Source: Octopus sinensis
Taxonomy: Eukaryota
Length of the DNA: 64,000 bases
NCBI RefSeq assembly: GCF_006345805.1
Contig: NC_043010.1
Span: 54,374,001-54,438,000, forward strand
Direction of reading: 5' to 3'
Below are positions 1 to 64,000 of the stretch, one piece after another. Under the pieces are notes generated by a model. That model was not told the DNA's origin, did not search any database, and worked only from the letters and a program-made list of their open reading frames with translations. Each line of letters starts with the position of its first letter. Position 1 is the stretch's first letter. The position numbers and the translations under genes are program-made.

Positions 1-165
1 CGAAATTTACCCCATAATCAATTTAACTGTCTCTGCATTAGGAGTTATATTGTTTTCGTCCCCACCCCCGGCGTATATAATATTTGGGCGTCAGATTTTG
101 TGTAGAGTCGTCTAAATGCTGGTATTAGTGTTCTATATAGTGTTCATAATTAAAATAACAACGAT

Positions 166-406
166 GACAATTTGCATGTTTATTGCAATTATATTATAGG
201 ATATGCTTACAGCGCCCGGTATGGGAATCGAAACCGCGATCCCCCGACGGCGAGTTCGCTGCCCTAAACACTGGGCCATTGCCCCTCCACGTTCATAATT
301 GCCACTACTTTACTGTCATACACGTTTATAATTTGAATTTTACAAATTAATTGAACTGCTGACAATTTGCATGTTTATTGCAATTATATTATAGGATATG
401 CTTACA
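166..406. repeat. 46-bp direct repeat (166-211 / 361-406) bracketing a duplicated SINE head (212-289)
   Basis: gacaatttgcatgtttattgcaattatattataggatatgcttaca occurs identically twice; the enclosed SINE head matches the 5' end of the copy at 606-898, including its flank cgttcataatt. Confidence 0.85.
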
Positions 407-605
407 TCTTCATTATTCTTATTGTTTTCAACAGATATTTCTTTGAAAAAAAATGGATGATGGCCATATATCTAAATTAAAATTTTGCGCCATTTTGGAT
501 ACCACATTTAGTTTGGTTTTCTATTTTTAATTGTTCTTTTTACTGTGCCGACAAAACGCTTTTTTCAGACAATTAGGAAATTGGACTGATGGTTTACTTT
601 TTACT

Positions 606-898
606 TTTTCAAGCCTAGCCAGGCTCATCGGCCCGGTTTCCCGGTTTCTGTGGCGTATGTGCTCCCCCTAGCTGGACGGGACGCCAGTCCATCGCAGTGC
701 TACCCAAGATACAGGAAGAGAGAGAGACAGAGTAAGAGAAAGTTGTGACAAAAGAGTACAACGGGGGTCAACACCACCCGTGAAGCTTTTAGGTGTTTGC
801 GCTCAATAAACACACACACAATGCCCTGTATGGGAATCGAAACCGTGATTCCCCGACGGCGAGTTCGCTGCCCTAAACACTGGGCCATTGCGCCTCCA
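606..898 (-). mobile_element. tRNA-derived SINE, group B, with V-SINE-like domain tail
   Basis: Minus strand starts tggaggcgcaatggcccagtgtttagggcagcg...gtttcgattccc (Pol III A/B boxes) and contains gcgatggactggcgtcccgtccag, typical of the V domain; similar copies at 6.0, 57.9 and 59.3 kb. Confidence 0.85.
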
Positions 899-1284
899 CG
901 TTCATAATTCCTACAGTGGTTAGGGTATTTATTCATACAACATTATACTTAGTAAGAGTTTTATTATCTTTATTTTGCTATTAGCCATATTCTAAGTATC
1001 AATATAACAAATGCTTAAGACACTTTGCTAATCTTAATTTTTCGCTGAACGTTGTTTTTTGACACTCTTCCGTGTATTTGATTATTCAAATATATTTAAA
1101 TTGATATGCATGGTCTAACTACGTTAGCTTTGCTTTACGAAATATGGTATTATTATTCGTAAGCTCTCTTCAGTATCGTATTGGACATCTTTTTCATGCT
1201 GAATCTAATAATTTATAATTTCCAATCAATTTAGCCAAGAAATTCGTAAAGTGCAATCCTCAAAGTATTACTTTTAGCCGCTTT

Positions 1285-1545
1285 TTATTTATTTGCTGTG
1301 AGGAGGGGCATGTCAAAAATAGGTCCAGAGGTTCCTCTGCGTGGTTTAAAATGCGACTCAAAGAGGTTGATGTAAGATTTGCACTCCGCCCTCGTAAATC
1401 CTTCGACAGCAACCACTACGCAGGTGACTAAACCGTGTGTTAGAGAGTTCTTACCCGCGTGGTGCAAAGTTTTCATCTGCAGGTGTAGGCAACCATCAAC
1501 AAAAAGCGGTTGCAGGAACAGGCTGTTACAGTACATTCCCCATGC
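1285..1545 (-). mobile_element. possible degenerate LINE (CR1-like) 3' remnant
   Basis: Higher-complexity island; minus frames give YCNSL, LPTPADE and NSLTH, loosely like CR1-type C-termini, and it ends in aaataaataaaa; weak. Confidence 0.25.
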
Positions 1546-1595
1546 TGCTGCTGCCACTACTACTACTACCACCGCCACTACTACTACTACTACTA

Positions 1596-1808
1596 CCTAT
1601 TTCTTTATTACCCACAAGGGGCTAAACACAGAGGGGACAAACAAGGACAGACATAGGTATTAAGTCGATTACATCGACCCAGTGCGCAACTGGTACTTAA
1701 TTTATCGACCCCGAAAGGATGAAAGGCAAAGTCGACCTCGGTGGAATTTGAACGAAATACCGCTAAGCATTTCGCCCGGCGTGCTAACGTTTCTGCCAGC
1801 TCGCCGCC
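1596..1808 (-). mobile_element. tRNA-derived SINE, group A, inserted in a (CTA)n tract
   Basis: Head ggcggcgagctggcagaaacgttagcacgccgggcgaaatgcttagcggtatttcg, central gtcgactttgcctttcatcctttcggggtcgataaattaagtaccagt; CTA repeats on both sides. Confidence 0.9.
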
Positions 1809-1840
1809 CTATTACTACTACTACTACCACCACCACCACC

Positions 1841-1880
<40 letters not shown>

Positions 1881-2585
1881 TCCTCTACAATTTGGGAAAG
1901 CTTTCCATGATGCTAGCTTTCCTATACTTATTCACTTACAATTTGGTGTAAAACGCGAGATTTTCTTGCCAATGAAAGATATTAAAAGGGAAGACTGTTA
2001 TGTAAAAATACTACGTCAAAAGACTATGTGTGAAGAATTGGTTGCCATCTATTTATAACGTGTTCATGTATATTTTATTACAGCGGTCATAATTAGCTTT
2101 GAAGTGTCCGGAGATTTTCACGTGAAGATCACTCTGAATGAAAACAAGAGAACATCTCAGTTTTATTTGACATGCTAGAAATACCAATCTAATCGGACTC
2201 GAATTGCAACATATCCTTTTAGACAATGTACAGAAGGATTCACGCCTAATACAGAAAATATGTAATACTCCAGTAATATCCCTCAACAGCCGTCGATTTA
2301 ATCAAGTTTATCCTGTTGGTTTTTCAGTTTCTATGATGATAATTTTGCCTTTCATTATCCCAGGATCGATAAATTAATATACTATGCAAATTCTAAGGTT
2401 AATGCAATCAAGATAGTTATTTTCAAGAAAATTACTGTATCATAATTAAATTTTTAAAAATTATAATAATAACGATTATTAATTTAGACACAAAGTCAAT
2501 AATGATACAAGTCAAAGTAAAAATATACCGCAAGGCATTTTATCGAATACCCTCTTTCTGACAAAATAATCAATTATAATATTTT

Positions 2586-3210
2586 CAAGGCGCCGAGCTG
2601 GCAGAAATATTAGCACGCCGGGCAAAATGCTTAGCAGTATTTCGCCTTCCGTTACGTTCTCAGTTCAAATTCCGCCGAGGTCCAGTTTACCTTTCATTCT
2701 CTCGGGGTCGATTAAATAAGAACCAGTTACACGCTGAGGCCGATGTGCTCGACTTAATACCTTTGTCTGTCCTTGTTTGTCCCCTCTATGTTTAGTACCT
2801 TGTGAGTAATAAAGAAATAGGTATTTCGTCTGCCGTTACGTTCTGAATTCCAATTCCGCCGATGTCGACTTTGCCTTTCATCCTTTAGGGGTCGATAAAT
2901 TAAGTACCAATTACACACTGGCGTCGATTTAATTGACTTAATCCACTTGTCTGTCCTTGTTTGTTGTCCTCTATGTTTAGCCCCCTGTGGACAATAAAGA
3001 AATATGAAGCATTGGCATGCCAGGCACAATGCTAAGCGGTATTTCGTCTGTCTCTATGTTCTGAGTTCAAATTCTGTCGAGTTCAAATTTACCTTTCGTC
3101 ATTTAGGGGCCGATAAATTAAGTACCGGCTGCGCATTGGGATCGATCCAATCGACTGGCACCCTCCCGCAAAATTTCGGGTCTCGTGCCTTCAACAGAAA
3201 AGAATAATAG
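2586..3210 (+). mobile_element. group A SINE multimer (head + three tandem body units)
   Basis: Body ggtatttcgtctg...ctttcatcc...gataaattaagtacc repeated at about 2640, 2820 and 3040; the last unit has the alternative tail ...caaaatttcgggtctcgtgcc. Confidence 0.85.
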
Positions 3211-3227
3211 TTCTTCAATAAGGGAAT

Positions 3228-3545
3228 GAGTGGATTACATCGACCCCGGTACTTGACTGGTACTTAATTTATCGACCCCAAAAAGATGAGAAGCAAAGTC
3301 TTCCCCTTCTGTATGTGAACCCAAAACAAGAAGACGAACTAAGTGCCGCATTTATTTTCCCCGGCGATCTAATACTTCTGCCAGCGCAGCACCAACACCA
3401 CAGCCACAATAATAATTTATCCTTTCTGCTGTAGGTACAAGGCCTGAAATTTGGAGAGGAGCGGCTAAGTCGACAACATCGACCCCAGTATTCCGCGGGT
3501 ATTTATCTCATTGATCCTCAAAGGATGAAAGCCAAAGTCCAACCT
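3228..3545 (-). mobile_element. two degraded group A SINE fragments
   Basis: gattacatcgacccc...ggtacttaatttatcgacccc and aaggcctgaaatttgg...aaaggatgaaagccaaagtc. Confidence 0.75.
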
Positions 3546-3555
3546 GACAACAACA

Positions 3556-3579
3556 ACGATAATAATAATAATAATAATG

Positions 3580-3640
<61 letters not shown>
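3556..3640. repeat. (AAT)n microsatellite
   Basis: Directly visible; source of the poly-I and poly-Y ORF artefacts. Confidence 0.98.
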
Positions 3641-3642
<2 letters not shown>

Positions 3643-3975
3643 GTCTCTAAAAGAAATGGAGAAACTCTCAAAAAAAGACCAGGAAATAGAGGTAACTAGA
3701 ATGTGGAATCTGAAAACAGAAACAATTCCTATCATAGTAGGTGCATTAGGCATGATAAAAAAATATTCAGACAAATACATAACAAAAACACCAGGACTTA
3801 CAAACACATATAACATACAGAAAATTGCACTACTAGGCGCTGCACACATCCTACACAGAACACTTTCCATACAATAACCATCAGAGCATCACAACAAATC
3901 ACAGCACATACCCAAGGCACACAGAGCTGTGCTCGATAGTGAAGTGAAAGCACGCTATAAAAAATAAAACTACTG
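3641..3975 (+). mobile_element. 5'-truncated R4/Dong-like (RLE endonuclease) LINE 3' end with (AAT)n tail
   Basis: ORF 3641-3877 SLKEMEKLSKKDQEIEVTRMWNLKTETIPIIVGALGMIKK...IQKIALLGAAHILHRTL matches the C-terminus of RLE-type non-LTR elements; a 3' UTR follows, then aataataat; (AAT)n also upstream. Confidence 0.85.
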
Positions 3976-4127
3976 AATAATAATAATAATGATATACAGC
4001 CAATTTGACGGTACCAACGAAGATATGTCACTGTGCAGTGAAAATGTGCTTCCTGGTTTTCTACATCTAGCTTCTAGTGGCAATTATCGTATTTCATGTG
4101 TCCAATTACTATACTCTGTATAGTGCG

Positions 4128-4188
<61 letters not shown>

Positions 4189-4192
4189 CTCC

Positions 4193-4262
<70 letters not shown>

Positions 4263-4265
4263 CTA

Positions 4266-4664
4266 TTTTACTCTTTTACTTGTTTCAGTCATTTGACTGC
4301 GGCCATGCTGGAGCACCGCCTTTAGTCGAGCAACTCGATCCCGGGACTTATTCTTTTTGTAAGCCCAGTACTTATTCTATCGGTCTCTTTTTGCCGAACC
4401 GCTAGGTGACGGGGACGTAAACACACCAGCATCGGTTGTCAAGCAAGCCTAGGGGAACAAACACAGACACACAAGCACACACACATACATATATACATAG
4501 ATATGACAGGCTTCTTTCAGTTTCTGTCTACCAAATCCACTCACAAGGCATTGGTCGACCCGGGGCTATAGCAGAAGACACTTGCCAAAGATGCCACGCA
4601 GTGGGACTGAACCCGGAACCATGTGGTTGGTTAGCAAGCTACTTACCACACAGCCACTCCTGCG

Positions 4665-4667
<3 letters not shown>
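4266..4667 (-). mobile_element. tRNA-derived SINE, group C (CORE-like), full length
   Basis: Head aggcgcaggagtggctgtgtggtaagtagcttgc...ccgggttcagtccc, then gtggcatctttggcaagtgtcttc, internal TA/CA linker, tail ctaaaggcggtgctccagcatggccgcagtcaaatgactgaaacaagtaaaaga. Confidence 0.9.
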
Positions 4668-4701
<34 letters not shown>

Positions 4702-4798
4702 ATATATATAAATATATATATATATAAATATTATATATATAAATATAGATATATATAAATATATATATATATATCTATATTATATAATATATATATAA

Positions 4799-4855
<57 letters not shown>

Positions 4856-4879
4856 TATATAAAATATATATATATATTA

Positions 4880-4928
<49 letters not shown>

Positions 4929-5007
4929 AATATATATAAATATATATAAATATATATATATATATTATATATTATATATATATATACATACATATTATAT
5001 ATATATT
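4668..5007. repeat. interrupted (TA)n microsatellite
   Basis: Directly visible; more than 30 similar (TA)n/(CA)n tracts occur across the window. Confidence 0.98.
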
Positions 5008-5724
5008 ACTGCGTTTATAAAATGTATTTGTCTATATCATATTACGTTATTCCCGCGACACGTACTATTATTGCCTGCAGTTTTAATTTTTATTATCTTT
5101 ATATTTGGACAATTTCTTCAATACTTTTAGAAATACATTGTTATTTATTGGGAATGATAGATCGATAAGGGAACAGTTCATTTCCTGTTGATCACTGGCA
5201 ACAATATCACGTCGATTAGACATGATTTCCCACCTTAGTAATATCGAAATTTTCTGTAGTATAAACCGTCCTTATTGTTATTTTGTGAGACATTTCTGTC
5301 GCGTGGTTACAACAATATATCTGTTTTGTAGATATGCTTCAAGATCAGTTGTCTCTTATCTAAGTCCAGACAACCACAATCAAATACTTGTTCTTTTTTG
5401 TTTTCATTAAAAAAAATCTTTTAACAAACACCCTTAGTCCATCAGGTACATGAGCACATGCACATCTAATCGAATGAATTCTGTTCTCAACCGAAGCCAA
5501 TAATCTTAAGGTATCAGATTTTTGACAAGAAATGTGATAATCTTCGTTCAAATATTATGGTTATCGCTTTTGAAATATTTGTAGATCTTAAAAGGCTTTT
5601 CTTAAATTTGTGTTAGTAGGGAATTCTACATCTTATCTAGGCTTAATTAATTTTCCTTCCTTCTTAGAATTGTCTCTTATTATTGTTAATATTGAAGAAG
5701 GCGCGCTGACACTATCATTAGCAC

Positions 5725-5950
5725 GCTGGGCAAGATACATGTCAGTACTTTTGTCAGTATCACGCCGGTTAAAATGGTTAGCGGCATTTCGTCCGTCTTT
5801 ACCTTCTGAGTTAAAATTCCACCGAGGTCAATTTTCCCTTTCATCCTTTCGGGCTCGATGAATTAATCACCAGTGAAACACTGGTGTCAATGTAATCGAC
5901 TGTCCCCGTCTTCCAAATTTCAGGCCTTGTGCCTTTAGTGGAAAAGATTA
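5725..5950 (+). mobile_element. group A SINE, diverged
   Basis: ggcatttcgtccgtctttaccttctgagttaaaattccaccgaggtcaattttccctttcatcctttcggg...aaatttcaggccttgtgcc. Confidence 0.8.
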
Positions 5951-6044
5951 TTGATATACTGGATAACATAATGACATCTGCTCCTCGATGGTCCATCACG
6001 TAGGTAGTCTTCTAACCTATATTTAGAAATATTTTTTTTCGCCC

Positions 6045-6342
6045 TTTTCAAGCCTAGCGAGGCTCATGGGCCCCGATTCCCGGTTTCTGTGGGGTATGTG
6101 CTCCCCCCAGATGGACGGGATGCCAGTCCATCGCAGCATTACTTAAGAAACAGGAAGAGAGAGTGAGAGAAAGTTGTGGCGAAAGGGTACAACAGGGGTC
6201 GCCACCACATCCTGCCGGAATCTCGTAGAGATTTTGGGTATTTTTGCGCAATAAACACACACAACGCCCGGTGTGGGAATCGAAACCGCGATCCTTCGAC
6301 CGCGAGTCCGCTGCCCTAACTACTGTTCCATTGCGCCTCCAC
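6045..6342 (-). mobile_element. group B SINE with V-like tail
   Basis: Co-linear with 606-898. Confidence 0.85.
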
Positions 6343-7212
6343 ATTAAATATGGTTGAAATATAAAAGGACAGAGTGCAGGTGGCTATATCAACTGCTGGA
6401 TAGTTCTGTTGAGAAATATAGCGTTCATGTCATAAAAACCTCCGTTAATTTCTTTTGTTATGTCTGTTTCTATCTTAATATTTGCAAATAGATAAATCAC
6501 CTCAATGAATAAAGAAACCAATTTTAGGAACCGATGATAATGTAACTAACTTTGTTATTGAATTGTCTGCAAGAGCAACAAAATTACCAAGGAAGTGTGC
6601 TCCAACGTCTTAAACTGATAGAACACATTCGACATTACAGTCAAAGATATAAATATTCAGAAGGAAAAATGGAATACAGACAGCTAAACAGATTTTCATA
6701 ATAGACCTACATCACTTTGGCTGAACAGATCTAAAAATAATTCAACAACAAAAACAGTTCTGCACATATCCAAAATTTTATAAATGCAATTGGATAACAA
6801 TAATAAAATATCTTAAAAGTTATGTTTATATGATATTCTCTTGCATTTTCGACATTCCAAAATCCTGCTATCAAACCTAGCGTAAATACCATGTTGGATT
6901 GTTTCCCTTTGCTCATCACGTATCGTACTAAGATTTTATAGAAAGAATAGTCGAATGTATTAGTTTAAAAATATCATATTTCATTTTAAATCGAGAGGTC
7001 ATCCTTAAAAGTCAGACACAGAAATTCGTGTAATCATTCTAATTCTGGTGTATTTATGATTTGTTCACATTCAGTAAAAGCTGACAAACATCTACTCCTT
7101 ACATTTACTGTAATCTAACACATTTATGGCTAAGAAATATTCTGATATTCTCTTAAACCGAGGTTTCTCTATAGTTTTAACAAATTAGTTTATCAAACTA
7201 AATTAAATATAG

Positions 7213-7420
7213 AAGTATCGTAAGGCGATGTACTGACAGAATCGTTAGCACACCGGACAAAGTGCGTAGCGGCATTTCTTCCGAGTTTAAGCTTTGTGTT
7301 CAACTGATCCGGAGGTCAAATTTGCCATCTTTCGGTGGGTTGACAAAATAAGTACCAGATGAGCACTTGTGTCGATATAATCGACTTATACCTCCTCCAC
7401 GAAATTGTTGCCAATATAGA
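7213..7420 (+). mobile_element. group A SINE, old copy
   Basis: gaatcgttagcacaccggacaaagtgcgtagcggcatttc...gacaaaataagtaccag. Confidence 0.75.
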
Positions 7421-8349
7421 TTGAAGCCAATATGGATGGATGTTATGTTTACCATTCGGGGTGATACGTATAGCTAATACGTGACAATGTATTCCTTCAA
7501 ATGTACACAGAAATTATATCCCATCATATGCTTTATACACTGAAGAGGAATAAATGTAAGATTCATGATTTCATGTAGTGAAAATAAATTCTATATTCTC
7601 TTCCACGAATGTAGAAGAATAAACCGCGTCTGTAATGTGCGAAGATATGTTTGCGAAAACTTCAATCCTGTAAGTTCAATAACAGAATAGAACATATCCT
7701 ATGAACCATGCTGCCAAATCAATGGAGAAGTAAATCCTTAAATCCTTAAAAATGTTTTAGCCCGAAGGCTCTACGCCCTGTAAAAGAAAACGGTAAACAT
7801 TTTTGTCAAGAAATTTACTATGAGTTTTATCTGACCGCAAGAAGATTGCCTCTCTAAGAAAGACCTCAAAACACTTTCAGTAAATATACTTGACTTCAGA
7901 TAGTCTCCATGCAAATGTTTCGTTTTCCTGGAATGTTTAATCAGTGTGATTGCTCCTTCAACACTGTCACTTTCGTTAATTGCAAAAGCTATTCCCTCAT
8001 TCTGAGAAAAGTGAATGGATACTGTATAATAACTTTGGATATGTTAATGTGAACATAGTTCTTTGATAGAGAAAATTGCATTTGTTGTGGCAAACTTCAA
8101 TTATATTACCACTACAAACCACACATTTAAGCATAATGTACATTTTGTTCTCTTTGAATCACAAAACAAAAAAAAAGGCTAGTCGAAGGTATTGGGAAAG
8201 AATTGATCAACATGTTGTGCAAAAGCAATCAACTTATTCATTTGATCAAGGTGATTCAATTCGAACTAAAATGCACAACAAAACAAACAGTATTTGGTCA
8301 CCGGAAACACAACCAATATTATATATATAATATATAGCATACATAATTA

Positions 8350-8569
8350 CGAGGAGTGCTGAAAGGTTCCTGCGTTTGAGTAAAAGAAAATAGAGGAGGA
8401 CCAGTAAAATATGATTATATTAAACATATTCTCCTCTCAGGTTCACACATTTATTTGTAGCGGTTGTTTTTCTTTTTCTCTACGCCTTGTAAAAGAAAAC
8501 GGTAGATTGGGCCTCCATCCAAGCGTTTCGCAATACCTTTACAGTCATGACCTTTTTCGCACAATCTTG
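8350..8569 (-). mobile_element. mariner-derived MITE with degenerate TIRs
   Basis: Left end TA|cgaggagtgctgaaaggttcc, right end ...cctttttcgcacaatcttg|TA; the minus strand encodes the mariner C-terminal KCVNLRGEYV*. Confidence 0.7.
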
Positions 8570-8720
8570 TATGTATAAACACACACACACACACACACGC
8601 ACACACACATACACCAACAATATATATATGTGTATATATATATATATACACACATATATATATATATACACACAACATATATATATAATATATATTATAT
8701 ATATATATATATATACACAC

Positions 8721-8780
<60 letters not shown>

Positions 8781-8782
8781 AT

Positions 8783-8822
<40 letters not shown>

Positions 8823-9079
8823 CTAATGTAGGATAATATTTTTTTCGGGAAAAAGATTTATCAATGGCAAGCATACCAAAAAATACCCATAAAGTTTAAA
8901 TTGATAAATAATTTACAAGATAAGGGCAAAAGAAAATTCTAATGCCAAATATGCCGAAAAAAACAACAAAAATTGTCAATAACGAGACGCATAAATTATA
9001 ATGGTTATTGACAATTTTTGTCTTTTTTTCGGCATATTTGGCATTAGCATTTTTCTTTTGCCCTTATCTTGTAAATTAT
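8823..9079. mobile_element. foldback element in (TA)n, family F (same as 10527-10956)
   Basis: Inverted arms 8908-8983 / 9004-9079; starts ctaatgtaggata exactly as the 10.5-kb copy does. Confidence 0.75.
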
Positions 9080-9146
<67 letters not shown>

Positions 9147-9191
9147 TAGATAGATATATATAGGGGGGTGTGTGTGATTGTGTATAGAAGA

Positions 9192-10266
9192 ATATATTAA
9201 TAAAAGGAATTCCAACCTTGTCTGACTTTCACGTTTTATTTACAATCTTATAATGATATATATAGATAATATATTATAATTGAATAAAATAAAATGAAAT
9301 AGTAGAATGTTAAACGTTCATTCTGATTGAATTAGTACTTTCTGCATTGAATTCTGCAATCTTCGGGTTCATGTAGTAGTGTTGACAGTCATGCTTCACA
9401 ATTTTTTACTGTAGCAAGATGATTGATTCTGTGCTATAAATACAGCTGGGTTGGCTCCAGAGTGCTAGGTTTTGCAAACTGTATTCTGACCAATCAGTGT
9501 GTAGTATCACTCAATTACTTAAGCTGATTGGTTGGTTGAGCTGACTGGTTTAGGCATCACGCTTCGTTGGACATGTCAATAGTCCTGTATCTTGACCCTG
9601 GCCGAAGCAGCAATTGTTGGGTATTTTTAGAAATGTTGTAAATATCCTTTGTCAGAGATTTTTATATTTGTATATTTCAATTGTCATCATCATCATTGTC
9701 AGCACCTTAATTATTGTTGCACCATCACCACTAGCAACAATAATTAAGGTGCTGACAATGATGATGATGACAATTGAAATATAAAAATATACAAATCTCT
9801 GACAAAGGATATTTACAACATTTGTAAAAATAACCCAACAATTGCTGCTTCGGCCAGGGTCAAGATACAGGACTCTTGACATGTCCAACAAAGCGTGATG
9901 CCTAAACCAATCAGCTCAACCAACCAATCAGCTTAAGTAATTGAGTGATACTACACACTGATTGGTCAGGATACAGTTTGCAAAACTTAGCACTCTGGAG
10001 CCTACCCAGCTGTATTTATAGCACAGAATCAATCATCTTGCTACAGTCAAAAATTGTGAAGCATGACTGTCAACACTACTATATGAACCCGAAGATTGCA
10101 GAATTCAATGCATGAAAGTACTAGTTCAATCAGAATGAACATTTAACATTCTACTATTTCATTTTATTTTATTCAATTATAATATATTATCTTATAATAT
10201 ATCATTATAAGATTGTAAATAAAACGTGAAAATCAGACAAGGATGGAATTCCTTTTATTGATATAT
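9192..10266. mobile_element. 1.07-kb palindrome, probably an inverted pair of Penelope-like pseudo-LTRs
   Basis: Arms 9192-9720 and 9734-10266 are reverse complements with scattered mismatches; 13-nt spacer accatcaccacta; arms carry ccaatcag and tataaata motifs and a hammerhead-like motif. Confidence 0.7.
10084..10128 (+). ncRNA. minimal type I hammerhead-like ribozyme (U4C core variant)
   Basis: tgaac-CCGAAGA-t-tgca[gaattcaa]tgca-t-GAAA-gtac-TA-gttca; stem I tgaac/gttca; palindromic stem III. Confidence 0.5.
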
Positions 10267-10526
10267 ATATATATGCATGTATGCATTCATACATACGGGA
10301 AATGGTTCTTATGGTATGTCTATAGCACGTTCGCTAGTGTCCAGTGATTCAAACATATCAACACCAGATTTATAGGATCATACCGACTGTGCCGATAAAA
10401 CGTAAGATACATACAGAGATGATACTGTCTATCATTATTACTATATAAATGTGAATATACATACATATGTGTGTGTGTATACACACATATATCTATATAT
10501 AGATACATATATATATTTATGTATAT

Positions 10527-10956
10527 CTAATGTAGGATACAAGTTTTTCCCAAAAAAATTTTATCAATGGCCAGCATATTAAAAGATACTTTTAAAGGTT
10601 AAATTATAAACAACATATAAATAAGGGCAAACGAAAAACTTTCTAATGCCAAATATGCTAAAAATTGAACATATTGTCCATTTAGCATATAATTTTTTCT
10701 GATTACGCACGCTTTTTCCATGGGTATGTGTAAGCTTCTCATTTACTTCTTTGCCACATGTATCACTGACGAAGGGAGGGTTCTTTTTGAACTAACCCTG
10801 AAATCGGTCCGATATGGTAATAATGGAATTTTTTAGAGATTTCTATCGACCGTTTTTCGAGTAGCGTGCTAACTGAGGAAAAAATATATATGGTAAATGG
10901 ACAATATGTCCATTTTCGGCATATTTGGCATTAGAAATCTTTTCGTTTGCCCTTAT
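10527..10956 (+). mobile_element. family F hammerhead-bearing element (inverted partial copy + sense copy) in (TA)n
   Basis: Inverted arms 10621-10684 / 10894-10956; the interior holds a hammerhead; TA repeats on both sides. Confidence 0.75.
10761..10819 (+). ncRNA. type I hammerhead ribozyme
   Basis: Stem I TATCA/TGGTA; core CTGACGA 10766-10772; stem II AGGG/CCCT; GAAA 10800-10803; stem III TCGG-t-CCGA; AUA cleavage triplet ending at 10814. Confidence 0.75.
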
Positions 10957-10961
10957 ATATT

Positions 10962-11012
<51 letters not shown>

Positions 11013-11015
11013 TAT

Positions 11016-11050
<35 letters not shown>

Positions 11051-11176
11051 TTATGTATATATATATATATTTATGTATATATAACATACATATGTATATA
11101 AATATACATACATACATACATATATATATATGTATAATATACATACATATATATATATATTATATATATATATTAT

Positions 11177-11260
<84 letters not shown>

Positions 11261-11761
11261 CATATGCACAAAGCATTATGTAGCTCAAATGCACCTTAGA
11301 CACTACCATGTTTGAAGTGCTATAATTAGTGAACTTTTTAAAATCTAAGTACGCATAAATATTACTTGATGTCTTGAGACATTCTAAAATACCGTTAAAG
11401 CGTTTACAGATTAAAATTGTAGAAAAACGGAAAATACTCTATCGGATGACGTGATATTTACCGAATGATGTGACTCTTACCGATATATACGTGTTCAGTA
11501 TTGTACAACGTATTAGTCAGATCGTGGATGGAGCCTAGTGTACGATGACCGTATAGAGCATTTGAAATGAAAGAACATCATAGGATGATTGATGAACTGT
11601 GGGACGTAAAAGAAATGTGAAGGATATTGTAAAGCTCATTTGAGATTTCCTTGGTAACCTAACAAACAAATACGGGATGGTAAAGGAGCAACAAAGAGCA
11701 TTTGGGATTTGAATAAAGTTAAATATTCCAACAGGCACAAATATATACACGTCAATCAATC

Positions 11762-11784
11762 AATCTATCTATCTATCTATCTAC

Positions 11785-11851
<67 letters not shown>

Positions 11852-11917
11852 ACCGTCTGTCTATATATCTATGTATCTATATATCTATTTATCTATCTAT
11901 ATCTGACTGTCTGTCCG

Positions 11918-11983
<66 letters not shown>

Positions 11984-12047
11984 CGTCTGTCTGTATATCT
12001 ATGTATCTATATATCTATTTATCTATCTATATCTGACTGTCTGTCCG

Positions 12048-12087
<40 letters not shown>

Positions 12088-12183
12088 ACCGTTTGTCTGT
12101 ATATCTATTTATCGATCTATCTATTTATCTATCTATATCTGACTGTCTGTCTGTCTATCTATCTATATATATATATCTGTCTG

Positions 12184-12239
<56 letters not shown>

Positions 12240-12321
12240 ACCGTTTGTCTGTATATCTATTTATCTATCTATCTATTTATCTATCTATATCTGACTGTCT
12301 GTCTATCTATCTATATATCTG

Positions 12322-12363
<42 letters not shown>

Positions 12364-12390
12364 GATCTATCTATCTGTCTGTCTGTCTCT
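11762..12390. repeat. compound (ATCT)n satellite with higher-order units
   Basis: ATCT arrays interrupted by a recurring ccgt[ct]tgtct[ag]tatatct...atctgactgtctgtc block four times. Confidence 0.95.
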
Positions 12391-12980
12391 AACTATTTAC
12401 GTAGACTCGCATATACAAAAGTCACTTATACAACACTGCATATACAAAATTTTGCACATACATAAACATATACACATATACATAATTGACAATTTTGAGA
12501 GAGTGAAAAACAGAGAATACCGTAGTGTTAATATAACATTACCCATCATAGTTTTATTAAAGCTGCAATATAAGAAGTGAAACACTGAACGCAAACGAAG
12601 TGTACAGTGCTAATGTTTAAATACATTTCCATTATGATATAAGTTACATATCTAGCAAGCAATTTAATCCTGTGTTTCTGTTATTCCTACGAGAGCAAGT
12701 CTTATCACTGTTATCCAGCAGTAAGTTAATATTACTAGAGACATTAAGATATGTACTGGGAATTATGATATATTAATATGGAGATTAGGTAGGTAGGTGA
12801 AGTGAAACATCGTGATTTCAAATAGTCCCAGGACGGGTTTATAAAATTTTAGAGGAAGATGTACGTATAGGTGGTCAACTAGATACAAAGACAAACGGAA
12901 ATATTCATGAACAAATGAAGAAAATATCAGTTAAAACACATGATTAAACATTTTATTTGTAATCATAATACAACAGAATG

Positions 12981-13029
<49 letters not shown>

Positions 13030-13536
13030 ATATTAATAAAATGACAACATACATACATCATATATATATATACATACATACACATACATACCTATATGCA
13101 TATATATATACACATACACATACATACAAATATATATGCATATATATGTATTTATGTAGGTAGGTAGGTAGGTAGGTAGGTAGGTATGTAGATTGGTATG
13201 TATATACAACTTACGCATATTATTTAGATTTTGCAGAAAGAGGTATTTACAGTAAAACTATAAGGTTTTTGGGGTCAGGGTTTTTTCAAGGAATAATCTC
13301 CGCCGATGACTACATTAGAGCGGTTCCTCTAATCTACGGCTGAAAATACCAAATTATATTTCACTATATCTAACTGCGAGAATCTGGTCTACGATCTCTC
13401 ATCAAATCCTGATATTCTACCGATGTTCTATGAGAAACTGCGTCTTCTAAATAAATATGAACATAATTCCTGTATTAATGCCAATATCTGTGTGAGAAAC
13501 TAAATTTACTAATTAGTAAATGGTAAATAAACACAC

Positions 13537-13572
<36 letters not shown>

Positions 13573-13617
13573 TTATATTTATATATATATATATGCGTGT
13601 ATATATCTATACATATA

Positions 13618-13840
13618 CAGTGGGGGGAAATAAATATTCGTACATTTCAAACTTCTTTATTTATTTAATTTCTAATGAACATAAATGGGATATACCATTA
13701 CTATATTTGCATACACATGCATAAACTAAGAATATGCAAAAGAAACTATATTAACTAAGGTATTTATAGTAACTAATGTATTTATATACAATTATAAATA
13801 AAGAATTTTGACATGTACGAACATTTATTTCCCCCCACTG
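13618..13840. mobile_element. Tc1-like MITE, 223 bp
   Basis: TIRs cagtggggggaaataaatattcgtaca / tgtacgaacatttatttccccccactg, flanked by TA. Confidence 0.9.
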
Positions 13841-14551
13841 TATATGTTCACTGACAAGACTTCACAAAAGTGATACAGCACGAAGTTTTGTCAGTGACAA
13901 CGCCCCCCCCCGCCACACACACACGCACATATACATTCATTGCCTTTCATTTGCGTGTATGTATATCTATGTATTTGCTCCAGTGGGTATTAGTGTATGT
14001 GTGCGTCACTGTAGAAGTTGTTCGTGCAAGTTGTTTGTGTATATAATGGCGTAGTGGTATAGAATGTTTCGAAATTGTGAATAATGTGCAAGTTTCGAGT
14101 ACTTGTCGGTAATTATTTTTTCTCGTCGTCTTCTAATAGTAATTATCCAACTTTCAAGGCTCTTCTCACAGCTATCATACGTTGAAAAATTATACGGGTA
14201 TTTAAAAAATTTGTTTCATTCAATAAATAATGCTTTTACATTACGTATACATTAGTAAAATAAACTATCAGTTTTCCAAATATCGAATTAAAATATAAAA
14301 GACGAATTCCGAAACTTTACAAATGAAAATGAATACTCTGCAGTGAAAGAAATGAATATTTAAATTTGAGAGAAATTGGAGTTAAAAAATTCAATAAACT
14401 TGAGAATTCGGAATTATAGGAAATTCCTTAGAACATGAATTTATAAAAGCAAATTTCGAGATGGTCAACGTTTTAATGATTACTTTCTTTTAGTACTTTT
14501 AGTAATTAATACATACCTAATTAATAAGCAGCTTTCTTCATTATTCTATAG

Positions 14552-14686
14552 ATGTATGTCCTGGAGAAGACATTACACTACATCCGTTTGTGCGTCTGTG
14601 GTTCAGTGTTTTCAAGAGTGTGGAACCATCTCTTTGACACTATTGCCCCAGGTCTACTCTCCCTCTCATTCGTGTCAGTGTCTCAG
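14552..14686 (+). other. candidate 135-nt internal exon
   Basis: Acceptor ctttcttcattattctatag, donor cag|gtatgg; two frames open, one giving the Cys-rich CMSWRRHYTTSVCASVVQCFQECGTISLTLLPQVYSPSHSCQCL. Confidence 0.3.
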
Positions 14687-15054
14687 GTATGGGTTAAAAA
14701 ACATACGAGCAATGTGATGTAGAAACACTCAGGGTCGCGTTTGATTGTGCAGAAAGCCCACACGAAGTGAAGGAACGATGGTCTTTTTTAAGGCATCTCT
14801 CTAGGAGAAAGCTCACTCGTATATTAAACAGCTGCCACATTGAGCCAAATATTTGGACTTTGCTTGTCTCTTGCTTCTTGGTATTGCTGTTAAGAGTCGT
14901 TAAGAAGCTGTGCAAGGCGCTTTAGCACCATCATTGCTGGTATTTAGTTTGAGCAAAAGTGATGATCGTTTTCATTATGTATGTATTTATAAATAAATAT
15001 GCCGTCAATCGGAATAGATACATTGAATATATATAGAATGATTTATAGTACTGA

Positions 15055-15470
15055 CTTCAAATTTTGGCAAAAAGCCCCAACAATTTCGGGGTAAAGAGTA
15101 TGTCGATAACATCAACCCCAGGGCTCAACTGCTATATATTTTATCGAACCCCCAAAATGATGAAATGAAAATTCAACCATAACGGAATTTGATCTCAGAA
15201 CTTTGAAACGCCGTTAATCACCTTGCCAGTCGCAGTAACGATACTGTCAGCTCACCGCTTATATATATATATAAATGTGGCATCAATTTTTGGCCCCATG
15301 CCAGACATTTCCTGTGGTAAAGATAAGCAAGTTACATCAACCCCAATACTTAAATGGTCCACATTTTATTATTTCCTCGCGCACGAATGGATGAAAGGTA
15401 AATTTAGCCCCGGTGGACTTCGAACTCAGAATGCCACGGCAATCGAATGCCAATCTGCATTTTACCTGGC
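15055..15470 (-). mobile_element. two degraded group A SINE fragments
   Basis: tttatcgaacccccaaaatgatgaaatgaaaattcaacc...ggaatttgatctcagaac and atgaaaggtaaatttagccccggtggacttcgaactcagaa. Confidence 0.65.
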
Positions 15471-15580
15471 ACAGAGATGACCCGGCCACTTCGACACCTT
15501 GGAATGCTATATAGTATTTTTTTTAATGGATGGCTAATGATCTACGTGTTTCAGTATTTGAGTCCGAAACTTACATGTAC

Positions 15581-15746
15581 GTAGTTGTGTGGTAAGTAGC
15601 TTGCTTACCAACCATATGGTTCCGGGTTCAGTCACACTGCGTGGCAACTTAGGCAAATGTCTTCTACTATAGCTTCGGGCCGGCCAAAGACTTGTGAGTG
15701 GATTTGATTAACGGAAACTGAAAGAAGCCCCTCGTATATTTATATT

Positions 15747-15805
<59 letters not shown>

Positions 15806-16021
15806 GTGTATATGTTTGAATGTTTGTTTGTCCCCCCAACATCGCTTGACAACAGATGCTGGTGTGTTGACGTCCCCGTAAATTAACGGTTCGGCAAAAG
15901 AAATCGACAGAATAAGTACTAGGCTTACAAAGAATTAGTCATGGGGTCGACTTGCTCGTCTAAAGACTGTGCTCCAGCAGGGCCACTGCCAAATGACTGA
16001 CATGAGTAAAGAGTAAGAGGC
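15581..16021 (+). mobile_element. group C SINE flanked by 45-bp direct repeats
   Basis: SINE from gtagttgtgtggtaagtagc to gagtaaagagtaag; flanks 15536-15580 and 16022-16066 match at 39 of 45 positions. Confidence 0.85.
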
Positions 16022-16689
16022 AATGTTCTGCGTGTTTCAGTATATAAACCCGAAACTTACATGTACATACATATGATATAACTTTAAATGTTTCTCATTC
16101 TACGCACTTGATTCCTTAACTGACACAGATTTCGAAACCATTGTTAATAGTTACTTCTTACTGGACATCTAATCACCAAAACAGCACGAACATGAGGAGA
16201 CGACGAAGCATCTAATCACTTGATGGTCTTCTAATATTACCACCCAAAATATCCCTCAATTAATGTATTCTACTGCACTAAAGCAGGAAGTAAACAGTGG
16301 GGAATATCGTCTGAGATGTAGTAAAAAGATTGGATGTTCGTGACTGGAATTCCTTTGATCATAAGAATTCTTTTGATCATTAGTCTGATTGACCTTGAGA
16401 CTTCACAACAACAATATTTACACTAGCCTTTCGAACAATCAATATTTCATCCACAATAGAAAGAAATCTTAATGTAGTCCGTTGCTGGACATTTTCCGTT
16501 TTAACTTCATCTTTGTCTGTTTGTATCGTTCGTCGTATACACGTGGTTCAATATTATTCTATATAGTAAGTGGTTTAAAACTATGTTTCCATTCATTAGC
16601 AACCGCTCCTAATGAATGGGTTTGTTTGGGCTGTAAAGAAATATAATATCTTCAAGCTGTATTAACAAACGTTACTGCTATAGGCCCCA

Positions 16690-17250
16690 AGGCGTTAAAT
16701 ATATTAGGGACGGGATTAATTAATTGATCGACCCCGAAAGGATGAAAAGCAAACTTGATCTCAATGGAATTTGACCTCGGAACGTGGAGACGGAGCAAAT
16801 GCCACTAAGCATTTTGCCTGGTGTATAGTCCGTACTAATAATAATATACAGGCAAATATCTGAAATTTCGGGTTGGTGTTTTTAATGGATTAATTCATGC
16901 TTAGTTTCAGTCGTTTGAGTTGTTCATTATTTTATTCACCTAGAATGATGAAATATAACTTTAAGACGATACGGATCTAGAACGGAAAAGGCCGCAATAA
17001 ATATCACAATTCATATGCTCACACACTCTAGTATTCTTTTCTTCACTGGGCACAAGGACAGAAATTTGGTGGGGGAGAGATCCAGTCGATGAGATCGACC
17101 TCGGTACGCAACTGGTACTTAATTTATCGACTCCGAAAGAAGGAAAAACAAAGTCGACCTCGGCAGAATTTGAACACAGGACATAAAGATGGACGAAATA
17201 CCGCGAAGCATTTCGCCCGGTGTACTAACGTTTCTGCCAGCTCGCCACCT
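16690..17250 (-). mobile_element. two group A SINE copies (about 16690-16830 and 17035-17250)
   Basis: gaccccgaaaggatgaaaagc and ctggtacttaatttatcgactccgaaag...ctaacgtttctgccagctcgccacc. Confidence 0.8.
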
Positions 17251-17304
17251 TCACACATCTGGTACTGGTACTGCATCAGGGCATACCCACCCCCTGGTAC
17301 TGCA

Positions 17305-17313
17305 TTATTACTG

Positions 17314-17377
<64 letters not shown>

Positions 17378-17394
17378 CATCATTATCATCATCA

Positions 17395-17456
<62 letters not shown>

Positions 17457-17522
17457 GTTGTTGTTGTTGTTATTATTATTATTATTAAAAGTATTATTAT
17501 TATCATTATTATTATTATTATT
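17305..17522. repeat. (TAT)n microsatellite
   Basis: Directly visible; source of the poly-L, poly-N, poly-Y and poly-I ORFs. Confidence 0.98.
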
Positions 17523-17523
17523 A

Positions 17524-18086
17524 ATGAGTGAGATAGCAGTGCATGGCATCAAAATGTCACTTAGGTAAAATATACGTTGCCCAGTATACCCATCATGCCT
17601 ATTCGTCTGATGAAGTTACACCAGGCACACGCATCTCAACCATATATGCGTGATATGATGATCTCATATCAGGCTAAACAACGCATGAGCTTGCAGGTGG
17701 GACTCAATTAGAATTTTCTTCAGGTCGAGTAGCTCATCCCGCTCAAATGGTCCTCAAACAAGTGTTTTTTAAGGATGTTGAATGAAACATCAATGTTTTC
17801 AAATGTGGATTACTCAAACAGCAAATAATTCCTCTCAACACATGGCTATGATTCTCCCCCACTTATTCTGCTCGTGATCAAAGTTCCACATATCGCGAAC
17901 CACCAAAGGATATGCTCAACTGCTTAAGGTCAAACAACTGACAAGCAAATGTGTGGTATTGAGCAGAATATTTACTGTGTCCTATATTTTATACCAAAGC
18001 AAAACAATGTACATGATAACACTTCAAATCAATTAAGATCAGAAGCCATGAAAGCGACTGTCTGGTGATGGTGATGCATCAGGGTG

Positions 18087-18087
<1 letters not shown>
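17524..18087 (-). mobile_element. about 560-bp non-coding element bounded by (AAT)n on both sides
   Basis: Unique sequence between TAT arrays; its terminus ctggtgatggtgatgcatcagggtg recurs as ctggtactggtactgcatcagggca at about 17260; no long ORF. Confidence 0.6.
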
Positions 18088-18149
<62 letters not shown>

Positions 18150-18152
<3 letters not shown>

Positions 18153-18366
18153 TAGTTTTATTTTTTTATAGCGTGCTTTCAATTCACTAACGAGCGCAGC
18201 TCTGTGTGCCTTGGGTATGTGCTGTGATTTGTTGTGATGCTCTGATGGTTATTGTATGAAAAGTGTTCTGCGTAGGATGTGTGCAGTGCCTAGTAGTGCA
18301 ATTTTCTGTATGTTATATGTATTTGTAAGTCCTGGTGTTTTTGTTATGTATTTGTCTGAATTTTTT
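18150..18366 (-). mobile_element. second 5'-truncated R4/Dong-like LINE 3' end in (AAT)n
   Basis: Near-identical reverse complement of about 3760-3975 (KYITKTPGLTNTYNIQKIALLGTAHILRRTL). Confidence 0.88.
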
Positions 18367-18391
18367 ATTATTGTTATTATTATTATTATTA

Positions 18392-18430
<39 letters not shown>

Positions 18431-19353
18431 CATTTTGTCTCAACGCATGCATTCGAACGTACCTGATATTTTTAATATATCAAATATATATTTGCTCCAC
18501 CAGTCTCCAACTTACTTTAGTTATGCAGATGTACTTTTATAAGGGCTTGTGTGGATTTCGCTTTTTTTTGTCTCTCATATTTGTTTTGTATATAACGGAG
18601 TGCACACGTCTATGTCTGCGAGACGGTTCTATGTAATTATTGTTTTTGTTTTTTTTTTCATGTAGTCATTGTCGCCTATTTTTAACTCCAAAGTGATTTT
18701 TTTACAAAAAGAAACAACGAAAAAATCTCTTAGTAGCCATTGTATTACAAAGTCAATATTAAACACGTGGCGCCGAACAGTGATGACGTCAAATTGAAGA
18801 TAATAATTGCACACAAATCCGCAGTGCAACATCTGTTGAATTGCTGGGGATGGCTTTGCGAACTATGAGCAATAGATAGTATTTATTTTAGATGAAGATT
18901 AACATAAACAAATGGAGACAGACAGAATAAGGAAAGAATTCACCAAATAACGATTACGATAAATAATTGATGAATACACACATATATAACAAAGGCATAG
19001 ATGTGATAAACAATTATATGGACCAACACGTACAAACACATACACATACAAACACAGACACGAACAAACACACATATATGTATATATGCCTGCATGTATG
19101 TATGTATGTATATATTAAATATGCTTGTATGGCTGTGTATGCTTGAAATATGTCTGTATGTAATTATAGAAAAGTGAGATTAGAAAACTTATATTTTATT
19201 TATAAATGAACAGGCACCACATTGAATCTAGAGCCTGGAGTTTCGATGAAGGTAACCTATTGTGTATTAATATACGCATAGACATACTGTACATACATTT
19301 ATTTAACTATTTATTTATAATATGTATTATATATTTATTCATGTACAAATATA

Positions 19354-19730
19354 TTGGGTCATCTCATAAATATTGAATTTTTTTATACCTATTTCAATTT
19401 TCAAAATTAGCATAAGAGAAGTTCGTGTTTAATCTAAAATATACTGTACTTCATTTTCTACCATGCTCTTCTACCTATCTAGTAGACTTGCGAGTTCCCT
19501 CTTTCAACATGCTCTTATCCATGACTAAAAATACTCCTCCATTACTGTTGTCCAAATGATTTTGAAGACTGCAGAATAAATGATAATCAGATAGGACAAT
19601 GCCCGGCGAATATGGTGAGTTGGGCATCGTTTCTCATTCAACTTGCTCCAGCATTTCGTATGCCATCATTCTCGTTGTATTTGGCTGAGCATTACCCTGA
19701 TGGAAGAACACCTTTCATCTTGAAGACTTT
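19354..19730 (-). mobile_element. mariner transposase 3' remnant with one TIR
   Basis: The minus strand gives FFHQGNAQP...PNSPYSPGIVLSDYHLFCSLQNHLD...ASLLDR*KSMVENEVQYILD*; TIR TA|ttgggtcatctcataaata. Confidence 0.85.
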
Positions 19731-20008
19731 TTTGCCGAACTGCTAGATTACGGGGACGTAAATACACCAACCTTCGTCGTCAAGCGATGGCGGGTGGACA
19801 AACAAAGACACACAAAACAAACTCATACTGACACATATACATAAACGACAGGCTTCTTTCAGTTTCCGTCTCCCAAATCCACTCACAACGCTTTGGTTGG
19901 CCCACGGCTATAGCAGAAGACACTTACCAAAAGTACTACGCAGTGGAACTGAACTCAGAACTATGAGGATGGTAAGCAAGCTACTTACCACCAAGCCACT
20001 CCTGCGCC
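19731..20008 (-). mobile_element. group C SINE lacking its tail
   Basis: ggggacgtaaatacacc...gcttctttcagtttccgtc...gccactcctgcgcct. Confidence 0.85.
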
Positions 20009-20038
20009 TATATAGTTTATATATATATAATTTTATAT

Positions 20039-20160
20039 CATATCATATCATATCATATCATATCATATCATATCATATCATATCATATCATATCATATCA
20101 TATCATATCATATCATATCATATTATATCATATTATATTATATTATATTATATTATATTA
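20039..20160. repeat. (ATATC)n grading into (ATATT)n
   Basis: Directly visible. Confidence 0.97.
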
Positions 20161-20264
20161 TATATATATATATAATATTTTCTCTTTTTACTTCTTTCAT
20201 GGCCGCACGCAAATGGCTGAAACAAATAAATGAATAAAAAAAGAAGAACAGAATACATTACTTC

Positions 20265-20650
20265 TTTCCTAGGCACAAGGCCCGAAATTTTTATGGAGGG
20301 GGACCAGTCGATTAGATCGATCCATGTATACAACTGGTTCGTAATTTATCGACACCAAAAGGGTGAAAGGCAAAGCCGACCCCGGCGTAATTTGAACTCA
20401 AAACGTAAAGACATACGAAGCTACCGTTTCTGTCAGTTCTCCGCCTTGATAAAATAATATATTATTTCCTACTCTAGGCACAAAGCCCGAAATTTCTGAG
20501 GAGGGGGGCAGTTGATTAGATCGTTTCCTGTACGCAACTGGCATTTGTTTTCTCGACCCCAAAGGATGAAAGGCAAAATCGATCTCAGCGGAATTTGAAC
20601 TAAGATTGTGAGCACCGACGAAATTCTGCTAAGCATTTCGACCACCATCT
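20265..20650 (-). mobile_element. two tandem group A SINEs with the alternative tail
   Basis: ctaggcacaaggcccgaaattt occurs at about 20268 and 20472, each followed by the group A body. Confidence 0.8.
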
Positions 20651-21156
20651 TAGTAAAAGAATATTTTGAAATGCGAATGCAGAAATCTCCGTAATCACCG
20701 CAAAGCATTTTCTGCAAAGATCTGCTGATTTCAGCATTTAGAAAAAAAAATCATGTAAAATGTATTGCATTTTGAATTCGATGTAAATTTGCGTTTTCAA
20801 CATAATTTCCATGGGAAGATTATTTAATCAAAATTTGAAATTGGAAAAGCGGAATAAAGCAAAATTCAGTTGAAATCAAAAAAAAAAAAAAAAAATTCAA
20901 GCGAATATAATTTGATAAGATCGAAATTGGGTATTAAAATATGCCTATCGATTTAACCTTTGCATACCGTAAACTTTTCTACGGCTTGTATAAATTTTCT
21001 TATAGCAAGATTCTATTAAACATTGGACGTATCAGTATCTTTGTATGTGTATCAGTGTGTCCTTTAGCGCGTGTGTATGTATTTTTGCGCAGGTACACAG
21101 ACACATATGTGGACATGCACATGCATATATATAATTGTAAGTATGTATGTATATAT

Positions 21157-21192
<36 letters not shown>

Positions 21193-21241
21193 TACATGTA
21201 TATGAATATAGACATACATATATATACATATATATACATGC

Positions 21242-21273
<32 letters not shown>

Positions 21274-22232
21274 CATATATATATAAATATATATATATAT
21301 ATGTATATATATGTATGTATATGTATATGTATGTATGCATAGATAGATAGATACAGTGATAGATAGATAGATAGAGAGAGAGAGAGATATATAGTATAAT
21401 ATTCTATATATTTCTCTGCAGTTGCACTCTATGTTCAATTATCAATTCAGGCATCTTTTACGAACTAGCGGAATATCGTAAAATGATAAATACAAAGTAA
21501 TACAAGAAATGCAATATTAATTAAATTACTAAACAAATAGCTTACCTGTTAATTAATATTGATCTAGTTATACTTCAAAGAAAGCAATATGTGACACATT
21601 TGCCATGATAATAAACCAACTAGCATAAATCTCGAAGTTCTTTGCTATGTATACGTACGCCATAGAGAAAATTTTACGTACATTCAGTAAAGATAATTAT
21701 CGACGAATTGATCTATCTTTTACGGACGTCGTAAGTTCTACTATTGTACTTATCACAATCTACAATCAGCAGCAATGCGTGAAATTACGGTGCAATATTG
21801 ATAAACGAGTGTTTCCGTTCCACCGTGTCACTTGTAGAAATAACTGATGAATATAACACCAGTTAGTTGGTTTCGCAAAATTTGCAAAATATATTATGAA
21901 GATACAGATTCTTTGAGGAATGACTAAATGAACGGATTAATGGACGAATTGATAATGAAGGAATCTTTCAATAATAGTTTTGATTATATATGAATTATTG
22001 TGCCCGTATTGTCAAATTATGATATAATTTTCGTTGTATTTACATTAACACGGCATTCATATCATATTTTCCTTGCGATAAATATCTTTCTCGGCACAAG
22101 CGAATTAATCATCTTCTCCGCAACGTCTAAGTGCTCAGTTGGTCAAACAATTATATTGCACCAGATTCCTTACTTTTAAGCGCGTTATAAGTACATCTAT
22201 ATGAGTACACTCCACCGGATTTTCCAGAGATA

Positions 22233-22817
22233 CAGCGATTCCTCGTTTATCGCGGTACATTTGTTCCGGGACCGACTGTGATAACTGAATTTCCGCGAAG
22301 TAGGGACACCAAATCTTTCAGTATTTATTTAACGTGTATTTGGACTTTTAAAACCCTCCTTGTATTATTAACAACCTACCCATTACAGTAGTCTATTATT
22401 AACAAGTACAACTGTTAAGCAATAACACTTTAGATTTTTAAAAATATATAGATTGTTACGGTACACAAAACGAAAGAATTAGAAGTAAAATGTGAATGAC
22501 GATGGTGATGAATTTGCTACGATGGTGATAAATGGCCGCGAGAGAGAAAAAAGGGGAGATGCTGCGGAGCTGAACAACGGTCAAAGCACCAATCACAGGC
22601 AAGATTACAAATTAGAAAGCTGTGATACAAATATCACTGTATATGTTTTTTTGCTATTTTACGCTTATTTTGTTGTTCCTAGACTAGGAAATTATATTTA
22701 TTATTAATATTTTAAAGGATTTAAGGAAAAAATTTATGTTTTCATATATATATATTTTAAAAATCCGCGAAGTCAGGAATCCGCGATAATTGAACCACGA
22801 CTAATGAGGGATAACTA
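22233..22817. mobile_element. pogo/Tigger-like non-autonomous element
   Basis: TA|cagcgattcctcgtttatcgcgg ... ccacgactaatgagggataacta|TA, with subterminal ccgcgaagt / ccgcgataa motifs typical of Tigger-type ends. Confidence 0.7.
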
Positions 22818-23571
22818 TATATTCCCTGGGAGCATAACAACTACGTAAAAAGTTTCGGTTAAAAGAGCTGATATAGATTTTGTTTACTGTGAATGAGGTG
22901 CAGTGAAATTTCATACATCTGTTTGTCAGCGTTCAGAAAATAATTATCATACATTAAAATTCATTTACACTTTGGCCCTTGTTGCATATGGAAGTTTTGA
23001 ACATTTGGTTTTATAGCCACGAAGATTAAATTAATATATCGATTTCACATCGATTTTCTTAATACTCAATTATTTAACAGACAATTTAGTATATATGCAT
23101 GTACTTACACTTGATTGAATTAGAGGCGTCTACTTCTTTCGTATTTCAAGATTTAATTAATAGTTCAACAAATTACATACGAAAAGCTTTTATTCATCAA
23201 AATATTTTCCATTGTATCTTATTAATCGTTGTCAAAGTAAAGCCAGAAGCTAAAATTCACGCTTATGTCTTTGGTTTACCGACGCAAACCTCTCTACAAC
23301 CATTTTTAACATTATCCATTATACAACGATTTCCGCTCAGAATAAGCCTACATAAAAGTTGGATACAATGCAGTATATTATTGCCAGTGCAGCGCTAAGA
23401 TTATGTTTCGGATTATAGGCACTCCTGCTTTATTTTCACTCAGTCGCTCCTTCTCTCCTTCTCTCCCCCTTTCCTCTCTTTCATTGTTGCTTCCTCTTTC
23501 ACGCACACATACACAGGCATATATATATATATATATATATATATCTATATCTATCTATCTATCTATATATA

Positions 23572-23620
<49 letters not shown>

Positions 23621-24226
23621 TCTAAAATAAGAAACAAGTATTAGTATTGTTATTGCTGAGCACAGCGCTATATTCTACTTAAAATACAGTGCCTACACTT
23701 AGTCATAATATTTCAACGATTTTGCATTAGTACATTGTTTGATGTACCCGTTCGGGAACCACCCTGGTTTTTGAGGGGCAATTTTGGTGTTTGCCTTGTG
23801 GTGTCGTATTTATTATACATCTAAATGACGACAGTGACATTTATTCTCTCAGCAGAGAAAGTGATATGTAATAAGCTAAAAATTCGAAGGATTTCACCAT
23901 CAGATAACACCGGTGTATGATTCAATAATTCTGTATTTTTATGTGCTGTTCTTCACCAATATATTAGGTCGCGAAAGAAAGAAAATATTTAACTCAAACA
24001 TTCTGTAAAACGACAAGATATCAAGTCGTTATAATAGTTTAACATATTTAGTCAAGTTGCTGCCCTGAGCCACATACACACATATATATACATAACACAT
24101 ATGCACATAACTAAATATAAATGTACATAAACATATACATATAGCCGTACACACACACACACACACACCACACACATATATATATATATATATTTTTTTT
24201 TTTATCGTTTCATATACTTTCATATC

Positions 24227-24326
24227 TTTTTATAAATATATATGTATTACGTGGATGCGTGAAACCAACCGGTTTTCATTGTGGATGTTTTCACGACATC
24301 CACATAATAAGTATATATTTATAAAA
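24227..24326. repeat. short imperfect palindrome next to (TA)n
   Basis: ttttataaatatatatgtattacgtggatgcgtgaaac ... gttttcacgacatccacataataagtatatatttataaaa. Confidence 0.75.
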
Positions 24327-24519
24327 ATATATTAAGCTATATGATACGAAGGCGTTTCTTTTCCACTTTTTGTTTATAATTTTTGCCACGTTGTGTATAC
24401 TGAATCTTCAGTATCTTTAAACCTTGTATATATATCTATATACTTATCTATATATATCTATATCTATATCTATCTATCTATCTATCTATATATATCTATC
24501 TATATATATATATATACAG

Positions 24520-24869
24520 CAAATAAGAAAGTAGAGAGGATACAAAATCGACAGATATCAGTCGGTAGACATTGAAGCATGTCTATTTATTCCAGTTTAT
24601 TCATCTAATACATCGAAATAAATAGACATAATAGGATAAATGAACTTTCCAGCTGATGTCTGTCGATTTTGTATCCTCTCCACTTTCTTATTTGGCATAT
24701 AAATCAAGGGCAAACCACTTTTTACCCCGCGCCCATAGATAACAGTCAATTGCGAGATTGCCACACAATAACAAGCATTTGGGTATGAATAATTGGGTAC
24801 ACTACCAGCAGTATATTGGATAGGTACTACCATTAGTTGGTTTTCTCAACCTCTAACTCACACAGAAAC

Positions 24870-24870
<1 letters not shown>
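24520..24870 (+). mobile_element. dispersed repeat family E with a 5' inverted duplication
   Basis: Homologous to 61416-61647 and 34288-34468; arms 24520-24565 / 24649-24695; ends ctctaactcacacagaaa followed by (TA)n. Confidence 0.7.
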
Positions 24871-24900
<30 letters not shown>

Positions 24901-25376
24901 ATACGTATGTACACACACACACACTTATATATATTTTATATCAATATCACTACGTATACATATGTGTATATACGTATATTAACAGATATATATGTGTATA
25001 TATATATATTAACATATATACATATATGTATATATATATATATATATTAATATATATACATATATATATATATACATATTTTTTATATCAATATCTCAAC
25101 CTAGGTATATATGTATATATATATATATATGAATTCGTTTATACACCCGCACACAGACGCCCACACATACACACACCCACACAGTTTGTAGATATATATG
25201 AACAGTTTCCTCTATGTGTAGCTTTCTACGTATCCAAAATAAGGATAAAGGAAAAGTCTGTTTACTTGTTAAGTCAAAATTTTCTTATCAATAAAACCAA
25301 TGAATACATCAAAACTTGATTTTGTGGATTTGCTCGTGATTTATTTGTTTTTTCTATCGTGTATATGTTTGTGTGA

Positions 25377-25443
<67 letters not shown>

Positions 25444-25979
25444 GGACAAAAGATAAAAATAAAAAGTAAAACAATAACGAATAAGAAAATTAGGAAAAAA
25501 AAATTTAGATGGAAATACAATAAAAATAAACGGATAAAACTAACAATAATCATAATAACGCCGAAAAAGAATCAGTGCTTAAAAACGACGAAACGAAGCA
25601 ATCGGCAAAAAACAAGCTTAAGAGGCCGATGTTATATGAAACCGAACGGAAAAAAAGAACGACACATAGGAAAAACTATTGAGAAGAAAGAACAATACGA
25701 AAAAGTGCAAACATATATAATTCAGAAAATATAAACATTAAACAAGCAAGATTTGGTAAATATTAGTTAATGTCGGGTTAAAGAAATATTATTTTATTTC
25801 TTGTTGAAAAATATTTTACGCAATATTTTTGTGTCAATAAGTCATTTCCCAAAATCCATGAATTGTAAACAAGCGGTAAATACCTCATACATCAAAACGA
25901 AAATCGTGACAGATAAGAAATACAATACACGTACTCATGTACTTATGTTTCACACACTCACACGCTTCTATATATATAA

Positions 25980-26040
<61 letters not shown>

Positions 26041-26270
26041 GGAAAAACAAGTGAAGATAGAAAATGCTAAAATAATTATATAAAGAACATTTCAGTACCG
26101 GTTTCCGTCATTTGAGACCTTTTCAACTCTAACAATTAAATAATTAAATTTAGAAAAATTGAAAGAAAAGTTTTTTTTTTAAAGAATATTTGTAGTGTTC
26201 AAATATAAGTGGCATTTTCCTTGTTTCTGCCTTTCTCTGTCTCTCTTGTTTACACTTGTGGGTTCAACGT
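26041..26270 (-). mobile_element. TA-embedded element with a decayed minimal hammerhead (Penelope-like remnant)
   Basis: Minus strand 26128-26091: ttgaaaa-ggtc-tcaaat-gacg-GAAA-ccgg-TA-ctgaa. Confidence 0.45.
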
Positions 26271-26277
26271 CCATATA

Positions 26278-26334
<57 letters not shown>

Positions 26335-26341
<7 letters not shown>

Positions 26342-26392
26342 TTCTATGTTTTACAAACAGAGGCTGGGGACATGCTGGTGCGCTGCCTTTAG

Positions 26393-26424
<32 letters not shown>

Positions 26425-27075
26425 TTCTATGTTTTACAAACAGAGGCTGGGGCCATGCTGATGCACCGCCTTTAGTACATCCGGGGATTTTTACAGTATT
26501 GCTTCTGTTGAAGTAAGAAGTTGAACGTTGCTGCTCTTCTGTGTGCCTCGTACCGCGCTGTAGTTTCATCCAGTATTGCTGATGAAAACTGTCCTCCTTT
26601 GTAGACAAAGCAAATTACTTCTTCTTTTAACATTTTAGGAGATGCAATGCATTGAACGGAATTCTGGAAAAGCATTTGCAGTGATTTTGCAAGAGCTTTC
26701 TTGCATGATTTTAGCTGAATTTTGAGAGTCCTTCTAATCCAATTTCAGTGTTTGGCTCTATCTCGTCAATGGGCGGCAATACATCATCTTCTGTAGTATC
26801 AAAATAATTTATGGCCGCCTTTTTTCTCATGTAGGTTTGAGAGGTTGAAGAACTCATCAGGTCTGCTTATATTCATGTTTTCTAGTGGGAAGGTGAAGAC
26901 ATTTTGTAATTATTTATTGAGTGCTTCACTTATCATTTTGGGGACTGCAGTCAGTGAGCCCTTTTCTTCAAACAGTGGCCATATCCATAATCTCACTGAA
27001 GCAGACTCTTTTGTGAACTTGTAGAAGGCTTTAGTGATTCTTTTCATATATTCCGTCGGCCTGGCTTCTCTGTTT
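26335..27075 (-). mobile_element. internally deleted CR1-like LINE remnant with a duplicated 3' tail
   Basis: Minus frames give KAFYKFTK...PLFEEKGSL...EALNK*LQNVFT and LKSCKKALAKSLQMLFQNS...LKEEVICFVYKGG (region before the RT domain), joined to the tail ctaaaggcggtgcatcagcatggccccagcc, which is present twice. Confidence 0.8.
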
Positions 27076-27084
27076 ACCCACATT

Positions 27085-27250
27085 TACTGAAAACAAAACA
27101 CGACGATAGGTGTCGGAACAGCTAACATGCACACTAGTTTAACGCTCGGGAAAAATGGAAAAAGTATTTTACGTTTAGAGCCTACGCTTTTCGAAAGAAA
27201 AAATTGAGGGAGAGAATTAAAAACAACCGACAGAGAAAAACTGCGAAGAG
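27085..27250 (-). mobile_element. family D repeat (degenerate hammerhead-like motif)
   Basis: Reverse complement of the agagcgtaggctcgaaacgtaaaagac family seen at 49.6, 50.0 and 61.8 kb. Confidence 0.65.
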
Positions 27251-27974
27251 TTCAGCCGTCCAACATGGTGAAATGACTGGAAAAAACAGTTTGAACGAAA
27301 AGAGAGATAATAAAGGATGTGACTCGGAAAATAAAAGTTGAATGAAAGGGAGATGATAATAAAAAAGTTATTGGTGAACTAAAGTGCGCAATCAGTTAAT
27401 GTGTGCTTGTTCGGGCAGTCTCTGCACATGTGTATGTATGTGTGTGTGTCTGTGACCAAAACCTGTGAATGTGTGTAGTGTATGTTTGCGGGCGAAAGTT
27501 ATGTTTTCCTATGCGACACACACATCCACAAATATATACACATGTATATACATCTGTATTCGTTTCCATATCTTTATGAATCTATTTATATATACATATG
27601 TAAGTATGTATGCATGTACGTATGGATGTTTCTGCCTTAAGGCTTTTACAGTTCATACACGCCAGCTTAATTTGATTCGTCGTCAGTCGAAAGACACCTG
27701 TCGTTATAGTGTTGGTGTTTGTATTTGCAATTGTGTACAATGTTATCGGGTTTTGGCCTTTGCTGTGGCGCACATTCGCTAATTTCTTACAAAAACCTAA
27801 TGTTCTTAGCTTTCTTTTTTGGGTGGGAGGCACGAATGACCTCTCCTTTTTTCCTGTCCGCCTATGTACGCTTGATTTGTGGTCATCTGTTCCATTTTGT
27901 TCCATTTTATATACATATATACACACACATATATACCATGGACATACGCACTATATATTCGTTCTTAACTTGTT

Positions 27975-28200
27975 TATTACTCTTCTTATATTAAACCAGG
28001 TCCATTCTTCCGCAAGTTTGTCGTCAGTCATCTGTGAACTCTTCAGCGACACTTTTCTTCATCGTGTGTGCTTTTGATGCTTTTATTCCAATGGAATAAG
28101 AGGAGCAATTGCACACAAGAGGCGTCGCTGAAGAGGTCACACATATGTGATGAAAGATATCCGGATAACGGGCATTAGTTAGAATATGAAGAACGATTAT
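27975..28200. mobile_element. old inverted pair with a decayed hammerhead motif
   Basis: 28033-28052 pairs with 28122-28141 (18 of 20); CTGAAGA 28128-28134, stem gtcaca/tgtgat, GAAA 28152-28155. Confidence 0.45.
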
Positions 28201-28219
28201 ATACATATATATATATATA

Positions 28220-28368
28220 TATGGCCTCTTTCACTTTCCGTCTAACAAGTCCACCCACAAGGCTTTAGTCGGCGGAAAGCTACAGCAGAAGACACTTTTC
28301 CCATGGTGCCACGTAGTAGGACTGAACTCGGAACCATGTGGTTGGGAGGCAAGCTTCCTACCACATAG
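28220..28368 (-). mobile_element. group C SINE head fragment
   Basis: ctttcactttccgtc...gactgaactcggaaccatgtggttggg. Confidence 0.8.
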
Positions 28369-28417
28369 ATACGTTTTCGCTTATATTTACAATAATAATA
28401 ATAACAACAACAATAAT

Positions 28418-28612
28418 AGTTAGTTAGTTAGTTAGTTAGTTAATTTGGCTCAAAAGCAAATAGCAAGGCCATGTAGGGGGACAAGGAGTTAAGTACAGGG
28501 TGGTGTTCGTGTAAAGAGTTCAGGCCACTTGAGGTCCAGGGAGGCTTTGAACAAAGCGGTCGTCGGCATCTTCACCATCTCGTCTGGCAGCTTGTTCCAC
28601 GGATCCGCAACC
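28418..28612 (-). mobile_element. CR1/L2-type LINE 3' end with (TAAC)n tail
   Basis: The minus strand encodes RVADPWNKLPDEMVKMPTTALFKASLDLKWPELF (typical WNxLP...FKxxLD terminus), then a short UTR and taactaactaac. Confidence 0.85.
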
Positions 28613-28786
28613 CGTCAGTCGAAAGACACCTGTCGTTATAGTGTTGTTGTTTTTATTTGCAATTGTGTACAATGTTATCGGGTTTTGGCCTTTGCTGTGG
28701 CGCACAATCGCTAATTTCTTACAAAAACCTAATGTTCTTAGCTTTCTTTTTTAATAATAATAATGTGTTATATGGAATAGTTTGAG

Positions 28787-28871
<85 letters not shown>

Positions 28872-29408
28872 TGTGTGTATCTATGTATGCATGTATGCAG
28901 GTATCTATGTATGTATAAATATGTCTACACACACACACACACACACAACACACACACACTATATATATATATATATATATATATATCCATATGTATGCTC
29001 ATTAAATCTTCAAAGAGAGGGAGAGTGAGAGAGAGAGCGAGAGCGTGAGAGAGGGAGAGAGCTAGAGAGATAGTTGTTCGCGAATGTGAAGGATTACTAA
29101 AGAGATTGTCAGGAAGATATAGTTGTCATCGAGAATAGACAACTTTGTTACGTTATCTCAAACGCACTAAATCACTGTTAACTGTACTGTCCAGCTTTCA
29201 GAACATCCCACACTGTCATTTCTAAATTCTAGCCACCATCTGCTTGTTATTACCCAACTCTTGTATGATACCCAAACCTTACTGCTCATTCACTTTCTCC
29301 TTAACGTCATTTATCTCTACATACCTCTCCCTCTTATTCTGTCAATGTTTGCATAATGATTATCTATCTTGCTCCGTCTCTTTCTCTCTCTGTCTCACTC
29401 ATCGTATT

Positions 29409-29440
<32 letters not shown>

Positions 29441-30213
29441 TATGTGTGTGTGTGTATGTGTTTGCATGCGTGTGTGTATTTCTCCACGTACACATTGTCT
29501 ATTCTGGTTATTTGTTGGGAAATAAGTCAAGATTATAACAATCCCAGTGATTACATTTAATCCAGAGAAAGCAAAGCAATGCATACTAGTCTGACATGAG
29601 ATAAGAGTACTCGCGATTCTGATCAAACAGTCCAAAAATATAAATTATCCTCAGAATCATCTCAATTCCATGTGGGACAGAACTGAATCCTGAATATTGT
29701 TATATCAGCAGAAAAGATCTACGATCTTAATCTTGATTACGCAAGACACATTCCTATACAAATATATGCGCGCGTAAGTTATATATATATATATATTTAC
29801 ACGTAAACACAAGCACACACGCACGTATATGTATGCATTTATATATGCCTGATTTTAAATGTATAAATGTGCATGAATATATGTGCGTGCATCTGTGTGT
29901 TTGTTCCTCAAGTGTAATGGTACTATGTGACATAAGTTCATTCAAGGTATACAGTAGATTTCAGTGGTTATCAGACTATATATATCCTATGCAATGCAGA
30001 CAATCTGTTACTCAGTAAAATGCTAGGACTAAAATATTCAAATATATGGTCATTTATTTTCACTAAAAAGAATGGCCTGGCGGCTTTTAAATGAGCTCGT
30101 TGGCTATGTAGGAGTGTGGCAGCTATGGGATATGTCTTAATTCCATTGTAAAGATTTCACACATACACAAATACGCGCACGTATGCACAGACGCAGATGT
30201 ACATATATATATA

Positions 30214-30246
<33 letters not shown>

Positions 30247-31189
30247 AGTGGTGATATGAAATACCACTACGAGGGGTTATGTGAAATAGCACCACCCTGA
30301 ATAAATCGACCCACAAATAAATATGTAAAAGTACAAAATCATGGTGGAATTCCAGCATGACCGCACACATGTGGCTCAAACGAATAAACGAATGAAATAA
30401 TATATATATTCATCGATTTCCTCACGTTGTAATATACTACATCCTACGTTTCGCTTTGCTTTATGTTATTTTAATGGTTGTTTTGTTGGTCATTTCTGTG
30501 AAGAGGAAATTTATAGCAGGAAGTCAGATGATTTTCTGAAGCTCATTTTATTAAAAAATGTGATAATAAAACCTGAATTCCATATGGCAAAATTAATCTA
30601 CAACAACTCTGTTATCGTTAGCTAACGACAAGCCTTAACATGTCCCACAAACATTTCTTATTCTGAGTAATCAGAAAATATATTTTCACCTGACTCGATA
30701 CACTATACATGCAGGGGATTATCGTGCTGTTTATTACATAGTTATGGCTACATCTCAAATTAGAATTACGACCTTGCATAAAATATATATTCACACTCGG
30801 AAGTAGTAGTTCCTAACTAACTATATATATTTACGAATCACTGTTGTCATATCAACATAATTTTAGCCCTGGGTTAAAATCACGGTACTAAAATCAAAAG
30901 TTAAAAATAAATGAAGTCTTATATTACATTGTCGTTGTGGTTATTAATATACTGTTTATTTATTTCGCAGTTGGACATTATTCGTAGTTGTACTGGACAA
31001 AATATGAGTGATAATTAAGTGTCGGGTAATTAAATTTTTAACGCCCACGGTGGTATATTTTTAATTGTAATTAAATATAAATATCGATCCTGTTAATATT
31101 TTGCTACATATTTTTCGCTTCCCACACTTTTGCATATTTAGTATAACTTTTACACATCATTCAGACGTGTCAGCTTATTTTAAACAGGT

Positions 31190-31380
31190 TTCAATATTTG
31201 GTACAAGGTCAGTAATTTTAGGGGAAGGGTAAGTCGATTACATCGACCCCAGTGTTCAACTTGTATTCATTTTGTCATCTCCGAAACGATGAAAGGCAAA
31301 GATGACCTCGGGTAAATTTAACACAGATAGTAAAGGGGACAAAATGCCGGTAAGCATTATATCTGGATTTTCTCGCGGTC
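31190..31380 (-). mobile_element. group A SINE, diverged
   Basis: aagtcgattacatcgaccccagtg...gatgaaaggcaaagatgacctcgg. Confidence 0.75.
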
Positions 31381-32627
31381 CTGCAAAATCACCATCTTCA
31401 TTCTATTAAAAATATTAATAAACTTACAAAACTGGATGCAATATTTTCAGCTGTCTTATTTCAAACACAACTTGGCAAACATCGGTACTGGAGCTTAGCA
31501 CACTTACATGGCATAAGGTCACCTAATAGGCTAAAGAAACATAAAATATTGTGTTTTCTTCACTATATATAGGGTTTTACACTCATGTGTCCTTTGTCAA
31601 TTTTCGCCATCAAGAGTTTTGTTCTTATAAGAATGTTCACTGAATAATTCAGGGCTGGAAATAAAATAAATACTGCTGAGGACACTTAAGCCATGCGGTC
31701 AATGTCATAGCATTTTAATTTTTATTCCATTAAGTACTTGTTTCCATATCAAAAACCTTGCTGCACTTCAGCCAATCATTTCAAGCACATTACGTCACTA
31801 CGCAATAATTTTTGCAATTTATACGTAGTTTGCGGTTTTCTTATATTACTAACAATCTAATTTGAATAATTTTTGCATTAGATAATTGTGTAAATACGCA
31901 TATAACCATATCAAAGTAAAGTTACTTTTCATACGGCATTTCTACATGATTTCTCCTTTAGTGTTAGAATTTAATTGAAAACTTTCTTGTGGATCGCTTA
32001 ACAAATAGCTATTCAATTTTTAGCTGACAATCTTTAATTTCAGTACGGAAACAACGGCAAATTAAGGCATTTCTTTCAAAAGGAAACTGTATTAAGACGT
32101 CATTGCTCAATTATAGCAACTTTGGTGAAAATTTTGATGTTACCGATTAAAATATCAGAAAAAAAAAAACAAATAAAATAGATCTTACGTTACTGAAAGC
32201 AAACGTTAATGGTTGTGACGAACAAGGTATTCGAATTTGATAGATTGAGTATCAAATGCATATAAAATCCAAAAGCATAGCTTTAGAAATATGAGAGAAT
32301 AATAAATGAAAGAATATTGCCGTGAAATTCTTCAAACAAAGGTATGCCTATTTTCCACCAAATCTTGTGATAATTGCTGTGCTGATTTCAACTTACTTGA
32401 CATCCCATGTTTCAGAAGGGTGTTTTAGAAGTATGATGCGAATACAACATTATTTTATTCTTTTCGTGTACGATAACGATTAAAATTTTCTATTTGAACT
32501 AGCAGTCGTAAAAACATTAAGAATCGACAATAAATTATATTAATTTTATATTATAACAAAAATTATATTTTTCCTATACGTACATACACACATGCATGTA
32601 TAAATGCATATATATATATATATATAT

Positions 32628-32673
<46 letters not shown>

Positions 32674-32690
32674 ATATATATATATATTTA

Positions 32691-33470
32691 TTAATCAATA
32701 TAGGGTGGCAAAAAATTTTGTAGAATTTTTGCCACCAGCGGCCTAGTGGGAAAAAAATTAATAGTCATAGACCATTTTTAAGTTCAACATCACGATCAAG
32801 GAACGGCCATAATAGGCCATTCACCCACTAGAAATAACACCCAAAGCTTCAACCGCAAAATAACATTAATTCCGTAAACCAGGAGAAAATTAAAAAACAT
32901 TTACCCTGTAATTTCTTATACGATGCACCGTTTCATCTACTGTTTAATGGTAAACTAACCTGATTAAATCACATCCTTGATTGTGATGTTGAACTTAAAA
33001 ATGGTCTATGACTATTTAATTTTTTCCCACTAGGCCGCTGGTGGCAAAAAAATTCTACAAAATTTTTTGCCACCCTATATTGATTAATTATGAATTTTCT
33101 GGTTAATTCCGTAATGGAATCGGCGGCTTATATTTATTTGCTGCCGATAAATTTGGCGCGAGTGCGATGATTTGAAAATTTTAGGTCAGATATTGCCGAG
33201 GCAGGGACCGAAATGCCTCGTGAAAATATCTGTTCCGATCTGGCTATTTCTTACTGACGAATCTAAGGGCCTATGGAAGATGGCTTGATTTAATTTAATC
33301 AGGTTAGTTTACCATTAAACAGTAGATGAAACGGTGCATCGTATAAGAAATTACAGGGTAAATGTTTTTTAATTTTCTCCTGGTTACGGAATTATGTTAT
33401 TTTGCGGTTGAAGCTTTGGCTGTTATTTCTAGTGGGTGAATGGCCTATTATGGCCGTTCCTTGATTGTGA
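32691..33470 (+). mobile_element. young non-coding hammerhead element (retrozyme / Penelope pseudo-LTR-like), A-B-A'-C-B' architecture, in (TA)n
   Basis: A 32691-32802 is the reverse complement of A' 32974-33087; B 32790-32969 is the reverse complement of B' 33293-33470; tccttgattgtgat recurs at 32974 and 33458 (period 484). Confidence 0.8.
33246..33351 (+). ncRNA. canonical type I hammerhead ribozyme with a 57-nt stem II insertion
   Basis: Stem I ATTTCTTA/TAAGAAAT (8 bp); CTGACGA 33254-33260; stem II ATCTA/TAGAT; GAAA 33328-33331; stem III ACGG[TGCA]TCGT; GUA triplet with predicted cleavage after 33343. Confidence 0.85.
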
Positions 33471-33488
33471 TATATATATATATATATT

Positions 33489-33519
<31 letters not shown>

Positions 33520-33568
33520 CATATACACACATATATATATATATATATTATATATATATATAATATAT

Positions 33569-33613
<45 letters not shown>

Positions 33614-34160
33614 GTATGTATTTATGTTTGCACACAAACACACACAGATACATTCTTATACATACAAGCGAGTGAGACACAGAAAGAGAAGGCGAGAGGG
33701 TGAGAGAGAAAGTGATTAAGGTTTTGCACTAAAATTCTGAGTTGCCGTTTCGTTATCCATACCAGGTGGCACGTGGTATTCTCGAGTGCATCACAACATT
33801 TCACACTTATTCAATCCCCTATACTGTGACGGACTGGCATCCCGTTCATTGGATGCGTGGGCTTGTACGCCTAAACTGCGAAATAACATGAATCAAAAAT
33901 TGAAAGGTGGGGAAGCGCAATGTTTCCCCAGCGGTGCATGCAGTGATATACAGCAATACACACGCACACACACACACACACACACACATTCAATCACACA
34001 CACACATAAAATTACAAAATAAACCTGCAAAGACATCACAAAAGCTGTGAGTAAGAGTGTTTGTGATGTCATTGAGGCTTTTTTAATAATATATTACTCT
34101 ACCTCCGGTATTCGAATATTATATTTTGCTCCTTGTTTCACATTTATGTGCTTACTCTGG

Positions 34161-34236
<76 letters not shown>

Positions 34237-34287
34237 TGTATGTATGTATGTATATATACAGCAATAACAAATTGGAGGAATGTCGCT

Positions 34288-34466
34288 GTATAAATTAGGG
34301 GTAAAAAACTATTTTACCCTCACTCATTTATTACGTTGAGTAGTGTAATTGTCGTGCAAATAAAAAGAAACACTTGTGCATTAATAATTGGGTAGTCTAC
34401 CAGCAGTACATTGGATAGATATTATCCCTTCGTTGGTTGGATTAACAACCTCTAACTCTTTTTGGA

Positions 34467-34468
<2 letters not shown>
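34288..34468 (+). mobile_element. family E repeat, diverged
   Basis: taattgggtagtctaccagcagtacattggatag...aacctctaactc matches about 24790-24860. Confidence 0.6.
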
Positions 34469-34501
<33 letters not shown>

Positions 34502-34583
34502 AATAATAAATATTAGGGAATAAATCCAAATTTACAGGGAAAAATCAGATTTAGGATTAAATCCAATTTTATAGTAAAATATT

Positions 34584-34753
34584 ATATAATATTAATTCGA
34601 GACAAACCACTGTTTTGCAAAACAACAAGGAAAGACTTAATCAATACATAAACATTTTTAATATAACAATTTTTAATATAAAAATATATTAAAAATTTAT
34701 GTATTGATTAAGTCTTCCTTGTTTGTTTTGCAAAATAGTGGTTTTGTCTCGAA

Positions 34754-34765
<12 letters not shown>
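34584..34765. repeat. foldback palindrome in (TA)n
   Basis: ataatattaattcgagacaaaccactgttttgcaaaac...ttaatcaatacataaa and its reverse complement. Confidence 0.85.
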
Positions 34766-34810
<45 letters not shown>

Positions 34811-35029
34811 CAAACACACACAGTGTGCGTAAGGTATTTGAGGACACATATACTTGGGGTCATCGCTGCATTTTTTGCAAACTCTGTATAATCTTTGTTT
34901 CACGAAAACATAATGGCTGATATTCAGCTTATTCAAGAAATGATGAGGCAACGCTGTTATTGTTACTACAAAGGCTGAGCATAATGATTTAGAAATAAAT
35001 TTGCTAGATCTTTCGTCTACAAACTTTGT

Positions 35030-35380
35030 AGACGAAAGGATGAAATATAAAGTTTACGTTAGCGGAGTGTGAGCTCAGAACGTAAGGATGAACGAAATAC
35101 TGCTAAGCATTTTACCCGGCATATTAACAATTGTGCCAGCTCACTGATTTAGGTTTAGTTATTATACTGGTTTCAAATCTTGATAAAAGGTCAGCAACTT
35201 CGGGGAACGTTGTAAGTCAATTACACCATCCCAGTGCTCAACTGGTACTTATTTTATAGACCAAGTAGGATGAAAGGTAAAGTCAGCCTTGGCGGAGTCT
35301 GAGCTCAGAACGTAAGAACGGACGGAATGCCGCTAAGCATTTTTGCCTGTCATGCAAACGATCGTGCAAGCTCATCACCT
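35030..35380 (-). mobile_element. two tandem group A SINE fragments
   Basis: gagctcagaacgtaag repeated at about 35070 and 35300. Confidence 0.75.
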
Positions 35381-36653
35381 TACCTTTAGTTATTATATCA
35401 GGCAAAGAAATTTTAATTAATTAAACTGACAACATTAGTGATCAGAATATTCATTAACTTATTAACGGATTCTTGCCAAAAGTAAACTGCAGGCATAACG
35501 CGGATAATTTGACTATTCAAAATCCATTAAATATAGTCCGATTAAGGCACTCGTTTTAAATAATGCATATTCATATCATAATAAATCAGGAATATTAGCA
35601 GTCACTCTATAGTCAAATGTTCCTTTTGTAAAGCAATGGTATGAAATGTTGACACTGTGTACACCAGGCCAATATTTAAGCTGTCATAACGCTATGAGTT
35701 CATTCTTCAAAATGCATATACATCAATTCTTACCTAAGGAAAACATAAAGCTTTAGATTATTATTCGATGATGATGTCTAATACAGCTGAAACGTGCCTA
35801 AATACGGTGTTCCAATCGTGCGTAGCATACTTACCCTTCATTTTAGATTTAACTATAAATACCTGAGTTGTTTACCCTGTATTTTCTGAAAAAAAAAACT
35901 CAATCGTTACGATAATGAACGTTGTCACACTGCTATAATTACAATTTCAGATACAAATACTTATAATTTTAATTACTGACGATACGAATAATAGAGGAGT
36001 TTGCATTTTACGAAATTTATATATTCGAGAAGAAACTTTCGTCAGTCATCCTATATAAAGCCCCTGTATGTCCTTTCCCCAGTAATCCTACCCACAATTC
36101 TCAGCAATTTTCGGATCAGTGATCCCACTTTAGTAGTCGGAATCTAAGAGTAGATTGTCCCTTGTATATTATTAACCCTTGTCTCATTCGTGTTCTTTTT
36201 TAAGTACGGCAGTGTAAAGTTTTATGACGACGTTGACGACTAATGGGCTCTCGTAGAAATAAACTCTAACGGTACGTTTTGGAGATTCTTTTAGTTGCTT
36301 ATAATGTTCGGCTGCTCAGACAACTAATGAGCATACGAATGATTGACCGGAATCCAATCTTGACTATTTTCGGCCTACACTACCAGACATGTTTTTCCTT
36401 ACATTCAGTTAATTATGCGCAGCTTGATATTGTTTTTATCAAGCCTGGTGACATTTTCTCGTTACTTACTATGTGTCAGAGATAATTTCTGAGAACCATA
36501 AACATTTTTACTGGTTCTATAACTCTTGTTCTTGCTCTTGTATTAACAATATTTGTATATTGCCCCATCAATTTTCGTTGATCTATGGATTTTTGAACAG
36601 TTGGTATAACTTTAACCATAGTTATAATTTTAGTGCCTTTATATTCGTTAATG

Positions 36654-36875
36654 TGGAGGCGCGTGGATTAGTGGTTAGGGTGTTGAACTCATTATCGTAA
36701 GGTTGTGGTTTCGATTCCTGGACCGGGCGATACATTTTGTTCTTGAGCAAAACACTTCATTTTCACGTCGTTCCACTCCACTCACCTGGCAAAAATGAGT
36801 AATCCTGCAACGAACCGGCATCCCGTCCAGGTGGGGAATTTTTATGCCACTGAAACCTGGAAACCGGCCCTTAAT
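36654..36875 (+). mobile_element. older tRNA SINE with CORE-like and V-like segments
   Basis: tggaggcgcgtggattagtggttaggg...gtttcgattcctggaccggg...ttcttgagcaaaacactt...ccggcatcccgtccagg; related to 53930-54165. Confidence 0.75.
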
Positions 36876-38040
36876 GGAATATTCCTTAATTCACGCTTTT
36901 CTTTTTCAAATGATGATTCATAAAAAACGTATTGGCTTTATTGTAGTTTCTCTTTGTTTTATGCAGATTCCAGTTCAGCTTTAAGATCATAGTCCTTTTT
37001 TTCTATCTAATCTTTTCCTCAATATTCAAAACCCGAAACATTATATTCGTGCTATCGTAGACAACTATATGATAATTTAGCTTTATTCTAAATTCTTGTT
37101 TGATAATACATGCATTCACACCTCCACCCTAGAATACATCAACAGTAACAAATGACTTTTATTATACACTAAAAAAAAAGCAAATGCATAAAAACGCAAC
37201 TCTTTGCAATTCTATAGAAGATTCCCGTATAACAATGGCGCCCTTCAATTCTAAAGACCAATAAAGCTAATAATATAATGGATACATATGACCCGGTCCT
37301 TTAGCCTCCTTGTTACAGCCAGTTTAAAAGAATCGTGACGCGAATGTTTAAAGCGATTATTTAAGTTTTAGAAATTCCATTACAATAATACGCCATTTTC
37401 CCTTCCCCGTACCTGCCTCAGGACAACTTTTGTCGTTTTTAAGTCTGCTAGAGACAATTAAATCCTTCTCGACCAATAAATTCCATCTGGTTATATGAAG
37501 GTGATTTACGAGAACAAAGATCCGTTTTAAATAGGGTAAAGTATTTTTAATTAAGTATTTAAGTGAATTTCATTACAAAGCAATGGTTTCTTATTCATGG
37601 AAACTTTTCCAACTTCTAATAGACATATCTAATTTTAAATGAATAAGGTTATATAATTGCCTAACAATTTTTATCATACACCTCGCAGAAAAGTCTTATT
37701 GTATGTAATTATAAAGAATGGCATTGACTTATTCCAATAAATTATCATGCAAATGGGTTTATTAATTCTTCTTTTTGAAACGTCAATATCGGTTTTAATG
37801 TGAATATGATTTAGCATAAATATAACAGAGAAAATAAACGTATCAATGATAATGTAAATATCTCTAAAATGTCCGTGTTTATTTCAAATGATAATGCTTA
37901 TCGTCGCTTATTTATCGATATTAAAGGACATAAATTATAAAAGCTGTAATTTAATTGTTAGGTTTCTGTCTTTATTTTGTTTTGGGATTTCGTACCAGAA
38001 ATAGGGTCATGCCTGTAACAAAACTGATAAAATTACTCAC

Positions 38041-38099
38041 TTGTGTACATGAATGCCTGTCTTATGTGTCTTTAGTTTTAGTATGATGATCTCCTTATC
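38041..38099 (-). other. candidate small exon (paralog 1)
   Basis: Acceptor ctttttggctcatatag, donor caa|gtgagt; phase-0 frame DKEIIILKLKTHKTGIHVH. Confidence 0.25.
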
Positions 38100-38466
38100 C
38101 TATATGAGCCAAAAAGGCAAATGTTGGACAAGCAAGAATCGGGTCTTGAATGGGAATTCAGTAGGAAACCTTTTCAATAAGTTTTATTATTCTTTGTTTA
38201 TCGCCAGTATCGTTTTTAATGAGAATATGATTTCGCATAAAAATAACGAAGAAAATAAACGTATCAATGATAATGTAAATACCTCTAAAATGTCCGTGTT
38301 TATTTCAAATGATAATGCTTATCGTCGCTTATTTAGCGATATTAAAGGACATAAATTATAAAAGCTGTAATTTAATTGTTTGTCTTCTGTCTTCGTGTTA
38401 CGTTTTTTCATTTCGTACCAGAAATAGGGTCATGCCTGTAACAATACTGATAAAAAAAATACTTAC

Positions 38467-38516
38467 TTGTGTACATAAATACCTGTCGTATGCATCTTTA
38501 GCTTTAGTATGATCTC
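38467..38516 (-). other. candidate small exon (paralog 2)
   Basis: Acceptor caacattttcag, donor caa|gtaagt; open as EIILKLKMHTTGIYVH or GDHTKAKDAYDRYLCTQ. Confidence 0.3.
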
Positions 38517-39091
38517 CTGAAAATGTTGGACTATCAAGAAGCATTCCTTGAATGGGAATTAAGTAGGAAACCTTTATATAAATATTAAAAAAAATATTCA
38601 ATACAGTACTGTTTCTACATCGTGGGTTTTCACCTATCGCGGGGGATGGATCGTAGCACATGCAATAATCGAGGGGTTACTGTATACATTCTATTTCCGT
38701 GATATTCAAATACCTAAAATAAAACGTGTATGAATTACATTAAAATCCATCATGATTTCTTGATTTGTATAACTTAAAACATTTCCAGTGTTTTAATTTA
38801 TATTTTCATTTTTAGACTCTACCAAATATAATTTCACCGACCTTATTTCATTTTAATTATTTCACCTACGCTTCATCAAACGAATCATTATAAACTATTG
38901 ACTTCTTCAGTACTTTTCCATCTAAAATTTCGCATTTCAGAATCACATGACAGTCTAAAATATATATTGCGCAGAATACTTTTTGACCAATGTATCTTGC
39001 GATAGCACTTTTTATCATTGCATGTTAGAGATTTCGCTAATTATATATGAATTAGTTCCAGTTTATTTACTCTTTCCCATTCACAACTTAC

Positions 39092-39124
39092 CCAGAGGCA
39101 ACATGGCGTTTGCTTGATCATTTT
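39092..39124 (-). other. candidate 33-nt exon
   Basis: Acceptor taatttcatgcag, donor tgg|gtaagt; two open frames. Confidence 0.3.
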
Positions 39125-40844
39125 CTGCATGAAATTAGATTAATATCATTCAGAGAATCTTCAACCATTTTGCTTTCATCTTTCACCCCTTCATACAGAC
39201 TATGCCTTCAAAGCAGGAAACTATAGCATTAATATAATTAACGGTCACCCGTGGATAATGGCTTCATGCAGCATAAAGTGATTTTTAAATATAATAGTTT
39301 TCTATGACACCTCAGTCATCAGGGATCACAGCCTATACGGAACTGCTGTTTAACGTAGTATTACGCTGCCATCTGGATCTAACTTCATCAAATACCTACT
39401 GGTGAATATGTCTTCTGGCAAACATTTCTCTAATTGAAATCTAGTCCCCTGTTTTTATTTACCTTTCGGCAAACATTTGCAATCTCGTATTATGTAACAA
39501 ATCCATTCTTTAAAGAAACCATCCATTTGTAAGCCTCGACGATCCAGCCGCACGTACTTCACAGAATCAGAAACCCTTTGACACAGCAAGGATAAAATAC
39601 TGGTATCCCTCTTGCCTTTAGCTCGTAAAAGTACATTATTCAATCAAATTTCAATTGATGCCTGTCTCTTATCATACCAGATAAAAGATGCCAGTGGCTG
39701 TTTTCAATAGAACTTTGATATTAACTGTAGTAATCACAAATTCTTTGAAACTTTCAAAATACTTTTCTAGAATCTAAACTGCTAACCCCCACCACCACAC
39801 AAATAAAAATTAAGCTTAGATCTGTATATTCCTTTCAGGTTATCCTATTTGAGATGTTCAAGAGGTTATCAGTACTCATTTTAAACGATTTCCCACTTTG
39901 TTACATTAGTTATTTTAATAAAGCAGAACAATGTCCAAATCTCATTTCTAAAATCATATTAACAATTGGCGGAATCTGATCTGCAAGTTTTCAAATAATG
40001 TATTATTTTTCAGTAGAACTCAATATATTAATCAGTTTAAGATACGAAACTCGGGACTTTTTTTACCCTTCCCTGCAACAACAGTCAAAGAGATTATTTT
40101 GGATACGTATCATCTTTCTCGTATAATCCATAACAGAAATTAATTGTTCTGTACTTAACTAATTTTAACTATTAATTTTCACTAATAGAATTTTCTACTT
40201 TTCATCTAAAGTGTTGATTCATTTGCAATTTCTTACTTAGATAACTTTGAAATCTTAAAATTCTAAATCAATTTATAATTTCCTCGTATTTTATTCTTAC
40301 GTCTATACATTTAAATTGATATCCTGGCAATCAGTTACTTTCATTAACGTACCTTCATTACCTATTAAGTATCTTTCAATTATCTCTTAATTATCCCTTA
40401 ACTATCTTTTATTGAAACTTTCTCGTTCATTACTATCCTTACAGCGTTCGTAGTCTTTTAAGCTAATATTCATTCCAGTTTTCTCATGTATATCTCTGCA
40501 TCCTTATAATTTAGACGTCTTATTGTTTTGCCTTTATCTAAAGTTGAACTAAGGAGTGCTTCGATTTCTAGTAAGAAAACAGTAGTCCTGAATATACCTT
40601 GCACCTGATCTTATCCATCATGCTCGATATTTGTCATTTCTATGCAACGTATTCTTATCCTAAAGTGTAATTTATTTCTTTACTTCATACTCTTTGAATA
40701 TGTTTGCTCATAACTATTACTACTATTATTGTGTGAATAAGAACGAATATGAACATCACTATTACTGTGAAAACTAAAATAAAATAAAATACAGAGCATA
40801 TGTAAAAGTTGCAACGAAAGTTGTTTATTGCTCGGATATACCAA

Positions 40845-40970
40845 AATAGTTTAGTGGTTATTAGATCTATGGGTTTGAAATCATGAGGTTGTGAGTTCGA
40901 TTCCCGAACCGAGCTCTGTCTTGTGTTCTGGAGCAAGATAATTTATTCCACGTTGCTCGAATTAATTAAA
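40845..40970 (+). mobile_element. old tRNA-SINE head fragment
   Basis: tttagtggttattag...gagttcgattcccgaacc...gttctggagcaagata. Confidence 0.6.
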
Positions 40971-41364
40971 CCTTAAAAGCAGGTTCCAATGCCACTGGTG
41001 CCAAGCTGCACCAGCCTACGTGTTTCTCTTGGAGAGGTGAGATTGGTATTCATGGACAACTTCTGATCATCCACATTGTATAACGCCCGAAAAATTCTGC
41101 CTCACAACACCTCTTCATAATAAGCAGTTGAAGGTAAATAGCAATGAACATAGGTCCCTTTGTGTAATTTAACTTAGAATTTCTAATCTAAAATATCAAA
41201 ATACATAACAAGGGCCTGTAATATAAACCGCTCAAAGTTACGTAGAGTAGAATAAATTTAGAATAACTGAAAATCAGCCCAAAATATGCACAGCACGTTG
41301 TGTCGTGATTACGCATAGAAGTAAAATAATATTGCTATATTGTTGTTCTTATTGCTGTTGATTT

Positions 41365-41495
<131 letters not shown>

Positions 41496-41519
41496 ATTTC
41501 CGTTTTGTATCTCTTTCCA

Positions 41520-41900
41520 TTGCGTTGATGTGCTATTCTTGCTGTAAACATCAGCTTCTATTTCTATTTCACGTCACCATACGCTAGTAAATCCTGTAAG
41601 ATCTTTCGGCGGTCATATTCAATTACAGCTTCTGGCCTGTTGTGGTAGGCTTTGTAACTTAATTTTCTTGTAATGTCCCTCTATATTTTCCTTACTTAAT
41701 TGTATCTATGTTTGAAACTTTTTTTGTTTGGCATTTTGCTTCTTTCACACGTCATATGATTGGCAATATCGACAAATTTGTCACAGATCAGACACTACTA
41801 GCTCTTCATCGAGATTTTTTCTAATCGATTAACATTGGTCAGGAATATATAATATGTCTGTTTCTGGTTTATATCCCATTCTTTCAATCAAACCCACTAA
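41520..41900 (-). mobile_element. highly degenerate R4/Dong-like LINE fragment (zinc knuckle to RLE linker)
   Basis: One frame from 41794 reads CLICDKFVDIANHMTCERSKMPNKKSFKHRYN*VRKI*RDITRK...YHNRPEAVIEYDRRKILQDL, matching the CxxC...H...RH..V...W...H.PE.V.EN...KILWDF pattern. Confidence 0.65.
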
Positions 41901-42825
41901 TCCATCGTCTACTGTAAGTACTCTGGATAAAACTGCTCCTGCTACTAAGGTTTTCTAGTTTCAATATTGTTTCCAAAGCATTTGTTGTATTTGTAAATTT
42001 TGTACAGCTACAAATTCCCCACCAATCCAGTATCACCGCAATTGTAAACTTTTGTTCGCATTTCCAAATATACATTCGTATTAGTTCTCACATATTACTT
42101 CAGAGGTGTTCGAACAGCACATATTAAATTGTATAGTCTCCTCGGCTGGTGGCGCTGAAACAGTGTTAGAACACTTAAGTTATATTCACAGGCACCGTAT
42201 ATCTATAGCGAATTATTCGCAGAAGGGCGATTAAAATCAGAATGAAAATATTTTTTGAAAGATGGTGTTACATGTAAATCTATGCAGTCGATAATCCCCG
42301 ATTAAACATGAATCTCGATCATCATACAACTATAAGTTTACTCCATCGCCATCAATGATACTTTCTGTGGTATATTAAGTCACTATATCTGGGAGATCAG
42401 GAGATTTTCGATACAGGATGTTATTCGTTAGGGGTAACGTACCATAATTTAAATTTTGAATCGATTAAAACTTGTGGGAAATATTTCATGGTATGTATGT
42501 TGCCAACAAAATATTTCTGAATATACCCGTTAGATCTTTATTCTAGATGGCAAGTATATAAATATTTTGTTATTCTTAACAAATAAAACAACAGAAGAGC
42601 AAAATGTAGCAGTATGAATATAACGATTACTTTATTTTCCCAAGCATAAATGTGCTGTGAAGATTATTTTTTAAACAGAATTGACTCTCTTAAACGTATA
42701 AAAGGCTCACCTAGTAAGATGAATGAGAGTGACATATAAATTGACGTCTCCAAAACATATACACTCCATCTAACAGTATCAGCCGTTCACACAATTTTAA
42801 CTAAACTACAGATGGAATATTGTAA

Positions 42826-43212
42826 GTGTGGAAGCACTCCGTCGGTAACGATGATGAGGGTTTGGGTTGATCCGATCAACGGAACAGCCTGCTCGTGAAA
42901 TTAACGTGTACGTGGCTGAGCGCTCCACAGACACGTGTACCCTTAACGTAGTTCTCGGGGATATTCAGCGTGACACAGAGAGTGACAAGGCCGGCCCTTT
43001 GAAATACAGGTACAACAGAAGCAGGGAGTAAGAGTGAGAGAAAGTTGTGGTGAAAGAGTACAGCAGGGATCACCACCATCCCCTGCCGGAGCGTCGTGGA
43101 GCCTTAGGTGTTTTCGCTCAATAAACACTCACAACGCCCGGTCTGGGAATCGAAACCGCGATCCTATGACCGCGAGTCCGCTGCCCTAACCACTGGGCCA
43201 TTGCGCCTCCAC
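42826..43212 (-). mobile_element. group B SINE with a different 3' half and a 12-bp TSD
   Basis: Same tRNA head and centre as the V-tail copies; TSD ggaatattgtaa at 42814-42825 and 43213-43224. Confidence 0.92.
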
Positions 43213-43794
43213 GGAATATTGTAACACACTACATTAGAACAGAACTTACATTAAGATAAGACGTCGTAAATTATAATCATTGCGAATCACGTATAGCACA
43301 AGGTAGATATATTTTCTCTCAAGAAATCTTATCAGAAATAAGCGTCTTCCCAGTTAAGGTTGTAGAATGAAATTTCAATAATTTACGAATTAGAAAATTA
43401 TACTTATCAGAGGTCATCGTTCGCCATGGAAGAGATGACAATATTATAGCATATCAGCAGTATAGTTTCGGATGTGACCTATAGAGCCCACGCACTATGT
43501 TATTAAGTTAGGCCTGTTACGGCATAAGATAACGATTTTCGTAGAGTCGAAGCTTAATAATTTCATTTCTCGTTATTTCTCCTTCAGATAAGGGCTTGTT
43601 AACGTTGATATATTTGATATACTTATGCATGTCCAACTTCCCATTTTTAATTGGATTATTATTGGATTCCCATTATTACCAACGCTAACTCACACAATCA
43701 ATAGCTTAGTTTCAAAGCATATCGGAAAAAAAAACTGTCTCTCTCTTTGTCCCTCTCTCTCTCTCTACTATTCTGTACAGAGGGAAGAGTGCAA

Positions 43795-43841
<47 letters not shown>

Positions 43842-44609
43842 TATATGGTGAGAATGCGAAAGATTTGGGAAGAATGCAAAACCACACATACACACACACA
43901 TACACACACACATACACATATATAGTGTGAGTGTGTGTGGATGCGAAAGAGGAGGAAAGCATGTATATATGACCTAAATACTGATATATGTATACCTGTA
44001 TGTATGTAAGTACATAAGTATATATGTGTATACGTCCCTGCATGTATTGTATATATGCGTGTGGTATGTGTTCCTACGCGTTTGTGTGTATATATATATG
44101 TGCGTGAAATATCCACTACAATAAATTGTCTTTACCATGTTCATGGTTATACCGCCATTACTACGCTGCATCCTATATATTTTATCCTTTTTGACAACTC
44201 ATCTATTTTCATTCTCATCTTTTTTTTTTAATTTCATGAAATGCTGAAAGTTACAATGTCTAATGATCGGGACACAATAATCAGGGACCCTGAGATGGCA
44301 CAAGATTCCAAGATTATAAAACTAGTAATATCGTTTCTAATACGAATCTGTTCTTTAATTGAGTTAACAAAAAAGTGAATATTCCAATTTTGGCAATCAA
44401 TTTAACTTGAATGATTTTCTTTTATGATACAGTAGATAGATATATGAGGGCCAATCAGATGCTATTTCTGGTAGATTGCGCGAAAACGTATATGTGGGAC
44501 GACGCTTAATGCTGATACGTCACCTTCCATTTTTTCAAACGTCATTTCAACAGCAATGCAACCGCCACCAAAAATAACAGCTACAACAATAACAACAACA
44601 ATAATATTG

Positions 44610-44820
44610 GCTTCAAATTTTGGAAGAGGATCAAACAGAATGTTCGGGAAAGGAACTCACTCGATTACGTCGACACCAGTCGTTAAATATTACTTCCTTT
44701 ATCGACCCTGATAGGGTAAAAGCAAGGTCTACCATGGCTGTATGCGAACTCTAAACGAAAAGACAGACGAAAAGCTGCAAACATTTTGCCCGGCGTTTTA
44801 ATGATTCTGCCAGCACACCG
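44610..44820 (-). mobile_element. group A SINE, old copy
   Basis: tcgattacgtcgacaccag...tttatcgaccctgataggg...ttttgcccggcg. Confidence 0.65.
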
Positions 44821-45504
44821 CATTTCTAACAACAACTTCCATTATTTTTTTGTGCTGGTAAATCATTTATCACTATCTTTCATATTGGTGTTGGCTAAAT
44901 ACATCGCAGGATTTGTTCCAATTGCTAGTGCTCTGAGATCGAATTCTTTAATAGCGTGCTGTCTTCCATGTTTGCCGCGTGATCGAAATATCCGTCGATC
45001 AGTGGAGCTACCAGAATTGATAATCTCTAGTATTTTACTATGTAAAATCAAATTTCTTTGCGGTCTTCTTAGAGGACAATGTTAATCCGTCATTTGTTTT
45101 AATATCACGACCATGTACTTTTGGTAACTTCAAGAGAAGTTATTATCAAAATTATCCAGGCCAATTCTTTTGTTTCACCATACAGTCTTCTTTCTCTTCT
45201 GCAAGCTCGGGCTTTCTGTGGTAAATCTTGAGCATATACTCAGCTCCTGACTAAAAAATATAACAGCCTGCAACATAATCTAATACATCTGCATTTCTTT
45301 ACATGTTCATAATATTACAGGGTGTGAAAACCACAGGGAATCTACCAGGTAAATTGACGTTATTTTATGAGCGAGAAATTACAATCTCACTGGTCTGGGT
45401 GATTTTTATCAGCCCTCCCATGCGCCGACCAAGGAATATGACCAAATACACTGCTTCTATGAGCAACACATCATTTTGACAATACAATATATCTTGGCAC
45501 ACAG

Positions 45505-45921
45505 AAGGCGGAGAGCTGGCAGAGACGTTAGCACTCCGGGCGAAATGCGTAGCCGTATTTCGTCTGACGTTACGTTGTGAGTTCAAATTCCGCCGAGGTC
45601 GACTTTACCTTTCATCCTTTCGGGGTCGATAAATAAAGTACCAGTTACGCACTGGGTCGATGTAATCTACTTAATCCCTTTGTCTGTCCTTGTTTGTCCC
45701 TTCTATGTTTAGTCCCTTGTGGGTAGTAATGAAATAGGTATTTCGTCTGTCGTTACGTTCTGAGTTCAAATTCAAATTCTGAGATCAAATTTGCCTTTCA
45801 TTCTTTCGGGGTCGATAAAGAAAGTACCAGAATCGCACTGGGTCGATGTAATCGACTTAATTCCTTTGTCTGTCCTTGTTTTACCCCTCTTTGTTTAGAC
45901 CTTTGTGGGTAGTAAAGAAAT
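45505..45921 (+). mobile_element. dimeric group A SINE with an 18-bp TSD
   Basis: Head plus two bodies; atatatcttggcacacag at 45487-45504 and 45922-45939. Confidence 0.92.
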
Positions 45922-46779
45922 ATATATCTTGGCACACAGGATCATAAGTACGCTCTTTTCATTAACACGGTAGGTTAAAGGTGTTCATAGTTCGTCAGCC
46001 TTTGTGTCTGTTAGCACTTAGATCCAGGAGCAATGTTGTTGCTAGTAAAGTTTTTATAAATTTCCTATGTTATTTTATCCGCCTTGTCTTCTTTATTGTA
46101 GGTTAAAAGAAAAAAACTGTTTCTGTATTTAGTTTCATGCTCTTTACAATTCCGATTTTATCTGACACCCACTTAAAGATGATGAAAATTTCTAAAGACT
46201 GCACTAATTTAAGTGTCCAGTTCTATTTTGCCATGAAATCAATTTGTTACATTTTGTTCTATAAAGATTAACACAATTCTAAAGACGAACCAAAACAAAA
46301 TGGGGAAAATAATAAAATAATATCAACAAAGAAGACACACACATACATATATAAATCGACATTCGAGAAACTTGAGTTGGTTTCGTGAACATTATTTTAT
46401 ATCATTATTAGTTACTTCAGGCAACAACAAAATCTATTTTTACTCCGGTCATTCGCTCACATATTATTTATTTGTATAAAAACATTCTATTAAATATATA
46501 TATATATTTATACTTCTTTGCGGTTGATTTAGCTTTGAAATGATATTTTTTGCATCGTCCATATATGTGTTACTATTAAAACATTATTACTGCACTGTTT
46601 TGTATTCGCTTCACTATTAATATTATGAGTGGCATCACGATAGGCTGTGAGCCGGCAGGTTAGTTGACACTACGGTGTATTTTTTTTCTCGACATTTATT
46701 TCAGCGAACATTATAAGTTCAAATACCGTCTAGGGCTACTTTGCCTTTTTGTCGTCCTATAGTAAAATATATAATTCTT

Positions 46780-46970
46780 TACTGCCCATAAGAGGCTAAA
46801 CATAGAGGGAACAGACAAAGGAATACGTCGATTACATCGACTTCGTGCGTAACTGGTACTTATTTAATCGATCCCGAAAGGATGAAAGGCAAATCGACCT
46901 CGGCGGAATTTGAACTTAGAACCTAACGTCAGGCGAAATACCGCTAAATATTTCGCCCGGCGAGATAACG
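46780..46970 (-). mobile_element. group A SINE
   Basis: gtcgattacatcgac...cccgaaaggatgaaaggcaaatcgacctcggcggaatttgaac. Confidence 0.85.
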
Positions 46971-47009
46971 TTTTTTTTATTTCTTTAGTGTTTCATAATC
47001 TGGAATTGT

Positions 47010-47624
47010 GGATCTTTTGAACGGCAGACAATTTTTAGTTAACTAAACACTTTAAAACTTCGTATACTGGTAGAATGTGTCAAAATAAACATTTTTTTCT
47101 CTTGGCTTTCTTGAGAAACGTGTAATTTGTTTGTTTAACGTAATTTAATTTTTCAAATTTTAACCAATCCTATGCTCTCTTTTGAGCTAAAATCATTTGC
47201 TGCGCCTAAAACTGAGACAACATCGTGTAACTAACCCTAAACCTCCCCCTAACCCTAAATTTTTTTCTTAATTGTTAAATTAATTTAATTGTTACGCGTG
47301 TAAAAAAACTAAAGCAATGGAATTTAACAAATAAGAAAGAAAATTAGGGTTAGGGTTAGGGTTAGGGGGAAGGTTTAGGGTTAGTTACATGATGTCTCAG
47401 TTTTAGACGCAGTAAATGATTTTAGTTGAATGGCGGTAATCGATTGGTTAAAATTGCCGAAATGCTCGGATTTTCAGACGAAATAACTTACAAACTATAG
47501 AATTTTCTCAAAAAAACCAAGAGAAAATGATGTTTTATAAATACATTCTACTAGTATACGAAATTTAAAAGTGTTTATTAACTAGAAATTGTGTTGACAT
47601 CTGCCGTTCAAAAGGAAAAGATCC
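47010..47624. mobile_element. long-TIR non-autonomous DNA element with internal TTAGGG/CCCTAA repeats
   Basis: Arms of about 270 bp start ggatcttttgaacggcag and end ctgccgttcaaaaggaaaagatcc; inner ends carry aaccctaaacc...ccctaa / ttagggttagggttaggg. Confidence 0.8.
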
Positions 47625-47804
47625 GAAATTGTTTTTTTGTTTGTTTGCTAATTAAAAACGTTTGTTGTATTTCCCTATTTTCTTCATACATGCTAAAATA
47701 GCTGATTTGAGAAAAAAATTGATATTAATTTTTCATTCAACAAGCAATTTATATTATATATGTGTCGCTTCACGCTCATTTGTTGGATTTTGTATTTAGT
47801 ATTG

Positions 47805-48010
47805 GTTTCCAATTTCGGCACACGGCCAGAGATTAGTGAGGCAAGCGTAAGTCAACTATCACGGCTCCAATGCTCAACTGCTGCTTGTATTATTGACCCT
47901 GAAACTATGAAAGGCAAAGTCGACTTCGACGGAATTTGATGTCAGAACGTAAAGGCGGAGGAAATGACACCAAGCAGTTTCTCGGATTTGCTAACTGTCT
48001 TGTCAACTCG
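47805..48010 (-). mobile_element. group A SINE, diverged
   Basis: atgaaaggcaaagtcgacttcgacggaatttgatgtcagaacgtaaag. Confidence 0.75.
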
Positions 48011-48059
48011 CCATTTTTGTGTATTATGTAAATGAAAATAAGAAGCTGAGGAAATTTAC

Positions 48060-48093
48060 GAAAACGGAAACTGGAAGAAGCCCGTCGTATATT

Positions 48094-48172
<79 letters not shown>

Positions 48173-48362
48173 GTGTAATTCATTTATGTGTATTTCTGTG
48201 TTTGTCGACCCCCACCGCCATCGATTGACTGTCAATGCTGGTGCCTTTATGTCCCTGCAGTCTAGCGGTTCGGCAAACGAGACTGATCGAATAAATACTG
48301 GGCTTACATAGAAGAAGTCATGGGGTCTTATTATTAAGACGGTTCTCCAGCCTGGCCGCAGT
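48060..48362 (+). mobile_element. group C SINE 3' half
   Basis: cggaaactggaagaagcccgtcg, a (TG)n linker, then ctccagcctggccgcagtc. Confidence 0.8.
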
Positions 48363-48405
48363 CGAATTGGCGTTGTAAGGTACCGCACGAGTGGAATTAT
48401 ATACG

Positions 48406-48601
48406 AAAGAAGGTTTGAAAATGCAATTTTAAAAGGTGTTTATTTACTTTACTGGTTTCACTCTGGTCCACCATGATATCGTAAAGGACTATTTACTATT
48501 TCTTGAAATAGTAAATAGTCTTTTACGATAACATGGTGGACCAGACTGAAACCGATAAAGTAAATAAACATATTTTAAAATTGCATTTTGAAACCTTCTT
48601 T
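48406..48601. repeat. 196-bp palindrome with a 2-nt loop
   Basis: Arms 48406-48502 and 48505-48601 are reverse complements with few mismatches. Confidence 0.9.
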
Positions 48602-48975
48602 AGTATATATATATTCGTCATATGCTTTTGTTATTTCTCTCTAAATGAACACAAAAATGATGTCGCTTTCAAAATATATGCACCATATAATTCACTATAT
48701 AGCGATTCCTTCAGCCCGATCATAACGAAATAATTATTTTATTGTCGAAATCACTAATGTAAACTGTAGCGAATGTCTAGAGATCTTGCAAAAAATGCCA
48801 CACAGATGAGAAACCGCAATATATAGAGATATTTATCTATTAACTTAAAAAAAAAAGGGTATATTATTATATAGCACTAAAATTACTTAGGCATTTTAAA
48901 TATAGGGATACAACGGGATTAACGATTCCCAAAATTACTAATGCATTCCTATGAAATATAGAGACATGAACACAG

Positions 48976-49029
<54 letters not shown>

Positions 49030-49609
49030 ACACACACAAACACACACATTTCATTATTTAAGTATCGGGGCTTATATGTCTCAATGGTTCCGCGTATATG
49101 ATTCTGTGAAGATATACCTTGCCGAACAATTTCTACCGGTATTTCTTTCTCGACCGCATATAACTATAAATATATTTATTTCACTAGCTAAAACTTTCAC
49201 TAGACATATACATTTGAAAAGCCTATGACACATGTAACTCGCACACTGAATCTTTTCAGTATACCGCGTTGTTACATATATTTGTCAGTACTAGATTTAA
49301 TCGTTCTATACTCAGAAACAATTAAAATTGCCTTACGTTATATATCTATAAACGTTAAATTTTCTGTCAGGAGCAAGTGATATTTTTCTATATACAAATT
49401 TGATTATTTGCAGTCACCTGTATGCAAATACCACACGAAATAGTGCTAGGGTGCTGACGCCCAACAATTTACCACTTCAGTAAAAAGAATTATGTATGTG
49501 TGTATGTGTTACTTACGAATATATATATGTATACATACAACGCACCTACACAAATGCAGTAATGTATATATATATATATGAGACGCCATGATAGATAGTT
49601 AGTCACTAC

Positions 49610-49767
49610 ACACATTTTTTCTCTCTTTGTTTTTTCTGTGTCCCTTTCTGTAGAAGAGCGCAGGCTCGAATAGTAAAAGACTTTTTCTATTCCTAAGCGT
49701 TATACTAATACACCTGTTTGTTTTAGCCACACCTGTCTTCGACTTTTGTTTTTTTTCGTAAACTCTC

Positions 49768-49815
<48 letters not shown>

Positions 49816-49875
49816 TCTATCTTTTATGGTTTTCAGTCAGAGGCTGAGGCCATGATGCCGCATATATATATATAT

Positions 49876-49941
<66 letters not shown>

Positions 49942-50110
49942 TATAGGGAGAATTCACAAAAAATCCAAAAAACACAAGTCGAAGACCGGTAGTGTAATCA
50001 AGCAACAGATGTATTAATATAACGCTCGGGAAGTGAAAAAGTCTTTAACGATTCGAGCCTACGCCCTTCCATAGAAATGAACACAGGAAGAAACACAGAG
50101 AAGGGGAGAT
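49610..50110. mobile_element. two family D elements converging on one (TA)n tract (+ 49610-49769; - 49946-50110)
   Basis: ctgtagaagagcgcaggctcgaatagtaaaagac on + and its diverged reverse complement gtctttaacgattcgagcctacgccc. Confidence 0.75.
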
Positions 50111-50208
50111 AATAACGTGGTGGTGATCCTAAAACGAAGGTGCGCGGGCGTATTATAAGAGAGATTTATGTGCGTGGAAACAGGGATAGTGATCTCTCTC
50201 TCTCTCTC

Positions 50209-50285
<77 letters not shown>

Positions 50286-50352
50286 CGAGTGAGTGCTCCA
50301 ACGAAAGGAAAGGACGCTCAACGTTTATAATCGCAGTTACATGTATTATACG

Positions 50353-50471
50353 TTTAAAACATTCTGATGTTTCGCAGGCCGCTCGCGGGAGCCCGACACC
50401 CACCGGGTTTGCAATGTGGCATCCAAAGTCTGAACGAGTCTGGCTCCTTTTAAGGGCCTGCCAATCTTGAA
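50353..50471 (-). ncRNA. decayed hammerhead-like fold with a GC-rich 74-nt stem II insert
   Basis: Stem II GCAGGCC/GGCCTGC (7 bp), GAAA, stem III ACAT[CAGA]ATGT, GUU triplet; the CUGAnGA core is replaced by GATTG. Confidence 0.4.
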
Positions 50472-51891
50472 GAAGCGCAAGACCGAATGAAATTTTTTTT
50501 AAATAATTTATACATGTGTGTGTGTGTGTGTGTGTGTGTGAATTTGTGTGTGAAAGAAATAATGATGTGAAAAAAGATAAGTTTTATACATAAATATATT
50601 AAATAAAATAGATTCAATTTAACGTACCAGGTAAATATTTTTATTATATATTTATTTACATGAGAGTAAAATCATAAATACTTTTCGTAATAACACTCAT
50701 AAATATTTTCACAGATGTCTGCTGTAGAAATATTTCTATATGTTTTTATGTTTTTCACACGTACACCGCAGACAAAAGAGAGATAAGAAGAAAAGCAAAG
50801 AGAAACAGACAGAGGGTGTGAGTGAATTGTTGAGAGATAGGGGGAAAGAGAGAATGACAAAATCATATATTAATGAAAAGTTTTCCCAGAGAATTTTTAC
50901 GTTTCATTTTTTTTTTTATTTAACTACATAAAATTTTATTGCATGTTGCGGTAAAAAAATGTCTTGCTTACTGACCGGAAACAGATTTCGCTGTTCTCCA
51001 GCGTATGAAGACTGTGTTCTTCAAGACACTTAAGCCGTGTGGCAAAGTAGATGTGCAATTACTTTTAAATAGGTATGCTACTTATATTATTTCCAAGGCT
51101 CTCATGCTCCTCGAAGAAGTTTACATGCTTGATAAATATGTTCAGAAGGTAATATTTCTACTTATACAGAATAAAAGGTAGTATTAGAATACCATTAAAA
51201 AAAAACGGATAGAACCATAAAATAACAGATTTCTCTTTTTATAAGAAAGCCGTTTCCTCTTCTGAAAACGTCTATTCATTCCTTTTCACACACACACACA
51301 CACACATATTATATATATATATCTACTAGACTACCCATGACCGAATGGGTCACTGGCGGTTCAGGTCATAAAAAAATTGAAGCTGGTTTCAACATTACAT
51401 TGGAATAAAATCAATTTTTTGATGATTCAGTTAAATGTTTCAATTCGTTCGTGTCATCATGGGTCTGGTTCATGTTTAAGTTCATGTTTAAGGTTTCATT
51501 AATTATTTACATCAACTTAATAGAAATAGAGCTTCCGGGATAAACCTGAACACCAGTAGCAGCTTTTATTTATGGCATATACGCCATAAATTGTCATATA
51601 ACGTAAACATAAAATTAATGCAAACAATTTTCACAGTATTATATATTCCCTTTTCTGCATTATGTTACTTAGGGAATATTTTCCCATTATGCGCCGTTTT
51701 GGCTATTTATGTAGGTACCCAAAAAAACAAATAAATTTATAATTAAAGTTGTACATGGAAAGACTGCAAAACTTTAGAGAAGTAATTGTATGATACCGAA
51801 CGAGTTTCAGAATACAAAATTTAACCTCAGAAATATTTCCCAATGATCGAAGTAATCAACAAATTAGATCGATTAGTGTACTATATATATA

Positions 51892-52055
51892 CGCAGGAGT
51901 TGCTAGGTGGTAAGTAGCTTGTTTACCAACTACATGGTTCCGGGTTCAGTCTCACTACGTGGCACCTTGGGCAAGTGTCTTCTACTATAGCCTCGGGACT
52001 ACCAAAGCCTTGTGAGTGGATTTGGTAGATGGAAACTAAAAATAAGCCCGTCGTA

Positions 52056-52098
<43 letters not shown>

Positions 52099-52319
52099 GT
52101 ATGTATGCATATGTGTGTTTGTGTGTCTGTGTTTGTCCCCCTAGCATTGCTTAACAACCGATGCTGGTGTGTTTATGTCCCCGTTACTTAGCGATTCGGC
52201 AAAAGAGACCGATAGAATAAGTACTGGGCTTACAAAAGAATAAGGCCCGGGTCGAGTTGCTCGATTAAAGGCGGTGCTCCAGCATGGCTGCAGTCAAATG
52301 ACTGAAACAAGTAAAAAAA
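51892..52319 (+). mobile_element. group C SINE, full length
   Basis: Co-linear with the reverse complement of 4266-4667. Confidence 0.9.
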
Positions 52320-52539
52320 CAAAATTACGGTACAGGGGTGCGATATCGGTACAATGTGGGGAGAGGCTTTCGATGAAAAATGTTTTGCTAACAGATATTC
52401 TGAAGTGGAGTGTAGGAAAATGTAAGCGCTCAAGACTCCGGTTGAACGAAGTCATTACTTGTGATAAGCATTAAATTGAATGTTACCCTTGTATAGCGGA
52501 AGACTTCTACCCTCACATAGCATTCCAAGAACCTATACT

Positions 52540-52962
52540 CTTTACTATTTTACTTGTTTGAGTCATTTGACTGCGGCCATGCTGGAGCCCCGCCTTTAGT
52601 CGAGCAAATGGACCCCGGGACTTATTCTTTGTAAGCCCAGTACTTATTCTATCGGATCTCTTTTGCTGAACCGCTAAGTGACGCGGACGTAAACACACCA
52701 GCATCGGTTGTCAAGTGATGCTAGAGGGACAAACACAGACACAAAAACATATACACACACATACATACATATATTTATATATATATATATATATATATAT
52801 ACGACAGGCTTCTTTCAGTTTCCGTCTACCAAATCCACTCACAAGACATTGGTCGGCCCGGCGCTATAGCAGAAGACACGTGTCCAAGATTCCACGCAGT
52901 GGGACTGAACCCGGAACCATGTGGTTGGTAAGCAAACTACTTGCCACACAGCCACTCCTGCG
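52540..52962 (-). mobile_element. group C SINE, full length, inverted relative to 51892-52319
   Basis: Same family, opposite orientation, about 220 bp away. Confidence 0.9.
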
Positions 52963-53269
52963 TGCCGGGCATTTTTATATTGTTTTCAGTAGGAAATCAT
53001 ATGCTGTATAGTGACGAAGCTAAAACATGCAGTGTAAAGCAGCTTGGTTAAGGTTGACCTTGTGGTCTATTGTGCATGCGCACTAAGATTTAACGTTCTA
53101 GGTCACTTCCCCTGTAAACAGCGGACGTGAGCTAAAACGTTAAAACTTACTGCGCCCGAACAACAGAATTCCAAGCCCAGTGGCTTTACTTTTCGTTATT
53201 TAACTTCGTTACTATGATAGCAGTCCGGATACCTATTGATCAGATCTCGTATATATGGGTGCGTATGCA

Positions 53270-53358
53270 TCTCTACTACTACTACTACTACACTACTACT
53301 ACTAATACTACTACTACTGCGGCTGCTGCTGCTGCTACTACTACTGCTACTTCTACTT

Positions 53359-53389
<31 letters not shown>

Positions 53390-53442
53390 TACTACTACTA
53401 CTTCTACTACTATTACTACTACTACTATTACCACTACTACTT

Positions 53443-53473
<31 letters not shown>

Positions 53474-53538
53474 TACTACTACTACTTCTACTACTATTAC
53501 TACTACTACTATTACCACTACTACTGCGGCTGCTGCTG

Positions 53539-53572
<34 letters not shown>

Positions 53573-53625
53573 AACTACTGTTTCTGCTGCTACTGCTGCT
53601 CCTGCTACTACTACTACTATTACTA
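53270..53625. repeat. compound (CTA)n/(CTG)n trinucleotide array
   Basis: Directly visible; explains four overlapping poly-S, poly-T, poly-L and poly-V ORFs. Confidence 0.97.
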
Positions 53626-53929
53626 CACACTCACGCACGTAATGTATCTTGTTTGCATAAAGAAATGTATGATGCTAAGTGTAGAGCTTCACCTTGATTA
53701 TTCCAATCCAATCTACTTCGATTACTTCTTTGTAACTTAATGCATTCGAAGAGTTCCCCGTTGATCTGTTCTGTTTAAGGCACAAAATGCACTATGGGCA
53801 CCCAAAAAGGGTCCGAAGTAAGCATAGTATCATTCTAGATGTACCTAGATTTGATTGATATCATAAAAAGCATAGATTTGTTTGTTTCTTAAAAAAGGAC
53901 ATGTGTTCCTACATATTAACGCTCCGGTC

Positions 53930-54165
53930 TGGAGGCGCGTGGTTTAGTTGTTAGGTGTTGCATGCATAATGGTAATATTGTAGTTTCGATTCCTGGACTT
54001 GGTGGCACGATGTGATTTCTTAGAAAAACACCTCATTTTAAGAAGCTCTATTTCACACAACAGTCGAAACTGAGTAACCCTGCGATGGCCCGGAATCCGG
54101 TCACGAGGCGGGATACAAAATCCATGGAATCCGAGAAACCGGTTTTATGAGCCTACGCCTCGGTA
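53930..54165 (+). mobile_element. older tRNA SINE related to 36654-36875
   Basis: tggaggcgcgtggtttagttgttagg...tttcgattcctggac...ccctgcgatggcccgg. Confidence 0.7.
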
Positions 54166-54645
54166 GGAACAATTCATTCTTTTCTCAATTTTTCGTTGAG
54201 TATTTTTTTTTTTTGACTTGTATATGAATACTTGCTGAATGTCCGACTGAAATAGCATTTGTTGTCTTACAAAAGATGTGCAAGGTATAATGCAGTTATG
54301 CAAGTTACCATATGATAATTAGAAAAAGCAATACCTAATGCATTTTTAACGTAGTTCTTCCTCAATCAATATTTTTGTATGGTATATTCTCATTTTATCT
54401 AAAAATTAAATTTTTCTGACTAAAGACGACCGATAATCACTGTGTATTACTGTGATTCTATTCATTATGAAAATATTGTTAAATTACGTCTATGTTGTTA
54501 TACATTTTGAATTGCTATATTTTAATGGAGTATACATACGCACATGTATACTTACATGCATATGTAAGTATATATACATGTATGTATATCCATATATATA
54601 AATAGACACATAAATATGTATATATATAAATGAATATGTATATAT

Positions 54646-54790
54646 AGGCGCAAGAGTGGCTGTGTGGTAAGTAGCTTGCTTACCAACCACATGGTTCCGT
54701 GGCGCTTTTGTCTTGTACTATAGCGCCGGGTCGATCAAATCTTTGTTGGTGGATTTGGTACAGGGAATCTGAAAGGAGCCCATCGTATAT
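54646..54790 (+). mobile_element. group C SINE head part
   Basis: aggcgcaagagtggctgtgtggtaagtagcttgcttaccaaccacatggttcc. Confidence 0.8.
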
Positions 54791-55191
54791 ATGTATATGT
54801 ATATATATATATAGGAATAGTTCAATACTGAATTTTTATTCCGACTAGACAATTTGTAACCAAAATGCATTGCGAATAAGCCCGCCATTTTCATAGATAT
54901 GTAGAGATAAACATTCGTACATGCTACGACGATTCTACGGTTGGCTATCGAGCTTGTAATGTTATGTTTTTCTCTTATATTTCTTGAGTTTGTTGCACTG
55001 ATGAACATGAAATGCATATTCTGCATTAAATGCGAAATCACATGTGATATGTAACTGAATTCCTTTTTAAAATGATGTGTTTTAAAGTAATGCATTCGGT
55101 AAAATTTTGTTTATTTTTAGTAATTTTGACCGCATTGGTCCCTCTTAGCGTGTTGGTATCTACGAACAGTAGTACCCTCAATATAATATTA

Positions 55192-55231
<40 letters not shown>

Positions 55232-55314
55232 GTGTGTGTGGTGTGTGGTGTGTGTGTGTGTGTGTGTGTGTTGTGTGTGTGTGTATGCGTGTGTGTGTTT
55301 TGTGTGTGTGTGTG

Positions 55315-55520
55315 TTTCAGTGTCTGTGTTTGTCCCCCAACATCGCTCGACAACAGATGCTGGTGTGTTTACGTCCCCGTAACCTAGCGGTTCGGAAAAA
55401 GACCGATAGAATAAGTACTAGGCTTGCCAAGAATAAGTCCTGGAGTCGATTTGATCGACTAAAGTCGGTGGTCCAGCATGTCCGCAGTCAAATGCCTGAA
55501 ACAAGTAAAAGAGTAAAAGA
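55315..55520 (+). mobile_element. group C SINE 3' half
   Basis: gtctgtgtttgtcccccaacatcgc...gcagtcaaatgcctgaaacaagtaaaagag. Confidence 0.85.
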
Positions 55521-55527
55521 GTTATAC

Positions 55528-55570
<43 letters not shown>

Positions 55571-55669
55571 GATAGATAGATAGATAGATAGATATATATA
55601 TGTATAAATATATATATATGTGTATATATATGTATATATAATATATGTGTGTGTGTGTATATATATATT

Positions 55670-55751
<82 letters not shown>

Positions 55752-55764
55752 ATATGTATATATT

Positions 55765-56027
55765 AATAGAAAATATAAAATAACTAAGTCTCTCTAAAAG
55801 AGAACAACGGCAGCGTTCCCGGAAAATAATAGTTATCGCCATACTAATATGGCATTCTTATAAAAATAAGAAAAAAGCTGTCCGCTTATTAGCTCATGAG
55901 GCCATCGCCTTAAGTTAGCTATTGATACAAAACTGTATCCATATAACCTTCGAACAAGGAGCTAATAAGCGGACAGCTTTTTTCTTATTTTTATAAGAAT
56001 GCCATATTAGTATGGCGATAACTATTA
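55765..56027. mobile_element. foldback element in (TA)n with perfect 69-bp arms
   Basis: 55827-55895 is the exact reverse complement of 55959-56027; 63-nt spacer. Confidence 0.85.
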
Positions 56028-56032
56028 CTTTT

Positions 56033-56070
<38 letters not shown>

Positions 56071-56512
56071 TATACGTATGTGTGCGTGTTTGTATGAGTA
56101 TGTGTGGGTATGCATGTATGTGAGTAATTGTGTGAATGAATGTTTGGGTGTATGTCTGACACAACACTAACAGCTATCTTCAAAAGGATCTCCATTCAAT
56201 ACATTCAATAGCCTTGTGTTCATTGATTTCCAATAATATGTAAAAACAACCACACAATATATTGCAAAAATCTGTTAAAAGTATCAGATATATATATATT
56301 TTTTGAAACTTCGTACATTTAATTATAAAGGAGAATAGATTTTAATCTATTTCAGTTGGTAGGAATCGTAAAATCTGTAAATGTCACTTCACAACACAGA
56401 ATCTAGTTATCTTATGTTAGCATTTAGAAGAAATTAATGCGCGTACATGTGAGTGCGATGAAAAATGCTAAACTGACACAAATATATATAATATATATAT
56501 ATAATATATATA

Positions 56513-56564
<52 letters not shown>

Positions 56565-56634
56565 AAGGTATGGCATTATTAAAATACTATCACGTGTGGA
56601 AAGCGATATGTATATATATATATATATTATATAT

Positions 56635-56841
56635 TACTCTCTTGTAGTCTTTTAATTGTTTCGGTCATTTGACTGCGACCCTGCTGGAGTACCGCCTTTA
56701 GTCTAGCAAATGGAGACCATGACTTATTCTTTGTAAGCCTAGTACTTATTCTATTGATCTTTTTTGCCGAAGCGCTAGGATCGGTTGTCAAGTAAAGCTA
56801 TGGGGACAAACACGGACCCACAAACATACACACACACACAC

Positions 56842-56881
<40 letters not shown>

Positions 56882-57055
56882 TACATATATACTACGGGCT
56901 TCTTTCAGTTTCCGTCTACTAAATCCACTCAGAAGCCTTTGGTCGGCCCGAGGCTATAGTAGAAGACACTTGCTCAAGGTGCCACGCAGTGGGACTGAAC
57001 CCGGAAACATGTGGTTGGTAAGCAAGTTACTCATCACACATCCTCTCCTGCGCCT
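56635..57055 (-). mobile_element. group C SINE, full length
   Basis: Co-linear with 4266-4667. Confidence 0.88.
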
Positions 57056-57601
57056 ATATATATATATATATATATATATATGGTATAGAGGGCATTATTA
57101 CACATAAATGCCTCACGCTAAGAGGGACATAAGTCATTACTACCGAAATTTAACTAATCATACCTAATGCAGTTCCCGAAGCAAGACTATTAAAAAAACT
57201 GAATTTAGTTCTATATCACCTGTGATTTCAGAATTAACGCATCAAATATGTCTTTTGTTCATCAGTAGAACAGATTCTGAACACATCATAAATAAACAAC
57301 CAACATACTTAGCGAAGCCAAACATATATATACGAGTCATGTATGTGATTGATTGCCTGTAGGTGCGTTCGCAGATGAGGGAGCATGCAGGCGTAGGTGA
57401 GAGCTTACCATCGGTGTGTCCAAGGTCATTAGACTGCAGCCATGCTGCAGCACAGCCTTGAAAGTTTTCACACAAACAAATCGATCGCAGTTAGTTTTCT
57501 TTTGCTAAAGCCTGGTACTTAATCTATCCGCCACTTGCTGCCTCGGTACGGAAACTTAAATAACTAATCAACGATTATCATGCGATATTGAGAACAAGCA
57601 C

Positions 57602-57649
<48 letters not shown>

Positions 57650-57944
57650 ATATATCAATTGGTTCTGCTTATGTCGACTGTAGTTCTCCTTTCTTAGCTC
57701 CGTCAATTCCAGCGTATGATCGGCTAGCATTCTAAATTACAGGAAGATTGACAAGTTAATTAATTAATCGAATAACAATATTGCCATTTATCAATCCGTT
57801 ATAAAATTAACGACGATTATTTAAAGATAAAATCTACACTACAACTCCAATCTCATACTAACATTAGTCATATACGGCATACGGCAAATACAAACATGCG
57901 GTGTACTGACCACACTGCAGTATATTTTAAATAAATTGTTTGTT

Positions 57945-58232
57945 CTTTCTCGAGCCATGCATGGCTCATAAGGGCCGGGCTCCTGGTTTCCTTCGCGAAT
58001 ACGTCCCCACCTGGACGGAACGCCGGTCCGTCGCACCTGGCTGCATGATGCAGGTGAAACGAGTGAGAGAAAGTTGTAGCGAATGAGTCAGAAGTTCGCC
58101 ATTACTTTCTGCCAGAGCCGCGTGGAACTTAGGTGTTTCATCATAAACACACACATCAGCCGGTCTGAGATTGAAACCCGCGATCCCTTGACGGCGAATC
58201 CGCTGCTCTAACCTCTAGGCTATGTGCCTTCA
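57945..58232 (-). mobile_element. group B SINE with V-like tail, diverged
   Basis: ctggacggaacgccggtccgtcgca...ttgaaacccgcgatcc. Confidence 0.75.
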
Positions 58233-58649
58233 CTATGTTTTAAATAAATATTCATAATTATTTATTGATGCCTTCTTCTTTTCTCTTAGTCATGTTAACG
58301 ATTAGTTAACATGTATTCTATTGATTTGGAAACATATCAATTTACTTTTAATCTCAGAGTATTCAAGTATTTTTCATTTGAAGTATTTTTAATCCAAGAA
58401 TATTGCTCGTCTTTTACTCGAAAGGAAACGCCAGTGACACGATCAAATTAAGTCGCTTTTTGGTTTAGTTCGTCCAATCAAATAACACTTTGTTGACCAA
58501 CACACTCTCTGTATTCAATAAACATATATGTATCTGTAAAGCATATTCAATCAAGGAAATGTCCGGGTCAGTAATGAATATCCATCATATGCATATTTGT
58601 GTGTGTGCGTGTTTCTGTATGCGTATACGTATTCGGATTTCTAAATGTA

Positions 58650-59199
58650 TTGGGTTGCCCGGAAAGTTCGTGCCGATTTATAGTAGATTAAATTTCGACT
58701 TATTTTAGAACATGTTTCAGTCCATAAAATTGGATTTGTCTACACCTCCATTTAGAAATCAGTTTAAGCTATCTTTTCGTGGAAGAAGATTTATACTCCT
58801 ATAACCTGTGTTAATTTTGTAACCCTTTAAAATGGAAGATAAGAAAGTTCATTTTCGGCACTTGATGCTTTTCTTTTTTCGTAAAGGCGAAAAATGCCTC
58901 ACAAGCAACCAAAGAAATATGCGCAGGGTACGGTGATGTTTCTTTATCCGAAAGAACTGTACGGAAGTGGTTCGCAAGGTTCCGAGCTAGATATCGTAGC
59001 CTTATTGATAAAGAGCGATCAGATGATGACCAAATCAGGTCATTAATCGAGAATAACCCATATTGCACAAACCGAGAAATGGCAGAAACCTATCAAAATC
59101 CATCGTTCATGAGTTCCTGATAAAGCTTGGGTAATGGCAAGTATTTATTTACCTTTGTCTTCCCTTTAAAAATCGGCACGAACTTTCCGGACAAGCCAG
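58650..59199 (+). mobile_element. internally deleted mariner (mellifera-subfamily-like) with both TIRs
   Basis: TA|ttgggttgcccggaaagttcgtgccgattt ... aaatcggcacgaactttccggacaagccag|TA; from ATG 58832, MEDKKVHFRHLMLFFFRKGE/NASQATKEICAGYGDVSLSERTVRKWFARFR (one frameshift). Confidence 0.92.
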
Positions 59200-59319
59200 T
59201 ATAAGGTATATCTAATGGAAGGAGTATTCCTGCTGCGTTATAGCATATGATAACCGACAACCGCACAGGAACTTTCAAAATACACGTTATAAGGATAATT
59301 TTTATTTATTTATGCGCCC

Positions 59320-59590
59320 TTTTCAAGCTTAGCCAGGCTCATGGGCCCGGTTTCCCGGTTTCTGTGGTGTATGTGTTCCCACCAGCTGGAAGGGACGCCA
59401 GTCCATCGCAGCGTTACCAAAGAAAGAAGTAGAAAGAGTGAGAGAAAGTTGGGGCGAAAAAGTACAACAGGGGTCACCACCACCCACTGCCGGAACCTCG
59501 TGGAGCTTTAGGTGTTTTCGGTCTGGGAATCGAAACCGTGATTATCCGACCGCGAGTCCGCTGCCCTAACCAGTGGGCCATTCCGCCTCC
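59320..59590 (-). mobile_element. group B SINE with V-like tail
   Basis: Co-linear with 606-898. Confidence 0.85.
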
Positions 59591-60413
59591 ATAGGGATAA
59601 TGCCCAGATGATATTAAATATGCATATATATATACTTATATACATGCATACACACACAAACGTATTTATATAATATATAAGAATTGATTCATTGTGTTTG
59701 AACAATTGACCACTGCTAATATTTTCCTTCGATGTGTCAGTTTTGTTTATTTAAAATATATGATGAATTGCGTTTTAAAAAGCAAGTATCTTTATGACTT
59801 CATCAGTCTTATCTAATTATTTATCACTAGAGGATAATGCAATTTAGTTATATTTGAATTATTGATTTTTGAATAAACTTTACTATTTTCCAGATACACA
59901 TTTGCATTTTTCTTTCTTTGTATATCTCTTTTACCTTTTGTATTACTGTATTGCCCTCGCATTTTTCTTGCATTTCTCATATTCTACAGCCCACAATATT
60001 TATTCTCTTTTTTTAAATACATTTATTAATTCCATGCTGCTTATTCTCTTATTCCTTTGTTTATGATGAATGTGAAAAATATGAATAAAATATTCTACCG
60101 CAGATCATTTTACTATAGAAGTGAATTATTTATATGGTTCTATGTATTTGTATTTAGTTTATATATGGTATTATTGAAAACATATTAATCGACTTCAAAA
60201 TTATTCTTTTATGTAACGTATGTTAATGATTCTTTCAATATATGTATATAACTTGCATGATAAATTTAGACAAACATCGCTCCCACATTTTCTAATTTGC
60301 TCAGCGTTTTCCCCAGAGTGAACTGACTGCGGGCACATGTTGTTTTAGGTTGCGAACGATTGTGTAATTAATGATGTCAACAATAATATAACGAGATTTA
60401 ATATTTATAATAT

Positions 60414-60867
60414 CGTTAAAAATGCGAGGCGGTAGAAATGTTAGCGCGCCAGGCGAAAAGCTCAGCGATATGAAAGGCGGTGAGCTGGCAGAACCGTTAG
60501 GACGCCGGGCGAAATGCTTAGCGGTATTTCATCTGCGTTACGTTGTGAGTGCAAATTCCGCCGAGGTCGACTTTGCCTTTCATCCTTTCGGGGTCGATAA
60601 ATTAAGTACCAGTTATGAACTGGGGTGTATGTAATCGACTTAATACCTATGTCTGTCCTTGTTTGTTGCCTCTGTGTTTAGCCCCTTGTGGGTAATAAAG
60701 AAATAGGTATTTCGTCTGTCTTTACGTTCAAATTCGAACGAGGACGATTTTGCATTTCATCCTTTTGGGGACCGATAAATTAAGTACCAGTTTCGTACTG
60801 TGTTCGATCTAATCAACTGGCCTCCTCCTCCACAAAAATTACGTGCGTTGTGCCTAGTGGAGAAAAG
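60414..60867 (+). mobile_element. dimeric group A SINE with an extra head fragment and a 14-bp TSD
   Basis: aatatttataatat at 60400-60413 and 60868-60881; two bodies, the second with the alternative tail. Confidence 0.88.
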
Positions 60868-61415
60868 AATATTTATAATATATTTAAGGCAGCGGGGTGG
60901 CAGGACCGTTACCGTACAGGAAAAATGTGCTTAGCGGTGTTTCTCGGTATTTACGTTCTGTGTTTAATTGCCGCCGATGTAAAATTTGCAATTCATACTT
61001 ACGCGTCAATAAAATAAACGACAGTTGTTCACTAACGTCGATATAATCTATTTGCTGAGATTGTACCAAAATTTGAAACCAATATTTAAAAGATATTTAA
61101 GCTGCTATGATTCTGTTTATTTCTAATTCGTATGATCTTATTAGTACATCTTCCATTGTTCACCTACTAGATGGTTCGTGGGCTTCAATATGAAGTGTAT
61201 GATTACCACCTGATTGAATTCAATCCTCTATTTTATGTGAACTGTAGTATAACGTCCTCTTAATGATTTATTGTTGTAAATATCTTGTCGGATTTCTCTA
61301 TATCAAGTATCAGCTTCAGTTATGAAACCGGATGATTTAGAAAAATAGAGAGGAAAATAATGTTCCTCACATATTTAGGACCCACAGGAAATATGCTGTG
61401 ATAAAAGGTATTATA

Positions 61416-61647
61416 TAGACATACTGGAATGTTTACCGGTTGATGTCTGTCAATTTTGTATCTTCTCCACTTTCTAATTTGCCGTATAAATCAAGGGTAA
61501 AGCACTTTTTATTCCCGCTCGTATATAACACTCAGTTGCGAGATTCCCACGCAATAACAGGCATTTGGATTTGAATATTTGGGTACACGATACCAACAGT
61601 AGTACTATCCCTCAGATGGTTGCTCAATCTCTAACTCACACAGAAAT
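61416..61647 (+). mobile_element. family E repeat
   Basis: Co-linear with about 24620-24870; ends ctctaactcacacagaaa followed by (TA)n. Confidence 0.75.
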
Positions 61648-61735
61648 ATATAAATATACGCATATATATATATAATATATATATTATATACGCATTTATA
61701 TATATACGCATATATATATTATATATATTATATAT

Positions 61736-61768
<33 letters not shown>

Positions 61769-61799
61769 CTATATATACGCATTTATATATATATACGCA

Positions 61800-61980
61800 T
61801 TTTTTTTCTTTCCTTGTTTCTCTCCGTGTTTCTTTTCTGTGTATCTTTCTGCTGAAGAGCGTAGGCTCGAAACGTAAAAGACTTGTTTAATTTCTATTCC
61901 TGAGCGCCATACTAATACAATTGTTTGTTTGTACTCCACCTGCCTTCGTCTTTTGTTTATTTTCGTAAAGCTTCCCGTTA
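61800..61980 (+). mobile_element. family D element with a minimal hammerhead-like motif (61844-61881)
   Basis: tcttt-CTGCTGA-a-gagc[gtag]gctc-GAAA-cg-TA-aaaga; TA repeats on both sides. Confidence 0.7.
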
Positions 61981-63322
61981 TATATATATGATGGATTCTT
62001 TGGTCGTGAAGGAAAGACAAATTAGGCTTCTCAAAAATAAGACCTCAATCATGTTTATGGACACGAATGTGTCTTTTGAAGCTTTGCAAATCATTTGGTA
62101 AATGGAACAAGTTTAGGACTCAGTTTGCTTTAGTGCTTGTGGATCATTTACTGTGCTTCATGTATGTTGTATATGTATACGTATAATATACATTGCACAC
62201 ACACGCGTACATACATAATTACACACACACATATGCGTATAAATATATATGTGAGTATGTATACGTGAGTGATTGTGCAAAACGTGTTAGGTTAAGGGAT
62301 AGAAATCGTTTATAGAATGATATATTTCGAAGCGCGGTTCTTTATTATTATATATCTAGACATTATTACATACTGAATGTTCACCTCTGAAATAAGATAT
62401 TAGTATGAAATAAACACAAAACTGTATTTCTATTTTTATAGGGGACAGTCTTAATATCAACCCTGCAAATGTACTAACGAAATTATACGTTATCTCCAAT
62501 TGTAACATTTTCTCTTTGATATATTTTTCTTCTTCCGAAAGTTTGTTTTATTCTCAACAATACTTTACATATAGCATCGATGAAGCTTCGTATGCGTAAA
62601 TTATTTATATAGCATGGCGCAAAGTAAAATTCAGTAATAATCAGTCACAGGTAATAAAGGGTTAACACCCTCAGGGTGGTACTTATTATATTTTTTCGAA
62701 ATATTATTATATATTGCATTGAAGTAGAAAGATACACACAAACGCGACCACACGTCATATATATATATATATATGTATGTATATATGTATGTATGTATTT
62801 ATGTATATGTATATGTATCTGCATATTATCGGGCGAAACAGAACTAGTAAAATATACAGATGAAGAGAAAAGAGTAAAAGAGCGAAAATTATTACTGTAT
62901 AAAGACAGTTTGTTATGAATAAATAAATACCTTGGCAGTTTCCCAAGACACACAAGAAAGAAAATAATGGAAAAGAACAAAAGATGAAAAGTAGAAAGTA
63001 ATATACGGAGAATGCAAAGAAAATGTATATGTCAATGAATTTGTAGTCTATCTGAATATAGAATGTATAGCTGTGTAAACAGAGAGTCAATTTTTAACCT
63101 GCTACACCATAATTTCGCTATCAACGCATTAGAAAGTAATTTTTTCGTGAAGAAATTTATAGTTGTAAATAGACTGCAATTATACGTGTTGAACAAGCCA
63201 TTTCGAAACTGCAACACTATATCTACGAAATCCATTTCCTCTTCACCATTTTATATAAATACATAGATATAAATATGTATATGTGCATACCTATGTATAT
63301 GTATACACGCACACACATACCT

Positions 63323-63361
<39 letters not shown>

Positions 63362-64000
63362 TTTATCTCTCTATCTATTTATTTGTCTGTCTATCTATCT
63401 TTCTCTGTCTCTCTATCTGTCTGTCTATGAGTCTGCCTGTCTGTCTCCCCCCTCTCTCTCTATATATATATATATGTTTGGATGTATGTATGTATGTATC
63501 TATCTATCTATCACGTACACGTATATTATACATACGTACAAACATACACACATACATACATCTGTATGTATGTTATATATATATATATGGGTGTGTGTTT
63601 GTGTGTGTGTATGAGTGTGTGTGTGTGTCTGCGCATACCTGTTTATATACGCGTGTGGTTGTGATGTGTGTCGTTATTGGTATCTAGAGTCGAGTTTTGT
63701 ATGGACTACCATCATTTATTTGTGTTTCTTTACTTTTCTAATCTTCGATATTTTCTGTTCATTTTACTTTTCTATAGTTTGCTTTTGTTTGTGTTTTACC
63801 GATCTATTTCTTCAACTTTAGAGACTATAAGCCGTTTAGTGGCAACTACTTTTCGCTATTGTCTATGTAATTTTCAAAGTTGAATTTTTTATTCATAACA
63901 ACATTATTTTTCTTTCAAGTAACCGCTATCTGAAATTACCATTTTTTTTTTTTTTATTATTTGTATTCTATTTCTGTCCCTAAGCCCCAATGCTACCTCA

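What the first reader, a model, noticed from the sequence alone, without database searches (positions are those of the whole stretch)
33246..33351. Intact type I hammerhead ribozyme hidden by a 57-nt insertion in stem II
Seen in sequence: every conserved position is present. These are stem I ATTTCTTA/TAAGAAAT (8 perfect bp), CUGACGA, stem II ATCTA/TAGAT, GAAA, stem III ACGG-TGCA-TCGT and a GUA cleavage triplet (cut after 33343). Loop II is a 57-nt insert with its own small hairpins (tgatt/aatca; gttta/taaac), so searches that cap loop II length would miss it. Established knowledge: Penelope-like elements and non-LTR retrozymes of animals carry type I hammerheads, usually minimal ones. Inference: this is an active, monomer-competent hammerhead of an expanded architecture in a cephalopod element.
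Basis: partly seen in the sequence, partly recalled or inferred. Interest (0 to 1): 0.88.

Follow-up and report, generated by a model that had tools for sequence, protein, structure and literature searches.

The report
Hammerhead ribozyme in small retroelement
The stretch really does carry every conserved part of a self-cutting "hammerhead" RNA, with an unusually long second arm. It sits in a small, probably dead copy of a Penelope-type mobile element, so it is a new example of a known kind, and whether it cuts is untested.

Summary
The motif is a type I hammerhead: 8-bp helix I, CUGACGA, 5-bp helix II closed by 57 nt, GAAA, a 4-bp helix III with a UGCA loop, and GUA with the cut after 33343.

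It is not chance. About 1e-5 motifs of this quality are expected per window from 8000 shuffles. Of 540 scrambled-core decoys run on the real sequence, only the true core gives strong hits. It gives two, the second being a 59-nt hammerhead at 10761-10819.

The "insert" is a long imperfect extension of helix II, not an unstructured loop.

The motif lies in a 484-nt non-coding unit inserted in a (TA)n microsatellite, head-to-head with an inverted, 5'-truncated copy. That copy starts inside helix II and lacks the 5' half of the ribozyme. This is the published insertion signature of Penelope-like elements, which carry type I hammerheads.

Not supported or untestable:
- "Monomer-competent and active" is unproven. 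Helix III is a quasi-palindrome that favours dimers, 10.1-11.1 is A-U, and no loop-loop contacts are evident. In read-through transcripts the inverted copy masks the 3' half.
- The cephalopod origin could not be checked.
- No other genomic copy could be retrieved, so there is no covariation test.
- Rfam hammerhead models match neither motif.

The parts
33246..33253 (+). Helix I, 5' strand (AUUUCUUA)
   Evidence: Read. It pairs with 33344-33351 by 8 Watson-Crick pairs and is kept in the predicted minimum-energy fold.
33254..33260 (+). Catalytic core, 5' box CUGACGA (C3-A9, N7 = C)
   Evidence: descriptor hit.
33261..33265 (+). Helix II, 5' strand (AUCUA); position 10.1 is A
33266..33322 (+). 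The 57-nt "loop II". It is a long imperfect extension of helix II: AUGG/CCAU, 3 further pairs, then the 10-bp hairpin UGGCUUGAUU/AAUCAGGUUA with a 6-nt loop.
   Evidence: Alone, 33261-33327 folds at -17.9 kcal/mol, z = -2.8. The same arm appears in the folds of the whole motif.
33323..33327 (+). Helix II, 3' strand (UAGAU); position 11.1 is U
33328..33331 (+). Catalytic core, 3' box GAAA (G12 A13 A14 A15.1)
33331..33342 (+). Helix III, ACGG-UGCA-UCGU: 4 pairs including one G.U, with a palindromic tetraloop. The 12-mer is a quasi-palindrome.
   Evidence: The hairpin alone is -0.2 kcal/mol; the self-duplex is -17.5 kcal/mol.
33343..33344 (+). Predicted cleavage site: A17 = 33343, with scission between 33343 and 33344 (triplet GUA)
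   Evidence: Position follows from the hammerhead consensus applied. Cleavage was not tested.
33344..33351 (+). Helix I, 3' strand (UAAGAAAU)
32975..33471 (+). Plus-strand copy of the element (497 nt). It is one 484-nt non-coding unit plus a 13-nt terminal redundancy (CCTTGATTGTGAT at 32975-87 and again at 33459-71). It carries the complete hammerhead.
32690..32975 (-). Inverted, 5'-truncated copy (286 nt). It starts at the equivalent of 33287, inside the helix II arm. It therefore has UAGAU-GAAA-helix III-GUA-helix I 3' strand (about 32939 down to 32911) but no CUGACGA. It is 95-97% identical to the plus copy.
32600..32689 (.). (TA)n microsatellite on the left of the insertion
33472..33625 (.). 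(TA)n / (TATG)n microsatellite on the right of the insertion
10761..10819 (+). Second type I hammerhead motif of the window: UAUCA / CUGACGA / AGGG-19 nt-CCCU / GAAA / AUCG-GUC-CGAU / A17 = 10814 / UGGUA
   Evidence: 2.5e-4 such motifs are expected per window.
10527..10965 (.). Element holding the second hammerhead. The plus copy (about 10714-10965) lies head-to-head with an inverted 5'-truncated copy (10713 down to 10527). Arms 10617-10713 and 10863-10960 are 86% identical. Microsatellites lie on both sides.
8823..9085 (.). Third locus, same family as 10527-10965: two head-to-head copies, both truncated downstream of the hammerhead position, inside (TA)n

Best explanation
33246-33351 is a genuine type I hammerhead ribozyme motif. 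It belongs to a short (484-nt), non-coding, AT-rich retroelement of the Penelope-like-element / animal retrozyme kind.

In the element's RNA, helix I (8 bp) and a short palindromic helix III flank the conserved core. Helix II is drawn out into a 67-nt imperfect hairpin arm.

Inferred mechanism, none of it shown here:
1. Transcripts of source copies fold the core, either alone or as a double hammerhead made by two tandem units pairing through the palindromic helix III.
2. They cut between A33343 and U33344, releasing unit-length RNA, which may then be circularised.
3. A Penelope-type reverse transcriptase/GIY-YIG endonuclease supplied in trans nicks AT-rich DNA and copies the RNA from both DNA strands. 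This leaves head-to-head copies with truncated 5' ends inside (TA)n.

This particular locus is most likely a dead insertion. It has one complete ribozyme, no tandem partner, and an inverted half-copy that would mask the 3' half in read-through RNA.

Shown here: the motif, its non-randomness, the repeat anatomy and the fold predictions. Inferred: catalysis, dimer mode, circular RNA and the mobilising enzyme.
For: Motif and statistics:
- The motif is complete.
- 1.0e-5 motifs of this quality are expected per window from 8000 shuffles.
- The true core is the only one of 540 scrambled cores to give strong hits on the real sequence, and it gives two.
- Allowing one core mismatch adds no further hits, and 40 shuffles gave none.

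Features not required by the descriptor that match published metazoan and Penelope-type hammerheads (PMC4209133, PMC6765202):
- A palindromic loop 3, and helix III 12-mer and 11-mer that self-dimerise at -17.5 and -13.9 kcal/mol.
- A helix II longer than usual.
- Low GC (37%).

Insertion anatomy:
- A plus copy of one unit plus 13 nt abuts an inverted 5'-truncated copy, and both run out into (TA)n.
- The same architecture is seen at 10527-10965, around the second hammerhead, and at 8823-9085.
- PMC8557442 describes the inverted 5'-truncated copy and the (TA)n bias as Penelope hallmarks.
- PMC11167929 shows that a Penelope-type protein cuts AT-rich DNA, extends both strands, and starts reverse transcription at alternative internal sites.
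- In both families the hammerhead is on the sense strand, about 220-235 nt from the longer 3' end.

RNA structure: the unit RNA is more structured than shuffles (z = -4.4 as a circle).
Against: - No Rfam hammerhead model matches either motif, even at E <= 10 on 77-123 nt.
- No second complete copy of this element could be obtained, so conservation and covariation of the helices are untested. nhmmer on the window found only the local copies. Scans of the metagenome, prokaryote-genome and viral collections were empty. The pseudo-ORF routes were empty.
- No reverse transcriptase or GIY-YIG remnant was found. Only the ten longest ORFs were tested.
- The locus is not a tandem array, which is the defining layout of retrozymes.
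- Pair 10.1-11.1 is A-U, whereas G-C is highly conserved (PMC4209133, PMC3088659).
- The two local copies differ by only 3-5%. Intactness of the core at this locus therefore says nothing about selection.
Confidence: 0.7

Rival explanations
1. Chance match. AT-rich, hairpin-rich DNA happens to spell the 11 core bases next to three fortuitous stems, and no ribozyme ancestry is involved.
For: The hammerhead core is short. With loop II free up to 120 nt, the expected number of motifs of this quality is about 0.3-0.5 per 2-3 Gb genome (extrapolated). No Rfam hit. No second complete copy was seen.
Against: The expectation per window is 1e-5. None of 539 scrambled cores gives a comparable motif on the real sequence. 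A second independent hammerhead lies in the same 64 kb, in the same kind of element and at a similar distance from its 3' end. The palindromic loop 3 was not demanded by the search.
Confidence: 0.06
2. A real hammerhead descendant that is catalytically crippled. The drawn-out helix II, the A10.1-U11.1 pair and the absence of loop-loop contacts make it a relic or a protein-dependent motif. It would serve, if anything, as a structural or recognition element for the retroelement machinery rather than as a self-cutter.
For: - Metazoan Penelope-type hammerheads cut very poorly in vitro, even as dimers (PMC4209133).
- In the anole element, cleavage needed the element's protein and was dispensable for insertion in vitro (PMC11167929).
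- The predicted minimum-energy fold competes with helix III.
- Helix III is marginal as a hairpin.
Against: All 11 invariant core positions, the A15.1-U16.1 pair and a non-G at position 17 are intact. Its 4-bp helix III is longer than in invertebrate retrozyme hammerheads that do cut as monomers (PMC7229834). Helix II length is not known to block minimal hammerheads (own knowledge).
Confidence: 0.2
3. The host element is a DNA-level foldback or MITE-type transposon, or a local palindromic duplication in an unstable microsatellite, and the hammerhead rides along by accident of ancestry.
For: The window is rich in inverted repeats and near-perfect palindromes (9280-10190). TA-rich targets are also typical of Tc1/mariner-derived MITEs (own knowledge). 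A mariner-like fragment lies at 58866-59117.
Against: The ends of the loci are not inverted repeats of each other. The repeated arms are internal on one side, and in 32690-33471 the parts are permuted (rcA-rcB | A-X-B). That fits two 5'-truncated copies of a tandem or circular unit, not terminal inverted repeats.
Confidence: 0.04

Closest known systems
Minimal type I hammerheads of Penelope-like elements (Cervera & de la Pena 2014, PMC4209133; Lunse et al. 2017)
   Same: Type I topology and the canonical CUGANGA / GAAA core. Helix II is longer than in canonical hammerheads. Helix III and loop 3 are palindromic, allowing a double hammerhead. The motif is on the sense strand near the element's 3' end. 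Single dispersed motifs and opposite-strand pairs 100-700 bp apart occur from truncated copies. The element is AT-rich and sits in a microsatellite with an inverted 5'-truncated partner (PMC8557442).
   Different: Helix III is a real 4-bp hairpin rather than 0-1 bp. Helix I is 8 bp rather than 4-5. There is no extra unpaired base between A9 and 10.1. Pair 10.1-11.1 is A-U rather than the conserved G-C. Helix II is a 67-nt arm rather than 7-8 bp. No RT/EN reading frame lies at the locus.
Animal non-LTR retrozymes (Cervera & de la Pena 2020, PMC7229834; Li et al. 2026 preprint, 10.64898/2026.07.22.740005)
   Same: A non-coding, low-GC unit of a few hundred nt carrying one type I hammerhead. Helix III is of the invertebrate kind (paired stem plus tetraloop). 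The unit RNA is strongly self-paired (z = -4.4). The plus copy is exactly one circularly permuted unit plus 13 nt, as expected from a tandem or circular template.
   Different: The locus is not a tandem array, which is the defining layout. The unit is 484 nt, slightly above the 150-450 nt reported. No recognisable loop 1-loop 2 contacts. No expression or circular-RNA data.
Naiad Penelope-like elements with 'HHR_half_core' (Craig et al. 2021, PMC8557442)
   Same: (TA)n target preference. The core halves CUGANGA and GAAA lie far apart (35-50 nt there, 67 nt here), so the motif escapes standard descriptors. Naiad remnants are reported in cephalopods.
   Different: Those cases were reported as not fitting any stem/loop descriptor. 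Here all three helices are present. No Naiad protein remnant was found at the locus, so membership could not be tested.
Discontinuous hammerhead of mammalian Clec2 3' UTRs (Martick et al. 2008)
   Same: A complete hammerhead core whose halves are separated by a long insertion in one helix, so it was missed by ordinary searches.
   Different: There the interruption is hundreds of nt, in another helix, and in a host mRNA. Here it is a 57-nt structured extension of helix II in a mobile element.

Membership tests
Hammerhead ribozyme (type I) | Core C3 U4 G5 A6 N7 G8 A9 and G12 A13 A14 | tested here: met
   CUGACGA at 33254-60 and GAA at 33328-30.
Hammerhead ribozyme (type I) | A15.1-U16.1 pair and a non-G at position 17 | tested here: met
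   A33331-U33342; A33343.
Hammerhead ribozyme (type I) | Three helices around the core, with helix I open and helices II and III closed | tested here: met
   8, 5 and 4 bp. The constrained hammerhead fold is -22.7 kcal/mol against a minimum-energy fold of -24.8.
Hammerhead ribozyme (type I) | Conserved G10.1-C11.1 pair | tested here: not met
   A33261-U33327, and also A-U in the second motif. It is the most conserved pair after 15.1-16.1, but natural variants exist (PMC3088659).
Hammerhead ribozyme (type I) | Match to a curated covariance model (Rfam Hammerhead_1, _3, _II, HH9, HH10) | tested here: not met
   No hammerhead family at the gathering threshold or at E <= 10. The same holds for the 59-nt motif, so the models do not cover this kind of hammerhead.
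Hammerhead ribozyme (type I) | Tertiary contacts between loop II and helix I | not testable with these tools
   Helix I is 8 uninterrupted pairs with no bulge, and the tip of the helix II arm is far from the core. No contact is evident by eye.
Hammerhead ribozyme (type I) | Conservation and covariation of the helices across copies | tested here: inconclusive
   The only other copy is the local inverted half-copy, which is identical over 33290-33351. No external copies were retrievable. The second motif keeps all helices with different sequences, but it was found by a pairing descriptor.
Hammerhead ribozyme (type I) | Site-specific self-cleavage | not testable with these tools
   Needs a transcription and cleavage assay.
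Penelope-like element (or its non-autonomous derivative) | RT plus GIY-YIG endonuclease reading frame | tested here: not met
   The 484-nt unit has no long ORF. The ten longest ORFs of the window have no such Pfam domain. The locus can therefore only be non-autonomous.
Penelope-like element (or its non-autonomous derivative) | Inverted 5'-truncated copy abutting the element, with partial tandem or terminal redundancy | tested here: met
   32690-32975 (-) lies head-to-head with 32975-33471 (+), with a 13-nt redundancy. This is the feature described in PMC8557442.
Penelope-like element (or its non-autonomous derivative) | AT-rich or microsatellite target | tested here: met
   (TA)n on both sides of all three loci.
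Penelope-like element (or its non-autonomous derivative) | Hammerhead on the sense strand in the terminal repeat region | tested here: met
   The orientation deduced from the 5' truncations equals the hammerhead strand at both loci.
Animal non-LTR retrozyme | Head-to-tail tandem repeats (two or more units) of 150-450 bp, each with a type I hammerhead | tested here: not met
   The locus holds one unit plus 13 nt, and the unit is 484 nt. TRF-type tandem structure is absent. Only inverted copies are present.
Animal non-LTR retrozyme | Non-coding, GC below 45%, highly self-paired RNA | tested here: met
   GC is 37%. The circular fold is -139.3 kcal/mol against -110.5 +/- 6.5 for shuffles, with 60% of bases paired.
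Animal non-LTR retrozyme | Expressed as circular RNA | not testable with these tools
   No transcriptome data on hand.

The most novel reading that the evidence does not exclude
Hammerheads with a greatly extended helix II (core halves 60-70 nt apart) may be the regular ribozyme of a family of (TA)n-targeting Penelope-type elements and their non-autonomous derivatives. The candidates are Naiad-like elements, which are reported to lack canonical hammerheads but to carry widely spaced 'half cores'. Descriptor and covariance-model searches would then systematically under-count ribozymes in invertebrate genomes.
Probability: 0.12. Interest if true: 0.55.

Novelty: new member of a known kind. Interest (0 to 1): 0.36.

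Why it matters
Type I hammerheads in Penelope-like elements and retrozymes are already known in the thousands in invertebrate genomes. One more is not surprising in itself.

Two points are worth keeping.

1. A complete hammerhead whose helix II is a 67-nt arm, and a second 59-nt one nearby, are both invisible to all Rfam hammerhead models. Censuses based on tight descriptors or these models therefore miss real motifs.

2. The locus shows on a small scale the full Penelope-type insertion signature around a non-coding unit: (TA)n target, head-to-head 5'-truncated copies, alternative 3' ends, and one permuted unit plus 13 nt. This could help link ribozyme-bearing non-autonomous elements to their autonomous partners in this genome.

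Tried and rejected
- **Rfam.** Searched the whole window at the gathering threshold. Also ran E <= 10 scans of 601, 351, 123 and 77 nt around both motifs. No hammerhead family matched, only microsatellite-driven miRNA noise.
- **Pseudo-ORF route to other genomic copies.** A 60-aa open frame across the element found nothing. An exact look-up of ten window ORFs found none in the collection. The source genome is evidently not represented there.
- **DNA pattern scans.** Metagenome twice, prokaryote genomes and viral contigs: all empty.
- **nhmmer with the 474-nt and 406-nt elements against the window.** Only the local copies and the 8.9-kb relative matched.
- **Pfam on the ten longest ORFs.** No RT/EN domain. 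A full six-frame scan was prepared but not run, as it was too large for the benefit.
- **Taxon check with the mariner-like fragment.** It hit only arthropod SETMAR-like proteins. This indicates an animal genome, but "cephalopod" remains unverified.
- **ARAGORN.** No tRNA-like sequence was found.
- **Supplementary PLE consensus sequences of PMC8557442** are not held. Lunse et al. 2017 is not held.
- **Rejected: a MITE with terminal inverted repeats.** The ends are not inverted repeats of each other.
- **Rejected: the 57 nt as a later insertion at this locus.** The inverted copy already carries the last 36 nt of them.
- **Correction.** My first unit assembly omitted 11 nt because of a coordinate slip. 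This was corrected.

Full report
**1. The observation**

- Helix I: ATTTCTTA (33246-53) pairs with TAAGAAAT (33344-51), 8 Watson-Crick pairs.
- 5' core: CTGACGA (33254-60).
- Helix II: ATCTA (33261-65) pairs with TAGAT (33323-27).
- Loop II: 57 nt between them (33266-33322).
- 3' core: GAAA (33328-31).
- Helix III: ACGG / TGCA / TCGT (33331-42). This is four pairs, one of them G.U.
- Cleavage triplet: GUA, with A17 = 33343.

This is the type I topology, with helix I open.

**2. Is it more than chance?**

I wrote a type I descriptor: CUGANGA, helix II >= 3 bp, loop II <= 120 nt, GAAA, an A15.1-U16.1-closed helix III >= 2 bp, non-G at position 17, helix I >= 3 bp, G.U allowed.

- On the window it returns two hits: this one, and a second at 10761-10819.
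- In 8000 block-wise dinucleotide shuffles the relaxed descriptor fires 0.052 times per window. At stems >= 5/4/4 it fires 2.5e-4 times, and at >= 6/5/4 never. Multiplying the marginals gives 1.0e-5 per window for stems >= 8/5/4.
- Shuffles destroy the real hairpin content of a repeat-rich genome. I therefore also scanned the real sequence with 540 same-composition permutations of the two core strings. Only the true hammerhead core gives any hit at >= 5/4/3, and it gives two. Its best summed stem length is 18, against at most 12 for any decoy.
- Allowing one core mismatch adds nothing.

The motif is therefore not a chance match at the scale of this window. At the scale of a 2-3 Gb genome, 1e-5 per 64 kb is 0.3-0.5 expected. 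The second motif and the context below are what make the case.

**3. The "57-nt insertion"**

Segment 33261-33327 folds on its own into one long imperfect hairpin (-17.9 kcal/mol, z = -2.8). From the base outwards it has:
- the 5-bp base AUCUA/UAGAU,
- an internal loop,
- AUGG/CCAU plus three more pairs,
- the 10-bp hairpin UGGCUUGAUU/AAUCAGGUUA with a 6-nt loop.

The same arm appears when the whole motif is folded. It is thus an extended helix II, not an unstructured loop or an obvious foreign insert.

The second hammerhead also has a two-part helix II (4 bp, 2x2 internal loop, 5 bp). Penelope-type hammerheads are described as having a larger than usual helix II (PMC4209133). The present arm is the long end of a known tendency.

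**4. Fold and likely activity**

- The predicted minimum-energy fold keeps helices I and II, but pairs ACGA of the core with UCGU instead of forming helix III. The constrained hammerhead fold is 2.1 kcal/mol weaker, -22.7 against -24.8.
- The helix III 12-mer ACGGUGCAUCGU is a quasi-palindrome. As a hairpin it is worth -0.2 kcal/mol; as a self-duplex, -17.5. The second motif's AUCGGUCCGAU gives 0.0 and -13.9.
- A short helix III capped by a small palindromic loop is the hallmark of metazoan type I and Penelope-type hammerheads. It is the basis of the double-hammerhead (dimer) mode in tandem transcripts (PMC4209133, PMC6765202).
- A 4-bp helix III is nevertheless longer than in invertebrate retrozyme hammerheads that cut well as monomers (PMC7229834). 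Monomer activity is possible but unproven.
- Both motifs have A10.1-U11.1 where G-C is strongly conserved (PMC4209133, PMC3088659). Neither shows an obvious loop-loop contact.
- No Rfam hammerhead model matches either motif, even at E <= 10 on 77-123 nt. The insertion is therefore not the only reason such motifs are missed.

**5. What the motif sits in**

BLAST of the neighbourhood against the window and direct reading give this layout:

(TA)n 32600-32689 | inverted copy 32690-32975 (-) | plus copy 32975-33471 (+) | (TA)n from 33472

- The plus copy is 497 nt. It is one 484-nt unit plus a 13-nt terminal redundancy: CCTTGATTGTGAT occurs at 32975-87 and again at 33459-71.
- The inverted copy is 286 nt and 95-97% identical. 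It begins at the equivalent of 33287, inside the helix II arm. It therefore carries UAGAU-GAAA-helix III-GUA-UAAGAAAU, but not helix I 5', CUGACGA or helix II 5'.
- The parts are permuted between the copies. With A = 32988-33088, X = 33089-33286 and B = 33287-33471, the locus reads rcA-rcB | A-X-B. This fits two windows onto a tandem or circular unit X-B-A with 5' truncation at different points. It does not fit terminal inverted repeats.
- The unit has no ORF and is 37% GC. As RNA it is more structured than shuffles (z = -4.4 as a circle, 60% paired).

The second hammerhead lies in an unrelated element at 10527-10965 with the same architecture. A plus copy carrying the motif lies head-to-head with an inverted 5'-truncated copy (arms 86% identical), and microsatellites lie on both sides.

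A third locus of that family (8823-9085) is two head-to-head copies, both truncated downstream of the hammerhead position, again in (TA)n.

In both families the inverted copy runs about 90-100 nt further at its 3' end than the plus copy. The cleavage site lies about 220-235 nt from that longer 3' end.

**6. Comparison with what is known**

- Craig et al. (PMC8557442) describe Penelope-like insertions as partial tandems with an inverted 5'-truncated copy adjacent upstream. They also report an optional tail at one end and a bias for microsatellites, (TA)n in Naiads. Canonical elements carry the hammerhead in the terminal repeat.
- Frangieh et al. (PMC11167929) show that a purified Penelope-type protein cuts AT-rich DNA and extends both strands. 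It starts reverse transcription at alternative internal sites, and its hammerhead needs the protein to cut.
- Cervera & de la Pena (PMC4209133) note single dispersed motifs from truncated elements, and opposite-strand pairs 100-700 bp apart.
- Animal non-LTR retrozymes are non-coding, low-GC, 150-450-bp tandem units with type I hammerheads (PMC7229834). A 2026 preprint (10.64898/2026.07.22.740005) argues that they derive from Penelope terminal repeats.

The locus matches the Penelope-type insertion signature and the retrozyme-type content. It is not a tandem array and has no RT/EN frame. I therefore file it as a non-autonomous Penelope-type (retrozyme-like) element, not as a proven member of either named class.

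**7. This locus in particular**

- Folding 32690-33480 as one RNA puts all of 33323-33351 into a duplex with 32911-32939 of the inverted copy. Only transcripts starting between about 32976 and 33245 could form the ribozyme.
- With one complete motif, no tandem partner, and 3-5% divergence between the two copies, the locus is best read as a fairly young, dead insertion.
- Its intact core reflects youth, not selection at this site.

**8. What could not be done**

- No other genomic copy of the element was obtainable. The protein-collection routes and four DNA pattern scans were empty.
- The cephalopod origin could not be checked. The only informative protein fragment is mariner-like and hits arthropod SETMAR-like proteins.
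- The held literature has no description of cephalopod hammerheads.

**9. Verdict**

This is a real type I hammerhead motif in a Penelope-type non-autonomous retroelement, with an unusually long helix II. "Active and monomer-competent" is unproven, and the dimer-prone helix III argues for caution.
- It is a new member of a known kind with an uncommon helix II.
- The most novel reading not excluded is that such long-helix-II hammerheads are the regular, overlooked ribozyme of (TA)n-targeting Penelope-type families such as Naiads. I put that at about 0.12.

Noticed in passing
window 10761-10819 (+): A second complete type I hammerhead motif (UAUCA / CUGACGA / AGGG-19 nt-CCCU / GAAA / AUCG-GUC-CGAU / A / UGGUA). 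It shares N7 = C, A10.1-U11.1 and UA at positions 16.1/17 with the first. 2.5e-4 such motifs are expected per window. No Rfam model finds it.
   Followed up: yes
window 8823-9085 and 10527-10965: Two loci of one repeat family, each made of head-to-head 5'-truncated copies inside (TA)n. Only the 10.5-kb locus reaches far enough 5' to include the hammerhead.
   Followed up: partly
window 33030-33066 (+), and its copy at about 32712-32746 (-): A perfect 12-bp hairpin GGTGGCAAAAAA...TTTTTTGCCACC close to the 3' end of the element, conserved in both copies. It may be a recognition or reverse-transcription start structure. The other family has a small T5-N-A5 hairpin near its 3' end.
   Followed up: no
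window about 9280-10190: A near-perfect palindrome of about 900 bp (arms 97% complementary, nested 102-nt inner arms, 13-nt centre). It has no hammerhead core and looks like a foldback-type element.
   Followed up: partly
window 52040-52815; 48398-48609; 55823-56031; 34579-34771; 49630-50092; 2840-3327: Further inverted-repeat or palindromic structures (72-99% complementary), several of them next to microsatellites. Not examined for element type.
   Followed up: no
window 1594-1808, 2589-2823, 45507-45740, 60476-60709 and at least 20 further fragments: A SINE-like interspersed repeat of about 215-235 bp (69-87% identity between copies). ARAGORN finds no tRNA-like part in the window.
   Followed up: partly
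window 58866-59117 (+): An open frame encoding a mariner/SETMAR-type HTH_48 DNA-binding domain fragment. It is 68% identical to a protein of the amphipod Trinorchestia longiramus and 54% to one of the ant Formica fusca. This is a transposase remnant.
   Followed up: partly
window 4660-5010, 8620-8822, 10960-11280, 21130-21375, 33472-33625, 55520-55780: Very long (TA)n and related microsatellites recur through the window. They produce spurious miRNA-family matches in Rfam E-value scans and long Y/I-rich ORFs.
   Followed up: no
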